A stretch of DNA of 64,000 bases from positions 67,033-131,032 of the forward strand of contig NZ_JAYSFE010000001.1 of assembly GCF_041913585.1 (NCBI RefSeq), read 5' to 3'. This document shows positions 1 through 64,000 of this stretch, one piece after another. Position 1 is the stretch's first letter. Every line of letters starts with the position of its first letter. The translations under genes were made by a program, and so were the position numbers. Source of the stretch: Stella sp. Lineage in GTDB: Bacteria > Pseudomonadota > Alphaproteobacteria > ATCC43930 > Allostellaceae. The notes under the pieces were generated by a model that saw only the letters and a program-made list of their open reading frames with translations, had not been told where the DNA came from and ran no database searches.

Positions 1-533
1 TCGATCTCGACGGCACCGGCGCCGCCGATGTCGCGACCGGCATCGGCTTCCTCGACCACATGCTGGACCAGCTCGCGCGACACGGCCTGTTCGACATCCG
101 CGTCCGGGCCGAAGGCGACCTCCACATCGACTTCCACCACACGACCGAGGACACCGGCATCGCCCTGGGGCAGGCCTTCGCCCAGGCGATGGGCGACCGC
201 CGCGGCATCTCGCGCTGGGGCGACGCGCTCATCCCCATGGACGAGACGCTGACCCGGGTCGCGCTCGACGCGTCCAACCGGCCCTATCTCGTCTGGAAGG
301 TGGTCTTCACCCGCCCCAAGTTGGGGGACATGGACACCGAGCTCTTCAAGGAATGGTTCCAGGCCTTCGCGCAGAACGCCGGCCTCACCCTCCATGTCGA
401 GAATCTCTACGGCGAGAACAACCACCACATCGTGGAAAGCTGCTTCAAGGGTCTGGCCCGGGCGCTGCGCGCCGCGCTCGCGCTCGATCCCCGGCAGGCG
501 GGCTCGGTCCCGTCGACCAAGGGCGTCCTCTAG
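1..533 (+). CDS. hisB: Imidazoleglycerol-phosphate dehydratase (5' truncated by window edge)
   Basis: Frame reads [22 protein letters not shown]; IGPD motifs DFHHTTED and NNHHIVES. Confidence 0.97.
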
Positions 534-537
534 TCCG

Positions 538-909
538 ATGCGGGTCTATTCCATCCATGTCCGCGCCGACGACGTGGTCGCCGTGCGCGAAGGCTTCGCC
601 TGGTCCGCGCTGCCGGTGCCGCTGCTGTGGACCCTCGCCCGGCGCATGTGGCTGTGGAGCGCCGTCGTGCTCGCCGTCGACCTGGCCTTCGCCGCCGCCT
701 TCGCGCGCCACTGGTTCGATCCGGTCGAGCTGGCGATGATCGCGTTCGCCTTCCGCTTCCTGTTCGCCGCCGAGGCGCACGACCTGCTGCGGCGCGCGCT
801 CTACTGGCGCGGCTATCTCGAGGAGGGAATGGCCACCGGGCGCGACGCCGACAGCGCGCTGCGGCGCTGGGCCGACCGCCGCGGCGGCTGGGATTCGGCC
901 TTCGCATGA
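538..909 (+). CDS. DUF2628-like small membrane protein (123 aa)
   Basis: ATG 538 just after hisB stop; [19 protein letters not shown] hydrophobic pattern; stop overlaps hisH start (ATGA). Confidence 0.75.
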
Positions 910-1547
910 CGATCGCGGTCGTCGACTACGGCTCCGGCAACCTGCGCTCGGCCGCCAAGGCCCTGGCGCGGGCGGCGCGGGATTCGGGGGATTCGCGGCC
1001 GGTCGCGGTGACGGCCGATCCGGACGCGGTGCGGCGGGCCGACCATGTCGTCCTGCCGGGGGTCGGAGCCTTCGGCGACTGCCGCCGCGGCCTCGGCGCC
1101 GTGCCGGGCATGATCGAGGCGCTGGAGGAGGCCGTGCATCACGGCGGGCGGCCGTTCCTCGGCATCTGCGTCGGCATGCAGCTGATGGCGGATCGCGGAA
1201 TCGAATACGGGGTCCACCCCGGCCTGGGCTGGATCGCCGGCGAAGTGCGGGTGATCGAGCCCTCCGACCCGTCGCTCAAGATCCCGCACATGGGGTGGAA
1301 CGAACTGGGTCCGGTGGCGCCGCATCCGGTGCTGCGCCGCCTGGACCGGGGCGAGCACGTCTATTTCGTCCACAGCTACGCCATCCGGCCGGATCGGCCG
1401 TCCGACCTGCTGGCCACGACCGACTATGGCGGCCCGATCGCGGCGATCGTCGGCCACGACAACCTGATCGGCACCCAGTTCCATCCGGAGAAGAGCCAGG
1501 CCGCCGGCCTGCGCCTTCTCGCCGACTTCCTGGCATGGCGGCCGTGA
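906..1547 (+). CDS. hisH: Imidazole glycerol phosphate synthase glutaminase subunit
   Basis: [46 protein letters not shown]. Confidence 0.97.
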
Positions 1548-2083
1548 CCGCGACCGGGCTCGCCGCCAGCACCTCCGTCGAGGAGATGACCCGCTTCGCG
1601 CGCGGCGACCTCGCCGACCTCTGCGACGCCGCCGAGGCGGCGATCCGCGCCGGCGGCGGCTTCGGCTGGCTCAATCCGCCGCCGCGCCAGGTCATGGAGA
1701 CCTACTGGAAGGGGGTTCTCCTCGTTCCCGAGCGGCGGCTCTTCGTCGGCCGGCTCGACGGCGTCATCGCCGCTTCGGCGCAGATGCTCCGGCCGTCGCG
1801 CCACAACGAGGTGCAGGCGCACGCGGCGACCATGACGACGCATTTCGTCGCGCCCTGGGCGCGCGGGCATGGCCTCGCCCGCCAGCTCGTGGTCACGGTC
1901 TGCGACGCGGCCCGCGCCGAGGGGTTCCGTCTCGTGAACCTCGATGTCCGCGAGACCCAGACCGCCGCCATCGCACACTACGAATCGCTCGGGTTCGTGC
2001 ATTGGGGCACACACCCGCTCTATGCCATCGTCGACGGCACGCCGGTGGCCGGCCGCTACTACTACAAGAGGCTCGACCGGTGA
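1544..2083 (+). CDS. GNAT family N-acetyltransferase
   Basis: GTG overlaps hisH TGA; [12 protein letters not shown] acetyl-CoA motif, [20 protein letters not shown]. Confidence 0.85.
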
Positions 2084-2799
2084 TCCTCTATCCCGCGATC
2101 GACCTCAAGGACGGCCGTTGCGTCCGCCTGCTGCGCGGCGCGATGGACCAGGCGACGGTCTACAACGACGATCCCGCCGCGCAGGCCGCGAGCTTCGCCG
2201 CGGCCGGCTTCTCCTGGCTGCACCTGGTCGACCTGGACGGCGCGCTGCATGGCCGGGCGGTCAACGGCGCCGCGGTGGCCGCGATCCTGGCGGCCGTCGA
2301 CCTGCCGGTCCAGCTCGGCGGTGGCATCCGCGACATGGCGGCGATCGAACGCTGGCTCGCGGCCGGGGTCCGACGCGTCATCCTCGGCACGGTGGCGCTG
2401 CGCGATCCCGACCTCGTGCGGGCGGCCGGCCGCCGCTTCCCGGGCCGGATCGCCGTCGGCATCGATGCCCGCGGCGGCCGCGTCGCCGTCGAAGGCTGGG
2501 TCGAGACGGCCGAGACGACGGCGCTCGATCTCGCCCGCCGCGTCGAGGACGCCGGCGTCGCCGCGCTGGTCTACACGGACATCGACCGCGACGGCACGCT
2601 CTCCGGCGTCAACGTCGCGGCGACGGCCGATCTCGCCCGCGCCGTCTCGATCCCGGTCATCGCCTCGGGCGGCGTCGCCGGCGTGGCCGACATCCATGCG
2701 GTGCGCGCGACCGGAGTGATCGCCGGGGTCGTCGTCGGCCGGGCGCTCTATGACGGCCGCCTCACCGCGGCCGATGCGCTGGCCGCGCTCGCGGCCTGA
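2080..2799 (+). CDS. hisA: ProFAR isomerase
   Basis: GTG overlapping GNAT stop; [49 protein letters not shown]. Confidence 0.97.
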
Positions 2800-2821
2800 G
2801 CCACATCGGACGAGCCGCGCC

Positions 2822-3580
2822 ATGCTGAAGGCCCGCATCATCCCCTGCCTCGACGTCAAGGACGGCCGCGTCGTCAAGGGCGTCCAGTTCGTCGATCTCG
2901 TCGACGCCGGCGACCCCGTCGAACAGGCCCGCGTCTATGATCGGGCCGGCGCGGACGAGCTCTGCTTCCTCGACATCACCGCGAGCCACGAGGATCGCCG
3001 GACGATCTTCGACGTCGTCTCGCGCACCGCCGACGAGTGCTTCATGCCGCTCACCGTCGGCGGCGGCGTCCGCACGCTGACCGACATCCGCGAGCTGCTG
3101 CTGGCCGGCGCCGACAAGGTCTCGATCAACACCGCCGCCGTCCAGCGACCGGAGTTCGTGGCCGAGGGGGCGGAGAAGTTCGGGGTCCAGTGCATCGTCG
3201 TCGCCATCGACGCCAAGGCCGTGGCGCCCGGCCGATGGGAGGTCTTCACCCATGGTGGCCGCCGCCCGACCGGGCTCGATGCCGTGGAATGGGCGCGCCG
3301 AATGGTGGAACTGGGCGCCGGCGAACTGCTGCTGACCTCGATGGATCGCGACGGCACCGGGCAGGGCTTCGACATCGGCCTCACGCGTGCGGTATCGGAC
3401 GCGGTCCGCGTGCCGGTGATCGCGTCGGGCGGGGTCGGCAATCTCGACCATCTCGTCGCCGGTATCCGCGACGGCCACGCCTCGGCGGTGCTGGCCGCGT
3501 CGATCTTCCATTTCGGGACCTACACCATCGCCGAGGCGAAGGCGCGGATGGCCGAGGCCGGCATCCCGATGCGGCCATGA
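2822..3580 (+). CDS. hisF: Imidazole glycerol phosphate synthase cyclase subunit
   Basis: [51 protein letters not shown]. Confidence 0.98.
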
Positions 3581-3906
3581 CGGTGGATGCGCGGGTGCTG
3601 GAGCGCCTGTTCGCGACCGTCGAGGCGCGGCGCGGCGCCGATCCGGACAGCTCCTACACGGCACGGCTCCTCGCCAAGGGGCCGGCGGCCGTCGCCAAGA
3701 AGGTCGGCGAGGAAGCGGTCGAGACGGTCCTGGAGGCGATGCAGGCGCGGCCCGACCGCCTCGCCGCGGAGAGCGCGGACCTGCTCTATCATCTGCTCGT
3801 GCTGTGGGCCGCCTGCGGCGTCCGGCCGGACGACGTGTGGGCCGTCCTGGCAGCCCGCGAGGGCCGGTCCGGCATTGCGGAGAAGGCCTCCCGACCGCCC
3901 GAGTGA
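3577..3906 (+). CDS. hisE: Phosphoribosyl-ATP diphosphatase
   Basis: [28 protein letters not shown]. Confidence 0.96.
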
Positions 3907-3918
3907 GGGGGCGGCCGG

Positions 3919-3956
3919 GGGACCGGGACCAACGGCGACGGGGACCAACGGCGATG
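3919..3956 (+). repeat. 16-bp tandem duplication GGGACCAACGGCGA(C/T)G including the HIT start codon
   Basis: 3925-3940 and 3941-3956 match at 15/16 (ACG vs ATG); extra GGGACC at 3919-3924. Confidence 0.9.
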
Positions 3957-4322
3957 AGCTACGACGATTCCAACATCTTCGCCCGCATCCTGCGCGGCGA
4001 GATCCCGTGCCGGAAGGTGTTCGAGGACGACCACGTCCTGGCGTTCGAGGACATCCGGCCGCTGGCGCCGACCCATGTCCTCGTCATCCCCAAGGGGCGC
4101 TACGTCTCCGCCCAGGATTTCTCCGAGACGGCGAGCGAGGCCGAGATCGTCGCCTTCGTCCGCGCCGTCGGGCGCATCGCCCGCGAGCGCGGCATCGACG
4201 CCAGCGGCCATCGCATCCTCGCCAACCACGGGGCCGACGGGCGCCAGGAGGTCCCGCACTTCCACCTCCATCTCGTGGGTGGCCGCGACCTCGGCCGGAT
4301 GCTGCCGTCGGCCCGGGAATAG
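3954..4322 (+). CDS. HIT (histidine triad) nucleotide-binding protein
   Basis: NIFARILRGEIP, THVLVIPKG, QEVPHFHLHLVGG. Confidence 0.95.
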   Translation: MSYDDSNIFARILRGEIPCRKVFEDDHVLAFEDIRPLAPTHVLVIPKGRYVSAQDFSETASEAEIVAFVRAVGRIARERGIDASGHRILANHGADGRQEVPHFHLHLVGGRDLGRMLPSARE

Positions 4323-4346
4323 GCCTCCCGGAGGGAGGCGCGATCG

Positions 4347-5900
4347 ATGGCGCTGCTGCACCGGGTGGCGACGGTCGGCGGGCTGACCGCCGTCAGCCGG
4401 GTGCTCGGCTTCGCCCGCGAGGTGCTGACCGCCGCCTTCCTCGGCGCCGGGCCGGTGGCGGACGCCTTCGTCGTCGCCCTGCGGCTGCCGAACCTCTTCC
4501 GCTCCCTCTTCGCCGAAGGCGCGTTCAGCGCCGCCTTCGTGCCGCTCTTCGCCGGGCGGGCGGCCCGAGACGGCCGGGAGGCGGCGCGAATCTTCGCCGA
4601 GGACGCGCTGTCCTTCCTGCTCGGGGCGATCCTGCTCCTCGTCGTCGCGGCCGAGCTCGCCATGCCGTGGGTGGTCCGGGCGATCGCGCCCGGCTTCGCC
4701 GACGAGCCCGGACGCTTCGCCCTCGCCGTCGAACTGACGCGGATCACCTTTCCCTACCTCGCCTTCATATCGCTGGTCGCCCTCTATGGCGGGGTGCTCA
4801 ACGCCCTCGACCGGTTCGCGGCCCAGGCGTCGGCGCCGATCCTCCTCAACCTGTCCCTGATCGCGGCGCTGCTCCTGTTCGCGGACCAGTTTCCGACGCC
4901 CGGACACGCGCTCGCCTGGGGCGTCGCGGTCGCCGGCATCCTCCAGTTCCTCTGGCTCGCCCTGGCGGCGGCGCGGGCCGGCATCCCGCTCGGGCTGCCG
5001 CGCCCGCGGCTGACGCCCGAGACGGTGCGGCTGCTGCGGCTGATGGCGCCCGGCGTCGTCGGCGCCGGCATCACCCAGATCAACCTGCTGGTCTCGACGA
5101 TGCTGGCGTCGCTCCTGCCCGCCGGATCGATCGCCCATCTCTACTATGCCGACCGCCTGAACCAGCTTCCGCTCGGCATCGTCGGCATCGCCGTGGCGAC
5201 GGTGATCCTGCCGCAGCTCGCCCGCGAGCTGCGCTCCGCCACCCCGGAGACGGCGCACGGCACGCACGGACAGGGGATGGCCCTGGCGCTGGTCGTCACC
5301 CTGCCGGCGGCGCTGGCGCTGGCCGTGCTGGCGGAGCCGATCGTGCGCACCCTCTACGAGCGCGGCCGGTTCGATGCGGGCGACACGACGGCGACGGCGG
5401 CCGCACTCGTCGCCTATGCCGCGGGCCTGCCGGCCTTCGTGCTCGGCCGCGTCGCCGTGGTCGGCTTCTTCGCCCGCGAGGACACGGCGACGCCGGTGCG
5501 CATCGCCGCCCTCTCCTTCGTCGTCAATGCCGGTCTCACCCTGCTGCTGATGGGCCCGCTCGGCCATGTCGGCGTGGCGCTGGCGACGACGGCGGCCGGC
5601 TGGCTCTCGCTGGCGGTGATGCTGGCGGTCCTGGGCCGGCGCGGGCAGTTCCGGCCCGACCGCGCCCTGCTGGCGCGCCTGCCGCGGATCCTGGCGGCGG
5701 CGATCGCGATGGCCGCCGCGCTGTGGGTCGCCGATCGGCTGCTGGAACCCTGGCTGGTGGGGCTCGGCTCGGCCGCCCGGTTCGGCGGACTGGCGCTCCT
5801 GGTGGCGGCCGGCCTGGCGGCCTATGGCATCGCCGCGCTCGCCACCGGCGCGGCGCGACCCTCGGAACTGCGACAGCTTCTGCGGCGGCGCCGCGCTTGA
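4347..5900 (+). CDS. murJ: Lipid II flippase MurJ/MviN
   Basis: SRVLGFARE, RLPNLFRSLFAEGAFSAAFVP, YYADRLNQLPLG. Confidence 0.96.
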   Translation: MALLHRVATVGGLTAVSRVLGFAREVLTAAFLGAGPVADAFVVALRLPNLFRSLFAEGAFSAAFVPLFAGRAARDGREAARIFAEDALSFLLGAILLLVVAAELAMPWVVRAIAPGFADEPGRFALAVELTRITFPYLAFISLVALYGGVLNALDRFAAQASAPILLNLSLIAALLLFADQFPTPGHALAWGVAVAGILQFLWLALAAARAGIPLGLPRPRLTPETVRLLRLMAPGVVGAGITQINLLVSTMLASLLPAGSIAHLYYADRLNQLPLGIVGIAVATVILPQLARELRSATPETAHGTHGQGMALALVVTLPAALALAVLAEPIVRTLYERGRFDAGDTTATAAALVAYAAGLPAFVLGRVAVVGFFAREDTATPVRIAALSFVVNAGLTLLLMGPLGHVGVALATTAAGWLSLAVMLAVLGRRGQFRPDRALLARLPRILAAAIAMAAALWVADRLLEPWLVGLGSAARFGGLALLVAAGLAAYGIAALATGAARPSELRQLLRRRRA

Positions 5901-5926
5901 CCCCGGCTGCGGGCAGGGGCGATAAC
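5897..5926 (+). promoter_or_regulatory. Candidate sigma70 promoter for trpS
   Basis: TTGACC-N18-GATAAC about 30 nt upstream of trpS ATG. Confidence 0.35.
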
Positions 5927-5954
5927 CGCCGGCCTTCCCCCGGGATCAGCCGCA

Positions 5955-6965
<1,011 letters not shown>

Positions 6966-7027
6966 CCCCGGCAGGGCAGACCTAGCCTTAGACCCTTCCG
7001 CCCGCGGGGGCTTGAGCGTAGCCTGCG

Positions 7028-7065
7028 AGTCGGGTCCGGCCCCAGACCGGACCCGATTCTATTTT
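7028..7065 (+). terminator. Rho-independent terminator-like hairpin after trpS
   Basis: Perfect 10-bp stem TCGGGTCCGG/CCGGACCCGA, 7-nt loop, followed by TTCTATTTT. Confidence 0.7.
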
Positions 7066-7088
7066 CCGGCCGGGCCAAAAACCGGACA

Positions 7089-8006
7089 ATGACCGTCTAT
7101 CTTCCGATCGCCGAAATGTCCGTCAGCATCTTCCTGCTGATCGGCCTCGGTGCGGGGGTGGGATTCCTCGGCGGAGTCTTCGGGGTGGGCGGTGGTTTCC
7201 TGATGACGCCGTTCCTGATCTTCATCGGCGTCCCGCCGGCCGTCGCCGTGGCTTCCACGGCCAACCAGGTGATCGCCGGCGGCGTCACCAGCGCCTATGC
7301 CCACTGGCGCCGGCGCACCATCGATCTGCGGATGGCCGGGGTGGTGGTGGCAGGCGGCTTCGTCGGCTCGGTGGCGGGCGTGTTGCTGTTCGGTCTGCTG
7401 CGCCGGTTCGGGCAGATCGACCTCTTCATTTCGCTGAGCTATGTCGTGCTGCTCGGTACGGTCGGCATCCTGATGGCGATCGAGGCGACCCGGACGCTGA
7501 TGCGGCGCCGGCACGCCGCCGCCGGCCGCCGCCGGCTGCACGAGCATTTCTGGATGCACGGGCTGCCCTTCAAGGTGCGGTTCCCGCGCTCGCGCCTCTA
7601 TATCAGCGTGCTGATGCCGCTCCTCCTCAGCTTCGGCATCGGCATCCTGTCGGGCGTGATGGGCGTCGGCGGCGGCTTCGTCATGGTGCCGGCGATGATC
7701 TACCTGCTCGGCATGCCGACCCAGGTGGTTCCCGGCACCGCCCAGGTGCAGATCGTCTTCGTCGCCGCCAGCGCCACCCTGCTGCAGGCGATCCAGCACC
7801 AGACGGTCGATGCCCTGCTCGCCTTCATCCTGCTCATCGGCGGCGTCGTCGGCTCGCATTTCGGATCGGTCATGAGTGCCCGCCTGCGCGGCGAGCAGCT
7901 GCGGGGCCTGCTCGCCCTGCTGCTGCTGGCGGTCGCCGGCAAACTGCTCGTCGACCTCCTCCTGACCCCGGGCGACCTCTTCACCGTCGTCACCCAGCGG
8001 CAATAG
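7089..8006 (+). CDS. TSUP (TauE/SafE) family membrane protein
   Basis: YLPIAEMSV, GVFGVGGGFLMTP and second repeat GVMGVGGGFVMVP. Confidence 0.92.
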   Translation: MTVYLPIAEMSVSIFLLIGLGAGVGFLGGVFGVGGGFLMTPFLIFIGVPPAVAVASTANQVIAGGVTSAYAHWRRRTIDLRMAGVVVAGGFVGSVAGVLLFGLLRRFGQIDLFISLSYVVLLGTVGILMAIEATRTLMRRRHAAAGRRRLHEHFWMHGLPFKVRFPRSRLYISVLMPLLLSFGIGILSGVMGVGGGFVMVPAMIYLLGMPTQVVPGTAQVQIVFVAASATLLQAIQHQTVDALLAFILLIGGVVGSHFGSVMSARLRGEQLRGLLALLLLAVAGKLLVDLLLTPGDLFTVVTQRQ

Positions 8007-8014
8007 CCGGACAG

Positions 8015-8767
8015 ATGGTCCCGGCCGCCGCCGCCCTGCGCTTCCTCCTCCTGGTGCTCCTCTGGGTGCCGATGGCGCGGCCGGCCGCGGCCGACCCGCT
8101 CACCGCCGACGTCTCGACCCATCTGATCGCGATCACCACCGGCTTCACCGGCAGCGACGTCGTGCTGTTCGGCGCCACCGACGGCCCGGGCGACATCGTC
8201 GTCCTGGTGCGCGGGCCCGAAGGGCAGGCGACCGTCCGGCGCAAGGGCCGGGTGGCGGGATTCTGGGTCAATGTCGAAAGCGTGCGCTTCGAGCGGGTCC
8301 CGGCCTATTTCGCGATCGCGGCGACGCGCCCGGTCACGGAGTTCACCAGCCCGGCCGTGCGCCAGCGCGAGCAGTTCGGCACCACCTTCCTGCGCTTCGA
8401 CGCCCGCCGCGAACCGTCGCCCGACGTCGCCAGCCGGTTCCGCGAGGCGCTGATCCGGCGCAAGATCGACGAGGGGCTCTATTCCCGGGACCAGGGGCAG
8501 GTGCGGTTCCTCGGCGAGCGCCTGTTCCGCGCCAACATCCGCTTTCCGGCCAACGTCCCGACCGGCACCTACACGGTCGACGTGTTCCTCGTCCGCGACG
8601 GCGAGGTGGTCGCCGCCCAGGCGACGCCGCTCGTCGTCAGCAAGATCGGGGTCGGCGCCGACATGGCGGACATCGCGCACCGCTATGCTGCGCTCTACGG
8701 CATCATTGCCGTGCTGGTCGCGGCGGTGGCAGGATGGCTGGCCGGTATCATCTTCCGCCGCAACTGA
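8015..8767 (+). CDS. TIGR02186-family conserved alphaproteobacterial exported/membrane protein
   Basis: Signal peptide, LTADVSTHLIAITTGFTGSDVVLFGA, LFRANIRFPANVPTGTY, C-terminal TM helix; usual partner of this TSUP. Confidence 0.85.
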   Translation: MVPAAAALRFLLLVLLWVPMARPAAADPLTADVSTHLIAITTGFTGSDVVLFGATDGPGDIVVLVRGPEGQATVRRKGRVAGFWVNVESVRFERVPAYFAIAATRPVTEFTSPAVRQREQFGTTFLRFDARREPSPDVASRFREALIRRKIDEGLYSRDQGQVRFLGERLFRANIRFPANVPTGTYTVDVFLVRDGEVVAAQATPLVVSKIGVGADMADIAHRYAALYGIIAVLVAAVAGWLAGIIFRRN

Positions 8768-8771
8768 CGCG

Positions 8772-9254
8772 ATGAGCGAAGCCGCCGCTGCCATGCCGCG
8801 CATCTTTCTGGTGGTCGTCGACGAAAGCGAGGAGTCGGTCGTGGCCCTGCGCTACGCCTGCCGGCGCGCCCGCCGCACCGGTGGGCGGGTCGCGCTCCTC
8901 TACGTCGTCGACACCGACGACGACGGCCAGTGGATGGGCGTCAAGGAACTGATGCGCGAGGAGAAGCGGGCCGAGGCGGAGGCCCTGATCTCCAAGGCCG
9001 CGGCCGAGGTCGAGCCGCTCGCCGGCGCCCTGCCGATCATCTACATCCGCGAGGGCCGCCGGCGCGACGCCCTGCTCCAGCTCATCGACGAGGATCCCTC
9101 GATCTCGATCCTGGTGCTGGCCGCCTCGACCTCCCCGGACGGGCCGGGGCCGCTCATCAGCTACCTTGCCGGCAAGTACTCCCATCGCCTGAAGATCCCG
9201 GTCACCATCGTGCCGGGCTCGCTCACCGACGCGCAGATCGCCGCCCTCGCCTGA
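8772..9254 (+). CDS. Universal stress protein (UspA family)
   Basis: FLVVVDESEES..ALRYA, REG..RDALL, LVLAA, IPVTIVPG. Confidence 0.9.
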   Translation: MSEAAAAMPRIFLVVVDESEESVVALRYACRRARRTGGRVALLYVVDTDDDGQWMGVKELMREEKRAEAEALISKAAAEVEPLAGALPIIYIREGRRRDALLQLIDEDPSISILVLAASTSPDGPGPLISYLAGKYSHRLKIPVTIVPGSLTDAQIAALA

Positions 9255-9294
9255 CCGGGGCAGGGGGCTGGGCAAGACCCCGACGGCAGCATGG

Positions 9295-9322
9295 TTGATC
9301 GGGGGCGGGCGACCGCCCAGAT
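9295..9322 (+). promoter_or_regulatory. Candidate RpoH (sigma32)-type promoter for nfuA
   Basis: TTGAT-N17-CCAGAT resembles alphaproteobacterial RpoH consensus (CTTGAA-N16/17-CC.NAT); -35 imperfect. Confidence 0.35.
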
Positions 9323-9367
9323 TGGGGGTCGGGTCAAGAATTTCCGGCGCCTCCGGGAGAAGCCATC

Positions 9368-9919
9368 ATGTTCATCCAGACCGAAACCACGCCGAACCCG
9401 GCCACCCTCAAGTTCCTGCCGGGCCGGGAGGTCATGTCCTCCGGCACCGCGGACTTCGCCGACCGCAGCGCGGCCGCCCGCTCGCCGCTGGCCGAGCGCC
9501 TGTTCGAGGTCGAGGGCGTGGCCGGCGTCTTCCTCGGCAGCGACTTCGTCACGGTGACGAAGACCGCCGCGAAGGACTGGTATGTCCTGAAGCCGGCGAT
9601 CCTCGGCACCATCATGGAGCACTTCACCTCCGGTCGGCCGGTGCTGCTGCCGGCGGAGGGCGCAGCGCCGGCCGAGGCCGGCGACGACGACGAGATCGTG
9701 GTCCAGATCAAGGAACTGCTCGACACCCGGGTCCGTCCGGCGGTGGCCCAGGACGGCGGCGACATCGTCTTCCACGGGTTCGAGGACGGCGTCGTCTACC
9801 TGCACATGCAGGGCTCGTGCGCCGGCTGCCCGAGTTCGACGGCGACCCTGAAGAGCGGCATCGAGAACATGCTGCGGCACTACATTCCCGAAGTGCAGGA
9901 AGTCCGCGCCGTCATGTGA
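9368..9919 (+). CDS. nfuA: NfuA/NifU-family Fe-S carrier (Nfu_N + NifU-C)
   Basis: MFIQTETTPNPATLKFLPG, VRPAVAQDGGD, GSCAGCPSS. Confidence 0.93.
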   Translation: MFIQTETTPNPATLKFLPGREVMSSGTADFADRSAAARSPLAERLFEVEGVAGVFLGSDFVTVTKTAAKDWYVLKPAILGTIMEHFTSGRPVLLPAEGAAPAEAGDDDEIVVQIKELLDTRVRPAVAQDGGDIVFHGFEDGVVYLHMQGSCAGCPSSTATLKSGIENMLRHYIPEVQEVRAVM

Positions 9920-9933
9920 ACCGGGCGGCCGCC

Positions 9934-10482
9934 CTACATCAGGGGCGGCCCCATCGCGCCGTCGGCGATCAGCGGGAACCGCCGGGCGTCGAAGAGCTGG
10001 TAGTGCCACCACTCCTTGCGATAGTGGTCCCAGCCGGCCGCGGTCATGATGCCGAGCAGGAGGAGGCGGTTGCGCTGGGCCTCGACCGGTACGTCGGACC
10101 GGCCGTGGTGCGACTGGTCGACGACGGCGTCGAAGCCGGTCCCCATCGCGAGCTCGCGGCCCGAGCCGTCGACCAGCGTCAGATCGATCGCCACGCCGCG
10201 CGAATGGGGCGACCCACGGCGCGGGTCGGCCACGAAGGTCGGGTCGGGACAGGCCTCCCAGAGGCGCCATTGCGCCTCCGGCGGCCGGTAGGCATCGAAT
10301 ATCTTGAGGCGGAGGCCGAGGCCGGCGGCGATCTCGCTCGCCGCGTGCAGCCGCTCGGCGGCCGCCGCGTGCAGTAGGCAGACGGGATTGCGGTAGATCG
10401 GGGCGCCGGAGAGGTTGTCCGGCGTGGCGTAGGCGAGCTGGACGACGATGCCGGCGCGGGCGGCATCCACGGGAACGAGCAT
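9934..10482 (-). CDS. ddpX: D-alanyl-D-alanine dipeptidase (M15D, VanX/DdpX)
   Basis: YATPDN, FDAYRP, SPHSRGVAIDL (SxHxxGxAxD), MGTGFD, EWWHY. Confidence 0.93.
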   Translation of the reverse strand: MLVPVDAARAGIVVQLAYATPDNLSGAPIYRNPVCLLHAAAAERLHAASEIAAGLGLRLKIFDAYRPPEAQWRLWEACPDPTFVADPRRGSPHSRGVAIDLTLVDGSGRELAMGTGFDAVVDQSHHGRSDVPVEAQRNRLLLLGIMTAAGWDHYRKEWWHYQLFDARRFPLIADGAMGPPLM

Positions 10483-10542
10483 GACGGATCCGTGGTCGGG
10501 AATGGAGAAGGGCTTGGCTAGCATCGAACGCTTCGGCGCACC

Positions 10543-11214
10543 ATGGGGCTGACCCTGCTGGCGCTCGATTCGGCCGGGGCCGCCTGTTCGGCGGCCCTGT
10601 GGCGGGACGGCCGCGTGGTCGCCGCGCGCCGTCTTGCGACCGAGCGCGGCCATGCGCAGCACCTGGCGCCGCTGGTGGCGGCGGTCCTGGACGCGCCCGG
10701 CGGCCGGGTGCCGCTCGACGGCGTCGTCGCGACGACCGGACCCGGCAGCTTCACCGGCCTGCGCGTCGGCCTCGCGCTCGCCCAGGGCGTGGCGCTGGCG
10801 GCCGGCGTGCCGGCCTGGGGCGTATCGAGCTTCCGCGTCCATGCCGAGGCGGCGGGCGCCGCGCCCGGCCGGCCGCTGCTGGTCGCGCTCGACAGCCGTC
10901 GCGCGGAACTGTTCCTGCAATGGTTCCCGCCGGGCGGGGCCGAGGCGCCCTTCATGGCGACGCCGGCCGCCGCCGCGGAGCGCCTGCGCCGGACCCTGCG
11001 CGGACCGGTCGCCCTCGCCGGCGACGCCGCCGGCCTGCTCGCCGCCGCCCTGGCCGCGGTTGGCGTCCAGTTCGAGGTGCTGCGCGCCGATCCGGCCGAT
11101 GCGGCCGACGTCGCCGCGACCGCCGCCGCCATGCTGGCGGCCGGCGAGGCGATGCCGCCGGCGCGGCCGAGCTACCTCCGGCCGCCCGACGTCACCGTCG
11201 CGGCGCCGGCGTGA
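10543..11214 (+). CDS. tsaB: t6A tRNA modification protein TsaB
   Basis: LALDSAG..CSAAL, RGHAQHLAP, GPGSFTGLRVG. Confidence 0.93.
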   Translation: MGLTLLALDSAGAACSAALWRDGRVVAARRLATERGHAQHLAPLVAAVLDAPGGRVPLDGVVATTGPGSFTGLRVGLALAQGVALAAGVPAWGVSSFRVHAEAAGAAPGRPLLVALDSRRAELFLQWFPPGGAEAPFMATPAAAAERLRRTLRGPVALAGDAAGLLAAALAAVGVQFEVLRADPADAADVAATAAAMLAAGEAMPPARPSYLRPPDVTVAAPA

Positions 11215-11726
11215 GGATCCTCGCCATCGGCCCCGGCGACGGCGCATGGCTCGCCGCCCTGCATCGCGCCTGCTTCCCCGACGATGCTTGGGACGCCGAT
11301 GCCTGGGCGAGCCTGCTCGCCCAGCCCGGCGTCCGCGGCGCTGCTCTGGTCGAGGCGGACGAGCCGATCGGCTTCGTGCTCGTGCGGCATGCCGCCGACG
11401 AGGCGGAGATCCTGACGATCGGCGTCGCGCCCGGCCGCCGGCGGGCGGGCTGCGGACGGCGACTGCTCGACCATGCCGTGGCCGGCCTTCCCGCCGACGT
11501 CGCCACCGTCCATCTCGAGGTCGCGGTCGACAATCCCGCCGCGCTCGCCCTCTATGGCCGGTCCGGCTTCGCACCGGTCGGGCGCCGCCGGGGCTACTAC
11601 CGGCGCCGGGACGGCTCGGTGGATGCCTTGATGTTAAGTCTCGTTCGCGCTAATGGTTTGTCCGGCAACTGGAAATCCGACGCTGGTCCGGGCAACCATG
11701 GTCGCGAAACCCCTGAGCGGGTATAG
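11211..11726 (+). CDS. rimI: RimI-like GNAT acetyltransferase with atypical C-terminal tail
   Basis: GTG overlaps tsaB stop; DEAEILTIGV, HLEVAVDNPAALALY, GRRRGYY. Confidence 0.88.
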   Translation: MRILAIGPGDGAWLAALHRACFPDDAWDADAWASLLAQPGVRGAALVEADEPIGFVLVRHAADEAEILTIGVAPGRRRAGCGRRLLDHAVAGLPADVATVHLEVAVDNPAALALYGRSGFAPVGRRRGYYRRRDGSVDALMLSLVRANGLSGNWKSDAGPGNHGRETPERV

Positions 11727-11728
11727 TC

Positions 11729-12178
11729 ATGGATCGACCGAAAACGGAGAGCCCGGTGCCCTCGCGTATCGAACGCCTTTGCATCGACAAGGGCCTGAAG
11801 ATGACCGAACAGCGGCGCATCATCGCGCAGGTGCTGTCGGAATCGACGGACCACCCCGACGTGGAGTCCGTCCACCGCCGGTCGACCGAGATTGACCCGC
11901 GGATTTCGATCGCCACCGTGTACCGCACGGTGCGGCTGTTCGAGGAGGCGAACATCCTCAACCGCCACGATTTCGGTGACGGGCGTGCGCGCTACGAGGA
12001 GACGCCCGACGAGCACCACGACCATCTCATCGACGTGGAGAGCGGCCGGGTGATCGAGTTCCACAACGAGGAGATCGAGGCGTTGCAGGAGCGGATCGCC
12101 GCCAGCCTGGGCTTCAAGCTGGTCGGACATCGGCTGGAGCTCTACGGCGTTCCGCTGGACCGCGCGAAGAAGCGCTGA
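11729..12178 (+). CDS. fur: Fur-family regulator (Fur/Mur type)
   Basis: KMTEQRRII, DHPDVE, ISIATVYRTVRLFEE, HHDHLID. Confidence 0.95.
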   Translation: MDRPKTESPVPSRIERLCIDKGLKMTEQRRIIAQVLSESTDHPDVESVHRRSTEIDPRISIATVYRTVRLFEEANILNRHDFGDGRARYEETPDEHHDHLIDVESGRVIEFHNEEIEALQERIAASLGFKLVGHRLELYGVPLDRAKKR

Positions 12179-12190
12179 TCCGGATCTCCG

Positions 12191-13051
12191 ATGACCGCCG
12201 AGACGAGTTCCGCCGGGCCTGTCCCGCCCGCTCCCGCCGAGGCGGCCGAAGGTCCGGGCGGGGACGGAGCGCTCTCCATCCGATCCGGCGCGATGGAGGT
12301 GCGGCTGGCGCGGACAGCGGCGGAGATCGACGCCTCGCAGGCGCTGCGCTACCGCGTCTTCTACGAGGAGATGGCGGCCCGGCCGACGCCGGAGATGGCG
12401 CGCCGCGCGCGCGACTTCGACGATTTCGACCCCCTGTGCGACCACCTCCTGGTCATCGACCACGGCCGCGGCGAGGGGGCCTCGTCGGTGGTCGGCACCT
12501 ACCGGCTGATCCGGCGGACGGTGGCGGCGCAGCATGGCGGCTTCTACTCGGCCGCCGAATACGACATCGCCAAGCTGGAGCGGCTGCCCGGGGAGATTCT
12601 CGAGCTCGGCCGATCCTGCGTCGATGCCGGCTACCGGACCCGCCCGACGATGCAGCTCCTGTGGCGCGGCATCGCGGAGTACGTGTTCCATCACCGCATC
12701 TCGCTGATGTTCGGCTGCGCCAGCCTGCCCGGCACCGACCCGGCCACGCTCGCGCTGCCCCTCTCCTACCTCTACTACCATCATCTCGCGCCCGAGCCGC
12801 TGCGGCCGCGGGCGCTCGAGGACCGCTATGTCGACATGCGGCTGCTGCCGCCGGAGGCGGTCGAGCCGCTCCGGGCGCTGGCCGTCCTGCCGCCGCTGGT
12901 GAAGGGCTATCTGCGCCTCGGCGGCTTCGTCGGCGACGGGGCGGTGGTGGACGAGCAGTTCAACACCACGGACATCTGCATCGTCGTCAAGACCGACCTC
13001 GTCACCGACAAGTACTACAAGCACTACGAGCGCCGCTCGCGAGAGGGTTGA
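12191..13051 (+). CDS. olsB: Ornithine lipid N-acyltransferase OlsB
   Basis: QALRYRVFYEEM, DFDDFDPLCDHLLVID, LELGRSCV, LPPLVKGYLRLG; next to olsA-like gene. Confidence 0.9.
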   Translation: MTAETSSAGPVPPAPAEAAEGPGGDGALSIRSGAMEVRLARTAAEIDASQALRYRVFYEEMAARPTPEMARRARDFDDFDPLCDHLLVIDHGRGEGASSVVGTYRLIRRTVAAQHGGFYSAAEYDIAKLERLPGEILELGRSCVDAGYRTRPTMQLLWRGIAEYVFHHRISLMFGCASLPGTDPATLALPLSYLYYHHLAPEPLRPRALEDRYVDMRLLPPEAVEPLRALAVLPPLVKGYLRLGGFVGDGAVVDEQFNTTDICIVVKTDLVTDKYYKHYERRSREG

Positions 13052-13055
13052 GGGC

Positions 13056-13892
13056 ATGGGGTCCCCGGTCCTGGCCGCGGTACGGCTCACGCTCTACCTG
13101 CTCTTCACCCTGCCGCTGATGCCGGTGCAGTGGCTGGCGATCCGCACGAGCCGCCGCACGGCCGTCGGCCTGCCCCTCTTCTACCATCGCGTCTGCCTGC
13201 GCATCCTCGGCATGCGGGTCGAGCGGCACGGCGAGCGCGCGCCGCATCATCCGACGCTGTTCGTCGTCAACCATTGCTCCTACCTCGACATCGCCGTGCT
13301 GGGCTCGCTGATCGGCGGCAGCTTCGTCGCCAAGGCCGAGGTGGCGGGCTGGCCGCTCTTCGGCTGGCTGGCGAAGCTGCAGCGGACGGTCTTCGTCGAC
13401 CGCCAGCGGCGGACCGGCGCCTCCGAGCAGCGGGACGAGATCGCCGGCCGGCTGGCCGCGGGCGACGACCTGATCCTGTTCCCGGAAGGCACGAGCAGCG
13501 ACGGCAACCGCGTCCTGCCGTTCAAGACCGCGCTCTTCGCCGTCGCCGAGCGGCGGGTGGAGGGGCGCCCGCTCACCATCCAGCCGGTGACGATCGCCTA
13601 TGTCCGGCTCGATGGCATCCCGCTCGGGCACGGCCTGCGACCCTTCTATGCCTGGTACGGGGACATGGATCTCGGCGGCCATCTGTGGAGGCTGGCGGGG
13701 CTCGGCGACTGCACCGTCTCGGTCGAGTTCCACCCGCCGGTGACCATCGAGGAGTTCGGGTCGCGCAAGGCGCTCGCCGCCCATTGCCGGTCGGCCGTGG
13801 TGGCCGGCATGGACCGGGCGCTCGCCGGCCGCTGGCCCGCGGCCACGGCGCCGGCACCGGCACCGGCGCGGGGAGATCCGGCGACCGCGTGA
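13056..13892 (+). CDS. olsA: Lyso-ornithine lipid/lysophospholipid acyltransferase (OlsA/PlsC family)
   Basis: NHCSYLD (HxxxxD), [16 protein letters not shown]. Confidence 0.85.
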
Positions 13893-13926
13893 CGATGCGG
13901 CCGCCGGCGCCTCGCGGAAGCGTCAC

Positions 13927-13954
13927 TTGACAGCCCCCGGCGCGGTGCTAGGGT
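13927..13954 (+). promoter_or_regulatory. Candidate sigma70 promoter for miaB operon
   Basis: TTGACA-N16-TAGGGT with TG just before the -10. Confidence 0.6.
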
Positions 13955-14025
13955 CGCGGCGGCCCCGGTCCCAGGAGGATCGCTCGCGTGGGACGCTTGG
14001 TCCGCGCGAACGGGGCGATACGGCA

Positions 14026-15437
14026 TTGACCAGGAAGCTGCACCTCAAGACCTACGGCTGCCAGATGAACGTCTACGACTCCGCCCGCATGGCGGACGTC
14101 CTGGCGCCGCTCGGCTATGCGCTCACCGATGACGCGGACGAGGCCGATCTCGTCATCCTCAATACCTGCCATATCCGCGAGAAGGCGGGCGAGAAGGTCT
14201 ATTCCGAACTCGGTCGCCTGCGCCCCCTGAAGGCGGCCCGGCAGGCCGAGGGCGGCGACCTGCTGCTCGCCGTCGCCGGCTGCGTCGCCCAGGCCGAGGG
14301 GGCGGAGGTCGTGCGCCGCGCCCCGCACGTCGACATCGTCGTCGGGCCGCAGTCCTATCACCAGCTGCCGGAACTGATCGCCCGGGCGACCCGCGCCGCA
14401 TCCGGGCCGGCGTCCGGCCCGGGACGCGGCATCGTCGCGACCGATTTCCCGGCCGAGCCGAAGTTCGACGCCCTGCCGCAGCCGTCGGAGGCGCAGGACG
14501 TGTCGGTGTTCCTGGCCGTCCAGGAAGGGTGCGACAAGTTCTGCACCTTCTGCGTCGTGCCGTACACGCGCGGCGCCGAGTATTCCCGCCCCGCCGCCGA
14601 CATCCTCGCCGAGGCCCGCCGGCTGGTGGCGCTGGGCGCGCGCGAGATCACGCTGCTCGGCCAGAACGTCAACGCCTGGCACGGCGACGGCCCCGAGGGG
14701 CGTTCGTGGGGCTTCGGCCGGCTCGTCCGCGCGCTGGCCGACGGCGTGCCCGGGCTGGCGCGGATCCGCTACACGACCTCCCATCCGCTCGACATGGACG
14801 ACGACCTGATCGCGGCCCATGGCGAGGTTCCGGCGCTCATGCCGTTCCTGCACCTGCCGGTCCAGTCGGGATCGGACGATGTTCTGGCGCGGATGAACCG
14901 GCGCCATACCGCCCGCCAGTACGAGGCGATCGTCGACCGGCTGCGCCGGGCGCGGCCCGACATCGCGCTGTCATCCGACTTCATCGTCGGGTTCCCGGGC
15001 GAGAGCGACCGCGACTTCGCCGAGACGCTGGCGCTGATCGAGCGGGTCGGCTTCGCCCAGGCCTTCTCGTTCAAGTACAGCCCGCGGCCGGGGACGCCCG
15101 CGGCCGGCGAGCCCCGGCAGATCGGCGAGCCGGAAAAGCAGGCGCGGCTGGCCGCGGTGCAGGATCTGCTGCGGCGCCAGCAGGACGAATTCAACCGCCG
15201 CACGGTCGGCCGCCGCGTCGCGGTCCTGTTCGAGAAGCCGGGGCGTCACCCCGGCCAGCTCGTCGGGCGGACCCCGTGGCTGCAGTCGGTGCACGCCGAG
15301 GGCAAGGTCCGGCTGATCGGCGCCGAGGTCGAGGTCGAGATCACCGGCGTCAGACCCAACAGTCTCGCCGGCCGGGTGGTGACGCAGCCCCCCGGGGACG
15401 GTCCGGCCATGGCCGCCTCGGCCGTTGGCGCCGCCGC

Positions 15438-15441
<4 letters not shown>
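14026..15441 (+). CDS. miaB: tRNA methylthiotransferase MiaB
   Basis: TTG start inferred; [34 protein letters not shown] domain. Confidence 0.96.
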
Positions 15442-16433
<992 letters not shown>

Positions 16434-16444
16434 GGGGCCGGGCG

Positions 16445-16906
16445 ATGGGCGTCCGCATCGGCATCCGCATTCCCCACCGGGCGTGGCGCGATGCGCTGCC
16501 CGATCCGCGGGGGGTGGTGCGGCGCGCCGTCCGGGCGGCGCTGGCCGTCGCCCCGCCGCCCGCGGGCGACACGGAGATGGCGGTGGCGCTGGCCGACGAC
16601 GCCCTGCTGCGCCGGCTCAACCACGAGTATCGCGGGCTCGACAAGCCGACCAACGTCCTGTCGTTCGCGGCGGGCGAGGCGGCACTGCTGGGCGATGTCG
16701 CGATCGCCTACGAGACGACCGCCGCGGAAGCCGCCGCCGCCGGCAAGAGCCTCGGCGACCACCTCTCCCACCTGGTCGTCCATGGCACGCTGCACCTGTT
16801 GGGATTCGATCACGAAACCATGGAGGATGCGGCCGAGATGGAGCCGCTGGAAGTTCGGGCGCTGGCCGCCCTGGGCATCGCCGACCCCTACGAGGAGGCG
16901 GCGTGA
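16445..16906 (+). CDS. ybeY: rRNA maturation endoribonuclease YbeY
   Basis: LNHEYRGLDKPTNVLSF, LGDVAIA, HGTLHLLGFDH. Confidence 0.95.
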   Translation: MGVRIGIRIPHRAWRDALPDPRGVVRRAVRAALAVAPPPAGDTEMAVALADDALLRRLNHEYRGLDKPTNVLSFAAGEAALLGDVAIAYETTAAEAAAAGKSLGDHLSHLVVHGTLHLLGFDHETMEDAAEMEPLEVRALAALGIADPYEEAA

Positions 16907-16908
16907 CG

Positions 16909-17814
16909 ATGAGCGACGGCGACAGTCGATCTAGTCCTTTCGTCGGCGGAGCCCGGCCGCGGCTGCGGCGCCTGCGCGACTGGTGGCGCGGCAAGCGCGG
17001 CCCGCAGCCGGCCGAGAACGGGCTCGGCCCGTCGATCGCCGAACTGATCGAGGAGCGGGCCCAGGAGGAGGGCCCGGTCGACACCCACGAGCGGACGCTG
17101 ATCGCCAATGTCCTGCGTCTGCGCGACGAGACGGCCCGAGATGTCGCCGTGCCGCGGGCGGACATCGTCGCCGTCGACGCCGCGATCGGCTTCGACGCCC
17201 TCGTCCGGCGCTTCGCCGAGGAGCAGCATTCGCGCCTGCCGGTCTATCGCGGGACGCTCGACGAGGTCATCGGCATGGTCCACGTCAAGGACGTGCTCGG
17301 CTTCCTCGATGCGGGCAAGTCGCCGCGCATCGAGAATTTCGTGCGCCGGGTCCTGTTCGTCGCGCCGTCGACCCGCGTCCTCGACCTCCTGCAGCAGATG
17401 CGGCTGTCGCGCATCCACATGGCGCTGGTGGTCGACGAGTTCGGCGGCATCGACGGGCTCGTCACCATCGAGGACCTGGTCGAGGAGATCGTCGGCGAGA
17501 TCGACGACGAGCACGACGTCGTCACCACCCCGCCCGAGATCGTCGAGCGGCCCGACGGCAGCTTCCTCGTCGACGGCCGCGCATCGCCCCACGACGTCGA
17601 GGCGCGGACCGGCATCCCGCTCGGTGCGGCGGCCGAGGAGGAGGACGTCGACACGGTCGGCGGGCTCGTCGCGTCCTTCGCCGGCCGGGTCCCGGTGCGC
17701 GGGGAGGTCGTCCGCCACGATTCGGGCGCCGAGTTCGAGATTCTCGAGGCCGACCCGCGGCGCATCCGGCGGCTGCGCCTGCGCCGCGCGCCGTCGGAGC
17801 CGGCCGGCTCTTGA
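16909..17814 (+). CDS. corC: CBS/CorC_HlyC domain protein (CorC/YbeX)
   Basis: HSRLPVY, IGMVHVKD, VVDEFGGIDGLVTIEDLVEEIVGEIDDEHD. Confidence 0.92.
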   Translation: MSDGDSRSSPFVGGARPRLRRLRDWWRGKRGPQPAENGLGPSIAELIEERAQEEGPVDTHERTLIANVLRLRDETARDVAVPRADIVAVDAAIGFDALVRRFAEEQHSRLPVYRGTLDEVIGMVHVKDVLGFLDAGKSPRIENFVRRVLFVAPSTRVLDLLQQMRLSRIHMALVVDEFGGIDGLVTIEDLVEEIVGEIDDEHDVVTTPPEIVERPDGSFLVDGRASPHDVEARTGIPLGAAAEEEDVDTVGGLVASFAGRVPVRGEVVRHDSGAEFEILEADPRRIRRLRLRRAPSEPAGS

Positions 17815-19406
17815 CGGCGGCCGCGCGCGAGGCCGGCATCGGGCGGCTCGCCGCCCGCCTTCGCGGGCTGGCCGGATGGCGCCGCTGGGCGGCGAGCTTC
17901 GGCCTCGGCGCGCTCGCGTCCCTGGCCCTGCCGCCGGCCTACCTGCTGCCGGCGCTGGCCGTCGCGTTCACGGGGCTGATCTGGCTGCTCGACGGGGCAG
18001 GGCGGCCGCGATCGGCCTTCTGGCTCGGCTGGTGGTTCGGCTTCGGCTACCTCACGGTCGGCCTCTACTGGATCGCAGCCGCGCTCTTCGTCGACATCGC
18101 CCGGTTCTGGTGGCTGCTGCCCTTCACCGTCACCGGCCTGCCGGCATTGCTCGCCGGCGCGACGGGCCTGGCGACCTGGCTCGCCTGGGCGCTGAAGGTC
18201 CGGGGATGGTACCGGGTGCTGGGGCTCGCGGCTGCCTGGGGCTTCGGCGAATGGGTGCGGGTCTGGGCCCTGTCGGGCTTCCCCTGGAACCTGGTCGGCC
18301 AGGTCTGGGGCGTCGCCGACGCCAGCCTGCAGGCGGCCGCGATCCTCGGCGTGCAGGGCCTGGGGATGCTGGCGGTGTTCGTCGCGGCCGCGCCGGCGAC
18401 GCTCGCCGACGCTCCGGGCGGCGTCCGCCGCTGGGCGCCGACCGCGGCGGCCGTCGCCACCGTCCTGGCGATCGCCGGCCTCGGGCTGGTGCGCCTGTCG
18501 GGCGCGCCGGTCGAGATGGTGCCGGACGTGCGCCTGCGTCTCGTCCAGGCCTCCATCCCCCAGATCCTCAAGTGGAACCCGGCCGCCCGGGACGGCATCT
18601 TCCAGCGTCATCTCGACCTGTCCCAGGGACCGGGTTTCGACCGCGTGACCCACGTCGTCTGGCCGGAGACCGCGGGCCCGTCCTTCCTCGACCGCGACCC
18701 CTCACGCCGGGCCGCCATCGCCACCGTGGCGCCGCCGGGCGGGCTGGTCCTGACCGGAACCAACCGGACAACGCCACAGCCGACCGATCCGCCGATGGTG
18801 TGGAACGCGATGCAGGCGATCGACCCGACCGGCCGGGTCGTCGCCGGCTACGACAAGGCGCATCTCGTGCCGTTCGGCGAGTATCTGCCGCTGCGGGCCA
18901 TTCTCGGGCGCCTCGGCATGTCCAAGGTGACGGCGGGCACGATCGACTTCTCGGCCGGCCCCGGGCCACGGACGCTGGATCTCGACGGTCTGCCGCCGGT
19001 CGGGCCGCTCATCTGCTACGAGGTCATCTTTCCGGGCGCCGTCGTCGATCCGGCGCGCCGTCCGGAATGGCTCCTCAACCTGACCAACGACGGCTGGTAC
19101 GGCCGCACCGCCGGGCCGCACCAGCACCTGGAGATCGCCCGCGCCCGTGCGGTCGAGGAAGGGCTGCCGCTGGTGCGCTCGGCCAACAACGGCATTTCCG
19201 CGGTCTTCGACGCCTACGGCCGCGAGCAGGGGCGGCTCGAGCTCGACGCCGCCGGCGTCCTGGACAGCGAACTGCCGCGTCCGCTGGCGCCGACGCCCTT
19301 CGCCCGGCTCGGTCAGGCGGTCCCGCTGGCCATGATCGCGCTCGGCCTCGCCGGGGCACTGTTCGGCCGCCGTCGCCGGGGGCCGGGCCGTCCATTACAG
19401 GATTGA
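17811..19406 (+). CDS. lnt: Apolipoprotein N-acyltransferase
   Basis: TTG overlapping corC stop inferred; GFPWNL, WPETA, YDKAHLVPFGEY, ICYEVIF, TNDGW, RAVEEG. Confidence 0.96.
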   Translation: MTAAAREAGIGRLAARLRGLAGWRRWAASFGLGALASLALPPAYLLPALAVAFTGLIWLLDGAGRPRSAFWLGWWFGFGYLTVGLYWIAAALFVDIARFWWLLPFTVTGLPALLAGATGLATWLAWALKVRGWYRVLGLAAAWGFGEWVRVWALSGFPWNLVGQVWGVADASLQAAAILGVQGLGMLAVFVAAAPATLADAPGGVRRWAPTAAAVATVLAIAGLGLVRLSGAPVEMVPDVRLRLVQASIPQILKWNPAARDGIFQRHLDLSQGPGFDRVTHVVWPETAGPSFLDRDPSRRAAIATVAPPGGLVLTGTNRTTPQPTDPPMVWNAMQAIDPTGRVVAGYDKAHLVPFGEYLPLRAILGRLGMSKVTAGTIDFSAGPGPRTLDLDGLPPVGPLICYEVIFPGAVVDPARRPEWLLNLTNDGWYGRTAGPHQHLEIARARAVEEGLPLVRSANNGISAVFDAYGREQGRLELDAAGVLDSELPRPLAPTPFARLGQAVPLAMIALGLAGALFGRRRRGPGRPLQD

Positions 19407-19488
19407 CATCTCGCGGGCGTTGACGGTCGGTCGCTGCTGCCATACCTACACCAGCAAGTTGTCCTCCTTCCCCGTTTTCAGGAACATC

Positions 19489-19962
19489 ATGGCAGAATCC
19501 GTTCGCGGCCCGCGCAAGGGCCCCACCCGCAGCAAGGCCGAGGCGCCGGACCCGATCGACGTCCATGTCGGTCAGCGCGTGCGCAAGCGCCGCGTCGAAC
19601 TCGGAATGAGCCAGGAAAAGCTCGGCGCTGCGCTCGGCCTGACCTTCCAGCAGGTCCAGAAGTACGAGCGGGGGGCCAACCGGATCGGCGCCAGCCGGCT
19701 GTTCGACCTTTCGCGGGTGCTCGAAGTGCCGATCGCCTATTTCTTCGAGGAGATGCCGGACGCCGCGCTCGGCCCGACCTCGCGCGCCCGCCGCGGCCTG
19801 TCCGCCTCCACGGCCGCGCCCTACGAGCCCGATCCGATGGCCAAGCGCGAGACGATGGATCTCGTCCGTGCCTATTACCGCATCCCGGACAACGGCGTGC
19901 GCAAGCGTCTCTTCGAATTGACCAAGTCGTTGGCGGTCGCCGACCAGACGCCGTCGATTTGA
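19489..19962 (+). CDS. phrR: XRE-family HTH regulator, PhrR/PraR type
   Basis: [39 protein letters not shown]; sits between lnt and metK as phrR does in rhizobia. Confidence 0.8.
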
Positions 19963-20038
19963 CCGAAACCGCTTGACGGAACCGGCGGGGGTCGGCACCA
20001 ACTCAGGGCTGTCCTTCCCCAAGACGAGGCGTCGTCCC

Positions 20039-21205
20039 GTGCCCCGCGGTTCCTATCTCTTCACCAGCGAGTCGGTCGCCGAAGGCCATCCCGACAAGGT
20101 CTGCGACCGGATTTCCGACGCGATCGTCGATCTCTATCTCGGCCACGACCCCCAGGCGCGGGTCGCCGTCGAGACGCTCGCGACGACCAACCACATCGTG
20201 CTCGCGGGCGAGGTGCGCGGCCCCGCCGCGATCACGCCCGCGACGCTCGAGGAGACGGCGCGGGCCGCGGTCCGGGACATCGGATACGAGCAGGAGGGCT
20301 TCCACTGGAAGCACGCCAAGGTCGATGTCCTCGTCCATGCCCAGTCGGCCGACATCGCGGTCGGCGTCGATGCCGCCGGGAACAAGGACGAGGGTGCCGG
20401 CGACCAGGGCATCATGTTCGGCTATGCCTGCCGCGAGACCGAGACCCTGATGCCGGCGCCGATCCACTATGCGCACGCCATCCTGCGGTCGCTGGCCGAG
20501 GCGCGCCATTCGGGCGCGGCACCCGGCCTCGGGCCCGACGCCAAGAGCCAGGTGACCCTGCTCTACGAGAACGGGCGGCCGGTCCGCGCCACCTCGATCG
20601 TCGTCTCGACGCAGCACGCCGCCCATCTCGAGCAGGCGGAGGTGCGCGAGATCGTCCGCCCGCACGTCCTGAACTGCCTGCCGAAGGGCTGGATGTGCAG
20701 CGAGGACGAGTTCTACGTGAACCCGACCGGCCGCTTCGTCATCGGCGGCCCGGACGGCGACTGCGGCCTGACCGGGCGCAAGATCATCGTCGACACCTAC
20801 GGCGGCGCGGCGCCGCACGGCGGTGGGGCCTTCTCGGGCAAGGATCCGACCAAGGTCGACCGTTCGGCGGCCTACGCCGCCCGCTACCTGGCGAAGAACG
20901 TCGTCGCCGCCGGCCTCGCCGACCGCTGCGCCATCCAGGTGTCCTACGCGATCGGCGTCTCCAAGCCGCTGTCCGTCTATGTCGACACCTACGGCACCGG
21001 CATGGAGCACGAGGAACGTCTGGCCACCATCCTGCCTTCCATCGTCGACCTGTCGCCGCGCGGCATCCGGGAGCGCCTGGGCCTCAACCGCCCGATCTAT
21101 GCCCGGACGGCCGCCTACGGGCATTTCGGGCGGGCGCCCGATCCCGACGGCGGCTTCTCGTGGGAGCGCCTCGACCTGGTGGAGGCGATCAAGGGAGCGT
21201 TGTGA
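20039..21205 (+). CDS. metK: S-adenosylmethionine synthase
   Basis: [43 protein letters not shown]. Confidence 0.98.
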
Positions 21206-21360
21206 TGGCGAATGCGCTGCGCGGTGCCCTGCTGCTGGTCCTGACGTTCGCCGCCATGTCCGGCGCGGCCTGCACGCCGCGCTTCGACATGGTGGGCGAG
21301 GAGGCGACCGGCGACCCGGTCGCCAACAAGCGGGTCGGCCAGGAGCCGCGGGCGCAGTAG
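21205..21360 (+). CDS. Hypothetical small lipoprotein (51 aa)
   Basis: ATG overlaps metK TGA, GGAG about 7 nt upstream; basic/hydrophobic signal ending GAA-C23. Confidence 0.6.
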   Translation: MANALRGALLLVLTFAAMSGAACTPRFDMVGEEATGDPVANKRVGQEPRAQ

Positions 21361-21425
21361 CCCCCATCCAGCGATTCCGCCGGCCACGGCGGCCGGCGCC
21401 GTCTGCAGCGATACCGGAGAAAGCG

Positions 21426-22508
21426 ATGATTCGCGCCCTTCCCTCGATCGCGCTCGGTGGCCTCGCCGTCCTGCTGGCCGCCTGCGGGACGCCGCCCCCG
21501 ACCGGCGATCTCACGGGCGAGGCGTCGGTCACGCTCGATCCGGCGACACAGCAGGCGCGGTGGCGGACGCCCGGCTACGTCCCGGCCTCGTCCGGCGTAT
21601 CGGGCGAGGGCATCCACACGATCCGCTTCGCCGCTGTCGTCGGCGACGCGCCGTTCCGTTGTGGCGCCAGCTACGGCGGCATCGGCGTCACCGGCTCGAC
21701 CATCCTCCCGACCGATTTCCGCTTCTTCGTGTCGGAGGTCGCACTGATCGACGAGGCCGGCCGCCAGGTGCCGATGAACCTCGCCCAGGACGGGCGCTGG
21801 CAGCACCAGAACGTCGCCCTGCTCGATTTCGAAGACGGTCAGGGGCCGTGTGCCGGGGGCACGCCGGACCTGCGGCAGTCGGTCACCGGCGCGGTGCCTT
21901 ATGGCCGCTATCGCGGCATCGCCTTCACGCTCGGCGTTCCCGCCCCGCTCAATGTCGGCGCGCCGGCGCTCCCGGCATCGCCGCTCAACGATCCGAACCT
22001 GGCGTGGCCCGCCCCGGGGGGATTCCGCTTCCTCAAGCTCGACATGGCGACCTCCGGCCAGCCGCTCGGTTCCTACGGGGTGGTTCCCTCGACCGTGCCG
22101 GCGCCGCTGCCCGCCTATCCGGGGACGTTTGCCTATCCCGTCATTCCCGCCTACCCGACCGTGACGGGGCCCGTCGGCGCGCTGCCCTACGGGTTCCCGG
22201 TGCATATCGGCGGGGCCGAGTGCACGGGCTACGGCCCGGGCCCCTATACCCCGCCCGGCTGCGGCTTTCCGACCCGCCTCCGCGTCACCCTGCCGGAGTT
22301 CGACACCGACCGGAACGTCGTCGTCGCCGATCTGCGCGCCCTTCTCGTGACGTCCAACGTCGACGTCAACACGCCCGGGACGCCGGCTGGCTGCCAGTCG
22401 ACCTACGGCGACCCGGACTGCGCCGGCGTGGCGGCGATGCTGGGCCTCGCCATGCCGGGGGGCTACACGCCGCCGCAATCCGTCTTCCGGGTCGGCGTCC
22501 AGCCCTGA
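21426..22508 (+). CDS. Divergent MbnP-family (TIGR04052-like) lipoprotein
   Basis: Lipobox LAAC20; IRFAAVVG..C, DFRFFVS, QDGRWQ..VALLDFEDG.GPC, FTLGVP, SPLN, HIGG..C, GC.S..DPDC. Confidence 0.85.
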   Translation: MIRALPSIALGGLAVLLAACGTPPPTGDLTGEASVTLDPATQQARWRTPGYVPASSGVSGEGIHTIRFAAVVGDAPFRCGASYGGIGVTGSTILPTDFRFFVSEVALIDEAGRQVPMNLAQDGRWQHQNVALLDFEDGQGPCAGGTPDLRQSVTGAVPYGRYRGIAFTLGVPAPLNVGAPALPASPLNDPNLAWPAPGGFRFLKLDMATSGQPLGSYGVVPSTVPAPLPAYPGTFAYPVIPAYPTVTGPVGALPYGFPVHIGGAECTGYGPGPYTPPGCGFPTRLRVTLPEFDTDRNVVVADLRALLVTSNVDVNTPGTPAGCQSTYGDPDCAGVAAMLGLAMPGGYTPPQSVFRVGVQP

Positions 22509-22520
22509 CCGGGGTCGCCG

Positions 22521-24485
22521 TCAGATCGCCGGGTGGACGACGCGCAGGCCCGGCAGTCCGACGCAGATATGGCCCATGTCGCGCGCCAGCGCGGCCAGCC
22601 CCTCGGTCTCGAGGTAGCCGCGGTAGGGGGCGGCCGGAAACACCAGCCCGTCGCGGTGGAGATCGCCGCGCACCAGCAGGACCGTGCCACCGACGCCATG
22701 GACCTCGACCGGCCCGGCGTCGGCCGGGAAATCGCCAAGGTGGCGCCGGCCGACCGGATGGAGCGGCAGGCAGACGCCGTCGGCCAGGTTTCGCGGATCC
22801 TCCAGCGGCGCGCCGTCCGCACCCGCCGGCAGGACGAACGTGTTGAGGTCGTAGGTCCGCCCGTCGGGCAGCACGCAGTGCGGCACGACGACGTCGTGGC
22901 CGGCGGCGACAAGCCGCTCGACGAGGTCGGGCGGATAGTCGCAGACATCGGCGTCGATCCAGAGCACCCAGTCCTCGTCCCGGAGCGCGGCGGAGAGCAG
23001 GCGGTTGCGGGACCGGGCGAGCGTCGCGCGGCGCTCGCGCTGGACGCTCGCCTGGTAGCGCGGGCCGGGCGGCAGCCGGTAGCCGAAATCGTGCCGCACC
23101 ATGGTCACCCGCCGGAAGCGCGCCTCGAGCATGGGGCGCCGCGCCTGCAGACGGCCCCAGGTGTCGTCGGTGCTGTCGCTGTCGAGCAGACCGATCGACA
23201 GGCGTGCGGGATCGAGGTCCAGCCGCTCGAGCAATGCGAAATAGCGGTCGAGGTAGCGGGCCGCATTCTTGACCGGGGTCGCCACCAGGATCGACGGCCC
23301 GTCGGGCCGTCCGGCCGCTGCCGGCCGCGCCGGTGCCGGCGCAGCGATCCGTCCCTCGGCCTCCAGGAGCGCGAGGCGGGCGGCGATGCGGGCACCCACG
23401 GCTTCGGGCGCCAGGAGCTCGCGGACCTGCCGCGCGCCCCGCGCGGCGCGGGCCTGGACCCGCTCCGGATGCGCCAGCACCTGCCGCATCAGGTCGGCGG
23501 CGTGGGTGATGCTCGCCTCGGCCCATCGGACGCCCCGGCGGAAGGGCGGGCTGTCCTTGGCCAGGGCGACCAGATCGTAGGCGACGAGCCCGGCCGTGGC
23601 CGGCGACATGAAGTCGAGGTTGCCGGAATGGGCGGTCGCGATCACCGGCCGGCCCGCCGCCATCGCCTCCGCCATCGCCAGCCCGAGCGCCTCGGCGCGG
23701 TGCAGCGAGACGAAGCAGCCGCACGCCCGCACCAGCGCCGCCATCTCGGCATCGGACATGGTGCCGTTCAGGACATGGACGTCCGGCCGGCCGGGGGCCA
23801 GGCGTTCCAGCGCCATGCGGTCGCGGGGCAGCAGCCCGCGCGTCTTCAGCACGAGGCGGACCTGGGGTTGCGGTCGCGGGAAGGCGGCCAGGAAGGCCCG
23901 GATCACGCCCGCCGGATTCTTGCGGTCGAGATTGCTGCGGGCGTCGAAGACGGAAAGGAACGTGAACGGACCCGGCGGAAGGCCGAAGCGCTCGAGGTCC
24001 AAGTCCGCGTGCGCCGGCGTTGGTGCCAGGGCCGGCGGCAGCGGCAGGACCGGAACGTCGACGAACGGCGCCACGCAGGCGGCGCCATAGGCGCTGGGCG
24101 TCCAGATCTCGTCGAACAGCGGGCACATGCGGCGCCATGCCTCGGGCAGCCCGTCCGGGGCTTCCCAGCTCCAGTAGCCGATCGTGTAGGCGCGACAGCC
24201 GGCGCTGGGACCGGGATAGGTGCCGTCGCCGAGGCAGCGGCGGAGGACGTCCGGGTTGGTGGCGACGAGCGCGACCGGCCGGCCGAGCTCGCTGGCGGTC
24301 GGCAGCGGCGACCGCGAACTGCCGGAGGCGGGCCAGGGCAGGTCGACCATCGTCGCGGGCAGCCCGGCGGCGGCGATGGCCGCGGCGAAGCCGCGGCCGG
24401 CCGACCCGAGCCCGATCGGCGCGGACAGGTGCGCGTAGAGCGCGAGCCCGGGGAGCGCGGGTCCGGGAGGGGCGGGTCCGGGCAT
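22521..24485 (-). CDS. Two-domain glycosyltransferase: GT4 (N-term) + Anp1/Mnn9 GT62-like (C-term)
   Basis: GT4: IGYWSWE, FDEIWTPS, RKNP, HRAEALGLAMAE (ExxxxxxxE); GT62-like: RERRATLARSRN, WVLWIDADV, YDLN, GVGG..LVRGDLHRDG..FP, ETEGLA. Confidence 0.85.
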   Translation of the reverse strand: MPGPAPPGPALPGLALYAHLSAPIGLGSAGRGFAAAIAAAGLPATMVDLPWPASGSSRSPLPTASELGRPVALVATNPDVLRRCLGDGTYPGPSAGCRAYTIGYWSWEAPDGLPEAWRRMCPLFDEIWTPSAYGAACVAPFVDVPVLPLPPALAPTPAHADLDLERFGLPPGPFTFLSVFDARSNLDRKNPAGVIRAFLAAFPRPQPQVRLVLKTRGLLPRDRMALERLAPGRPDVHVLNGTMSDAEMAALVRACGCFVSLHRAEALGLAMAEAMAAGRPVIATAHSGNLDFMSPATAGLVAYDLVALAKDSPPFRRGVRWAEASITHAADLMRQVLAHPERVQARAARGARQVRELLAPEAVGARIAARLALLEAEGRIAAPAPARPAAAGRPDGPSILVATPVKNAARYLDRYFALLERLDLDPARLSIGLLDSDSTDDTWGRLQARRPMLEARFRRVTMVRHDFGYRLPPGPRYQASVQRERRATLARSRNRLLSAALRDEDWVLWIDADVCDYPPDLVERLVAAGHDVVVPHCVLPDGRTYDLNTFVLPAGADGAPLEDPRNLADGVCLPLHPVGRRHLGDFPADAGPVEVHGVGGTVLLVRGDLHRDGLVFPAAPYRGYLETEGLAALARDMGHICVGLPGLRVVHPAI

Positions 24486-24496
24486 CGGGGGAACCG

Positions 24497-26290
24497 TCAG
24501 CGGCGGCCGAACAGGCGCTCGATGTCGGCCCGCTTCAACTCGACATAGGTCGGCCGGCCATGGTTGCACTGGCCGCTGTTCGGCGTCGCCTCCATCTGGC
24601 GCAGCAGCGCGTTCATCTCGTCCGCCGACAGCCGGCGACCGGCCCGCACGCTGCCATGGCAGGCGAGCGTGCCCGACACCTGATCGAGGCGCTCGCGCAG
24701 CGAGAAGGTCTGGCCGAGTTCGGCCAGTTCGTCGGCGAGGTCGCGGATCAGCCCCGGAACGTCGGTGTCGCCCAGCATGGCGGGGATCTCGCGCACGACG
24801 ACCGCGCCCGGTCCGAACCCCTCGACGACGAGACCGAGCTCGGCCAGTTCGGCGCCGCGCCGGACCAGCCGGTCCGTCGCCGCCGCCTCCAGCTCGACCA
24901 CGACCGGCAGCAGCAGCGTCTGGCGTCCGACCCCGCTCGCGGCGAGCGCCGCCTTCATGCGCTCGTGGACGAGACGCTCGTGCGCCGCGTGCTGGTCGAC
25001 CAGGACCAGGCCGTCCGCGGTCTCGGCGACGATGTAGGTGTTGAAGAGCTGCCCGCGGGCGGCCCCGAGCGGGCGGTCCGCGGATGGGGCGGCGGTGGCC
25101 GCCGCCACCGGTGCGGCCGGCGGCAGGTCGAGACCGAGGCGCGGGCCGGTGCCGTCGGGGGCCTGGAAGGCCGCAAGCGCCTCGGCCAGGCCGGGCCGGT
25201 ACGGCGCAGCCGGCGGGCCGGGCGCCCCCGGCGTCGTCGCCATCGGTCGGAAGGCGCCGAGGGCGGCCGCGCTGACGGTGGTGCTGGCGCGGTGGCCGGC
25301 GGCGGCGAGCGCATGCCTGAGCGCGCCGACCACGAGGCCGCGGACCAGGCCGCTGTCGCGGAACCGCACCTCGGTCTTGGCCGGGTGGACGTTGACGTCG
25401 ACGCCGTCGGCGGGGACATCGAGGAAGAGCGCCACCGCCGGGTGCCGGTCGCGGGCGAGGACGTCGGCATAGGCGCCGCGCACGGCACCGAAGAGGAGCC
25501 TGTCGCGCACCGGCCGGCCGTTGACGAAGAGGTACTGCTCCGCCGACGTCGCCCGGTGATAGGTCGGCAGGCCGGCGAAGCCGGAGAGCCGCAGGCCTTC
25601 GCGCTCGGCGGCGACCGTCAGCGCGTTGTCGCGGAAGCCCTGGCCCAGCACCTGGCCCAGCCGGGCGAGCCGGCCCTCGGGGCCGTCGCCGCCGGCGGCG
25701 AGGCGCAGCAGGGCACGGCCGTCCTCGGCGACCGCGAAGGCGACGCCGGGGTGGGCCATCGCCAGACGGCGGACGGCGTCCAGCGCGTGCTCGCGCTCGG
25801 TCCTGGGCGACTTCAGGAACTTGAGGCGGGCGGGCGTCGCGTAGAAGAGGTCGCGGACCTCGACCCGGGTGCCCGGCGGATGGGCGGCCGGCCGGGGCGG
25901 CGTCTTGTCGCCGCCTTCGACGCGGATCGTCCACGCCTGGTCGGCGCCGGGCGGCCGGCTGGTGATCGCGAGCCGCGCGACCGCCCCGATCGACGGCAGG
26001 GCCTCGCCGCGAAATCCCAGCGTCGAGACCCGTTCGAGGTCGTCGTCCGGGAGTTTTGAGGTGGCATGGCGCTCGACCGCCAGCTCGAGGTCGGCCGGCT
26101 GCATGCCGCTGCCGTCGTCGACGACGACGATCAGCGACTGGCCGCCGTCGCCGAGCGTCACCGAGACCTGGCGGGCGCCGGCGTCGAGCGCGTTCTCGAC
26201 CAGTTCCTTGACCGCCGCGGCCGGCCGCTCGATCACCTCCCCCGCGGCGATGCGGTTGACGACGACCGACGGCAGCAGGCGGACGGCCAT
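24497..26290 (-). CDS. mutL: DNA mismatch repair protein MutL
   Basis: [43 protein letters not shown]. Confidence 0.98.
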
Positions 26291-26309
26291 GGGGCGGCGG
26301 TCCCGGCCC

Positions 26310-27608
26310 TCAGGACTGGGCGAGATAGTCGCGGGCGAGCTTCTTGCCCTCTTCCACCGCCGGCTGGTCGAAGGCGTCGATGCCGAGGAGGTCGGCGGCG
26401 AAGATCGTTTCCAGCATGAAATGCATGAAGAGCGCCCCGAGCGCGCGCTCGTCGAGACGCTCCAGACGGATGACCCGGGTCGGCCGGCCGTTGCGGATCA
26501 GCGTCTCCGCCGTCGCCCGCTGCTCGGCGTCGAGCAGGTCGCCCATGCGCCGGCCCTTGAGGTAGCCGAGCGCCGGGTCGCGGGCGAAGGTCGCCGCCGC
26601 CCGATCGCCCTTGCCGGCGACCGCCAGCGTGACCAGGGTGAAGATCTTGTCGGCCGGGCCGGCGAGGTAGAGCTGGAGCTGGCTGTGCTGGTCGACCGTG
26701 CCCATGGCGCGGATCGGCGTCGTCCCGTGGCCGCCCTTGCCCAGGCTCTCCGCCCAGAGCTGGCGGAACCACAGCCCGAAATGGGCCAGCCGGTCGACAT
26801 AGGGCATGAGGACCGTGGTCGCCCGCCCGGCCGCGGCATGGGCGAGATTGACGGCGGCGCCGCGCAGCGGCGCGCAATCCTCCGGCCGTTCCGCCGCCAG
26901 CGCGGCATCGAGCACGGCCGCGGCGCCGGCACGGACCCGGGCAGCGTCGAGCCCGGCGATCAGCGTCGGCAGCAGGCCGACCAGCGACAGCACCGAGAAG
27001 CGGCCGCCGACGCCGGGATCGTGGTCGAGGATGGTGGCGCCGAGGCGGGTCGCGAGCCGCCGCAGCGGATTGTCGGCGGGCTCGGTGACGACCACCAGGC
27101 GCTCCGCCACGCCCATGCGGCCGACCGCCTTCTCCAGCCGCGGCAGCAGGGTCAGGAGCTGCATCAGCGTCTCGGCGGTGCCGCCGGACTTGGAGATGGC
27201 GAGGATGCGGGTACGGGCGAAGTCGACGCGGTCGGCGAGTGCCGCGAAGGTCGCGGGGTCGATATTGTCGAGGAAGCGGATGCGGGGCGTCCCCTTGGGC
27301 GGGCCGAAGCCCTGGTCCGCCAGCGCGTTGATGGTCTGGCCGCCAAGGCTCGATCCGCCGGTACCCAGCACCAGCACGTCCGCGGTCTTGCGGCGCATGG
27401 CCCGCGCCAGCGTCTCCAGCCCCGGCAGGTCGTCGCGCCGGCCGGGCAGGGCGAGCAGCGGCAGCGTGCCCTCCGCCCGCATCGCCCGGACCCGCGCCAG
27501 GGCACCGCCCTTGCCGGCCAGACCGGCGGCGAAGGCGGCGGCATCGATGCCCGACCGGCCGACGCGAGCGGCGAAGAGCGCGGAATCGTCGATGGTGAAG
27601 GGGATCAT
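26310..27608 (-). CDS. pgi: Glucose-6-phosphate isomerase (short, 432-aa type)
   Basis: [52 protein letters not shown]. Confidence 0.93.
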
Positions 27609-27644
27609 GGCGGCGGGTCCGGCCTCTGTCGTCGATCGTCCGTC

Positions 27645-29006
27645 TCAGGGGGCGGCGGGCGCGTCGCGCGTCGCCGCCAGGTTCTCCGGCTCGCCGACGA
27701 CCGTGAAGAGAAGACGGGCCGGGTCGAAGAGCCGCTGGGCCGCGCGCCTGGCATCGGCGAGCGTCACGCGCTGGAACCGCTCGGCCCGCCGGTCCATGTA
27801 GTCGATGCCGAGCCCGTCGCGCTGCAGGCTGACCAGGAAGCCGGCGATCCGGCCCGTCGAATCGAGGTTGAGGGCGAAGGAATCGATGACCGAGCGCTTG
27901 GCGTTGTCGAGCTCGGCCGCGGTCGGCCCCTCGGCGGCCATGCGCGCGAACTCGCTGCGGATCATCGCGATCGAACGCGCGACCGCGGCGTTGGCGGTGC
28001 CGACGCTGCCCTGCACCACCCCGGTCGCGTCGAGCGTGCCGAGGCCGGTGGAAACCGAATAGGCGAGCCCCGCCTTCTCCCGCACCTCGCGCATCAGACG
28101 GGCGCTGAAGCCGCCGCCGCCGAGGATGTAGTTCACGAGGTGCGCCGCCTCGAAGTCGGGATCGCTGCGCTTCAGGCCGGGGGCGCCGAAGACGACGACG
28201 CTCTGGTTCTGCTGGCGCCGCACCACCAGGACGTCGCCGGCCCCGGCCGCGGCCACCGCCGGCACGGGCGCGAGCGCGGCCTTCGCCGGCAGGGTCCCGA
28301 GCAGCGCATCGAGCAGGGGCGCCAGCGCGGCGCCGTCGATGTCGCCGACCACCCCGATCTTGACCCCGTCCCTTGCCACCTGCGCCCGCCAGACGGCACG
28401 GAGGTCGTCGGCGCCGATGGCGGCGATGCTGGCCCGGGTGCCGTCGCCCGTGCGGCCGTAGGGATGGTCGGGAAAGGCCGCGCGCCACCACAGGTCGCGG
28501 GCGATGTCCCCGGGCGAAGTCGCGGCCCGGGCGATCGCGGAAAGCTGGCGCTCCTTGGCGCGGTCGATGGCATCGGCGTCGAAGCGCGGCTGCGTCAGGG
28601 CCAGCCGGAACATCGCCAGCGCGTCCTCGCGATAGCGCGTCAGGGTGCGGAACGAGACGTTCAGCGAGTCGCGGCCGGCGGAGACCGACAGGTTGGTCGC
28701 CAAGTCCTCCAGCCGGGCCCGGAACGTTTCGGCGTCGAATTCGCCGGCGCCCTCGGTCAGGAGCTGGGCCATCAGGTCGCTGGCCCCCTCCCTGCCGGCG
28801 CGGTCCTGGGCGGTGCCGCCCGGAAAGGAGAGGCTGATCGCGAGGATGGGCAGCGACCGGTCGGGCAGGAACCAGGCCTCGATGCCGCCGGGGCTGACGA
28901 TGCGCTGGACGGCCGGCGCCCGGGCCGGCTGCGTCTGCTGGGCGAGCACCGCCGGTGCGGCCACCGCCAGCAGCAGCAGAACGAGCAGATGGCGGAGCCT
29001 CGGCAT
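27645..29006 (-). CDS. M16B peptidase, non-catalytic partner subunit
   Basis: Signal peptide; SPGGIEAW, HPYG, ILGGGGFSARL, REKAGLAYSV; no HxxEH. Confidence 0.9.
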   Translation of the reverse strand: MPRLRHLLVLLLLAVAAPAVLAQQTQPARAPAVQRIVSPGGIEAWFLPDRSLPILAISLSFPGGTAQDRAGREGASDLMAQLLTEGAGEFDAETFRARLEDLATNLSVSAGRDSLNVSFRTLTRYREDALAMFRLALTQPRFDADAIDRAKERQLSAIARAATSPGDIARDLWWRAAFPDHPYGRTGDGTRASIAAIGADDLRAVWRAQVARDGVKIGVVGDIDGAALAPLLDALLGTLPAKAALAPVPAVAAAGAGDVLVVRRQQNQSVVVFGAPGLKRSDPDFEAAHLVNYILGGGGFSARLMREVREKAGLAYSVSTGLGTLDATGVVQGSVGTANAAVARSIAMIRSEFARMAAEGPTAAELDNAKRSVIDSFALNLDSTGRIAGFLVSLQRDGLGIDYMDRRAERFQRVTLADARRAAQRLFDPARLLFTVVGEPENLAATRDAPAAP

Positions 29007-29023
29007 GCTGGGGGCGGTGCTCC

Positions 29024-30403
29024 CTAGGATCCCTGCGGGCGCTTCGGCAGCAGGATGCTGGTCGCCAGGTTCTCCGGCCGGAACACCGCCCGGGCGGCGG
29101 CCTCGACCTCGGCCACCGTCACCTTGCCGATCCGCTCCGGCCAGGCATCGACCTCGGCGAGGGGCAGGCCGATCGCCAGCGCGCTGCCGACGATCCGGGC
29201 CGGCCCCGACAGGCTGTCCCGGGCGTAGACGGCGGCGTCCTGGACGCGCCGGATGGCGCGGTCGACCTCGGCCTGGGTGACGCCCTTGGCGAGCACGCGC
29301 TCGACCTCGGCTCCGATCGCGGCCTCCACGGCCGGAACCGGCACGTCCTGCCGCGGCGTGGCGAAGAGGTTGAACGTCGCCGGCCCGCGCTGGTTGCTGT
29401 CGTAGCTGGTGCCGGCGGAGACGGCGAGGCTGCCTTCGAGCACGAGCGCCCGATTGAGCCGGCTCGACACGCCGCTGCCCATGACCACCGCCAGCACTTC
29501 CAGGGGATAGGCGTGCCTGGCGTCGCCGCTGAACAGGCTGGGCGCGACATAGGCGCGGTTGACGTAGGGCTGGCGCACCTTGTCGCTCGCCAGTTCGATG
29601 CGCGTCTCCGCCACCCGGGTCGGTTCCTGGACGACGTCGCGGTCCGGCAGCGGCCGGGCCGGGATGCGGCCGTAGGTGCGCTCGGCGAGCGGTTTCGCCT
29701 CGGCCATCGTCACCCGGCCGCCGACGACGACGATCGCGTTGTTGGGGGCATACCAGCGCTGGTAGAAGGCGCGCGCGTCCGCGTAGGACAGGCCGCGCAT
29801 CTCGTGCTCCCAGCCGATGACCGGCAGGCGGTAGGGGTGGTTGAGGAAGAGCGCCGCCCGGGTCTGCTCGCGGAGCTGCGCCGAGGGGTTGTTGTCGGTG
29901 CGGGAGAAGCGCTCCTCGAGGATCACCCGCCGCTCGGATTCCACCTGCGCCTCGGAAAAGGAGAGGTTGGCCATGCGATCGGCCTCCATCTCCATCGCCA
30001 GCGGCAGCTTGTCGGCGGGCACGAACTGGTAGTAGCCGGTGAAGTCGTAGCTGGTGAAGGCGTTGTCGCGGCCGCCGTTGCTGGCGATCACCCGCGAGAA
30101 GGCGGCGTCCGGCACGCTGGGCGTGCCCTTGAACATCAGATGTTCGAGGAAATGGGCGATGCCGGACTTGCCCCGCGGCTCGTCGATCGAGCCGGCCTTG
30201 TAGAAGACGTAGTGGGCGACCGCCGGCATGTTCGGGTTGGCGACGACGACCAGGGTCAGGCCGTTCTCCAGCACCACCGCCTCGGGCGCCAGCCGTGCCG
30301 CCTCGTCGGCCGCCCGTGCCGCTCCGGCGGCGGCCAGCATCAGCGCCAGCAGCGCAGACAGGAACCATGCGGCCGGCCCCGCCCGCAACCGACGACTGCC
30401 CAT
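29024..30403 (-). CDS. M16B zinc peptidase, catalytic subunit
   Basis: Signal peptide; LENGL, GIAHFLEHLMFKG (HxxEH), NAFTSYDFT, WYAPNNA. Confidence 0.93.
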   Translation of the reverse strand: MGSRRLRAGPAAWFLSALLALMLAAAGAARAADEAARLAPEAVVLENGLTLVVVANPNMPAVAHYVFYKAGSIDEPRGKSGIAHFLEHLMFKGTPSVPDAAFSRVIASNGGRDNAFTSYDFTGYYQFVPADKLPLAMEMEADRMANLSFSEAQVESERRVILEERFSRTDNNPSAQLREQTRAALFLNHPYRLPVIGWEHEMRGLSYADARAFYQRWYAPNNAIVVVGGRVTMAEAKPLAERTYGRIPARPLPDRDVVQEPTRVAETRIELASDKVRQPYVNRAYVAPSLFSGDARHAYPLEVLAVVMGSGVSSRLNRALVLEGSLAVSAGTSYDSNQRGPATFNLFATPRQDVPVPAVEAAIGAEVERVLAKGVTQAEVDRAIRRVQDAAVYARDSLSGPARIVGSALAIGLPLAEVDAWPERIGKVTVAEVEAAARAVFRPENLATSILLPKRPQGS

Positions 30404-30471
30404 CGTCACCCTCCCGGCGCGCGGCGGCGCCTGCCGCGACCGGCCGCCCGCCGCAGGCTGGACCAAGGTCG

Positions 30472-31080
30472 TCAGATGATGCCCTCGAAGAGGCCGCGCC
30501 GGCGGCGCCGGATGACGGCCGTCTCGCCCTCGGTGACCGGCTTGCCGAGCGCCTGGTTCTCGCGCAGGCGCTGGGCCTCCTTCTGCGGGTCGACGACGAT
30601 GCCGGGCTGCGGCGCGCTGCGCCAGAAGGCCAGCCGCTCGACCAGCCCGCGCTCCGGCTGCTCGGCGCCGATGCCCTCGCGCGTCAGGGTCTCGCGGATG
30701 TTGGGGTCGGCGCGGTCGGCGCCGGCCTGGCGCAGCAGGGCGGTCTCGCCGCCGCTGGCGGCGGCCGGCAGGTCGCGCGTCGGCGTCGCGGCCGACGGCT
30801 CGACGCGGAACACCGTCTGCCGCGCCCGGTCGACGACCGCCTGCTCCTGCGGGCGCGGTGCGCCCGGCTGCGGCGGCCGCAGCGCGAAGTCGGGCGGCAT
30901 GCTGAGCGGCGGCCGGGCGACGATGCGGAACTCGTCGGGCACCTGCTTGTCGAGCCCGATCTGCTGGCGGAGATTGCTGCACGCGCCCGTTCCCAGGGCG
31001 ACGGCGGCCAGGACGGCCATGCCGGCGGCGTTCCTCGTCCTGGCGTTCCTCGTCCTCTGGCGCTTCGCTTGCTCGCTCAT
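30472..31080 (-). CDS. DUF3035-like lipoprotein
   Basis: Lipobox-like TGAC, PDEFRIVARPPLSMPPDFALRPP; usual position after lspA. Confidence 0.8.
   Translation of the reverse strand: MSEQAKRQRTRNARTRNAAGMAVLAAVALGTGACSNLRQQIGLDKQVPDEFRIVARPPLSMPPDFALRPPQPGAPRPQEQAVVDRARQTVFRVEPSAATPTRDLPAAASGGETALLRQAGADRADPNIRETLTREGIGAEQPERGLVERLAFWRSAPQPGIVVDPQKEAQRLRENQALGKPVTEGETAVIRRRRRGLFEGII
31027..31056. repeat. Exact 15-bp tandem duplication (encodes RTRNA x2)
   Basis: GGCGTTCCTCGTCCT at 31027-31041 and 31042-31056. Confidence 0.95.
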
Positions 31081-31087
31081 GGCGGAC

Positions 31088-31579
31088 CTATGTATGCCCT
31101 TCCCGGCGGCGGAACAACCCGTCCGCCAACAACGCGACGACCCCGACGAATATGCCCGCATCGGCGACGTTGAAGGCGGGCCAGTGATACCCGGCGGCGT
31201 GGAAATCGAGAAAGTCGAAGACCGCGCCGAAGCGCACGCGGTCGACGACGTTGCCGATGGCGCCGCCGATGACGCAGCCGAGGCCGAGCGCCACCAGCCG
31301 GTCCGGCGTGCGGAAGAGCCAGACGGCGAGCGCCATCGAGACGACGACGGCCAGCCCGGCCAGCGCCCAGCGCACCATGTCGTCATGGCCGGCGAACATG
31401 CCGAAGCTGACGCCGCGGTTCCAGACGACGACGAGGTTGAGGAAGTCGGTCAGCGGCACGAACCGGCCGCGACCGAGCGGCCCCTCGACCTGGAGGAAGC
31501 CGAGCATCCAGTGCTTGCTCGCCTGGTCGGCGGCCAGGATCGCGGCCGCGACGGCAAGGCCGGCGCCGGCCCGGCTCAT
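31088..31579 (-). CDS. lspA: Lipoprotein signal peptidase II
   Basis: DQASK, WNRGVSFG, GGAIGNVVDR, VFDFL, PAFNVAD. Confidence 0.97.
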   Translation of the reverse strand: MSRAGAGLAVAAAILAADQASKHWMLGFLQVEGPLGRGRFVPLTDFLNLVVVWNRGVSFGMFAGHDDMVRWALAGLAVVVSMALAVWLFRTPDRLVALGLGCVIGGAIGNVVDRVRFGAVFDFLDFHAAGYHWPAFNVADAGIFVGVVALLADGLFRRREGHT

Positions 31580-34455
31580 GCCGCCCGGCCCGCGGCCGGG
31601 CCATCCGCGACCGGGCCATCCGCGGCCGGGCCATCCGCGACCGCGTCGGCGCAGCGGGCGCAGAGGTCGTCATGGCCCGGCACCTGCCCGACCTCGGGCA
31701 GGATGCGCCAGCAGCGCTGGCACTTGCCGCCTTCGGCCAGCCGCGGCACGACGCCGACGCCCGGCACATCGTCCAGGCGGAAGGCCTCCGCCAGGGGTTC
31801 GCCCGAGACGATCTCGGCCGTGGAGGTGATGGCGATCTCGGCCAGCGACAGGCCGGCGAAGGCCGCGACCTGCTCGGGCGCGGCCTGCACCAGCGGGGCC
31901 GCCTGCAGGCTGGCACCGATCCGGCGCTGCGCCCGCTCCAGCTCGAGCGCGCCGGTGACGACGCGGCGCACATCCCGCACCGTCTGCCACTTCGCCGCCA
32001 GCGCCTCGTCGATCCATTCCGCGGGGATGTCCGGGAAGACGCGCAGATGCACGCTCGTCTCCGGCCCTTCGCCATGCCGGGCGAGCCAGGCCTCCTCGGC
32101 GGTGAAGCAGAGGATCGGGGCGAGCCACGCCGTCAGGCAGTCGAAGAGGCGGTCCATCACCGTGCGGCAGGCCCGCCGCCGCAGCGCATCCGGCCGGTCG
32201 CAGTAGAGCGAATCCTTGCGGATGTCGAAGTAGAAGGCCGACAGATCGACGGCGCAGAAATTGTGCAGGGTGGTGAAGATCGTGTGGAACTCGAAGTCGG
32301 CGCAGGCCTGACGGACGGTGCGGTCGGTCTCGGCCAGGCGGTGCAGCACCCAGCGCTCCAGCTCCGGCATCTCGGACGGCGCCACCACCTCGTCGGGGCC
32401 GAAGCCGTCGAGCGCGCCCAGCAGGTAGCGCAGCGTGTTGCGCAGCCGCCGGTACATCTCCGACTGGTGCTTCAGGATCTCCTTGCCGATGCGGAGGTCC
32501 TCGGAATAGTCGGCGCTGACCACCCACAGGCGCAGGATGTCGGCGCCGTACTCGTCGATCACCGTCTGCGGGGCGGTGACGTTGCCGAGCGACTTCGACA
32601 TCTTGCGGCCCTGCTCGTCCATGACGAAGCCGTGCGTCAGCACCGCCTCGTAGGGCGCGCGGCCGCGGGTGCCGCAGGATTCGAGCAGCGAGGAATGGAA
32701 CCAGCCGCGATGCTGGTCCGAGCCTTCGAGGTAGAGCGAGGCCGGCCAGGCCAGCTCGGGCCGCTGCTCCAGCACGAAGGCGTGGGTCGAGCCCGAGTCG
32801 AACCAGACGTCGACCACGTCCTTGACCTGCTCGTAGTCGGCGGCCTTGCGGCCGTTGCCGAGGAACCGCTCGGGCGGGCTCGTGTACCAGGCGTCCGCGC
32901 CCTCGGCCTCGAAGGCGGCGGCGATGCGGTCGACGACCGCCTGGTCGCGCAGCAGCTCGCCCGTCTTCTTCTCGACGAAGACCGCGATCGGCACGCCCCA
33001 GGCGCGCTGGCGCGAGATGCACCAGTCCGGCCGGGTCTCGATCATGCTGCGCAGGCGGTTCTGCCCCTGCGGCGGCACGAAGCGGGTCTCGTCGATGGCG
33101 GCGAGTGCCGTCTCCCGGAGGCCGTTGGTGGTCATCGAGATGAACCATTGCGGCGTGTTGCGGAAGATGAGCGGCGCCTTCGACCGCCACGAATGCGGGT
33201 AGGAGTGCAGGAGCGTGCCGCGGCCGAGCAGCGCGCCGGCTGCCGCCATCGCGGCGATCACGCTGTCGTCCGCATCGCCCTTCTTGCCGTAGGGCGTCAG
33301 CACCCGGCGGCCGGCGAAGAGCGGCACCTCGGGATAGTAGGAGCCGTCCTCGGACACCGTCTGCGGCGCCGTCACGCCATGCGCGAGGCAGAGCTCGTAG
33401 TCGTCGGCGCCGTGGCCGGGCGCGAGGTGGACGATGCCGGTGCCCTGGTCGGTGGTGACGAAGTCGCCCGCCAGCATCGGCACCGCGAAGTCGTAGCCCT
33501 GGCCGGCCAGCGGGTGGCGGCAGACGGTTCCGGCCAGCGCCGTTCCGGGCAGGGTGGCGAGCACGCGATGGCCGGTAATCCCGGTCTCGGCCGCGACCGC
33601 GGCGACCAGCGCTTCCGCCAGGACGAGGCGCTCGCCGGCCCGCGCGAGGCTGCCGTCGGCGACCTCGGTCACCTCGACCACGACATAGGGGATCTCGGCC
33701 CCGTAGGCGGTGGCGCGGTTGCCGGGCAGCGTCCAGGGCGTGGTCGTCCAGATGACGACGCTGGCACCCGCCAGCTCGGGCAGGTCGGACTGCGCGACCG
33801 GGAAGCGGATGAAGACGGTGTTCGAGGTGTGGTCGTGGTACTCGACCTCGGCCTCGGCCAGCGCGGTCTTCTCGACCACCGACCACAGCACGGGCTTGGA
33901 ACCGCGGAAGAGGCCGCCATTCATCAGGAAGCGGCCGATCTCGCGCACGATCTGCGCCTCGGCCGGGTAGGCCATGGTCGTGTAGGGGCGGTCCCAGTCG
34001 CCCTCGACGCCGAGGCGGCGGAATTCCTCCTTCTGCACGCCGATCCAGTGCTCGGCGAACTCGCGGCACTCGCGGCGGAACTCGTCGATCGGCACCGCGT
34101 CCTTGTCCTGGCCGGCGGCGCGGTACTTCTCCTCGATCTTCCACTCGATCGGCAGGCCGTGGCAGTCCCAGCCGGGGACGTAGTTGGCGTCCTTGCCCAG
34201 CATCTGCTGCGAACGGTTGATCACGTCCTTCAGGATCTTGTTGAGGGCGTGGCCGATGTGCAGGTTGCCGTTGGCGTAGGGCGGGCCGTCGTGCAGGACG
34301 AACTTCTCGCGTCCCGCAGAGGTCCGGCGCAGCTGCCCGAACAGGTCGATGTCCGACCAGCGCTGCAGCAGCTTCGGCTCAAGCTGCGGCAGGCCGGCCC
34401 GCATGGGGAAGCCGGTCTGCGGCAGGAACACGGTCGCCTTGTAGTCCTTCGCCAT
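31576..34455 (-). CDS. ileS: Isoleucine--tRNA ligase (bacterial type 1)
   Basis: LHDGPPYANG.LHIGH, WCISRQR, EGSDQHRGWF, KMSKS, C-terminal CQRCW..LCARC zinc finger. Confidence 0.99.
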   Translation of the reverse strand: MAKDYKATVFLPQTGFPMRAGLPQLEPKLLQRWSDIDLFGQLRRTSAGREKFVLHDGPPYANGNLHIGHALNKILKDVINRSQQMLGKDANYVPGWDCHGLPIEWKIEEKYRAAGQDKDAVPIDEFRRECREFAEHWIGVQKEEFRRLGVEGDWDRPYTTMAYPAEAQIVREIGRFLMNGGLFRGSKPVLWSVVEKTALAEAEVEYHDHTSNTVFIRFPVAQSDLPELAGASVVIWTTTPWTLPGNRATAYGAEIPYVVVEVTEVADGSLARAGERLVLAEALVAAVAAETGITGHRVLATLPGTALAGTVCRHPLAGQGYDFAVPMLAGDFVTTDQGTGIVHLAPGHGADDYELCLAHGVTAPQTVSEDGSYYPEVPLFAGRRVLTPYGKKGDADDSVIAAMAAAGALLGRGTLLHSYPHSWRSKAPLIFRNTPQWFISMTTNGLRETALAAIDETRFVPPQGQNRLRSMIETRPDWCISRQRAWGVPIAVFVEKKTGELLRDQAVVDRIAAAFEAEGADAWYTSPPERFLGNGRKAADYEQVKDVVDVWFDSGSTHAFVLEQRPELAWPASLYLEGSDQHRGWFHSSLLESCGTRGRAPYEAVLTHGFVMDEQGRKMSKSLGNVTAPQTVIDEYGADILRLWVVSADYSEDLRIGKEILKHQSEMYRRLRNTLRYLLGALDGFGPDEVVAPSEMPELERWVLHRLAETDRTVRQACADFEFHTIFTTLHNFCAVDLSAFYFDIRKDSLYCDRPDALRRRACRTVMDRLFDCLTAWLAPILCFTAEEAWLARHGEGPETSVHLRVFPDIPAEWIDEALAAKWQTVRDVRRVVTGALELERAQRRIGASLQAAPLVQAAPEQVAAFAGLSLAEIAITSTAEIVSGEPLAEAFRLDDVPGVGVVPRLAEGGKCQRCWRILPEVGQVPGHDDLCARCADAVADGPAADGPVADGPAAGRAA
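31590..31640. repeat. 15-bp x3 tandem repeat in ileS 3' end (DGPAA/DGPVA)
   Basis: CCGGGCCATCCGCG(A/G) at 31596, 31611, 31626. Confidence 0.95.
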
Positions 34456-34492
34456 CTTCGTCCTCGTCGCGTGGCCCTAGTCCGGGGCCGGG

Positions 34493-35437
34493 TCAAATGG
34501 TGGCGGCAGGTGCCGCGAGGAGCGCCCGGGCGTGGGCCGCGTCCTCGGCGATCTGGGCCGTGAGGGCGGCCAAACCATCAAATTTGCGCTCGCCGCGCAA
34601 GTATTCGCGCAACGCGACGCGCAGGTGCCGGCCATAGAGGTCGCCCGACCAGTCGAAGAGATGCACCTCCAGCCACAGCGACGTGCCGTCGATGGTCGGC
34701 CGGCGGCCGAAATTGGCGACCCCCTTCCAGACGGCGGCGCCCGGCTCGTCGAGCCGCGCCTCGACCGCATAGACCCCGACGGCCGGCCGCAGGCATTCGC
34801 CGAGCGCGATGTTGGCGGTGGGGAAGCCGATCGTCCGGCCCAGCCGCCGGCCGGGCTCGACCCGGCCCTCGATCTCCCAGGGGCGGCCCAGCAGCCGGGC
34901 CGCGTCCGCCGGCCGCCCGTCGGCGAGCAGCCGGCGGATGCGGCTCGACGAGACGACGGCGCCGTCGATCGAAACCGGCTCGGCCATGGTGACCCCGAAG
35001 CCGAGCGCCGCTCCGCGCTCGGCGAGCAGCGCCATGCTGCCGCCGCGGTCGTGTCCGAACGCGAAGTCGGCGCCGGCCACCACATGCCGCACCCCGAAGC
35101 CCCCGACCAGGACGTCGGCGACGAAGGTGTCGGCCGGCAGCCGGCTGAAGGCGCGGTCGAAGGGCAGCGCGTAGAGGACGTCGAGGCCCATCTCCTCCAT
35201 GAGGCGGGCCTTGATGCGGAAGGGGGTCAGGCGGAAGGGCGGATCGCCGGGGCGGAAGAGCTGGCGCGGATGCGGCTCGAAGGTGAGGACGCCGGCCGGC
35301 GCCCGCAGCGACCGGGCGATCCGCGCTGCGGTCTCGATCACCGCCCGGTGGCCGCGATGGACGCCGTCGAAATTGCCGAGCGCCACCACCGCGCCCACCC
35401 GCGCCGCCCGCTCGTCCCAATGCCGGATGATGCGCAT
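34493..35437 (-). CDS. ribF: Bifunctional riboflavin kinase/FAD synthetase
   Basis: GNFDGVHRGH, TFEPHP, GADFAFG, SSSRIR, GRTIGFPTAN, EVHLFD, LRGERKF. Confidence 0.97.
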   Translation of the reverse strand: MRIIRHWDERAARVGAVVALGNFDGVHRGHRAVIETAARIARSLRAPAGVLTFEPHPRQLFRPGDPPFRLTPFRIKARLMEEMGLDVLYALPFDRAFSRLPADTFVADVLVGGFGVRHVVAGADFAFGHDRGGSMALLAERGAALGFGVTMAEPVSIDGAVVSSSRIRRLLADGRPADAARLLGRPWEIEGRVEPGRRLGRTIGFPTANIALGECLRPAVGVYAVEARLDEPGAAVWKGVANFGRRPTIDGTSLWLEVHLFDWSGDLYGRHLRVALREYLRGERKFDGLAALTAQIAEDAAHARALLAAPAATI

Positions 35438-35481
35438 GCCGTCCTCGTCGCGGAGCCGGATCCGGCCGGGTTCCGGGGGCC

Positions 35482-35934
35482 TCAGGCCGGGCGCGACGGC
35501 ACCATCAGGATGGCGTCGCCGTCGACCACCACCCGCTCGCCGACCCGGCAGGTCGCCTGCATGACGACGCGTTTGCGCGCCGGGTCGATCTCGGCCACGG
35601 TCACCCTCGTGTCGACCGTGTCGCCCGCCCGTACCGGCGCCTTGAAGCGCAGGTTCTGGGTGACGTAGACGGCGCCCGGCCCGGGCAGCATCGTGCCGAA
35701 CACGGCCGAGATCAGGCTGGCGGTCAGGATGCCGTGGGCGATGCGGCCGCGGAACATCGTCCCCTGGGCATAGGCCTCGTTCAGGTGCAAGGGATTGGTG
35801 TCGCCGGAGACGCCGGCGAACAGCAGGATGTCGGCTTCCGTCACCGTCCGCTGGATGCGGGCGGACATGCCGACATGCAGGTCCTCCAGGAAGAAGCCCA
35901 CCAGATTGTCGAGGCGTGGGGAAACCGGTTCCAT
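35482..35934 (-). CDS. MaoC-family (R)-specific enoyl-CoA hydratase (PhaJ-like)
   Basis: FAGVSGDTNPLHL (D-x4-H), IAHGIL, FKAPVRAGD. Confidence 0.9.
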   Translation of the reverse strand: MEPVSPRLDNLVGFFLEDLHVGMSARIQRTVTEADILLFAGVSGDTNPLHLNEAYAQGTMFRGRIAHGILTASLISAVFGTMLPGPGAVYVTQNLRFKAPVRAGDTVDTRVTVAEIDPARKRVVMQATCRVGERVVVDGDAILMVPSRPA

Positions 35935-35974
35935 CGATCGCCGTCCAATGTCCCAGGGCGCGAAGCGGCCGTCT

Positions 35975-35986
35975 TTGTGCGGCGCA
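35975..35986 (-). promoter_or_regulatory. Candidate PhaR/AniA binding box upstream of maoC
   Basis: TGCGCCGCACAA matches recalled consensus TGCRNYGCASMA 12/12, about 40 nt upstream of the ATG. Confidence 0.6.
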
Positions 35987-35997
35987 AAACCGGGGGG

Positions 35998-36915
35998 TTA
36001 TAGAAGCGGCGGCCCGATGCGGCAAGGACGAGCGGGCGCCGTGGCGGCGGTGCGGGCGGCGGTGACCAGCCAGGCGCGGAAGGCGGCGAAGGCGGCATCG
36101 CCATCGACGCCCGGGCGGTGCAGCAGATACCAGTGGCGGCCCATCGGCAGGCTGAGCGCGAACGGCGCCACCAGCCGCCCGGCCGCGAGGTCGTCGTCGA
36201 CATAGGGGCGGATGCCCATGGCGACCCCGACCCCGTCAGCGGCCGCCTGCAGCGCCTGGCCGTAATATTCGAACTCGGGGCCGCGGGCCTGGAGGCGGGG
36301 CAGGCCCGCCGCCGCCAGCCACAGCGACCAGTCGTCGGGCGCATGGGCGACGCGCAGCAGGTTGCCGCCTGCAAGGTCGTGCGGGCCGGCGAGCCCGGCG
36401 GCCAGCGCCGGGGCGCAGACCGGCATCAGGTCGGCCGCGAAGAGCGGCTCGGCCACAAGGCCGGGCCATGCGCCGTCGCCGAGCGCGATGCCGCAGGTCC
36501 AGCCGTCGGCGAAGGGCACCGCCCGGCCGCCGGTCGCGAAGCGGACCTCGATGTCGGGCTCCAGGCGGCGGAATTCGGCGAGGCGCGGGATCAGCCAGCG
36601 CATCGCGAATGTCGGGCCGACCCCGATGGTCAGGGCCCGCGGCGCCCCGCCCGCGACCACCTCCGCCGTCAACGCGGCCAGCGAATCGAGAAGCGGCGTC
36701 AGCCCCGCTTGGTAGGTCCGTCCCGCGGCGGTCGCGGCCAGCCGGTTCGCGCGGCGCTCGAACAGGCGGGTGCCGAGCCGGGCCTCCAGCAGATGCACGA
36801 GCCGGCTGACCGCCGCCGCCGAGACGTGCAGCTCGGCCGCCGCGGCGGCGAAGCTTCCGGTGCGGGCGGCCGCCTCGAAGGCCTTGATGCCGTTGAGCGG
36901 GGGCAGGCGACGCAT
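35998..36915 (-). CDS. LysR-family regulator (GcvA/AmpR-like)
   Basis: LPPLNGIKAFEAAARTGSFAAAAAEL, LFERRAN, RWLIPRL. Confidence 0.95.
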   Translation of the reverse strand: MRRLPPLNGIKAFEAAARTGSFAAAAAELHVSAAAVSRLVHLLEARLGTRLFERRANRLAATAAGRTYQAGLTPLLDSLAALTAEVVAGGAPRALTIGVGPTFAMRWLIPRLAEFRRLEPDIEVRFATGGRAVPFADGWTCGIALGDGAWPGLVAEPLFAADLMPVCAPALAAGLAGPHDLAGGNLLRVAHAPDDWSLWLAAAGLPRLQARGPEFEYYGQALQAAADGVGVAMGIRPYVDDDLAAGRLVAPFALSLPMGRHWYLLHRPGVDGDAAFAAFRAWLVTAARTAATAPARPCRIGPPLL

Positions 36916-36927
36916 CGGCCTCCACCA

Positions 36928-36940
36928 TCAGGAAAGCTGA
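36928..36940. promoter_or_regulatory. LTTR recognition site (T-N11-A)
   Basis: TCAG-GAAAG-CTGA dyad in the divergent LysR/TSUP intergenic region. Confidence 0.7.
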
Positions 36941-37015
36941 GGGCGAGGCCAAGATAACTCGGTTTGCGCCGCCGCGTCAGGCGGTCGATAGCTGAAGCGG
37001 CCGGGAGGGCCGCCG

Positions 37016-37765
37016 ATGACGCCGTTGCTGATGGTTCTGCTCTGCTTCGTGATGGTGGCGACGGCATTCCTGTCCGGCCTCTTCGGCATGGCGGGCGGCA
37101 TGATCCTGATCGGCGTGCTGCTGGCGCTGCTGCCGGTGCCGGCGGCGATGGTGCTGCATGCGGTCACGCAGATGGCGTCGAACGGCTGGCGCGGCTGGCT
37201 GTGGCGCCGCCATGTCTACTGGCGGCCGGTCGCGGCCTACGCCGTGGGCGCGGTCGCCGCCCTCGTCGTCTGGTCGATCTGGCAGTACGTGCCGAGCAAG
37301 CCCGTCGCCTTCATCTTCCTCGGGCTGACGCCGTTCCTGCTGCGGCTGGCGCCGGCGGGCCTCGCCCCCGATCCCGACAGCCCGGCCCAGGGGGTGCTCT
37401 ACGGGCTCGTCTGCATGTCGCTGATGCTGCTGACCGGCGTCTCGGGCCCGCTGATCGACAGCTTCTTCCTCGGCGGCCGGCTCGACCGGCGCCAGATCGT
37501 GGCGAGCAAGGCCGTCTGCCAGATCCTGAGCCACGGGCTGAAGTTCGCCTATTTCGGCGGCATGGTGGGCGAGGCCGGCACGCTCGATCCGGGGCTGGCG
37601 GTCGCCGCCATCCTCTGCTCGATGCTGGGCACCACCCTCGCCAAGCGCTACCTGGAGGGCATGAGCGACGCGCAGTACCGCCGCTGGGCCGGCCGGATCG
37701 TCGCCGCCATCGCCGGCTGGTTCCTGGTGCACGGCTCCTGGCTGTTGCTGACGACGCCCGCCTAG
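37016..37765 (+). CDS. TSUP (TauE/SafE) family membrane protein
   Basis: SGLFGMAGGMIL, HAVTQMASNG, GVSGP, SHGLKFAYF; multiple TM segments. Confidence 0.88.
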   Translation: MTPLLMVLLCFVMVATAFLSGLFGMAGGMILIGVLLALLPVPAAMVLHAVTQMASNGWRGWLWRRHVYWRPVAAYAVGAVAALVVWSIWQYVPSKPVAFIFLGLTPFLLRLAPAGLAPDPDSPAQGVLYGLVCMSLMLLTGVSGPLIDSFFLGGRLDRRQIVASKAVCQILSHGLKFAYFGGMVGEAGTLDPGLAVAAILCSMLGTTLAKRYLEGMSDAQYRRWAGRIVAAIAGWFLVHGSWLLLTTPA

Positions 37766-37787
37766 GGCGGAATACCGGAGGGAGGAC

Positions 37788-38033
37788 ATGGCCGTGGCAG
37801 ATCCGATCGACCCCCTCGTGCTCGACCTCGTCGCCTGGGTCGCCGCCGGACCCAGATCCTACGAGGACGTGATCGACGCCTGGCGGACCTCATGCCCGCG
37901 CCTGACCGTGTGGGAGGAGGCGGTCGACCGCGGCCTCGTGGAACGCCGCCCCGTCGCCGGAGCCGGCGCCGTCGTGGCCGCGACCGAACTCGGCCGGCGC
38001 CGGCTCGCCGAGGCGGGCCGCGTCGCCGGCTGA
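37788..38033 (+). CDS. Conserved hypothetical small protein (WRTSCPRL motif)
   Basis: GGAGG RBS; LVLDLVAWV..GPRSYEDVIDAWRTSCPRLTVWEEA. Confidence 0.75.
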   Translation: MAVADPIDPLVLDLVAWVAAGPRSYEDVIDAWRTSCPRLTVWEEAVDRGLVERRPVAGAGAVVAATELGRRRLAEAGRVAG

Positions 38034-38043
38034 GGGCCGCCCG

Positions 38044-39486
38044 TCAGGAGGGCGGCAGGACCGGGCCGGGCCGCGGGTCGATCGGCACCCGCGACGCCAG
38101 GCCCAGCGCCTCCTCGAGAAGCGCCGCCGCCGACAGCAGGCCGGCTTCGCCGTTGGCGCGCGCCACCATCTGCAGCCCGACCGGGCGGCCGTCGGCGAGA
38201 AAGCCCGCCGGCAGGGACAGGGAGGCGCAGCGCGTCAGCGTCACCGCATAGGTCATCGACAGCCAGTCGATGTAGTTGTCGAACTCGACTTGGCCGACCT
38301 TGCGCACGGAGATCGTGTCGACGTCGAAGGGCGGCACGATCACCGCCGGCGTCAGCAGCAGGTCGTAGGTCCGGAAGAACCGGCCGACCCGCTGCAGTAA
38401 CGCCGAGCGCGCCCGCACCGCGCGGCCGATGGTGTCGGCATCGAGCGCCATGCCCTTCTCGATGTTCCAGATGACGTCGGGCTTCAACTGGTCGCGGCGG
38501 GTGCGCAGGAGCTCCGCCTTGTCGACGACGAAGAAGGCGGCGCGCAGCGTCTGGAAGATCTCGCGCGCGTCCGAGAGGTCGGGCGCCGCCCGGTCGACCG
38601 GGATGCCCATGGCCTCGAAGCGGCGGGCGGCCTGCTCGGCCACCGCCGCCACTTCGGGATGCACCGGCAGGAAGCCGAGGTCGGGCGAGTAGGCGACGCG
38701 GGCCGGCCGCACCGGATTGCGCACCGCGTCCTGGAAGGGCCTGGCCGGCAGCGGCAGCGACATCGGGTCCTCCGCCGCCTCGCCCGCCATCGCGTCCAGC
38801 ATCAGGGCGACGTCGGCGACGTTGCGCGCCATCGGCCCCTCGATCGCCAGATCGTCGGCCTGGTTGGCGTTCGGCCCGCGGGCGACCCGGCCCGGCGAGG
38901 GCCGCATGCCGACGACCCCGCAGAAGCTGGCCGGGATGCGCAGGCTGCCGCCCAGGTCCGAGCCGCTGGCGAGCCAGACCTCGCCCGTCGCCAGCGCCAC
39001 CGCCGAGCCGCCCGACGAGCCGCCGCAGGTCAGGCTGGTGTTCCAGGGATTGCGGGTCTTGCCGAAGACCGGGTTGAAGGTGTTGGCGCCGGCGCCGAAC
39101 TCCGGGGTGTTGGACTTGGCGAGGACGACGGCGCCCCTGCGCTCCAGCGTCTCGACGACGATGTCGGAGCGGTCGGGCACATGGTCGGCGAAGATCGGCG
39201 AGCCCTGGGTCGAGCGCACGCCACGGACCGGCAGCAGGTCCTTGATCGCCACCGGCAGCCCGGCGAGCCAGCCCGGCGAATCCGCGTCGCCGCCGCGGCG
39301 CGCCAACTCGACCGCCGCCGCCCGCGCCCGCTCCGGACAGCGGGTCGGCAGGGCGTTGACCGCCGGCTCGACCTCGTCCATCCGCGCCAGCGCGGCATCG
39401 ATCAGGTCGGCGGGCTGGAGCTCGCGCGACTTCAGGCGCCGCACCGCCTCGACGGCGGTCATGCGGGTCAGTTCGGAAAGGGGCAT
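38044..39486 (-). CDS. Amidase signature family protein
   Basis: GLPVAIKD, KSNTPEFG, GGSSGGSAVA, GSDLGGSLRIPASFCG. Confidence 0.95.
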   Translation of the reverse strand: MPLSELTRMTAVEAVRRLKSRELQPADLIDAALARMDEVEPAVNALPTRCPERARAAAVELARRGGDADSPGWLAGLPVAIKDLLPVRGVRSTQGSPIFADHVPDRSDIVVETLERRGAVVLAKSNTPEFGAGANTFNPVFGKTRNPWNTSLTCGGSSGGSAVALATGEVWLASGSDLGGSLRIPASFCGVVGMRPSPGRVARGPNANQADDLAIEGPMARNVADVALMLDAMAGEAAEDPMSLPLPARPFQDAVRNPVRPARVAYSPDLGFLPVHPEVAAVAEQAARRFEAMGIPVDRAAPDLSDAREIFQTLRAAFFVVDKAELLRTRRDQLKPDVIWNIEKGMALDADTIGRAVRARSALLQRVGRFFRTYDLLLTPAVIVPPFDVDTISVRKVGQVEFDNYIDWLSMTYAVTLTRCASLSLPAGFLADGRPVGLQMVARANGEAGLLSAAALLEEALGLASRVPIDPRPGPVLPPS

Positions 39487-39597
39487 CGGACGGCGCTCCG
39501 GCAGGCGGGTGGGACGGGCAGTCGAGCAGCGCCCCGGGCGGCCGTCAACTGCCGGGCCGCGTTGCCGGTCTGCCCCGGCCTGTGCCACAGAGGCGCC

Positions 39598-41064
39598 ATG
39601 GACGGGATGCTCGCTCGAACCCTGGCGGCGATCCGCCGGCGCGACTGGGACGCCGCCGCTGCCGCCGCGCTGGCGGCGACCGCGGCGGGCGGGGTCCTGC
39701 CGCGGCCCGCGGTGCCGATGATGACGCAGCTGGTCGGGGCGCTGCGCAAGAGCGGCCGGGCCGATGCCGCCGCGGTGCTCGCCGACCGGGTGATCGCCGG
39801 CGCCCCCGACGAGCCGGCGGCCTGGCTCGCCCGCTCCCACCTCGCCCAGCATCGCGGCGACCTCGCGGCCGCCATCGCCGACACCCGGGCGGCGATGGCG
39901 CGCTCGGCCGACCCGCGGCCGGCGCGCCCGCGGCTGGCCGACCTGCTCTACGAGGCGGGCGAGCTCGAGGCGGCGGCGGCCGAACTGCATGCCGCCCTCG
40001 GCCCCGAAGGCCGGGATCCGGTGCTCCTCGCGCGTTTGGCCGACGTGGCCGACGCCGCCGGGGACACGGCCGGCATGGCGGCGGCGCTCGACCGGGCGAT
40101 GGCGATCCGGCGCGCCGGCGGCGTCGGTTCCCCGGCCCTGCTGATGGCACTCCTCCGGGCCGGCCGCCTCGCCGATGCCGTTCCCGACCTCGACCTGCGC
40201 TGGGCCGCCTCGGGGGCGCCGCCGCGGCCGTTCCGGCAGCCGGTCTGGGACGGCGGCCCCGCCACCGACCGGACGTTGCTGGTGTGGGGCGAGCAGGGGC
40301 TGGGCGAGGAGATCTGGACCGCGGCCCTGCTGCCGGACGTGCTGCCGCGGGTCGGCCGGCTGGTGGTCGAGTGCGCGCCGCGGCTGGCCGCGCTCTTCCG
40401 GCGCTCGTTCCCGGCCGCGACCGTCGTGCCGCGCGGCGCCCCGCCGCACCCCGCGGCCGACGCGGCCGAACTCCCGCCCGCCTGGGTCGGCCTGCTGGGG
40501 GCGCGGGCCGTGCGGCCCGGCCCGCACCCGCCCCACCTGCGGTCCGATCCCGCCGCGGCGGCGGCCCTCCGGGCCCGCTACCGGGCGCTCGGCGACGGAC
40601 CCCTGATCGGCCTTTCCTGGCGCAGCGCCAACCGGCATGCGCCGACGGCCAAGTCGAGCCGGCTCGCCGACTGGGGGGCGATCCTCGGGCGGCCGGCGGT
40701 CTTCCTCGACCTCCAGTATGGCGACACCGATGCCGACCGGGCCGAGGCGGCGGCCGGCGGCTGGGTCGTCCATCGCGACCCGGCGGTCGATCCGCTGGGC
40801 GACCTCGACCACGTCGCCGCCCAGATGGCCGCGCTCGACGCGATCGTCACGGTCAGCAACACCACCGCCCATCTCGCCGGCGCACTCGGGGTCCCCTCGG
40901 CGGTGCTGCTGCCGCGCGGCCGCGGCCAGGTCTGGTGCTGGCTCGACGGCCGCACGCCCTGGTACGCGGGCCAGCGCATCTGCCGGCAGGAGCGGGCGGG
41001 CCGCTGGGAGGCGGCGATCGCCGGCGCAGCCGCCATGCTGGACGGCCTCTTTCCCGGGCCCTGA
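39598..41064 (+). CDS. TPR protein with C-terminal GT9-like glycosyltransferase domain
   Basis: Ala-rich helical repeats, then LLVWGEQGLG, IGLSWRS, LQYG, TVSNTTAHLAGALG. Confidence 0.75.
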   Translation: MDGMLARTLAAIRRRDWDAAAAAALAATAAGGVLPRPAVPMMTQLVGALRKSGRADAAAVLADRVIAGAPDEPAAWLARSHLAQHRGDLAAAIADTRAAMARSADPRPARPRLADLLYEAGELEAAAAELHAALGPEGRDPVLLARLADVADAAGDTAGMAAALDRAMAIRRAGGVGSPALLMALLRAGRLADAVPDLDLRWAASGAPPRPFRQPVWDGGPATDRTLLVWGEQGLGEEIWTAALLPDVLPRVGRLVVECAPRLAALFRRSFPAATVVPRGAPPHPAADAAELPPAWVGLLGARAVRPGPHPPHLRSDPAAAAALRARYRALGDGPLIGLSWRSANRHAPTAKSSRLADWGAILGRPAVFLDLQYGDTDADRAEAAAGGWVVHRDPAVDPLGDLDHVAAQMAALDAIVTVSNTTAHLAGALGVPSAVLLPRGRGQVWCWLDGRTPWYAGQRICRQERAGRWEAAIAGAAAMLDGLFPGP

Positions 41065-41132
41065 AGCCGGCTCGACAAGGCCGGCGGCGCCGGCGCATGG
41101 TGCCGCGACGCTTGCCGGACGAACCTGGATCC

Positions 41133-42305
41133 ATGGCCTATCGCTTGAATTCCCTGCTCGGCGCCGTGGTCGAGCCGCCGATCGCCGAAGTGCATGGCTG
41201 GCTCGCCGGCCACACGCCGCCCCATCCGCTCATCGACATGGCGCAGGCGGTGCCGCGCCACGCGCCGCCGGTCGAGGCGACGCGCCATCTCCAGGAGCGG
41301 CTGGCCGACCCCGAGATCGTGCGCTACGCGCCGATCATCGGCCTGGAGCCGCTGCGCGCGGCCTTCGCCCGGCATCTCGTGGGCGCCTATGGCGGCCGCA
41401 TCGCGGCCGAGAACGTCGCCATCACCGCCGGCTGCAACCAGGCATTCTGCCTCGCCCTGATGACGCTGGCCGAGGCCGGCGACGAGGTGATCCTGCCGCT
41501 GCCCTTCTACTTCAACCACCAGATGTGGCTGGACATGCTGGGCATTCGGGCGGTCCACCTGCCGTTCCGGCCGGACCGCGGCGGGGTCCCCGATCCGGCC
41601 GAGGCGGAGGCACGGATCGGGCCGCGCACGCGCGCCATCGTGCTGGTGTCGCCCAACAACCCGACCGGCGCGGTCTACCCGCCCGATGCCATCGCCGCCT
41701 TCGCCGATCTCGCGCGCCGGAACGGCATCGCGCTGGTCCTCGACGAGACCTACAAGGACTTCCTGCCGGCCGACGGCGCGGCGCACGGCCTCTTCCGCGA
41801 CGACGGCTGGCCGGAGACGCTGATCCAGCTCTACAGCTTCTCCAAGGCCTTCGCGATGGCCGGCCACCGCGTCGGCGCCGTCACTGCCGCCCCGGCGATG
41901 ATCCGGCAGCTCACCAAGGCGATGGACTGCGTCGCCATCTCCGCGCCGCGCATCGGCCAGGAGGCGGCCCTCTACGGACTGGGGCACCTCGCGCCCTGGG
42001 TCGCCGCCAACCGGGCGACGATGCGCGACCGGGTGGCCGTCCTGGAGGCGGCCTTCCGAACCAACGCGTCGGGCTACGAGCTGGTGAGCTGCGGCGCCTA
42101 CTTCGCCTATGTGCGCCACCCCCACCGCGGCCGCACCTCCAAGGAGGTGTCGCGCCACCTCGCGCGGGATCTCGGCATCCTGACGGTGCCGGGCAGCGCC
42201 TTCGGCCCCGGCCAGGAGGATTTCATCCGCTTCGCCTTCGCCAACGTCGGCGCCGAGGCGATGCCGGAGATGGCCCGCCGCCTGGCGGAAAGCCGGATGG
42301 GGTAG
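41133..42305 (+). CDS. Class I/II PLP-dependent aminotransferase
   Basis: DMAQAVP, ITAGCNQAF, SPNNPTG, LDETY, YSFSKAFAMAGHRVG. Confidence 0.93.
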   Translation: MAYRLNSLLGAVVEPPIAEVHGWLAGHTPPHPLIDMAQAVPRHAPPVEATRHLQERLADPEIVRYAPIIGLEPLRAAFARHLVGAYGGRIAAENVAITAGCNQAFCLALMTLAEAGDEVILPLPFYFNHQMWLDMLGIRAVHLPFRPDRGGVPDPAEAEARIGPRTRAIVLVSPNNPTGAVYPPDAIAAFADLARRNGIALVLDETYKDFLPADGAAHGLFRDDGWPETLIQLYSFSKAFAMAGHRVGAVTAAPAMIRQLTKAMDCVAISAPRIGQEAALYGLGHLAPWVAANRATMRDRVAVLEAAFRTNASGYELVSCGAYFAYVRHPHRGRTSKEVSRHLARDLGILTVPGSAFGPGQEDFIRFAFANVGAEAMPEMARRLAESRMG

Positions 42306-42307
42306 GT

Positions 42308-42757
42308 TCAGAGATTGCGGCGGTACTGCACGAAGCCCGAGCGCTCGGCGATCTGGTCGTAGAGGCGCATCGCCGTCCGGTTGGTCTCGTGCGTCATCCA
42401 GTAGACGCGCCCGGCGCCGGCCGCGCGCGCCCGGTCGTAGACGGCCTCGATCAGGGCGCGGCCGACGCCGCGGCCGCGCACCGCCGGCGCGGTGAAGAGG
42501 TCCTGGAGGTAGCAGGTCGGCCCGATCATCGCGGTGTTGCGATGGAAGAGGTAGTGGACGATGCCGACGACGGCGCCGTCCGCCTCGGCGACCAGCGCGT
42601 GGACCGGCTCGTAGCTGTCGAAGAAGCGCGACCAGGTCGTGGCCGTCACCTCGGGGGCGGCGGTGCGCTCGTAGAAGCGGTTGTAGCCCTCCCACAGCGG
42701 CAGCCAGGCGGCATGGTCGCCGCGGGCGACGGGGCGGACGGCGATGGTCTCGGACAT
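42308..42757 (-). CDS. GNAT family N-acetyltransferase
   Basis: CYLQDLFTAPAVRGRGVGRALI, VYWMTHETN..AMRLYD. Confidence 0.92.
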   Translation of the reverse strand: MSETIAVRPVARGDHAAWLPLWEGYNRFYERTAAPEVTATTWSRFFDSYEPVHALVAEADGAVVGIVHYLFHRNTAMIGPTCYLQDLFTAPAVRGRGVGRALIEAVYDRARAAGAGRVYWMTHETNRTAMRLYDQIAERSGFVQYRRNL

Positions 42758-42780
42758 CGGGGGCTTCTCCGGAAGGAATC

Positions 42781-43218
42781 TCAGCCGCGGGTCGGCACGT
42801 CGGGCACCCAGACATAGCCGTCGGGGTCGACGATGTAGGCCTCGCGCAGGCCATGCGGCTTGTCGGCGGCGCCGGCCAGGACCTCGTAGCCGGCGGCCGT
42901 CGCCGCCGCCTCGGCGGCGTCGGGATCGCAGCCGTGCAGGCGCAGTTCCATGCCACTGCCGCGGGCCCCGTTCTCCATCGCCCGCCGGCGCATCGGGTGG
43001 CGGTCGTAGGCATGGTCGGCGTGCAGCATCCACTCGCTGCCCTGGGCGCGCATCACCGCGAAGTCGGGGTCGGCATAGACGGCGTCCGCCCCCAGCACGG
43101 TGCGCTGGAAGGCGATCGCGCGCGCCACGTCCTCGACCATCAGGTTGACGCCGAGCCCGGCCAGGCCGCGGCCATAGGCCGGGGCCGGCATCCACGGATC
43201 GCCGGTGCGCTTCTTCAC
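42781..43218 (-). CDS. VOC/glyoxalase-like protein
   Basis: GTG start with GAGG; VNLMVEDVARAIAF, ELRLHGCDPD, KPHGLREAYIVDPDGYVW. Confidence 0.85.
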   Translation of the reverse strand: MKKRTGDPWMPAPAYGRGLAGLGVNLMVEDVARAIAFQRTVLGADAVYADPDFAVMRAQGSEWMLHADHAYDRHPMRRRAMENGARGSGMELRLHGCDPDAAEAAATAAGYEVLAGAADKPHGLREAYIVDPDGYVWVPDVPTRG

Positions 43219-43225
43219 CGCCGCC

Positions 43226-43900
43226 TCACGCCGGGTCGAGCCGGAAGCCGTCGAGATAGGCCGGGACCGGGATGCCGGGGCCGAGCCGCGGGTCGGCCTC
43301 GGGCGGTCCGAACGTGGTCCGGATCGGCAGCACGCCGGCCCAGACCGGGAGCGCATAGTCCGGCTCGTCGTCGACCGGCGGGCCGGTTCGGACCTTGGCC
43401 GAGACCTCGGCCAGATCCATGCCGACGACCGTCGTCCCTTTCAGTTCCTGCTTCGTCGCCGGGCGCAGTTCGCGCACCCGGCCGGGGAACAGCCGCTCGA
43501 CGAAGGCGTCGAGCGCGCGCTCCTTCTCCTCCGGGTCGGTGACGGCCCGGGCGGTGCCGAGTGCCATCACCGAGCGATAGTTGACCGAGTGGTGGAAGCC
43601 CGACCGCGCCATGACGAAGCCGTCGACATGGGTGACGGTGAAGCAGACCGGCACGCCGGCCGCGATGTTGCGCAGCATCCGGCTCGCCGACGAGCCGTGC
43701 CAGTAGACCCGGTCCTCATGCCGCCAGTAGGTGGTCGGCGTGACGTAGGGCTGGCCGTCGACGGCGTAGCCGACATGGCAGACGAAGCCCGCATCGAGGA
43801 TGGCGTGGGCGGTGGCGCGGTCGTAGTGCGCGCGCTTCGGCAGACGGCGCAGCCGTGTCCGCGGCGTTGTCGCGTAGGCGTCGGTCGGGGTGGCGTTCAT
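43226..43900 (-). CDS. Pyridoxamine 5'-phosphate oxidase-like flavin-binding protein
   Basis: RAHYDR..ILD..VCHVG, YWHGSSASRM, DGFVMARSGFHHSVNYRS, PVWAGVLP; start 43900 or 43930. Confidence 0.9.
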   Translation of the reverse strand: MNATPTDAYATTPRTRLRRLPKRAHYDRATAHAILDAGFVCHVGYAVDGQPYVTPTTYWRHEDRVYWHGSSASRMLRNIAAGVPVCFTVTHVDGFVMARSGFHHSVNYRSVMALGTARAVTDPEEKERALDAFVERLFPGRVRELRPATKQELKGTTVVGMDLAEVSAKVRTGPPVDDEPDYALPVWAGVLPIRTTFGPPEADPRLGPGIPVPAYLDGFRLDPA

Positions 43901-43933
43901 GGCTCCGTGGTCCGTCGGCAGGAAGACCACGGC

Positions 43934-43972
43934 ACCCTAGTGCCGAAAGTGGCTCTCGGGCATGGGCCACTA
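43934..43972 (-). promoter_or_regulatory. Candidate MocR operator and promoter for the PNPOx-like gene
   Basis: Inverted half-sites AAAGTGGCTC (43946-43955,+) and ATAGTGGCCC (43963-43972,-) flank the -35 position; -10 TAGGGT (-) at 43934-43939. Confidence 0.55.
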
Positions 43973-45478
43973 TCCGCGGGTACGCTGGACCACTTCGACG
44001 ATCCGCGCCAGCCGGCGGACCCCCTCCTCGATCGCGGCCGCGTCGTGGGCGGCGTAGCCGAGGACGAGCCCGTTGCCCGGGCTGGGGCCGGCGGCGTAGC
44101 GCGACAGGGCGGTCATGCCGAGGCCGACACGGCTGCCCGCCGCGACCACCGCATGGTCGGCAACGGCCCGATCGAGCTGGCCGACCAGATGCATGCCGGC
44201 GTCGGAGGGGTCGACGACGAGGACGCCCCCGAGGTGCCGGCGAATGGCCGCCACCAGGGCCTCCTGCCGCGCCCGGTAGAGGAGGCGCATGCGCCGGATG
44301 TGCTGGGTGAAGGCATCGCCGGCGACGAACTCGGCGAGCGCGGCCTGTGTCAGCGCCGGCGGCTCGGCATGGGCGGCGCGCCTCGCCTGCGCCACCGCTT
44401 CGGCGAGACGCGGCGGCGCCACCAGGTAGGCGAGGCGCAGCGCCGGGAACATCACCTTGCTGAAGCTGCCGACATAGAGGACGCGGTCGCCGCCATCGAG
44501 CCCGTACAGTGCGGTGATCGGCCGTCCGCCGTAGCGGAACTCGCCGTCGTAGTCGTCCTCGAGGATCGTGGCGCCGGCGGCGCGCGCCCAGTCGAGCAGC
44601 GCGACCCGGCGCTCCAGCGTCATGATGGCGCCGAGCGGGTACTGGTGCGAGGGGGTGACGGCGGCGAGGCGGGCGTCGGGCGCGAGGCGGCGACCGGCCG
44701 CGACGTCGATGCCGGCGGCGTCGACCGGCACCGGGACGGGCGTCAGCCCGGCGGCGCGCAGCGCCGAGTGGGCGTCCGGATAGCCCGGATCCTCGACCCA
44801 CACGCGGTCGCCGGGATCGGCCAGCAGGTTGCCGGCGAGCAGGACCGCCTGGCGGGCGCTGGCGAGCACGACGACCTGGTCGGCGGCGCAGGCGACGCCG
44901 CGGGCCGGACCGACATAGTCGGCGATGGCATGCCGCAGCGGCGGCCAGCCCCGCGGATCGGCCAAGTGGAGCAGGCCGCTGCCGCCGGCGCGCAGGGCAC
45001 GGGCCAGGGCCCGCCGCCATTCGGCGAGCGGAAACGCGTCGAGCGCCGGCAGGCCCGGGGTGAAGAGGCGGCCGGTCGAGGCGACCGGGCTGTCGCGGGC
45101 GAGCAGGGTGCCGCGACGCGACAGCGTCGGGCCGGGCGTGGCCGTGCCGCCGGTCGACGCCCGCGCCAGCCGGTCGGCCGGCAGCTGCGCCGCGACGTAG
45201 GTGCCGGAGCCGTGCCGCGCCTCGAGGAAACCCTCGGCGGTCAGGATGTCGACCGCCGCCGTCACGGTCGTCCGCGACACCTCCAGCATCGCCGCCAGCC
45301 GCCGCGTCGCCGGCAGGCGAGCGCCGCGGGCGAGCCCGCCGGCCAGCATCAGGTCGCGCAGGCGCCGGGCGATCTGCGCCGCGATCGGCAGGGCGCCGTC
45401 CCGTTCGACGGCGAGGTGGTCGAGAAAGGCGGCGGGCGGCCGCCGCCCCCACCCGCCGCCGCGGTTCCGCCCGGTCAG
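43970..45478 (-). CDS. MocR/GabR-family PLP-dependent regulator (start uncertain)
   Basis: wHTH RLPATRRLAAMLEVSRTTV; AAT domain EDPGY, VTPSHQYPLG, EDDYDGEF, GSFSK; no in-frame ATG/GTG before HTH helix 1. Confidence 0.88.
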   Translation of the reverse strand: MTGRNRGGGWGRRPPAAFLDHLAVERDGALPIAAQIARRLRDLMLAGGLARGARLPATRRLAAMLEVSRTTVTAAVDILTAEGFLEARHGSGTYVAAQLPADRLARASTGGTATPGPTLSRRGTLLARDSPVASTGRLFTPGLPALDAFPLAEWRRALARALRAGGSGLLHLADPRGWPPLRHAIADYVGPARGVACAADQVVVLASARQAVLLAGNLLADPGDRVWVEDPGYPDAHSALRAAGLTPVPVPVDAAGIDVAAGRRLAPDARLAAVTPSHQYPLGAIMTLERRVALLDWARAAGATILEDDYDGEFRYGGRPITALYGLDGGDRVLYVGSFSKVMFPALRLAYLVAPPRLAEAVAQARRAAHAEPPALTQAALAEFVAGDAFTQHIRRMRLLYRARQEALVAAIRRHLGGVLVVDPSDAGMHLVGQLDRAVADHAVVAAGSRVGLGMTALSRYAAGPSPGNGLVLGYAAHDAAAIEEGVRRLARIVEVVQRTRG

Positions 45479-48400
45479 TGGTCGAGCGCCGATCGCAGGG
45501 TGCGGGTGGCGACCGCCAGCATCGCCAGGTCGATGCGCGGCTGCTGGTCGAGCTCGGCCAGCAGCGCGTCGATCCGTTGCACCGCATGGGCGTGGGCGGC
45601 GCCCCACGCGGCCAGCGCGCCGGCCGGGTCCGGCTCGCCCTGGGCCAGCACGCCCGCCAGCAGGTCGGCCTGGGCGTGCGCCAGATCCTCCCGCGCCGCC
45701 GTCGCCGCCCGCCGCGCCCAGGCGTCGCCGTCGGCAATGGCGTCGGCCGCGGCCATCAGCCGGTCGAAGCGGAAGCGGGCGTCGATGGCGAAATGCAGCC
45801 GCGCCACCCGCTCGATCGGCTCGCCGGCGGCGAGCGCCCGGTCGGTGATCGGCAGGGCGGCGGCGATCCGCTCGAAGGCGGCCGCCCGGTGCGCCAGCAC
45901 CTCCGGCACGCCGCTCGCGACCCCGGCGGCGACCCGGGCTGCGAGCGTCGCCCCCTGCTCCGCCGGCAGCAGGGTCGGCAGCGCGGTCTCGACCGCCTCG
46001 GCCCCCGGCAGATGGTGGGCCACCACCGCCCCGAGGCTGGCTTCCCGGACCACCGCGGCCAGGAGGTGGGGCATCGCCGCCTCGACCAGGCTGCGGGCGG
46101 TCAGCAGCAGCCCGGTCTGGACGGCGGCGGCGACCCGCCCGTCCAGGGCCTCGACCGCCGCCCAGTAGTCGTCGAGACGGAAGATGTCGCGTGCCGCCAG
46201 CCAGGCGCGGGCGATCTCGACCCAGTCGGCGCCGGTGGCGTCCTCGACCGAGGAGGCGAAGGCGATGCCGGCGCGGTTGACGAGCGCGTTGGTGACGACC
46301 GTCGCCACGAGTTCCCGCCGCAGCGGGTGGCTGCGGCAGGCCGCCGGCAGCCGCTCGCGGATCGGCGTCGGGAAGTAGCCGAGGAGGTCGTCGTCGACCG
46401 CCGGATCGTCGGGCAGCACGGAGGGCGCGATCGCCTGCGCCATCGCCATCTTCGCGTAGGCGAGGAGCACCGAGAGTTCCGGGCGGGTCAGCCCTCGCCC
46501 CTCCTGGGCGCGGCGGGCGAGCGCCGCATCGTCGGGCAGAAGCTCGACCGCGCGGTCGAGCCGGGCCCGCCGCTCGAAGGCGCGCATCGCCCGCCCGTGG
46601 GCCGACAGCAGCCCCGGGGCGTCGGCCTGCTCGACGCTGAGCGCCTGGGTCTGCTGGTAGTTGTGGCGCAGCACCAGGGTCGCGACCTCGTCGGTCATCT
46701 CCGCCAGGAGCTGGTCGCGCTGCTTGCCCGTCATGTCGCCGGCGGCGACGACGCGGTCGAGCAGGATCTTGATGTTGACCTCGTGGTCGGAGGTGTCGAC
46801 CCCGGCCGAATTGTCGATGGCGTCGGTGTTGATGGCGCCGCCGGCCCCGCCCCGCCCGCCGATCCGCGCATATTCGATGCGGCCGCGCTGGGTGACGCCG
46901 AGGTTGGCGCCCTCGCCGACCACCCGCGCCCGGATGTCGGCGCCGTCGACGCGCACGGCGTCGTTGGCCTTGTCGCCGGCCTCGGCATTGCCCTCCTCGC
47001 GCGCCTTCACGAAGGTGCCGATGCCGCCGAACCACAGGAGGTCGACCTCGGCCGTCAGGATCGCGCGCATCAGTTCGGCGGGCGTCACCCGATCGCGGGC
47101 GATGTGGAAGAGCGCCCGCATCTGCGGCGTCACCGCGATCGACTTGGCGGATCGCTCGAAGACCCCGCCGCCGGGCGCGATCAGCGACCGGTCGTAGTCG
47201 GCCCAGCTCGACCGCGGCAGCCGGAACAGCCGCTCGCGCTCGGCGAAGCTCCTGGCCGGGTCCGGGTCGGGATCGACGAAGACGTGGCGGTGGTCGAAGG
47301 CGGCGAGGAGCCGGATCGCCGGGGACTGCAGCATGCCGTTGCCGAAGACGTCGCCCGACATGTCGCCGACGCCGACCACCGTGAAGGGCGTCGTCTGGAC
47401 GTCGGTGCCGAGCTCGCGGAAATGGCGCTTCACCGCCTCCCAGGCGCCCCGCGCGGTGATCCCCATCTCCTTGTGGTCGTAGCCCTTGGAGCCGCCCGAC
47501 GCGAAGGCGTCGCCGAGCCAGAAGCCGTACTGGGCGGCGATGCCGTTGGCGATGTCGGAGAAGGTGGCCGTGCCCTTGTCGGCGGCGACCACGAGGTAGG
47601 GGTCGTCGGTGTCGTGGCGGACGACGTCGGCAGGCGGCACCACGCGTCCCTCGACGAGGTTGTCGGTGATGTCGAGCAGGCCCTGCATCAGGGTGCGGTA
47701 GCAATGCACGACCTCGGCCTGCAGCGCCTCGCGGCCGCCGGCGACCGGCGGCTGCTTGACCACGAACCCGCCCTTCGAGCCGACCGGGACGATGACCGCG
47801 TTCTTCACCATCTGCGCCTTCATCAGGCCGAGGATCTCGGTGCGGAAGTCCTCGCGGCGATCCGACCAGCGGATGCCGCCGCGCGCCACCCTGCCGCCGC
47901 GCAGGTGGATCGCCTCGGTCCGCGGCGAATGGACGAAGACCTCGACCATCGGCCGCGGCAGCGGCAGGAAGTCGATCGCCTGGCTGTCGAGCTTGATCGA
48001 GAGGTACGGCTTCGGCCGGCCGTCGCCCTCGCGCTGGTAGTGGTTGGTGCGCAGGGTCGCGCGGAGCAGGGCGAGGAAGGCGCGCAGGGCCCGGTCCTCC
48101 TCCAGGCTCTGCACCTGGTCGAGGGCGTGCTCGATCGCCTCGACGACGCCGGCGGCGCGGGTCAGCCGGTCCTGCGCGACGGCCGGGTCGAAGCGCGCGG
48201 CGAAGAGATCGACGAGCAGGCGGGCGATGCGCGGCTGGGCTACGAGCGTGTCCTCGACGAAGCTCTGGCTCAGCGGAAAGCCGACCTGCCGCAGGTAGCG
48301 GGCATAGACGCGCAGGATGCGCGCCTCGGGCCAGGCGAGGCGGGCGCCCCGGATCAGGCGGTTGAAGCCGTCGTTGGAGGCGAGCCCGGTCCACACCGCG

Positions 48401-50307
48401 CGGAAGCCGTCCTCGACGAGCGGCCGCAGCGCCGCGATGTCGAGCTCGGCGCCGTCCGGCGCCGCCAGGCCGAAATCGTGCAGCCACACCGGCGGGCCGC
48501 CGTCGGCCGGCCGGATCGTGTCGGGGATCTCGTTGAGGACGCGGAACCCCAGGTTCTCCAGCACCGGGATGACGTCGGAGAGCGGCATCGCCTCGCCCGG
48601 GTGGTAGACCTTGAGGCGCACTTCGCGGGCGGAGGCTTCGACCGGACGGAAGAGATGCAGCGCCAGGCCGCGGGCCCGCGCCTCGAGGGCGCGGTCGATC
48701 TCCAGCACCGCGGCCGCGGCCGAGAAGCGCTCGCGATAGCCGGCCGGAAAGGCGTCGGCCCAGCGCGTCAGGGTCGCCTGGGCCTCGGCCTCGCCCATGC
48801 GGGCGTCGAGTGCCTCCTTGAGGCGGTCGCGCCACGATCGCCCGGCCTCGGCGAGCAGCGTCTCGACGGCCTCGGCCGAAAGGTCGGGAATGGCGCCGGG
48901 CGTCGTGCCGACGACGAAATGGACCCGCGCGAGCGGCGACTCGCCGAGATGGGTCGAGAACGACATCACCTCGCCCGCCAGGGCGTCGGCGAGGATGCGC
49001 TGGAAGCGCTGGCGCAGTTCGGTGTCGTAGCGGTCGCGCGGCGCGTAGACGAGGCAGGACACGAAGCGCTCGAACGGGTCGGGGCGCAGGAAGAGCGCGA
49101 CGCGCGGCCGCTCCTCGAGATGGAGGATGCCGCGGGCGATGGCGAAGAGCGCGTCCTCCTCGATCTGGAACAGCTCGTCGCGCGGATAGGTGTCGAGGAT
49201 GTGCAGCAGCGCCTTGCCGTCGTGGCTGTTCGGGTCGAAACCGGCGCGGTCCATCACCCGCGCGACCTTGCGCCGCAGGATCGGGATGGTCCGGGCGCCG
49301 GCGCTGTAGGCGCCCGACGTGTAGAGCCCGGCGAACACCGAGACGCCGACCGGCGCGCCGGCGGCGTCGAAGCGCTTGATCGCGATCACGTCCATCGGCA
49401 TCCGCCGGTGGACGCGCGACTTGTGGCCGCTCTTGGTGACGACGAGCGCGGTCGGTCGCCGCAGGAACGCCTGGACCTCGGCCGGCAGCGCCGAGAAGTG
49501 GCGCAGCCCGTCGAGCACCGGCGCCTCCGCCGGGCCGAGGACGCCCAGCCCCGAGCCCGGCACGATCGCCAGGCCGCGCTCGGCGTCGGCGGCCGGACCG
49601 AACTGGTACTCGCGGCAGCCGAGGAAGGTGAAATGGTCCTCGACCAGCCACTCGAGGAAGTCATCGGCCTCGTTGCGCTCGTCCTCCGGCAGGACGTCGG
49701 CTTCCGCCGCCAGGGTGCCGCGGGCCTCGACCATGCGCTGCCGCATCGCCGGCCAGTCGGCGACCGCCCGGCGCACGTCGGCCAGCACCTCGAGCAGGCC
49801 GGTCCGCAGCCGCTCGCGGCGCTCCGGGTCGGCCAGGGCGGCGACCTCGATGTGCATCATCGACTCGCGCGCCGGCCCGCTGCCGACCGCCCGCAGCCGG
49901 TCGCCGTCGCGCTCGACCGCGACCACCGGATGGACGAGGAGATGGATCCCCAGCTCCTGGCGCTGCAGCTCGGCGGCGATCGAATCGACGAGGAACGGCA
50001 TGTCGTCGTTGACGATCTCGACGACGGTATGACGGCACGACCACCCGTCGGCGTCGGCGCGCGGGCTGAACACCCGGACTTCGGCCGTGCCGGGCGCCCG
50101 CCGCCCGGCGAACGCGAGAAGGCTGAGCGCGGCGCCGTAGAGGTCTTCGGCGGCGAAGGCCGCCACCTCGTCGGGGGCCACGTTCTGCGCGAAGAGGCGC
50201 ACGAACCGGACCGCGGCATCCGCCTGCCCGCCGCTCAGCCGGCGGGCGGCGAGTGCCACCGCCTGCCCGATGCGCTCCTCCTTCAGACGTTCGGCATGGT
50301 GGGCCAT
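45475..50307 (-). CDS. gdhB: Large NAD-specific glutamate dehydrogenase (1610 aa)
   Basis: RGGIRWSDRREDFRTE, KNAVIVPVGSKGGF, DDPYLVVAADKGTATFSD, GVGDMSGDVFGNG, TDAIDNSAGV. Confidence 0.97.
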   Translation of the reverse strand: MAHHAERLKEERIGQAVALAARRLSGGQADAAVRFVRLFAQNVAPDEVAAFAAEDLYGAALSLLAFAGRRAPGTAEVRVFSPRADADGWSCRHTVVEIVNDDMPFLVDSIAAELQRQELGIHLLVHPVVAVERDGDRLRAVGSGPARESMMHIEVAALADPERRERLRTGLLEVLADVRRAVADWPAMRQRMVEARGTLAAEADVLPEDERNEADDFLEWLVEDHFTFLGCREYQFGPAADAERGLAIVPGSGLGVLGPAEAPVLDGLRHFSALPAEVQAFLRRPTALVVTKSGHKSRVHRRMPMDVIAIKRFDAAGAPVGVSVFAGLYTSGAYSAGARTIPILRRKVARVMDRAGFDPNSHDGKALLHILDTYPRDELFQIEEDALFAIARGILHLEERPRVALFLRPDPFERFVSCLVYAPRDRYDTELRQRFQRILADALAGEVMSFSTHLGESPLARVHFVVGTTPGAIPDLSAEAVETLLAEAGRSWRDRLKEALDARMGEAEAQATLTRWADAFPAGYRERFSAAAAVLEIDRALEARARGLALHLFRPVEASAREVRLKVYHPGEAMPLSDVIPVLENLGFRVLNEIPDTIRPADGGPPVWLHDFGLAAPDGAELDIAALRPLVEDGFRAVWTGLASNDGFNRLIRGARLAWPEARILRVYARYLRQVGFPLSQSFVEDTLVAQPRIARLLVDLFAARFDPAVAQDRLTRAAGVVEAIEHALDQVQSLEEDRALRAFLALLRATLRTNHYQREGDGRPKPYLSIKLDSQAIDFLPLPRPMVEVFVHSPRTEAIHLRGGRVARGGIRWSDRREDFRTEILGLMKAQMVKNAVIVPVGSKGGFVVKQPPVAGGREALQAEVVHCYRTLMQGLLDITDNLVEGRVVPPADVVRHDTDDPYLVVAADKGTATFSDIANGIAAQYGFWLGDAFASGGSKGYDHKEMGITARGAWEAVKRHFRELGTDVQTTPFTVVGVGDMSGDVFGNGMLQSPAIRLLAAFDHRHVFVDPDPDPARSFAERERLFRLPRSSWADYDRSLIAPGGGVFERSAKSIAVTPQMRALFHIARDRVTPAELMRAILTAEVDLLWFGGIGTFVKAREEGNAEAGDKANDAVRVDGADIRARVVGEGANLGVTQRGRIEYARIGGRGGAGGAINTDAIDNSAGVDTSDHEVNIKILLDRVVAAGDMTGKQRDQLLAEMTDEVATLVLRHNYQQTQALSVEQADAPGLLSAHGRAMRAFERRARLDRAVELLPDDAALARRAQEGRGLTRPELSVLLAYAKMAMAQAIAPSVLPDDPAVDDDLLGYFPTPIRERLPAACRSHPLRRELVATVVTNALVNRAGIAFASSVEDATGADWVEIARAWLAARDIFRLDDYWAAVEALDGRVAAAVQTGLLLTARSLVEAAMPHLLAAVVREASLGAVVAHHLPGAEAVETALPTLLPAEQGATLAARVAAGVASGVPEVLAHRAAAFERIAAALPITDRALAAGEPIERVARLHFAIDARFRFDRLMAAADAIADGDAWARRAATAAREDLAHAQADLLAGVLAQGEPDPAGALAAWGAAHAHAVQRIDALLAELDQQPRIDLAMLAVATRTLRSALDH

Positions 50308-50489
50308 GATCCCTCACCCCGTTCCGGTGTCGTTGCGGGGCTGAGCCTACGGCAAAATCATGGCGGCGTGGCGACGGTCGCGGCGACGGTCGTCGCGAAC
50401 CCGCGACCGAACCGTCGTTGTTCGGTCACAATCCGGCGGCTAGGTTGCGCGGCTGTCCCGCCCCCGTCCCGAGAGCGTCCGATCCCGGC

Positions 50490-51125
50490 ATGCACGATCG
50501 ACTACACAAGCGGCACGCTCCGCCCGTCGCCCATCGGCGGCGCGACGCCGCGCTCTTCCTGTGGAAATGGATCCAGGCGCCGACCCGCATCGGCTCGGTG
50601 TGGCCGAGCGGCCGGGCCCTCGGCCGGGCGATGGCCGCCGAGCTCGACCTGACGGTCCCGGGCGCGATCGTCGAGCTCGGCGCCGGCACCGGCCCGATCA
50701 CGGCGACCCTGCTGCAGTCGGGCGTGCCGCCGGAACGCTTCTACGCCGTCGAGCGCGATCCCGGGCTCGCCGCGGCGCTGCGCCAGCGCCTGCCCGGGGT
50801 GCGCGTGATCGAGGGCGATGCCGGCGAACTGCCGGCGCTGATGCGCGCCGAGGGGGTGGAGACCGTGTCGGCCATCGTCTCCTGCCTGCCGCTGGTCTCG
50901 CTGCCGCGGGCGCTCGTCCGCCGGGTGATCGAAGGCGGCTTCGACGTCCTCCATCCCGAGGGCCGCTTCATCCAGTTCACCTACGGCACGATCTCGCCGA
51001 TCCCGCTGCGCCATTTCCGCCTGCAGGCGCGCCGGGTCTGCCGGGTCTGGCGCAACCTGCCGCCGGCCGCGGTCTGGCGCTACACCCGCATCCCCGGCGA
51101 ACCGGTCGCGCGGGACCGCGGCTGA
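50490..51125 (+). CDS. pmtA: Phospholipid N-methyltransferase PmtA-like (class I SAM MTase)
   Basis: P..IGSVWPSG, IVELGAGTG, IVSCLPL, FIQFTY, NLPPAAVWRY. Confidence 0.82.
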   Translation: MHDRLHKRHAPPVAHRRRDAALFLWKWIQAPTRIGSVWPSGRALGRAMAAELDLTVPGAIVELGAGTGPITATLLQSGVPPERFYAVERDPGLAAALRQRLPGVRVIEGDAGELPALMRAEGVETVSAIVSCLPLVSLPRALVRRVIEGGFDVLHPEGRFIQFTYGTISPIPLRHFRLQARRVCRVWRNLPPAAVWRYTRIPGEPVARDRG

Positions 51126-51132
51126 GGGTCGC

Positions 51133-51624
51133 ATGTCCGGCTTCCCGCCAGGGTCCGCACCGGGCGCCGACGCCGAGCCTGCCCTCGCCCGGCTGCTCGC
51201 CCGCGGCGTCCGCCGGGCGCTCGGCGACCTCGGCTTCGCGACCGTCACGGAACTCGTGCTCGCCTCCGGCCGCCGCGCCGACGTCGCCGGCATCGACCGC
51301 CGCGGCGAGATCGTCATCGTCGAGGTCAAGACCTCGCTCGCAGACCTGCGCGCCGACCGGAAATGGCCGGAATACCGCGAATTCTGCGACGCCCTGCTGT
51401 TCGCCGTGCCGGCGGACTTCCCGCTGCCGGCGCTGCCGCCGGACGCCGGCCTGCTGGTCGCCGACGGCTTCGGAGCGGCGCTGCTGCGCGAGGCGCCGCG
51501 CCACCCGCTGCCGGCCGCGCGACGGCGTGCCGTCACCCTGCGCTTCGCGCTGACCGCGTCCCTGCGGCTCGGCCGGATCGAGGATCCGGCCCGCAACGAC
51601 CTCGAGCCGGCGCTGCTGTCATAG
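51133..51624 (+). CDS. mmcB: MmcB-family DNA repair PD-(D/E)xK nuclease
   Basis: SGRRADV..EIVIVEVKTS.AD.RADRKW.EY..FCD.L.FAVP. Confidence 0.88.
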   Translation: MSGFPPGSAPGADAEPALARLLARGVRRALGDLGFATVTELVLASGRRADVAGIDRRGEIVIVEVKTSLADLRADRKWPEYREFCDALLFAVPADFPLPALPPDAGLLVADGFGAALLREAPRHPLPAARRRAVTLRFALTASLRLGRIEDPARNDLEPALLS

Positions 51625-51640
51625 GCCGGCATAGGCCGGC
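51620..51640. repeat. Exact 10-bp tandem duplication across mmcB stop
   Basis: CATAGGCCGG x2. Confidence 0.9.
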
Positions 51641-51684
51641 GCCGCGCTGGACAGGACGGCCCGAAGGGACCATGAGGTCGCGGC

Positions 51685-52050
51685 ATGATCCAGGGCGAAA
51701 CGCGCGACACCATGCTGTCGATCCGGCGGGCGCTGCGCGGGCGGTGCCCGAACTGCGGCCGTGGCCGCCTGTTCGCGACCTACCTGCGGCAGGTCGACCG
51801 CTGCGCCGCCTGCGGCGAGCCCTGGGGGGAACTCCGGGCCGACGACGCGCCGCCCTGGCTCACCATCCTCGTCGTCGGCCACCTGGTGGCGCCGGTCGCG
51901 CTCTGGCTGGTGAAGTACAGCAGCCTGCCGGACTGGGCGATCTCCGGCCTTCTCGCGACGACCGCGCTCCTGCTCTGCCTCGTCCTGCTGCCGCGGGCGA
52001 AGGGCCTCTTCCTGGCGGCCATCTGGGCGTCCCGCGCCCGCTCGTCCTGA
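51685..52050 (+). CDS. DUF983 family membrane protein
   Basis: RGRCPNCGRGRLF..YL..VDRCAACG..ADDAPPWLTILVVGH. Confidence 0.88.
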   Translation: MIQGETRDTMLSIRRALRGRCPNCGRGRLFATYLRQVDRCAACGEPWGELRADDAPPWLTILVVGHLVAPVALWLVKYSSLPDWAISGLLATTALLLCLVLLPRAKGLFLAAIWASRARSS

Positions 52051-52054
52051 CGGG

Positions 52055-53524
52055 TCAGCCGGCCAGCTTGGCCACCGTGGCGGTGGTGCTGAACCCGGGC
52101 ACGAGGTCGACCAGGACGACCCGGCCGCCGGTCGACTGCACGAAGTCCGCGCCCACCACCTGGTCCAGCGTGTAGTCCGATCCCTTGACCAGCACGTCCG
52201 GGCGGATCGCCTCGATCAGGGTCTGCGGCGTGTCCTCGCCGAAGATGACGACGAGGTCGACGTCGGCCAGCGACGCCAGCACCGTCGCCCGCGCGTTCTC
52301 GCCCTGGACGGGGCGGTTCGGCCCCTTCAGCCGGGCGACCGACGCATCGGAGTTGAGGCCGACCACGAGCCGGTCGCAGGTGGCGCGGGCCGCCTTCAGC
52401 ATCGCCACATGGCCGGGATGCAGGAGGTCGAAGCAGCCGTTGGTGAAGCCGATCGTCAGCCCCTCCTGGCGCCAGCCGCGCACCCGGTCGAGGGCGGCGG
52501 CGAAGGGCAGGGCCTTGATGCCGCCGCGCTCGACGTCGCCGGCCCGCAGCACCCGCGCCAGCTCGACCGAGTGGGCGACGGCGGTGCCGATCTTGCCGAC
52601 CACGAGGCCGGCGGCGACGTTGCCGAGGCGGGCGGCGTCGCGCAGCGTGAAGCCGGCGCCGACGGCGGCGGCGAAGACCGCGAGCACGGTGTCGCCGGCG
52701 CCCGAGACGTCGAACACCTCGCGCGCCTCGGCCGGCAGGTGATGCACGGCGCCGCCGCGCTCGACCAGGGTCATGCCGTCCTGGCTGCGCGTCACCAGCA
52801 CCGCGTCGAGGTCGAGGCGGCCGATCAGCCGGCGCGCCGCCAGCACGATCTCCTCGGCGGTGCCGACCGGCATGTCGGTCGCCTCCGCCAGCTCGCGCCG
52901 GTTGGGCGTAAGCACGTTGGCGCCGCGATAGCGCGAATAGTCCGTGCCCTTGGGGTCGACGACGACGGTCCGGCCGGCGGCGCGGGCCGCCGCGATCACC
53001 CCGGCGGCGACGCCCTGGCGCAGCACGCCCTTGTCGTAGTCGGAGAGGATGACGACCGACTGTTCGCCCGCCGCCGAGCGGGCGAGGTGGATCAGGTCCT
53101 CGCGCAGCGCCTCGGCGATCGGCGCCACCGTCTCGCGGTCGGCGCGCAGCAACTGCTGCTGGCCGGCGACGTAGCGGGTCTTGATCGGGGTGGTGCGCGC
53201 CCGCTCGGTCAGGACGTGCGGCTCGACCCGCTCTTCCCCGGCGATGATCGCCTGGATCTCGCGGCCGGCCGGGTCGTCGCCGACGACCGAGAGGAAGCAG
53301 ACCTCGGTGCCGAGCGCCAGCAGGTTGCGCAGGACGTTGCCGGCCCCGCCCAGCATGTCGGACTCGCGCTGGATGCGGAGCACCGGGATCGGCGCCTCGG
53401 GCGAGATGCGCTCGACCGAACCGTAGATGTAGCGGTCGAGCATCACGTCGCCGACGCACAGCACCCGCACCCGGGAGAGCGCTTCGACGCGGTCGGCGAG
53501 GTCGGCGTCGGCGGACTGGACCAT
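52055..53524 (-). CDS. hldE: Bifunctional heptose-7-P kinase/heptose-1-P adenylyltransferase
   Basis: [57 protein letters not shown]. Confidence 0.96.
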
Positions 53525-53541
53525 GGTCGCCCTCCCGCCCG

Positions 53542-54141
53542 TCAGACCAGGCCGAGGCGCCGCTCGAGCGCCCCGCACAGGATCTGGCCGATGGTGATGT
53601 GCATCTCCTGGATGCGCGCGGTCGTCGTCGACGGCACCAGGATCAGGGGATCGGCCAGGCCCGGCAGCACCCCGCCGGTTCCGCCGGAGAAGGCGGCGGC
53701 ATGGAGCCCGCCCTCGCGGGCCGCAGCCAGGCCGTTGGCGACGTTGGCGCTGCGCCCGGAGGTGGTGATGCCGATGGCGACGTCGCCGGGACGGCCGATG
53801 GCGCGGACCTGGCGGGCGAAGAGCTGGTCGAAGCCCATGTCGTTGCCGATCGCGGTCAGGGCCGAGCTGTCGGTCGTCAGCGCCATGGCCGCGATCGGCG
53901 CGCGGTCGCGCTGGTAGCGCACGGCGAGTTCGGTCGCCAGGTGCTGCGCGTCGCCGGCGCTGCCGCCGTTGCCGAAGAAGAGGATCTTGCCGCCGGAAGC
54001 GACCGACGCGGCGCAGAGTTCGATCAGCCGCAGGAGCCCGGCGCGGACGGCGTCCGGAGTCGCCTGCTGCACGGCGGCATGCTCGGCGAACTCGGCCGAG
54101 AGGTAGGACGCGGCGTCGAACGCGGGGTCGATCGCGGTCAT
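53542..54141 (-). CDS. gmhA: Phosphoheptose isomerase
   Basis: [39 protein letters not shown]. Confidence 0.96.
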
Positions 54142-54177
54142 GGAGGTTTCCGCAGGGCGTGTTGCGCTGCCGCTTCG

Positions 54178-55002
54178 CTAATGCAATGTCCGGCCGCCCG
54201 CAATGGAAACCGGCTGGCGGAACGGCTGGGTCAGCATCCGGTCGAGCCGCTCTTCGCTCGGGCCGTCGAAGCCGGGCGTCCCGATCGCCATGCCCGCGTG
54301 CCCGTCGCGCGGCCGGTCCCGGTAGGTGCCGAAGACCCGGTCCCACCAGGACAGCGCGAAGCCGAAGTTGCGGTCGGTCTCGTCGCGATGGACCGAGTGG
54401 TGGACGCGATGCATGTCGGGGGTGACGAGGAAGCGGCGGAGCCGGCGGTCGAGCCCGGCCGGCAGCGCCAGGTTGGCGTGGTTGAACATGGCGGCCGCGT
54501 TCAGCAGCAGCTCGAACAGGACGACCGCGGCGGCCGGCGCGCCGAGCAGGGCGACCGCGGCCATCTTGATCGCCATCGACGCCAGGATCTCCAGGGGATG
54601 GAAGCGCAGGCCGGTGGTCACGTCGAGATCGCGGTCGGCATGGTGGACGCGGTGCAGTCGCCACAGGACCGGGATCCGGTGGAAGAGGACATGCTGGGCC
54701 CAGATCACGAGATCGAGCGCCACCACGGCCACCGGGACCGCGATCCACGCCGGCAGCGCGGTCGCATTGAGAAGGCCGAAGCCGTGGCGCTCGGCCGCGA
54801 CCGCGGCGCCGATCGCGGCCGCCGGCAGCAGGAGCCGCAGCAGGGCGGCGTCGATGGCGAGGATGCCGAGGTTGGCGGGCCAGCGCCGCCGCCGCGGCAG
54901 GGTGCGGGTTCGCCGGGGCCGCAGCACTTCCGCTGCCGCCAGCAGGGCCAGCACCAGGACGAACGCGGCCGGCCGCATCCATGCCTCGGCGTCGGTCAGC
55001 AT
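54178..55002 (-). CDS. Sterol desaturase/fatty acid hydroxylase family protein
   Basis: His boxes [34 protein letters not shown]; NFG..WDR.FGT; start inferred. Confidence 0.92.
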
Positions 55003-55106
55003 GCGGTCCACCACGAACGCGCGGGCGCAGGGATCATGGCGACGATGATATGGTCGCACGGCCTCCCCGTCCCGCTCTTCCGCCCGCGATCGGACGCGCC
55101 CCCGGC

Positions 55107-56333
55107 TTGACCCTCCTCGTCGTCATCGTCTTCGTCGCCGTCTATGCCGGCATGGCCCTCGGGCGCTGGCCCGGCCTCGGCCTCGACCGAACCGGGATCG
55201 CCCTCATCGGCGGCATCGGGCTCGGGCTCGCGGGCGCCGTCACCCCCGAGGCGGCGCTGGCGGCGATCGACTTCCCGACGCTCTTCGTGCTGTTCGGCCT
55301 GATGATCCTCTCGGCACGCTTCGCCGAGAGCGGGTTCTACGACTGGTGCGTCGCCCGCGTCGCCGCCGCCCGTGCCGGCCCGGCGGCGCTCCTCGGCCTC
55401 ACGGTCGCGGTGACGGGGGTCCTGGCCGCGGTGCTCTCCAACGACGTCGTCGTCTTCGCGATGACGCCGCTCCTCTGCCTCGGGCTCCGGGCGCGCGGCC
55501 TCGACCCGCGGCCGTTCCTGATCGCGCTCGCGGGCGCGGCCAACGCGGGTTCCGCGGCGACCATGATCGGCAATCCGCAGAACATCCTGATCGGCCAGAG
55601 CGGGCGGCTCGACTTCTTCGATTTCCTCCTCGCCTGCGGTCCACCGGCGCTGCTCTCGCTGGTCGTCGTCCACGTCACCGTGCTGCTGGTCTGGCGGGGA
55701 CGCTGGACCATCCGGCCCGAGGGCGGCCCGGTGGCCCCCAGGGTCGACCGGGCGGAACTGGCCTGGGCGGGCGCGGCGACGGTGGCGCTGCTCGCCCTCT
55801 TCGCCAGCCCGTTGCCGCAGGCGGAGTCGGTGCTCATCATCGGCGGGCTCATGCTGCTGTCGCGCAACCTCGCGACGCGCACCATCCTCGGTCTCGTCGA
55901 CTGGTCGCTGCTGGTCCTGTTCGCCGGCCTCTTCGTGGTGACCGCGGCCTTCAGCGAGACCGGCCTGCCGGCGCTGGCGGTCGGCTGGCTCGCCCAACGC
56001 GGCCTGCCGCTCGCCGATCCGCTGGTGCTGGCCGCCGTCGCCGTCGGCGGCAGCAACACCGTCGGCAACGTGCCGGCGGTGATGCTCTTCCTGCGCGCCG
56101 TGCCGGATGCGGCGCCGGGCCTGCTCTACGGCCTGGCGCTGCTGTCGACGCTCGCCGGCAACCTCCTGCTCGTCGGCAGCCTCGCCAACATCATCGTCGC
56201 CGAGCGGGCGGCAGTCGTCGGCGTGCGCCTGTCGTTCCGCACCCATGCCGCCTGCGGGGTGCCGATGACCCTCGTTTCGCTCGTTCTGGCGCTGCTCTGG
56301 CTGGTCGGTCTCGGCTACCTTCCATGGCCGTGA
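55107..56333 (+). CDS. ArsB/NhaD/SLC13-family anion transporter
   Basis: TTG start inferred; LDRTGIAL, LSNDVVV, AANAGSAATMIGNPQNILI, SNTVGNVPA, STLAGN. Confidence 0.88.
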   Translation: MTLLVVIVFVAVYAGMALGRWPGLGLDRTGIALIGGIGLGLAGAVTPEAALAAIDFPTLFVLFGLMILSARFAESGFYDWCVARVAAARAGPAALLGLTVAVTGVLAAVLSNDVVVFAMTPLLCLGLRARGLDPRPFLIALAGAANAGSAATMIGNPQNILIGQSGRLDFFDFLLACGPPALLSLVVVHVTVLLVWRGRWTIRPEGGPVAPRVDRAELAWAGAATVALLALFASPLPQAESVLIIGGLMLLSRNLATRTILGLVDWSLLVLFAGLFVVTAAFSETGLPALAVGWLAQRGLPLADPLVLAAVAVGGSNTVGNVPAVMLFLRAVPDAAPGLLYGLALLSTLAGNLLLVGSLANIIVAERAAVVGVRLSFRTHAACGVPMTLVSLVLALLWLVGLGYLPWP

Positions 56334-56365
56334 GACTGCCGCCGCGATTTCCCGGGAGAGGACAG

Positions 56366-57280
56366 ATGGCCGAGACTATCCGTGACCTGATCGGCTACGG
56401 CGCGAACCCGCCCGATCCGCAATGGCCGGGCGGCGCCCGCCTGGCGCTCAACCTCGTGCTCAACTTCGAGGAGGGCTCGGAATACTCCATCGACGACGGC
56501 GACGGCTTCACCGAGACCGCGCTGACCGAGGGGGCGAGCCAGACGGCGCCGCTCAAGGGCCGCGATCTCGCCGGCGAGAGCATGTTCGAGTACGGCAGCC
56601 GCGTCGGCTTCTGGCGGGTGCATCGCATCTTCCGCGAGCGCGGCCTGCCGCTGACCGTGTTCGGCTGCGCCCTGGCGCTGGAACGCAACCCGCCCGCCGC
56701 CGCCGCGATCCGCGCGGCGGGCTGGGACGTGTGCTGCCACGGCTGGCGCTGGATCAAGCATTTCGAACTGTCGGAGGAGGAGGAGCGCGAGCACATCCGG
56801 CGCGCCGTCGCCTCCCTGCGGCAGACCGTCGGCGAGCGGCCGATCGGCTGGTACTGCCGCTACTCGCCGTCGGTGAACACCCGGCGCCTGCTCGTCGAGG
56901 AGGGCGGATTCCTCTACGATTCCGACGCCTACAACGACGACCTGCCCTACTGGACCCGGGTGTCCGGGCGGCCGCACCTCGTCGTGCCCTACACGCTCTC
57001 GAACAACGATGCCAAGTTCGGCCGCGGCGTGTTCGGGACCGGCGAGGATTTCTTCACCTACCTGCGCGACGCCTTCGACGTGCTCTACGCCGAGGGCGCC
57101 ACCAGCCCGAAGATGATGTCGGTCGGCCTGCACCAGCGTCTCGTCGGCCACCCGGCCCGGGCGGCCGGGCTGATGCGCTTCCTCGACCATGTCGGCCGCC
57201 ATGCCGGCGTCTGGGTATGCCGCCGGGCCGACATCGCCCGCCACTGGGCGGCCGTCCACCCGGCGCCCGCGGGCGCCTGA
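56366..57280 (+). CDS. puuE: Allantoinase PuuE/polysaccharide deacetylase family
   Basis: RDLIGYG.NPPDP.WPGGAR, NFEEG, ESMFEYGSR.GFWR, HGWRW, DAYNDDLPYW, GLHQRL.G.PAR; exact substrate not certain. Confidence 0.8.
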   Translation: MAETIRDLIGYGANPPDPQWPGGARLALNLVLNFEEGSEYSIDDGDGFTETALTEGASQTAPLKGRDLAGESMFEYGSRVGFWRVHRIFRERGLPLTVFGCALALERNPPAAAAIRAAGWDVCCHGWRWIKHFELSEEEEREHIRRAVASLRQTVGERPIGWYCRYSPSVNTRRLLVEEGGFLYDSDAYNDDLPYWTRVSGRPHLVVPYTLSNNDAKFGRGVFGTGEDFFTYLRDAFDVLYAEGATSPKMMSVGLHQRLVGHPARAAGLMRFLDHVGRHAGVWVCRRADIARHWAAVHPAPAGA

Positions 57281-57325
57281 GGGCACCCGGCGCCCGCGGG
57301 CGCCTGAGGGCGGCGGTCAGGCGCC
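57257..57325. repeat. 27-bp exact tandem duplication with internal 16-bp palindrome, plus convergent-gene hairpin
   Basis: CACCCGGCGCCCGCGGGCGCCTGAGGG at 57257 and 57284; stem GGCGCCTGA(57299)/TCAGGCGCC(57317). Confidence 0.92.
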
Positions 57326-57481
57326 TTCCCGGCCGGAGTCCCTGGGCCGTGCCTTCTCGTGGTCCTGACGGCGGATCCGGTCGTGGTCCTGCTCGTCGGG
57401 GGCGGTCGGATCGGGCCGGCGGACGTCTTCCGCGGGCTTCGGGGCATCCTTGGGCGGGCGTCGGGCGTCGGGTCTCGTCAT
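57317..57481 (-). CDS. Hypothetical small charged protein (54 aa)
   Basis: ATG 57481 preceded by GGA-containing stretch; Pro/Asp/Arg-rich; fills the gap between puuE and the IscU-like gene. Confidence 0.4.
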   Translation of the reverse strand: MTRPDARRPPKDAPKPAEDVRRPDPTAPDEQDHDRIRRQDHEKARPRDSGREGA

Positions 57482-57589
57482 GGCTGTCCAACGCGGGCCG
57501 CGCGCGGGACGTTCCCCGCGCGGCGAATTGACCGGCGGCGCGGGCGGGGCCACTTAGGGAGGCGACGAACCTCCTGCGGTCGAGCCACG

Positions 57590-58075
57590 ATGACAAACGG
57601 CGTCGAAGCCCTCTACAGCGACCGGGTCAAGGCCCTGGCCGGCGACATCCCGCGGACCACGCGGCTCGCCGCGCCCGATGCCACGGTGACGATGACGAGC
57701 CCGCTCTGCGGCAGCCGGGTGACCGTCGACGTCCGCCTCGAGGGCGACCGCGTCGCCGATTTCGGGCAGACGGTACGCGCCTGCACGCTGGGCCAGGCCT
57801 CGGCCTCGATCATGGGGCGGCACGTCGTCGGCCGTCCCGCGGCGGAAATCCGGGCGGTGGCCAAGACGCTCAAGGCGATGCTAAAGGAAGGGGCGCCGCC
57901 GCCCGAGGGGGAATGGTCCGAACTCGCGGTCCTCGCCCCGGCGCAGCGGTTCAAGTCGCGGCACGGGTCGATCCTCCTGGCATTCGATGCCGTGGTCGCG
58001 GCGCTCGACGACATCCAAGGCCACCGGCCCGATGCGGCCCCGGCCAAGGGCCTGCCTGACACGATGCGCGTGTAG
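57590..58075 (+). CDS. IscU/NifU_N-like (U-type) scaffold homologue
   Basis: [28 protein letters not shown]. Confidence 0.85.
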
Positions 58076-58119
58076 GCCGTCCCCGGCCGGGCCGCGACGG
58101 CCGCCGGCGCAGGAGTAGA

Positions 58120-60099
58120 GTGATGGTGCAGATTTCGCTTCCCGACGGTTCGGTGCGTCCCTTCGACGCCCCGCCCACGGGACTGGCGCTCGCGGAGAGC
58201 ATCGGCAAGGGCCTCGCCAAGGCCGCCGTCGCCATGCGCGTCGACGGCGTGCTCATGGACCTCACCCGCACCATCGACCAGGACGCCACCGTCGAGATCG
58301 TGACCCGCGACCAGCCGGCCGCGCTCGAACTGCTGCGCCACGACGCCGCCCATGCGCTGGCGGAGGCCGCCAAGGAACTCTATCCCGACGTCCAGGTGAC
58401 GATCGGACCGGCGATCGAGAACGGCTTCTACTACGACTTCTACCGCGAGACGCCGTTCACGCCCGAGGATATGGCGCGCATGGAAGAGCGCATGCGCGAG
58501 ATCGTCGATCGCGACGAGCCGATCACGCGCGAGGTCTGGGACCGCCAGCAGGCGATCCTCCATTTCCAGTCGATCGGCGAGCACTACAAGGCGCAGATCA
58601 TCCAGGACCTGCCGCCGGGCGAGGTCATCACGGTCTATCGCCAGGGCGCCTTCGTCGACCTCTGCCGCGGCCCGCACCTGCCGTCGACCGGCCGGCTCGG
58701 CAAGGCCTTCAAGCTGATGAAGCTGGCCGGCGCCTACTGGCGCGGCGACCATCGCAACGCCCAGCTGCAGCGCGTCTACGGCACCGCCTGGGCGAGCGAG
58801 AAGGACCTCAAGGCCTACCTGACCCAGCTCGAGGAGGCGGAGAAGCGCGACCATCGCCGCCTCGGCCGCGAGATGGGCCTCTTCCACCAGCAGGAAGAGG
58901 CGGCCGGCATGATCTTCTGGCACCCCAAGGGCTGGCGCCTCTATCGCCGGCTGGAGGCCTGGCTGCGCGAGCGGCTGGATCGGGCGGGCTATGTCGAGGT
59001 CAAGACGCCGCAGCTCGTCGACCGCAAGCTGTGGGAGGCATCGGGCCACTGGGAGAAGTTCCGCGAGAGCATGTACATCGCGGAGAACGAGGAGGGCGTG
59101 AAGGCCTTCGCCGAGGATCCGACGGAGCGGATCTTCGCGCTGAAGCCGATGAACTGCCCGTGCCACGTCCAGATCTTCAACCAGGGCCTGAAGAGCTACC
59201 GCGACCTGCCGCTGCGGATGGCCGAGTTCGGCTCCTGCCACCGTTTCGAGCCGGGCGGGGCGCTGCACGGCATCATGCGGGTGCGCAACTTCGTCCAGGA
59301 CGACGCGCACATCTTCTGCACCGAGGACCAGATCATCTCGGAGAGCAAGGCGTTCTGCCAGTTGCTGCTCGGCGTCTACCGCGACCTCGGCTTCGCCGAC
59401 GTGTTCGTCAAGCTGGCCGACCGGCCGGCGAAGCGACACGGCAGCGACGCGGTGTGGGACAAGGCCGAGGCGGCGCTCGCGGCGGCCTGCGACGCCTCCG
59501 GGCTGCCCTATGTCCTCAACCCGGGCGAGGGCGCGTTCTACGGTCCCAAGCTCGAGTTCACGCTGCGCGACACGATCGGCCGCGAGTGGCAGTGCGGCAC
59601 ACTCCAGGTCGACTTCGTGCTGCCGGAGCGGCTGGGCGCCTTCTATGTCGGCGAGGACGGCCAGAAGCACCATCCGGTGATGTTGCACCGGGCGATCTTC
59701 GGCTCGTTCGAGCGCTTCATCGGCATCCTGATCGAGCATTATGCCGGCCGTCTGCCGCTGTGGCTGGCGCCGACCCAGGTGGCGGTGGCGACGATCGTCT
59801 CCGACGCCGACGCCTATGCCGCCGAGGTGGCGGACCTGCTGCGCGCCCGCGGCCTCCGGGTCGAACTCGACCGCCGCAACGAGAAGATCAACTACAAGGT
59901 GCGCGAGCACAGCCTGGCCAAGACCCCGGTCATGCTCGTCGTCGGCAAGCGCGAGACGGAGGAGCGGACGGCCTCGATCCGCCGCCTCGGCCGGCCGGAC
60001 CAGGAAACCCTGGGGCTCGACGCCGCGATCGCCGCCCTGGTGGCCGAAAGCGCCGCCCCGGACGGCACCGCGACGCCGGTCGCCGCCGCCGCCGAGTAG
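58120..60099 (+). CDS. thrS: Threonine--tRNA ligase
   Basis: [52 protein letters not shown]; GTG 58120 or ATG 58123. Confidence 0.99.
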
Positions 60100-60228
60100 C
60101 CGCGATGCTGCACCGCGTCACGGGAACGTGATGCGGGATTGATACCGGCTCCGTGCCGACTCGCCCGAGGATGGAGACGGTCTCGCTCGCTGCGGCGGGC
60201 GGGCCGCCTCCTCCAGGGCCGGCCGCCT

Positions 60229-60285
60229 GGCCGCCCGGATGGCTGATCCGGCGGCCCGTCTTCCGCGTACCGGTTGCGGAGGACG
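60229..60285 (+). promoter_or_regulatory. Two back-to-back hairpins in rpoH leader; second one sequesters the SD
   Basis: Stem 1 60229-60256 (11 bp, one bulge); stem 2 CGTCTTCCGC/GCGGAGGACG 60257-60285 (10 bp, one G-U) contains GGAGG. Confidence 0.6.
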
Positions 60286-60289
60286 TTCG

Positions 60290-61174
60290 ATGGCCCATCT
60301 CGACGATACCGACACGCAGCGCGCCAATGCCTCGTTCATCCGCACGGCGATGCGGGCGCCGATCCTCAGCCGCGACCACGAGGCGGAACTGGCGCGCCAA
60401 TGGCGCGACCACCGCGACGAACGGGCGCTGCACGAACTGGTGACGGCCTATACCCGGCTCGTCGTCAGCATGGCGGGCCGCTTCCGCCACTACGGCCTGC
60501 CCACCGGCGACCTCATCCAGGAGGGCAATGTCGGGCTGATGCAGGCGGCCGAGCGCTTCGACTGCACGCGCGAGGTCCGCTTCTCGACCTACGCCGCCTG
60601 GTGGATCCGCTCGGCGATGCAGGATTTCGTGTTGCGCAACTGGTCGATCGTGCGCACCGGCACGACGGCCGCGCAGAAGTCGCTCTTCTTCAACCTGCGC
60701 CGGCTGCGCGCCCGCATCGCCGAAGGCGAGCAGAACGGGATGTCGCCCGAGAGCAGCCAGCGGATCGCCGAGACGCTCAAGGTCTCGGTCGCCGACGTCC
60801 AGACCATGGAAATGCGCCTGTCCGCCGCCGACCAGTCGCTGAGCGCGCCGCTCGGCGACAAGGGCGAGGAATCGTGGCAGGACTTCCTCTCCGACCCCAG
60901 GCCCGATCCCGAGCAGGTGGTGATCGGCATGCGCGACGCGGCCTCGCGCTCGCGCTGGCTGGCGGAGGCGCTGGACGCGCTCTCCCCGCGCGAGCGGCGG
61001 ATCATCTGCGAGCGCCGGCTGGTCGACGAGGGGGCGACGCTCGAGGATCTGGGCCGTGCCCTCGGCGTCTCCAAGGAGCGCGTCCGTCAGCTCGAGAACC
61101 GGGCCCTGAACAAGCTGCGCACCGCCATGCGGGCCCGCGTCGCCGTGCCCGACGAACTCTTCGTCGAGGCCTGA
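60290..61174 (+). CDS. rpoH: RNA polymerase sigma-32 factor (RpoH2-like)
   Basis: DLIQEGNVGLMQAA.RFD, RFSTYA.WWIR, RpoH box QKSLFFNLRRL, LGVSKERVRQLE. Confidence 0.93.
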   Translation: MAHLDDTDTQRANASFIRTAMRAPILSRDHEAELARQWRDHRDERALHELVTAYTRLVVSMAGRFRHYGLPTGDLIQEGNVGLMQAAERFDCTREVRFSTYAAWWIRSAMQDFVLRNWSIVRTGTTAAQKSLFFNLRRLRARIAEGEQNGMSPESSQRIAETLKVSVADVQTMEMRLSAADQSLSAPLGDKGEESWQDFLSDPRPDPEQVVIGMRDAASRSRWLAEALDALSPRERRIICERRLVDEGATLEDLGRALGVSKERVRQLENRALNKLRTAMRARVAVPDELFVEA

Positions 61175-61240
61175 TGGCGGCGGGCCGAACGGGCCGCCCC
61201 ATCCTGGCCCTGGCGGCGCCGTTGCGCTAATACAGGGGCC

Positions 61241-62212
61241 ATGCCGAACGCCGACACCGGAACCGCGCGCGCCGACCTCTTCCCGGAGATCGCGCCCTAC
61301 GCCACGGGGATGCTCGCCCTCGACGCCCCGCACGTCATGTACTGGGAAGAGAGCGGTCGCGCCGACGGCGTGCCCGCGATCTTCGTCCACGGCGGGCCCG
61401 GGGCCGGCGCGACGCCGACCCATCGCCGGTTCTTCGATCCCGCCCACTACCGGATCGTGGTGTTCGACCAGCGCGGCTCGGGACGGTCGACGCCGCTCGG
61501 CGCCGTCGACGGCAACGACACCGATGCGCTCGTCGCCGACATGGAGCGCCTGCGCGTGCATCGCGGCATCGACAAGTGGGTCGTCTTCGGCGGCTCCTGG
61601 GGCTCGACGCTGGCGCTGGCCTATGCGACGGCCCATCCCGACCGCGTGCTGGGCCTCGTGCTGCGCGGCATCTTCCTCTGCCGGCGCAGCGAGATCGACT
61701 GGTTCCTCTATGGGATGCGCACCGTCTATCCCGAGGCGTGGCGGAAGTTCTGCGAGGGCGTGCCGGCGGCCGAGCGCGGCGATCTGCTCGGTGCCTACTA
61801 CCGGCGGCTGACCGATCCCGATCCTGCCGTCCACATGCCGGCCGCGCGGAGCTGGAGCCTCTACGAGGGCGCCTGCTCGACCCTGCTGCCGAGCCCGGAG
61901 ACGGTCGCCTCGTTCGGCGAGGACCGCAAGGCGCTGGGGCTGGCACGTATAGAAGCGCACTACTTCACGCACCATGTCTATACGGCGGAGAACGACCTGA
62001 TCCGCCGCATCGACCGGATCCGGAACATTCCGGCCGTCATCGTCCAGGGCCGCTACGACATGGTGTGCCCGATCGTGACCGCCGACGAACTGTCCCGGGC
62101 CTGGCCGGAGGCGCGCTACACGGTCGTTCCGGACGCCGGGCACTCGGCGATGGAGCCCGGCATCCGCAGCCAGCTCGTCGCCGCCACGGAATCGTTCAAG
62201 GGCCTGCGCTGA
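61241..62212 (+). CDS. pip: Proline iminopeptidase
   Basis: HGGPGAG, FDQRGSGRS, VFGGSWGSTL, QGRYDMVCP, AGHSA. Confidence 0.96.
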   Translation: MPNADTGTARADLFPEIAPYATGMLALDAPHVMYWEESGRADGVPAIFVHGGPGAGATPTHRRFFDPAHYRIVVFDQRGSGRSTPLGAVDGNDTDALVADMERLRVHRGIDKWVVFGGSWGSTLALAYATAHPDRVLGLVLRGIFLCRRSEIDWFLYGMRTVYPEAWRKFCEGVPAAERGDLLGAYYRRLTDPDPAVHMPAARSWSLYEGACSTLLPSPETVASFGEDRKALGLARIEAHYFTHHVYTAENDLIRRIDRIRNIPAVIVQGRYDMVCPIVTADELSRAWPEARYTVVPDAGHSAMEPGIRSQLVAATESFKGLR

Positions 62213-62248
62213 AGGCGGGCCCGCGGAGACAGGGAGAAAGGCAGGGCC

Positions 62249-62854
62249 ATGAAGCGCTCACGATCCATCCGCCTCGCACTGCTCGGCACCGTCGGCCTCG
62301 TCGGACTTGCCGGCTGCGACGACACGCCGGTCGCGAGCGAGGGCCAGTTCTTCCGCGACGCCAGCGAGTGCCGCAAGGTCCTGGACGCCGCGACCTGCGA
62401 CAGCCAGTTCGCCGCGGCCCAGAAGGAGCATGTGCGCACGGCGCCGAAGTTCGCCACCAAGGAGCAGTGCGAGGCGCAGTTCGGCGCCGCCAACTGCACC
62501 ACGGCGCCGACGCCGGACGGTGCCCAGGCGCAAGGGACGACCCCGGGCGCGGCCCCGGGGCAGCAGCAGACGGCGCAGTCCGGCAGCGGCGGCTTCTTCA
62601 TGCCGCTGATGCTGGGCTATCTCGGCGGCCAGCTCATGAGCCGCATGGGCCAGCCGCCGCAGCCGGTCTACCGCGACGCCCAGAACCGCGCCTATTCGGG
62701 CGGTGCTGCCGGCGGCCGCAGCATCGGCAACTGGAATCCCTCGGGTGGGTCCGTCGCCACCCCGGCCAGCGCGCGCTCCGATGCCAGTTCCTCGACGCAG
62801 CGGAGCGGCTTCGGCTCGACGGCGACCAGGATGTCGTCCGGCTCCGGTTCGTGA
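62249..62854 (+). CDS. ygiB: DUF1190 (YgiB/YjfM-like) lipoprotein
   Basis: Lipobox LAGC; four Cys, APKFATKEQCEAQFG..NC, FFMPLMLGY, Ser/Gly tail with RSGFG. Confidence 0.8.
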   Translation: MKRSRSIRLALLGTVGLVGLAGCDDTPVASEGQFFRDASECRKVLDAATCDSQFAAAQKEHVRTAPKFATKEQCEAQFGAANCTTAPTPDGAQAQGTTPGAAPGQQQTAQSGSGGFFMPLMLGYLGGQLMSRMGQPPQPVYRDAQNRAYSGGAAGGRSIGNWNPSGGSVATPASARSDASSSTQRSGFGSTATRMSSGSGS

Positions 62855-62861
62855 TCCGGAC

Positions 62862-63977
62862 ATGACCGGGCTCCGCCGGGAGCGGCTGGTTCCGCGCGTC
62901 GACTGGCGTCGACGGGCGGAGGCCCTCGGCTTCTCGTTCCACACCTCGGACGGCGTCCCCTACTGGGACGAGACCGCCTGCTACGCCCTGACGGCCGAAG
63001 CGGTGGACCAGATCGAGGAGGCGACGAACGAACTCGAGCAGATGTGCCTCGCGCTCGTCGACCGGGTGGTCGCGGCCGGCGACTATGGGCGGCTCGGCCT
63101 CTCCGACGAGGCGGCGGGGCTGGTCGAGGCGAGCTGGAAGCGCGGCGACCGCAACCTGATCGGCCGCTTCGACCTGTCCTGGGACGGCGAGGGGCCGCCC
63201 CGGATGCTGGAATACAATGCCGACACGCCGACGTCGCTGTTCGAGGCGGCGGTCGTGCAGTGGGAGTGGATGGAGACGGTCAAGCCCGGCACCGACCAGT
63301 TCAACTCGATCCACGACCGGCTGATCGACGCCTGGGGCCGCTTCGGCATCCGCAACCCGGTGCATTTCGCCTGCGTGCGCGACCATGCCGAGGATTTCGG
63401 CACGGTCGAGTACCTGCGCGACACCGCGACCCAGGCGGGGCTGGCGACGGCCTTCCTCCATATCGACGAGATCGGCTGGAACGGGCTCGGCTTCGTCGAC
63501 CTCGACGACCAGCCGATCCGCACCCTCTTCAAGCTCTATCCGTGGGAATGGCTGCTGGGCGAGGAGTTCGGCCGCAACATCGGGCCGTCGCGGGTACAGA
63601 TGATCGAGCCCGCCTGGAAGATGGTCCTGTCGAACAAGGCGATGCTGCCGCTCCTGTGGGAGATGGCGCCCGGCCATCCCAACCTGCTGGAGGCGTCGTT
63701 CGACCCGGGTGCGATCCAGGGCCCGCAGGTGCGCAAGCCGATCCTCGGCCGCGAGGGCGCCAATGTCGAGATCGTCGGCGGGGAATCCTCGGACGGCCCC
63801 TACGGCGCCGAGGGCTTCGTCTACCAGGCGCTGCACCGGCTGCCCAAGACCGACGGCGGCTATCCGGTGATCGGCTCCTGGGTGGTGGCGTCGCAGTCCG
63901 CCGGCATCGGCATCCGCGAGGACGACGGCCCGATCACCCGCGACGGCAGCCGCTTCGTCCCGCACTACTTCACCTGA
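62862..63977 (+). CDS. ygiC: Glutathionylspermidine synthase-like ATP-grasp ligase (YgiC/YjfC family)
   Basis: YWDETACY, GRFDLSWDG, LEYNADTPTSLFE, FKLYPWEW, EPAWK..LSNK, KPILGREG.N. Confidence 0.92.
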   Translation: MTGLRRERLVPRVDWRRRAEALGFSFHTSDGVPYWDETACYALTAEAVDQIEEATNELEQMCLALVDRVVAAGDYGRLGLSDEAAGLVEASWKRGDRNLIGRFDLSWDGEGPPRMLEYNADTPTSLFEAAVVQWEWMETVKPGTDQFNSIHDRLIDAWGRFGIRNPVHFACVRDHAEDFGTVEYLRDTATQAGLATAFLHIDEIGWNGLGFVDLDDQPIRTLFKLYPWEWLLGEEFGRNIGPSRVQMIEPAWKMVLSNKAMLPLLWEMAPGHPNLLEASFDPGAIQGPQVRKPILGREGANVEIVGGESSDGPYGAEGFVYQALHRLPKTDGGYPVIGSWVVASQSAGIGIREDDGPITRDGSRFVPHYFT

Positions 63978-64000
63978 CCAGCTGCCGCGAAGGGTCGGAC

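Follow-up and report, generated by a model that had tools for sequence, protein, structure and literature searches.

An orphan MbnP-family lipoprotein of Allostella-like bacteria with an altered metal-site region and no adjoining MbnH

The closest described relative of the protein considered here is MbnP of Methylosinus trichosporium OB3b, in which the kynurenine residue Kyn174 derives from Trp174 in a WxW motif (PMC11951088). Binding of copper by MbnP depends on this kynurenine, and its formation has been assigned to the partner protein MbnH (PMC11951088). A Trp-derived kynurenine at the copper site and a dihaem peroxidase partner are also features of MopE* and CorA of methanotrophs (PMC11951088, PMC3621798). 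MbnP/MbnH pairs are widespread, and a lineage in which the MbnP fold has long persisted in the absence of MbnH offers a natural experiment on the residues of MbnP that serve the MbnH reaction. Here, we describe such a lineage, starting from a single gene in a DNA stretch of 64,000 nucleotides from Stella sp. (GCF_041913585.1, NZ_JAYSFE010000001.1:67033-131032), which is called the window below and whose first letter is position 1. The original prediction had been that this gene encodes an MbnP-family lipoprotein with an intact fold, a rewired metal site and no MbnH. The features of the locus are as follows.

20039..21205, plus strand: metK, the conserved upstream neighbour (context; identified by synteny)
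21205..21360, plus strand: small lipoprotein ORF of 51 aa, whose ATG overlaps the metK TGA
21426..22508, plus strand: MbnP-like lipoprotein gene, an intact ORF of 360 codons (360 aa) plus stop
21426..21485, plus strand: predicted signal peptide with the lipobox LLAAC and Cys20 as the lipidation site; it starts MIRALPSIALGGLAVLLAAC
21486..21617, plus strand: clade-specific N-terminal extension, aa 21-64, TPPPTGDLxGE...LDPATQQARWRTPG, predicted to be disordered yet conserved
21948..21956, plus strand: LNV175-177 in place of LNH, at the equivalent of M. trichosporium His157 (His in 108/108 canonical sequences, Val or Ile in the clade)
22002..22025, plus strand: AWPAPGGF193-200 in place of FWxWxxGY, with W194 kept and the second Trp replaced by A196
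22065..22190, plus strand: Tyr/Pro-rich insertion, aa 214-255, variable in length, pLDDT <55
22203..22214, plus strand: HIGG260-263 for canonical HLGS, with the His kept (equivalent of M. trichosporium His207) and Ser changed to Gly
22389..22400, plus strand: GCQS322-325 for canonical GCMS, with the equivalent of M. trichosporium Met269 changed to Gln
22521..24485, minus strand: two-domain glycosyltransferase (GT4 + Anp1/GT2), 654 aa (context; Pfam Anp1 5e-42, Glyco_trans_1_4)
24497..26290, minus strand: mutL, the conserved downstream anchor (context; identified by synteny)

The site pattern visible in this list is shared by the proteins P0001-P0010, which are 58-100% identical and come from Allostella (formerly Stella) humosa, A. 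vacuolata and alphaproteobacterial MAGs; P0011 and P0012 are more divergent members of the same clade. The ORF in the window is preceded by GGAG about 7 nt 5' of its ATG. Lipobox residues L17, A19 and C20, judged by eye, are invariant in all 12 clade members, and, because of this lipoprotein signal, the window protein would be exported and lipidated at Cys20. Its membership of the MbnP family, as originally predicted, is confirmed by scores well above the cut-offs with both NCBIfam TIGR04052 'MbnP_like_WxW' (205.1 bits versus 140) and Pfam PF20243 MbnP (90.5 bits versus 27), and by the sole sequence match in the PDB, namely 7L6G, which is MbnP of Methylosinus trichosporium (E 8.6e-25). An AF2 model built on an input alignment of 140 homologues had a mean pLDDT of 79.9, with values above 90 at residues ~61-170, 81-85 in the site loops (171-200) and mostly 88-98 at 281-360. 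Foldseek comparison of this model with the PDB retrieved six 7L6G chains (E ~5e-20, TM(target) 0.78-0.81), and the next match had an E value of 0.07. Taken together, the HMM scores, the 7L6G sequence match and the Foldseek result make the assignment secure, and we consider the family and the predicted fold of the protein to be beyond doubt. Two segments, at residues 21-60 and 215-255, were modelled with low confidence. The N-terminal extension (aa 21-64) has no equivalent in canonical MbnPs in the alignment and is modelled with a pLDDT of only 45-60, yet identity within it reaches 80-93% between the closest members, a degree of conservation like that of the core. In this it behaves as a conserved linear motif would, and not as a spacer. 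The Tyr/Pro-rich insertion, on the other hand, is 35-55% identical and differs in length within the clade.

The best 120 homologues, comprising 108 canonical sequences and the 12 clade members, were aligned. The canonical proteins carry the motifs LNH, FWxWxxGY, HLGS and GCMS, in which positions 177 (His), 194 (Trp), 196 (Trp) and 260 (His) are 100% conserved and position 324 (Met) is 99% conserved. The motifs LNV177, W194-P-A196, H260 (HIGG) and GCQ324S had been read from the window sequence with every residue number correct. Likewise, the claim that the scaffold and all six cysteines of the mature protein are retained holds, as Cys 79, 142, 266, 279, 323 and 332 align with invariant Cys columns. 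The WxW motif is absent from the window protein (W194-P-A196), its second Trp being replaced by Ala or Pro across the clade. When positions of the folded core were searched for residues that are at least 80% conserved in canonical sequences and at least 90% conserved in the clade but differ between the two, ten switches were found (177 H to V, 190 T to P, 193 F to A, 196 W to A, 200 Y to F, 201 K to R, 261 L to I, 263 S to G, 264 T to A and 324 M to Q), all of which fall in the four site motifs. They cost the clade two putative soft ligands, aromatic bulk and hydroxyl groups, and the alignment of the clade with the canonical core revealed no newly conserved His, Cys or Met. The altered motifs are themselves invariant across 10 to 12 clade members, AWPAPGGF being so in P0001-P0009 and Q324 in all 12.

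A clade profile was then compared with 1.84 billion 50%-identity representatives, among which 1,726 family members were found at E <= 0.001. P0001-P0010 corresponded to a single representative, P0003 (647 bits), the next match scoring 380 bits and canonical proteins at most 318 bits; judged by these scores, the variant clade is coherent and rare. Every member examined agreed with the predicted subfamily of intact MbnP fold, altered site and no adjoining MbnH.

The genomic position of the gene is equally uniform. From its 5' side, the order in the clade is fur, two acyltransferases, miaB, phoH, ybeY, corC, lnt, an HTH gene, metK, the 51-aa ORF and the MbnP-like gene; convergent to these lie, in some genomes, the GT4+Anp1 glycosyltransferase, followed by mutL, pgi, two M16 peptidases, DUF3035, lspA and ileS. 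This metK to mutL setting is common to A. humosa, A. vacuolata and the MAGs at every clade locus that could be read, and the P0011 gene stands tail-to-tail with mutL. The MbnP-like gene is thus inherited vertically at a fixed housekeeping position in Allostellaceae-like Rhodospirillales. The glycosyltransferase, whose stop lies 12 nt from that of the MbnP-like gene, has a counterpart at the corresponding position in four related MAG lineages (~620-985 aa, two contigs being incomplete). As a possible partner it was set aside because of its convergent orientation, its absence from both Allostella isolates and the lack of any N-terminal signal sequence or hydrophobic segment on inspection by eye.

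Clade contexts were taken from contigs found through the clade proteins that they encode, and canonical loci from a listing of contigs of GTDB species representatives, which included at least one clade member. In the variant loci, no dihaem (two-CxxCH) ORF was found in 20-64 kb around the gene on 14 contigs, three of which end too close downstream to be judged. By contrast, 76 of the 79 canonical loci among the matches listed had a dihaem ORF immediately downstream or fused; in the remaining three, the dihaem ORF was frameshift-split in one, the contig ended too early in another, and the third was without it, so that a dihaem partner was present in 77 of the 78 assessable canonical loci among these matches. 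Several arrangements in the family were seen in passing. At L075 (1942-4029), the mbnH that accompanies a canonical MbnP (HWWH-L variant) is divided between two frames, so that CASCH and CHHCH stand in successive ORFs, owing to either a frameshift or an assembly error. L052 (6149-8167) and L058 (9851-11857) contain apparent MbnP-MbnH fusions, that is, ORFs of ~670 aa with two CxxCH motifs; P0058 and P0069 are MbnPs fused to cytochrome c domains (PF13442/PF00034), and P0241 (562 aa) is a tandem double MbnP.

The original prediction had also stated that no MbnH, TonB receptor or copper gene lies in the window, and this stood up to three kinds of search. No CxxCH motif occurs in any six-frame ORF of at least 60 aa in the 64 kb, tblastn of the window with five MbnH sequences gave no match, and none of the annotated genes of the 64 kb was a copper gene, a cytochrome c or a TonB-dependent receptor; ~45 of the 63 predicted genes were annotated by Pfam, and the others through their synteny with the Allostella loci. 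The window instead holds housekeeping genes (among them those for histidine biosynthesis, murJ, trpS, fur, the miaB-metK block, mutL, pgi, ileS, ribF, NAD-GDH, thrS and a sigma factor), and in the 64 kb as in the orthologous loci a copper, methanobactin or TonB context is absent. As to regulatory elements, no promoter or terminator consensus was found in the sequence near the MbnP-like gene, the stability of an intergenic hairpin at 21378-21398 did not exceed that of shuffled sequence (z -0.25), and Rfam gave no match at the gathering threshold in the 64-kb window and no riboswitch upstream of metK. Elsewhere in the window, 39562-41061 (plus strand) encodes a predicted protein of 500 aa with a weak, sub-threshold TPR_Slam match; it overlaps a long reverse ORF (38044-41229), and with very GC-rich ORFs overlapping here on both strands, it is uncertain as a gene call.

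These findings led us to propose, with moderate confidence, that the window protein is a lineage-specific, MbnH-independent descendant of MbnP in which neither kynurenine nor the canonical Cu(I) site is formed any more and which would serve as an envelope-anchored binding module. MbnH would have been lost in the lineage, after which the Kyn/Cu(I) pocket would have been remodelled instead of being left to decay. This remodelling, read from the alignment, would comprise the changes H to V, F to A, second W to A, Y to F, S to G, T to A and M to Q, and would leave the pocket hollowed and more apolar. Since putative soft ligands were lost and no new His, Cys or Met was gained, the canonical Kyn/Cu(I) chemistry is most likely gone, and the product would most likely make no kynurenine and bind no Cu(I) in the canonical way. 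The module would bind its ligand through the hollowed pocket, in which W194, H260 and Q324 remain, together with the new N-terminal motif. In sequence and predicted fold the protein is an MbnP homologue, but it is probably not a functional MbnP, because the WxW motif, an adjacent MbnH and a copper context are all absent. What counts against this proposal is that W194, H260 and the potentially ligating Gln324 are retained and invariant in P0001-P0010, and that Gln coexists with MbnH in canonical members.

It is precisely these residues on which a second reading is founded, according to which the protein has remained an MbnP-type copper protein: W194 would be oxidised by MbnH, another peroxidase or an oxidant encoded elsewhere, and copper would be held by Kyn194, His260 and Gln324. 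Gln is known to replace Met as a copper ligand in stellacyanin-type sites. We regard this reading as rather unlikely, although several observations speak for it, the first of which concerns the identity of the kynurenine precursor. In the 7L6G chain, the two Trp residues of WxW have indices 149 and 151, and Cys23 of this chain aligns with Cys48 of P0125, an 87%-identical protein of 325 aa, which gives an offset of 25 to the precursor numbering. Moreover, in close homologues 325-327 aa long the first Trp is at 174-176, and in none of them does the second Trp fall at 174. The offset and the homologue numbering therefore indicate that Trp174, and hence Kyn174, corresponds to the first Trp of WxW, equivalent to W194 of the window protein. 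This agrees with an abstract by Manesis from 2021, which is said to name the 'first tryptophan in a conserved WxW motif' as the residue that becomes kynurenine. Thus, the original idea of a rewired WxW site was right in that the second Trp is lost, but the precursor position itself is kept in P0001-P0010. In P0011 and P0012, however, W194 is missing too, so these two proteins cannot form kynurenine at that position.

Position 324 bears on the same question. Among ~150 family representatives it is Met in 115, His in 8, Gln in 7, Glu in 4 and Thr in 2, all of them in otherwise canonical (H-W-W-H) proteins, and both of the two GCQS members that were checked, P0270 and P0294, have MbnH directly downstream. 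The Met-to-Gln change predicted as part of the rewiring is therefore real but, as Gln occurs in MbnH-paired canonical MbnPs, it is not diagnostic of the orphan clade; the variability of this supposed Met ligand in MbnH-paired proteins suggests subfamilies with differing metal-site chemistry. The prediction had named as its own possible refutation that such substitutions might be common in canonical MbnPs, which was partly borne out for Met to Gln, whereas the losses of the LNH His and the second Trp are rare and define the clade. Of the two invariant canonical His residues, either of which is a candidate copper ligand, the H177 equivalent is lost in the clade and H260 is kept. If His207, and not His157, ligates copper in M. 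trichosporium, the primary sphere of the clade would be nearly intact. Co-loss patterns in rare variants hint that H260 pairs with position 324, in numbers too small to be used, and a putative beta-hairpin pairing H177 with W194 was dropped, as the AF2 secondary structure consists of loops there.

A further argument for copper binding without an adjacent partner comes from P0266, an independent lipoprotein variant that likewise has neither the LNH His nor the second Trp. The first Trp, the HxGS His and the Met are all present in it, and three His have been added around the Trp. Its gene (1706-2635 on Logan contig L093) is the last in the arrangement exbB <- -> DUF2946(CruR) - PCuAC - MbnP-like, and no CxxCH motif or MbnH was found on this 2.8-kb contig. 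Operons headed by CruR are copper operons (PMC9426467), and the occurrence of P0266 in one of them suggests that the LNH His and the second Trp serve MbnH-dependent maturation, not copper ligation. The same is suggested, from two cases only, by the loss of both residues in the MbnH-less clade and, independently, in P0266. P0266 thus shows what a partner-less yet copper-dedicated variant looks like, and the window clade differs from it in having no Met, no added His and no copper context. The last of these points, that no copper gene lies near the MbnP-like gene, weighs against a copper site matured in trans, as do (i) the lack of MbnH in the variant loci and in the 64-kb window against 77 of 78 canonical pairs that are adjacent, (ii) the loss of a His that is otherwise 100% conserved, together with several second-sphere residues, (iii) the existence of P0011 and P0012 without W194 itself and (iv) the dependence of copper binding on kynurenine, whose formation is assigned to MbnH (PMC11951088).

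A third reading gives the 51-aa ORF the place of MbnH: the remodelled pocket, the N-terminal motif or both would bind the 28-aa lipopeptide encoded upstream as the new partner. The small ORF is conserved in A. humosa, A. vacuolata and two MAGs, where it is co-inherited with the MbnP-like gene and, counting five lineages in all, lies immediately upstream of it. Among 15 sequences its mature 28 residues, CTPRFDMVGEEATGDPVANKRVGQEPRAQ, scarcely differ, while its signal peptide varies; the small ORF has no match in Pfam and falls into only 11 clusters among 5.8 billion, so that it is taxonomically as restricted as the MbnP-like gene. Furthermore, the lineages of P0011 and P0012, in which the small ORF is absent, are those with the most drifted site. 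We nonetheless find this arrangement improbable. It is deduced from adjacency and co-distribution, and lineage-specific orphan genes co-occur trivially. In addition, translation of the small ORF is coupled to that of metK, and a metatranscriptome contig spanning the 3' end of metK and the small ORF ends just past the latter, at 21365, which means that the small ORF and the MbnP-like gene may belong to separate transcripts. Two short metatranscriptome contigs inside the MbnP-like gene, with roughly half the depth of the metK/small-ORF contig, are weak evidence that this gene is transcribed. By the metatranscriptome and contig searches, the organism of the window belongs to communities of activated sludge and wastewater.

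A bolder form of the proposal, to which we attach little credence, is that in Allostellaceae-like bacteria the MbnP fold has been repurposed as a copper-independent, lipid-anchored receptor. A new ligand would be recognised by the hollowed former Kyn/Cu pocket together with the new N-terminal motif, and the nearly invariant upstream 28-residue lipopeptide would be the most specific candidate for it. If true, a previously undescribed two-lipoprotein envelope module would stand in place of the MbnP-MbnH pair. As for the original description of the locus as a candidate for an undescribed system, what was found amounts to one gene with a small adjoining ORF, not to a system, in one narrow lineage. 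On the whole, the original interpretation is borne out in part but went too far, since the precursor Trp remains and the Met-to-Gln change is ordinary.

Selection on the gene was assessed by dN/dS, which was 0.14 between A. humosa and A. vacuolata and 0.23-0.24 between the window and each Allostella species, values at larger distances being inflated by saturation (GC3 ~90%). The MbnP-like gene is under purifying selection. Between the window and A. humosa it is 73% identical, as against 84-93% for metK, mutL and pgi (metK, 93%); the folded core is 78% identical, and the extra change lies mostly in the YP-rich insertion. That the gene is a functionless, decaying relic of a former MbnPH pair, as its missing partner, its several missing invariant residues and its faster evolution might suggest, is highly improbable given an ORF intact in every lineage, six retained Cys, a dN/dS of 0.14-0.24, altered motifs that are themselves invariant, faster evolution largely confined to the YP-rich insertion, and a position and lipobox conserved over family-level divergence.

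Returning to the MbnH-independent binding module that we favour, its significance is limited by the size of the clade, which forms one 50%-identity cluster, and the function given here is a proposal made from sequence. Nevertheless, the clade helps to tell residues needed for MbnH-dependent maturation from those needed for metal binding. It would also mean that the MbnP fold can be reused outside copper homeostasis, and that the automated label 'MbnP family copper-binding protein' is probably wrong for the clade.

Compared with MbnP of M. trichosporium OB3b (7L6G), the window protein belongs to the same family by HMM, shares the predicted fold (TM 0.81) and the six Cys, and is likewise a secreted envelope protein. 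The invariant scaffold common to both includes F68, R99, W125-Q126, D134-F135-E136, Y162, P172, N176, G199, F202 and H260. The window protein differs in that MbnH (TIGR04039) is not adjacent, WPA stands for WxW, Val for the LNH His and Gln for Met269; several second-sphere residues are smaller or apolar, the protein is lipid-anchored, and a conserved 44-aa N-terminal motif and the YP-rich insertion are added. The context differs as well, being housekeeping in the window and copper or methanobactin in M. trichosporium. In MopE* and CorA, as in canonical MbnP, the concept is that of a Trp-derived Kyn-Cu site and a dihaem partner, the latter being absent for the window protein; their fold is unrelated, and they have no sequence or structure match with it. 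The canonical proteins P0270 and P0294 have GCQS in common with the window protein but keep LNH, WxW and HLGS, with MbnH immediately downstream. Finally, P0266 resembles it as a lipoprotein in which the LNH His and the second Trp have disappeared and the first Trp and the HxGS His persist, but P0266 retains the Met, has three additional His and belongs to an operon, beside exbB, that is recognisable as one for copper uptake.

What the first reader, a model, noticed from the sequence alone, without database searches (positions are those of the whole stretch)
22521..24485. Bacterial GT4 fused to a fungal-type Mnn9/Anp1 (GT62) mannosyltransferase-like domain
The C-terminal ~255 aa follow yeast Mnn9 motifs in order as I recall them: RERRATLARSRN (KERRAAMALARN), WVLWIDADV (WVLWLDAD), YDLN (YDFN), GVGG..LVRGDLHRDG..FP (GVGG..LVKAEVHRDG..FP), ETEGLA..A..MG (ETEGFA.MA), GLP..VVH. 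The N-terminal GT-B domain keeps ExxxxxxxE. No TM anchor or signal is evident, so it is cytoplasmic. It lies 11 nt behind mutL with no polysaccharide cluster. It may be a self-contained two-linkage mannan/glycan polymerase; bacterial GT62-like enzymes are little characterised.
Basis: partly seen in the sequence, partly recalled or inferred. Interest (0 to 1): 0.65.

Follow-up and report, generated by a model that had tools for sequence, protein, structure and literature searches.

The report
Split-off bacterial GT4–Mnn9-like glycosyltransferase
The gene after mutL does encode a soluble enzyme joining a GT4 sugar-adding domain to a domain related to yeast Mnn9. It belongs to a large, unstudied bacterial family, and here it looks like the detached back half of a five-module sugar-chain builder whose front half lies elsewhere in the genome.

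Summary
The gene lies on the minus strand at 22521-24485 and encodes 654 aa. It starts 11 nt after mutL and ends 12 nt from a convergent MbnP-like gene. The C-terminal domain scores 144.6 bits on Pfam Anp1 (GT62) against 34.5 bits on GT2. Mnn9 (3zf8) is the best sequence and fold match. All tested Mnn9 catalytic residues are present and are invariant in 41-42 bacterial relatives. The N-terminal domain is a GT-B GT4 with EX7E. No membrane segment was found.

The interpretation needs revising.
- The domain is not fungal. It sits in a large bacterial clade that is sister to the eukaryotic GT62 clade, within a family of 1301 50%-identity clusters.
- The enzyme is probably not self-contained. Relatives are GT32(Och1-like)-GT2-(TPR/GT-D)-GT4-GT62 proteins, and in Azospirillum this is one roughly 1850-1960-aa ORF.
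- This genome encodes the missing GT32-GT2-TPR-GT-D part as a separate 1254-aa protein, behind a cyanophycin-synthetase-like gene.
- In the genus, GT32 and GT4-GT62 are present together in 5 genomes and absent together in 2.

Most likely it supplies two retaining modules, probably mannosyl-adding, of a split cytoplasmic glycan assembly line. The acceptor is unknown. I call it a new variant of a known kind, of moderate interest.

The parts
22521..24485 (-). Whole gene: 654-aa GT4-GT62-like glycosyltransferase (stop codon 22521-22523)
   Evidence: Single open frame. GC3 of 0.87-0.95 in this frame. Pfam domains. Orthologues at the same site in 4 congeners.
23358..24446 (-). N-terminal GT4 (GT-B, retaining) domain, residues ~14-376
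   Evidence: Glycos_transf_1 at 42.6 bits and Glyco_trans_1_4 at 44 bits. The AF2 model shows two Rossmann-like halves. Foldseek hits are 3oy2 (PBCV B736L), BshA, TreT, GlgM and MshA. The best profile hits are 2f9f WbaZ-1 'first mannosyl transferase' (3.5e-10) and 3oy2 (5.6e-8).
23667..23693 (-). GT4 EX7E motif, E265-E273 (EALGLAMAE)
   Evidence: Read directly from the sequence. E265 is kept in 20 of 23 and E273 in 18 of 23 aligned GT4 relatives. K214 is kept in 22 of 24.
23301..23357 (-). Ala/Pro-rich interdomain linker, residues ~377-395
   Evidence: pLDDT is below 50 at residues 386-392, between two confidently folded domains.
22524..23300 (-). C-terminal Anp1/Mnn9-like (GT62-like, GT-A) domain, residues ~396-654
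   Evidence: Pfam PF03452 at E=5e-42. Mnn9 3zf8 is the top match by sequence and by fold.
22947..22955 (-). DxD motif D511-A-D513, equivalent to ScMnn9 D236/D238
   Evidence: Alignment to 3zf8, whose chain index equals residue number minus 90 and which is the D236N crystal form. Residue roles are from PMC3787745. Invariant in 42 of 42 bacterial relatives.
22533..22535 (-). H651, equivalent to the Mn2+-ligand H389 of ScMnn9
   Evidence: Invariant in 42 of 42. Also aligned are R485/R486 (=R209/R210, 44 of 49), D546 (=D280, 41 of 41) and T627 (=T365, 41 of 42).
24486..24496 (-). 11-nt spacer between the mutL stop and the GT start, with no obvious Shine-Dalgarno sequence
   Evidence: Sequence cggttcccccg. 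Orthologues sit 1-3 nt after mutL in G002 and on contig L071. No promoter-like or terminator-like site was found in 21200-27800.
24497..26290 (-). mutL, the upstream co-oriented gene (context)
   Evidence: ORF and translation. 82-87% identical across the genus.
21426..22508 (+). Convergent MbnP-like lipoprotein gene, 12 nt from the GT stop (context)
   Evidence: Pfam MbnP at 1.8e-25. Sequence at the junction. In G001 and G006 it directly follows mutL with no GT between.

Best explanation
The gene encodes a soluble, catalytically competent two-module retaining glycosyltransferase.

The C-terminal module is a bacterial member of the Mnn9/Anp1 (GT62) superfamily. It most likely uses a Mn2+-bound DxD (D511/D513) and His651 to transfer mannose from GDP-mannose in alpha linkage, possibly alpha-1,6 as in Mnn9. 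The N-terminal GT4 module adds a second alpha-linked hexose, probably also mannose.

The protein is not a stand-alone polymerase. It is the detached C-terminal half of a conserved bacterial multi-module glycan synthase with the order GT32(Och1-like)-GT2-(TPR/GT-D)-GT4-GT62. In this genus that gene is split. The front half is a 1254-aa protein encoded about 2 Mb away in the complete congener genome G002 (on another contig in this assembly), behind a cyanophycin-synthetase-like gene. The back half is co-oriented with and tightly packed behind mutL.

Together the two proteins would assemble a mannose-containing hetero-oligosaccharide or polymer on the cytoplasmic side, on an acceptor still unknown (lipid carrier, peptide/protein or polyamide).

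Shown here: domain identity, fold, conserved catalytic residues, lack of a membrane anchor, the split/fused architecture, and co-presence/co-absence in the genus.

Inferred: donor sugar, linkage, physical or functional partnership, and product.

My odds: domain identity 0.97; active enzyme 0.85; GDP-Man donor for the GT62 module 0.7; alpha-1,6 linkage 0.4; works with the 1254-aa partner 0.65.
For: Domain identity and active site:
- Pfam Anp1 gives 144.6 bits against 34.5 for GT2.
- Mnn9 is the top PDB hit by sequence, profile and fold. The AF2 model has pLDDT 91.4.
- The residues shown by mutagenesis to be essential in ScMnn9 are R209, D236, D280 and H389 (PMC3787745). They align to R485, D511, D546 and H651. 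The three other than R485 (D511, D546, H651) are invariant in 41-42 bacterial relatives; R485 is kept in 44 of 49.
- The GT4 module has EX7E and K214.

Fused relatives (Rosetta stone):
- P0013, P0010 and P0123 are GT32-GT2-GT4-GT62. P0127 (1767 aa) is GT32-GT2-GT-D-GT4-GT62.
- Azospirillum picis L002 has all five modules in one frame of a 1965-aa ORF. Azospirillum MAG L003 has them in an 1844-aa ORF.
- Of the 152 sequences classified (the nearest family representatives plus six added proteins), about 67 carry GT32 in the same polypeptide as GT62.
- On the tree, P0002's GT62 domain nests in a subclade dominated by GT32-GT2-GT4-GT62 proteins.

The separate partner in this genome:
- G000:C27 encodes a 1254-aa GT32-GT2-TPR-GT-D protein.
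- Its first 500 aa are 43% identical to the N-terminus of P0013 (E=1e-132).
- Its GT32 module hits the five-module proteins best (50-54% identity).
- Across 68 fused proteins, similarity of GT32 to the partner tracks similarity of GT62 to P0002 (Spearman 0.49, p=2e-5).

Co-occurrence in the genus:
- PF04488 (GT32) is found in exactly the five congeners that carry GT4-GT62. It is missing from the two that lack it.
- G001 keeps only GT2-TPR-GT-D at the partner locus. G006 has neither gene.

Mannose context:
- ManC (TIGR01479) is present in all 7 genomes.
- The N-terminus of P0013 hits the Och1 structure 9n3s.
- The best GT4 profile hits carry mannosyl-transferase names or bind GDP-mannose.
- A stand-alone GT62 subfamily in Devosia and others sits beside GT71 (Mnn2/Mnn5 family), GT10, a GDP-mannose-dehydratase-like gene and FkbM genes.
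Against: - No biochemical data exist for any bacterial GT62-like protein, so donor and linkage rest on homology at 24-33% identity to Mnn9.
- The Mnn9-specific beta-hairpin (I262-N283) is 9 residues shorter here, so acceptor handling may differ.
- The co-occurrence rests on only 7 related genomes. The two lacking genomes may reflect a single loss event.
- The partner is at a distant locus, and no physical interaction was tested.
- Eight of the 152 sequences classified (including this genus's own) are GT4-GT62 only, so a two-module enzyme could work alone.
- No exporter, lipid-carrier primase or acceptor gene is consistently linked in five examined contexts.
- The GT4 donor specificity cannot be read from sequence.
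Confidence: 0.65

Rival explanations
1. This is a self-contained two-linkage mannan polymerase. The two domains alternate to build a homopolymer with two linkages, as the two GT4 modules of E. coli WbdA do, and need no other glycosyltransferase.
For: There are two intact retaining GT modules on one chain. The gene is an orphan with no other GT nearby. GT4-GT62-only proteins exist as a minority architecture, 8 of 152. ScMnn9 alone can extend mannose to mannotriose in vitro (PMC3787745).
Against: The nearest relatives outside the genus carry GT32-GT2 or GT32-GT2-TPR/GT-D in front. This genome has those modules as a separate protein that appears and disappears together with this gene. Some of the 8 two-module representatives are from this same genus. 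No wzm/wzt, primase or chain-terminator gene is linked.
Confidence: 0.15
2. The system glycosylates a peptide, protein or polyamide in the cytoplasm rather than a lipid-linked polysaccharide. The TPR region of the partner recruits the substrate. The candidate substrate in this genus is the product of the co-transcribed cyanophycin-synthetase-like enzyme.
For: All modules are soluble and no exporter or lipid-carrier gene is linked. The partner carries TPR repeats and a GT-D-like domain. Its start overlaps the stop of a CphA-like gene (727 bits on NF010623, below the 877 cut-off) in four congeners. One relative, P0010, lies beside PqqD/ScmC-type peptide-maturation genes. Earlier scan notes raised peptide glycosylation for GT71-GT62 clusters; those notes are unchecked leads.
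Against: The CphA-like neighbour is absent from every non-congeneric locus examined (no CphA hit in L002-L044). The PqqD context is a single case. There is no precedent for glycosylated cyanophycin. This reading is compatible with the best explanation and differs only in the acceptor.
Confidence: 0.15
3. The C-terminal domain is a generic GT2-type GT-A domain or an inactive remnant, and the Mnn9 resemblance is superficial.
For: There is a weak overlapping GT2 Pfam hit (34.5 bits). Procollagen galactosyltransferase GT-A domains also appear among the fold and sequence hits.
Against: Anp1 scores 110 bits higher than GT2. The profile-to-Mnn9 match is E=5.9e-42 over nearly the whole chain. Every Mnn9 catalytic residue is retained and invariant in the family. 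The coding signal is strong and the gene is conserved in 5 species.
Confidence: 0.03
4. The gene is a recent horizontal acquisition from a fungus.
For: The family name and literature treat PF03452 as fungal-only (PMC5225481).
Against: The gene nests deep in a 125-row bacterial clade, separate (support 99) from the clade holding ScMnn9, a Geosiphon protein and a EukProt transcript. Its GC3 of about 0.9 matches the host. Its identity ranking among congeners follows that of mutL, which fits vertical descent with loss in two species.
Confidence: 0.02

Closest known systems
Saccharomyces cerevisiae Mnn9 (CAZy GT62, Pfam PF03452, PDB 3zf8), with paralogues Van1/Anp1 of mannan polymerases M-Pol I/II
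   Same: GT-A fold. It is the best sequence, profile and fold match (E=5.9e-42; TM 0.71). The DxD motif, the Mn2+-ligand His, and the equivalents of R209/R210, D280 and T365 are all conserved.
   Different: Identity is only 24-33%. There is no N-terminal type-II membrane anchor, so the protein is cytoplasmic rather than Golgi-lumenal. The Mnn9 beta-hairpin is 9 residues shorter. The domain is fused to a GT4 domain. It lies in a bacterial sister clade, not inside the eukaryotic GT62 clade. Activity is untested.
Yeast outer-chain mannan pathway: Och1 (GT32) initiates, then M-Pol I/II (GT62, with Hoc1 GT32) extend, then Mnn2/Mnn5 (GT71) branch
   Same: The same families occur together in bacteria. 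GT32 and GT62 are on one polypeptide in about 67 of the 152 sequences classified. The GT32 module of P0013 hits the Och1 structure 9n3s. GT71 lies next to GT62 in 16 loci.
   Different: The bacterial versions are soluble fusions that also carry GT2, GT4 and GT-D modules. They act in the cytoplasm. The acceptor cannot be an N-glycan core of a secretory protein.
E. coli O9a WbdA and other multi-domain O-antigen glycosyltransferase polymerases of the ABC-transporter pathway (from my own knowledge of the field)
   Same: Soluble or peripheral multi-GT polypeptides in which each module makes one linkage of a repeat. GT4 mannosyltransferase modules use GDP-Man.
   Different: WbdA is GT4-GT4 and sits in an rfb cluster with wzm/wzt, wbdD and manB/manC. 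Here the module set is GT4+GT62 (plus GT32/GT2/GT-D in trans), and no transporter or terminator is linked.
Azospirillum picis five-module ORF (L002 6014-11911) and metagenomic P0127/P0154
   Same: They have colinear counterparts of both proteins of this genome, in the order GT32-GT2-TPR/GT-D-GT4-GT62. Identities are 47-51%, 50-53%, 33-40%, 35-38% and 51-56% module by module.
   Different: There it is one polypeptide, while here it is two genes at distant loci. These proteins are also uncharacterised.
PBCV NY-2A B736L (PDB 3oy2/3oy7) and A. fulgidus WbaZ-1 (2f9f), GT4
   Same: They are the best structural and profile matches of the N-terminal domain. To my knowledge 3oy7 is the GDP-mannose complex.
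   Different: Identity is 16% or less. Their physiological acceptors are unknown, so they say little about specificity.

Membership tests
GT62 / Pfam PF03452 (Anp1/Mnn9/Van1) | Scores above the curated Pfam gathering threshold, and better than on other GT-A families | tested here: met
   144.6 bits against a 28.8 cut-off. GT2 scores 34.5 bits.
GT62 / Pfam PF03452 (Anp1/Mnn9/Van1) | GT-A fold with Mnn9 as nearest solved structure | tested here: met
   AF2 pLDDT 91.4. Foldseek rank 1 is 3zf8, with E=2.9e-17 and TMt 0.71.
GT62 / Pfam PF03452 (Anp1/Mnn9/Van1) | Catalytic set shown by mutagenesis in ScMnn9: R209, D236 (DxD), D280, H389 | tested here: met
   The equivalents are R485, D511/D513, D546 and H651. 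D511/D513, D546 and H651 are invariant in 41-42 of 42 relatives, and R485 is kept in 44 of 49.
GT62 / Pfam PF03452 (Anp1/Mnn9/Van1) | [quoted passage not shown] | tested here: inconclusive
   The alignment shows a 9-residue deletion in this stretch while D280 is kept. The model has only short strands at residues 532-546.
GT62 / Pfam PF03452 (Anp1/Mnn9/Van1) | Type-II membrane anchor and Golgi-lumenal location | tested here: not met
   No hydrophobic segment was found (maximum Kyte-Doolittle 19-mer mean 1.54). The domain is the C-terminus of a soluble bacterial protein.
GT62 / Pfam PF03452 (Anp1/Mnn9/Van1) | Placement inside the clade of characterised (eukaryotic) GT62 enzymes | tested here: not met
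   It lies in the 125-row bacterial clade, sister (support 99) to the 34-row clade with ScMnn9, Geosiphon and EukProt sequences. This is a FastTree tree of the 150 nearest representatives only.
GT62 / Pfam PF03452 (Anp1/Mnn9/Van1) | Mn2+-dependent GDP-Man alpha-1,6-mannosyltransferase activity | not testable with these tools
   Needs an enzyme assay.
GT4 (retaining GT-B; Pfam PF00534/PF13692) | HMM above cut-off, GT-B two-Rossmann fold, EX7E motif | tested here: met
   42.6 and 44 bits against cut-offs 26.4 and 27. The fold matches are all GT4 structures. The motif is E265-X7-E273.
Bacterial GT32-GT2-(TPR/GT-D)-GT4-GT62 multi-module synthases (undescribed family) | GT4-GT62 tandem orthologous to the C-terminal half of the fused proteins | tested here: met
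   41-50% identity over 85-100% of the query to P0008-P0015. It nests among them on the tree.
Bacterial GT32-GT2-(TPR/GT-D)-GT4-GT62 multi-module synthases (undescribed family) | N-terminal GT32-GT2 (and TPR/GT-D) modules on the same polypeptide | tested here: not met
   They are absent from this ORF. They are present in trans as a 1254-aa protein on contig C27, so this is a split variant.
ABC-transporter-pathway O-antigen polymerases (WbdA type) | Located in a cluster with wzm/wzt, a primase or adaptor GT, and nucleotide-sugar genes | tested here: not met
   Only housekeeping genes lie within 10 kb on either side. The same holds for P0013 and P0012.

The most novel reading that the evidence does not exclude
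The split five-module system (GT32-GT2-TPR-GT-D plus GT4-GT62) does not make a classical polysaccharide. Instead it builds a mannose-rich glycan on a cytoplasmic peptide or polyamide. In this genus the substrate would be the product of the divergent cyanophycin-synthetase-like enzyme whose stop codon overlaps the start of the front-half gene. That would be a glycosylated cyanophycin-like polymer, a kind of glycoconjugate not described so far.
Probability: 0.07. Interest if true: 0.85.

Novelty: new variant of a known kind. Interest (0 to 1): 0.5.

Why it matters
GT62 is treated in the literature as a fungal family. For example, PMC5225481 found PF03452 only in fungi when it sampled 52 bacteria. 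Here the domain belongs to a large bacterial sister clade whose members are usually fused to an Och1-type GT32 module. In another subfamily they sit beside GT71.

So the three families that build the yeast outer-chain mannan also travel together in bacteria, as soluble cytoplasmic enzymes. This bears on where the fungal mannan machinery came from. It also offers soluble, E. coli-expressible relatives for studying GT62 and GT32 chemistry.

The case in this window adds a natural experiment: the same assembly line is fused in Azospirillum and split in this genus. Module gain and loss between close species (five modules, three modules, or none) could be used to assign each module its linkage. No bacterial member has been characterised, so the product and its biological role are open.

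Tried and rejected
- NCBIfam gave only weak sub-threshold GT4 hits and no equivalog.
- PADLOC gave nothing for this protein or its partner, so the 'GT4-conflict' Pfam hit is just general GT4 similarity.
- I looked for a conserved exporter, primase or acceptor next to fused relatives and found none. P0013 and P0012 lie among housekeeping genes beside PAS-histidine kinases. P0015 follows an MFS sugar transporter. P0010 lies near PqqD/ScmC and other GTs.
- The promoter/terminator scan found nothing in 21200-27800. It is uninformative in this 73% GC DNA.
I consider this unlikely. The lipoprotein is exported while the enzyme is cytoplasmic, and G001 and G006 keep MbnP without the GT.
- pgi next to mutL as a dedicated mannose-precursor supplier is not supported. 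The pgi-mutL arrangement is also kept in the two genomes lacking the GT.
- Recent transfer from fungi is rejected by the tree and by base composition.
Full report
**1. What is at the coordinates**

The finding gives 22521-24485 without a strand. The plus-strand translation is compositional junk. The minus strand gives one open 654-aa frame ending in a stop at 22521-22523.

The window is 73% GC. Third-position GC in this frame is 0.87-0.95 along the whole gene, as in the neighbouring genes, so the frame is truly coding.

mutL occupies 24497-26290 on the same strand. The junction reads TGA-cggttcccccg-ATG, an 11-nt spacer with no obvious ribosome-binding site.

At the other end the gene stops 12 nt from the stop of a convergent MbnP-like lipoprotein gene.

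**2. Domain identity**

- *GT62-like domain by sequence.* Pfam places Anp1 (PF03452) on residues 396-619 at E=5e-42 and 144.6 bits (gathering cut-off 28.8). The overlapping GT2 hit reaches only 34.5 bits.
- *Match to Mnn9.* The only strong solved-structure relative by sequence is yeast Mnn9, 3zf8, at E=2e-20. A profile of 53 relatives raises this to 5.9e-42 over almost the whole Mnn9 chain.
- *Fold.* An AlphaFold2 model built on that alignment is confident (mean pLDDT 91.4). It shows two folded domains joined by a disordered Ala/Pro linker at residues 386-392. Foldseek against the PDB ranks Mnn9 first (E=2.9e-17, TM 0.71 on the target). After it come GT4 enzymes that match the N-terminal domain: PBCV B736L, BshA, TreT, GlgM and MshA.
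- *GT4 domain.* The N-terminal domain passes the Pfam GT4 models. It has EX7E at E265-E273 and the conserved K214.
- *Location.* No 19-residue window is hydrophobic enough for a membrane helix, so the protein is cytoplasmic.

**3. Is the GT62-like domain likely to be active?**

The Mnn9 structure paper (PMC3787745) shows by mutagenesis that R209, D236 (first Asp of the DxD), D280 and H389 (the Mn2+ ligand) are each required. It also names R210, E305 and T365 as lining the pocket.

The crystallised chain is numbered residue minus 90 and carries D236N. This lets the alignment be read exactly:

| ScMnn9 | This protein | Conservation in bacterial relatives |
|---|---|---|
| R209/R210 | R485/R486 | 44 of 49 |
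| D236/D238 | D511/D513 | 42 of 42 |
| D280 | D546 | 41 of 41 |
| T365 | T627 | 41 of 42 |
| H389 | H651 | 42 of 42 |

One difference stands out. The beta-hairpin that is special to Mnn9 (I262-N283) is 9 residues shorter here.

**4. How common is this, and is it 'fungal'?**

A full HMMER scan of 1.84 billion cluster representatives with the C-terminal 270 aa found 1301 clusters at E<=1e-3 and 272 at E<=1e-30. Named genome hits span the following groups:
- Alphaproteobacteria: Azospirillum, Devosia, Kaistia, Bradyrhizobium, Mesorhizobium, Parvibaculum and Hyphomonas.
- Gammaproteobacteria.
- Actinomycetes.
- Acidobacteria.
- Anaerolineae.
- Cyanobacteria.
- Dadabacteria.

A tree of 159 domain sequences splits with support 99 into two clades.
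- *A 34-row clade of single-domain proteins.* Many have an N-terminal hydrophobic anchor. It contains the ScMnn9 fragment, a Geosiphon (fungal) protein and a EukProt transcript.
- *A 125-row clade holding the bacterial sequences.*

So the window's domain belongs to a bacterial sister group of eukaryotic GT62, not to the fungal family proper. The tree is FastTree on the 150 nearest representatives, so the root and the direction of any transfer are open. The literature I could search treats PF03452 as fungal-only (PMC5225481). I found no characterised bacterial member.

**5. The architecture: a detached half**

In the word-indexed search of 5.8 billion proteins, only about 14 clusters shared both domains.
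- *Two-domain forms.* Five of the clusters (P0003-P0007, 51-68% identity) are two-domain proteins. The two whose contigs I fetched have the same mutL-GT-MbnP synteny, so they come from this genus.
- *Longer forms.* The others are about 1110-1144 aa. Pfam shows them to be GT32 (PF04488, the Och1/Hoc1 family) - GT2 - GT4 - Anp1. P0127 (1767 aa) is GT32-GT2-GT-D-GT4-Anp1.
- *Azospirillum.* In Azospirillum picis all five modules lie in one frame of a 1965-aa ORF. An Azospirillum MAG has an 1844-aa ORF of the same design.
- *Counts among the 152 sequences classified (the nearest representatives plus six added proteins)*:

| Architecture | Number |
|---|---|
| GT32-GT2-GT62 | 32 |
| GT32-GT62 | 15 |
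| GT32-GT2-GT4-GT62 | 8 |
| GT4-GT62 | 8 |
| Five-module | 2 |

- *Link to Och1.* The GT32 module of P0013 hits the new Och1 structure 9n3s directly.
- *Tree position.* The window's domain nests in the subclade dominated by GT32-GT2-GT4-GT62 proteins.

**6. The missing half is in the same genome**

PF04488 has a single hit in this genome, on contig C27. It belongs to a 1254-aa protein with GT32, GT2, TPR repeats and a GT-D-like domain.
- Its first 500 aa are 43% identical to the N-terminus of P0013 (E=1e-132).
- Its best GT32 matches are the five-module proteins.
- Module by module, the Azospirillum MAG protein matches this genome's two proteins colinearly: GT32 50%, GT2 49%, TPR/GT-D 34%, GT4 39% and GT62 54%.
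- Across 68 fused proteins, similarity to the partner's GT32 correlates with similarity to the window's GT62 (Spearman 0.49, p=2e-5). These data are not phylogenetically independent.

**7. Distribution in the genus**

The family holds seven species genomes.

*The mutL locus.* The block ileS-lspA-lipoprotein-M16-M16-pgi-mutL-[GT]-MbnP-metK-HTH-lnt is conserved in all of them.
- G000, G002 and G005 carry GT4-GT62 after mutL.
- G003 carries a longer GT4-GT4-GT62 version.
- In G004 the gene is broken across two contigs.
- In G001 and G006, mutL is followed directly by the MbnP-like gene.

*GT32.* It is found in exactly the five genomes with GT4-GT62 and in neither of the other two.

*The partner locus, between an amidase gene and anmK.*
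- G000, G002, G005 and G003 have the CphA-like gene followed by the GT32-GT2-TPR-GT-D gene.
- G001 has a shorter CphA-like gene and a protein lacking the GT32 part.
- G006 has neither.

*Rates of change.* The cassettes evolve faster than their flanks:

| Gene or module | Identity across the genus |
|---|---|
| GT4 | 43-65% |
| GT62 | 59-63% |
| Partner | 45-66% |
| mutL | 78-86% |
| pgi | 83-90% |
| metK | 92-96% |

The identity ranking of the GT among congeners follows that of mutL. This fits vertical descent with loss in G001 and G006 rather than repeated import.

Seven genomes and perhaps one loss event make this suggestive, not conclusive.

**8. What it most likely does**

Both modules belong to retaining families. 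The GT62 module keeps the whole Mnn9 machinery for Mn2+-GDP-Man.

Several observations point to mannose:
- GDP-mannose synthesis (ManC, TIGR01479) is present in all seven genomes.
- The best profile hits for the GT4 module are proteins deposited as a mannosyltransferase (2f9f) and, to my knowledge, a GDP-mannose-binding viral GT4 (3oy2/3oy7).
- In a related subfamily, stand-alone GT62 genes sit next to GT71 (the Mnn2/Mnn5 family) in 16 loci. In Devosia they also sit next to GT4, GT2-TPR, a GT10 fucosyltransferase, an FkbM methyltransferase and a GDP-mannose-dehydratase-like gene.

I therefore read the protein as the last two modules of a split assembly line. That line builds a mannose-containing glycan in the cytoplasm, and the GT62 module most likely adds alpha-linked (perhaps alpha-1,6) mannose.

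The acceptor is not identified. No exporter, primase or carrier gene is consistently linked in five contexts, and PADLOC sees no defence link.

The TPR region, the overlapping cyanophycin-synthetase-like gene (727 bits on NF010623, below its 877 cut-off) and one PqqD/ScmC neighbourhood keep a peptide or polyamide acceptor open.

**9. Comparison, novelty and verdict**

The protein works like a GT62 mannosyltransferase joined to a GT4.

For membership of the wider Anp1/Mnn9 superfamily it meets the sequence, fold and catalytic-residue tests. It fails the features of the characterised eukaryotic family: no membrane anchor, not inside the eukaryotic clade, and a shortened hairpin.

It resembles WbdA-type multi-module polymerases in logic but not in genomic setting.

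Earlier notes of this scan independently report that bacterial GT62-like genes, GT32-GT62 fusions and GT71 neighbours are widespread. My results agree. This lowers the rarity of the domain itself.

Three things are particular here:
- the split of a five-module enzyme into two distant genes;
- the joint presence and absence of the parts among close species;
- the link of the front half to a CphA-like gene.

I rate it a new variant of a known kind, with interest 0.5.

**10. Limits**

- The promoter/terminator scan was empty and uninformative.
- The organism's name could not be obtained.

Noticed in passing
G000 contig C27, locus L081 8650-15101 (outside the window): An 896-aa cyanophycin-synthetase-like gene scores 727 bits on NF010623, below the 877 cut-off. 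Its stop overlaps the start of the 1254-aa GT32-GT2-TPR-GT-D gene. The pair sits between an amidase gene and anmK, is kept in G002, G005 and G003, is reduced in G001 and is absent in G006. The flanks are 85-96% identical and the cassette 45-72%.
   Followed up: partly
Whole genomes G000-G006: The first ~600 residues of the CphA-like protein hit 10-14 further places per genome in six of the seven genomes (G006 has 3 hits in all) at 28-41% identity, in long open frames. This may be a large paralogous family or a compositional artefact of 73% GC DNA. I did not resolve it.
   Followed up: no
L057 10323-12983 (G003, orthologous site after mutL): The G003 orthologue carries an extra N-terminal GT4-like region, making it GT4-GT4-GT62 (886+ aa, in an open frame of 1006 aa). 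So module number varies even at this one locus.
   Followed up: partly
L028 2491-12562 (Devosia sp. Root413D1) and 15 further loci: A stand-alone GT62-like gene lies divergent from a GT71 (PF11051, Mnn2/Mnn5 family) gene. Nearby are GT4, GT2-TPR, a GT10 fucosyltransferase, an FkbM methyltransferase, NTP_transf_5 and a GDP-mannose-dehydratase-like gene. It is a conserved cluster of 'yeast-type' mannosyltransferase families in bacteria.
   Followed up: partly
L089 3869-11102 (metagenomic contig with P0010): A GT32-GT2-GT4-GT62 gene is preceded by a small GT2 gene with an overlapping stop/start. Upstream and divergent from it are PqqD and HPr-kinase/ScmC-like genes and small ORFs. This looks like a peptide-maturation neighbourhood.
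   Followed up: no
L087 8580-13327 and L088 740-5487: The P0015 four-module GT lies 54 nt downstream of a co-oriented MFS sugar-transporter gene on two independent contigs.
   Followed up: no
G000 contig C163, locus L083: An 843-aa protein whose C-terminal GT4 is 39% identical to this GT4 domain lies next to a GDP-mannose-4,6-dehydratase-like gene and two RTX-repeat proteins. It may be a separate GDP-sugar glycan locus.
   Followed up: no
window 22509-22520 and 24486-24496: The GT gene is wedged in with only 12 nt to the convergent MbnP-like stop and 11 nt to the mutL stop. There is no hairpin terminator between the convergent genes. In G001 and G006, which lack the GT, the mutL-MbnP gap is 38-53 nt.
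   Followed up: partly
L068 and L070 (contexts of P0013 and P0012): In both cases a PAS-HisKA sensor kinase gene lies immediately upstream of the four-module GT gene, divergent in one and co-oriented in the other. It may be coincidence.
   Followed up: no
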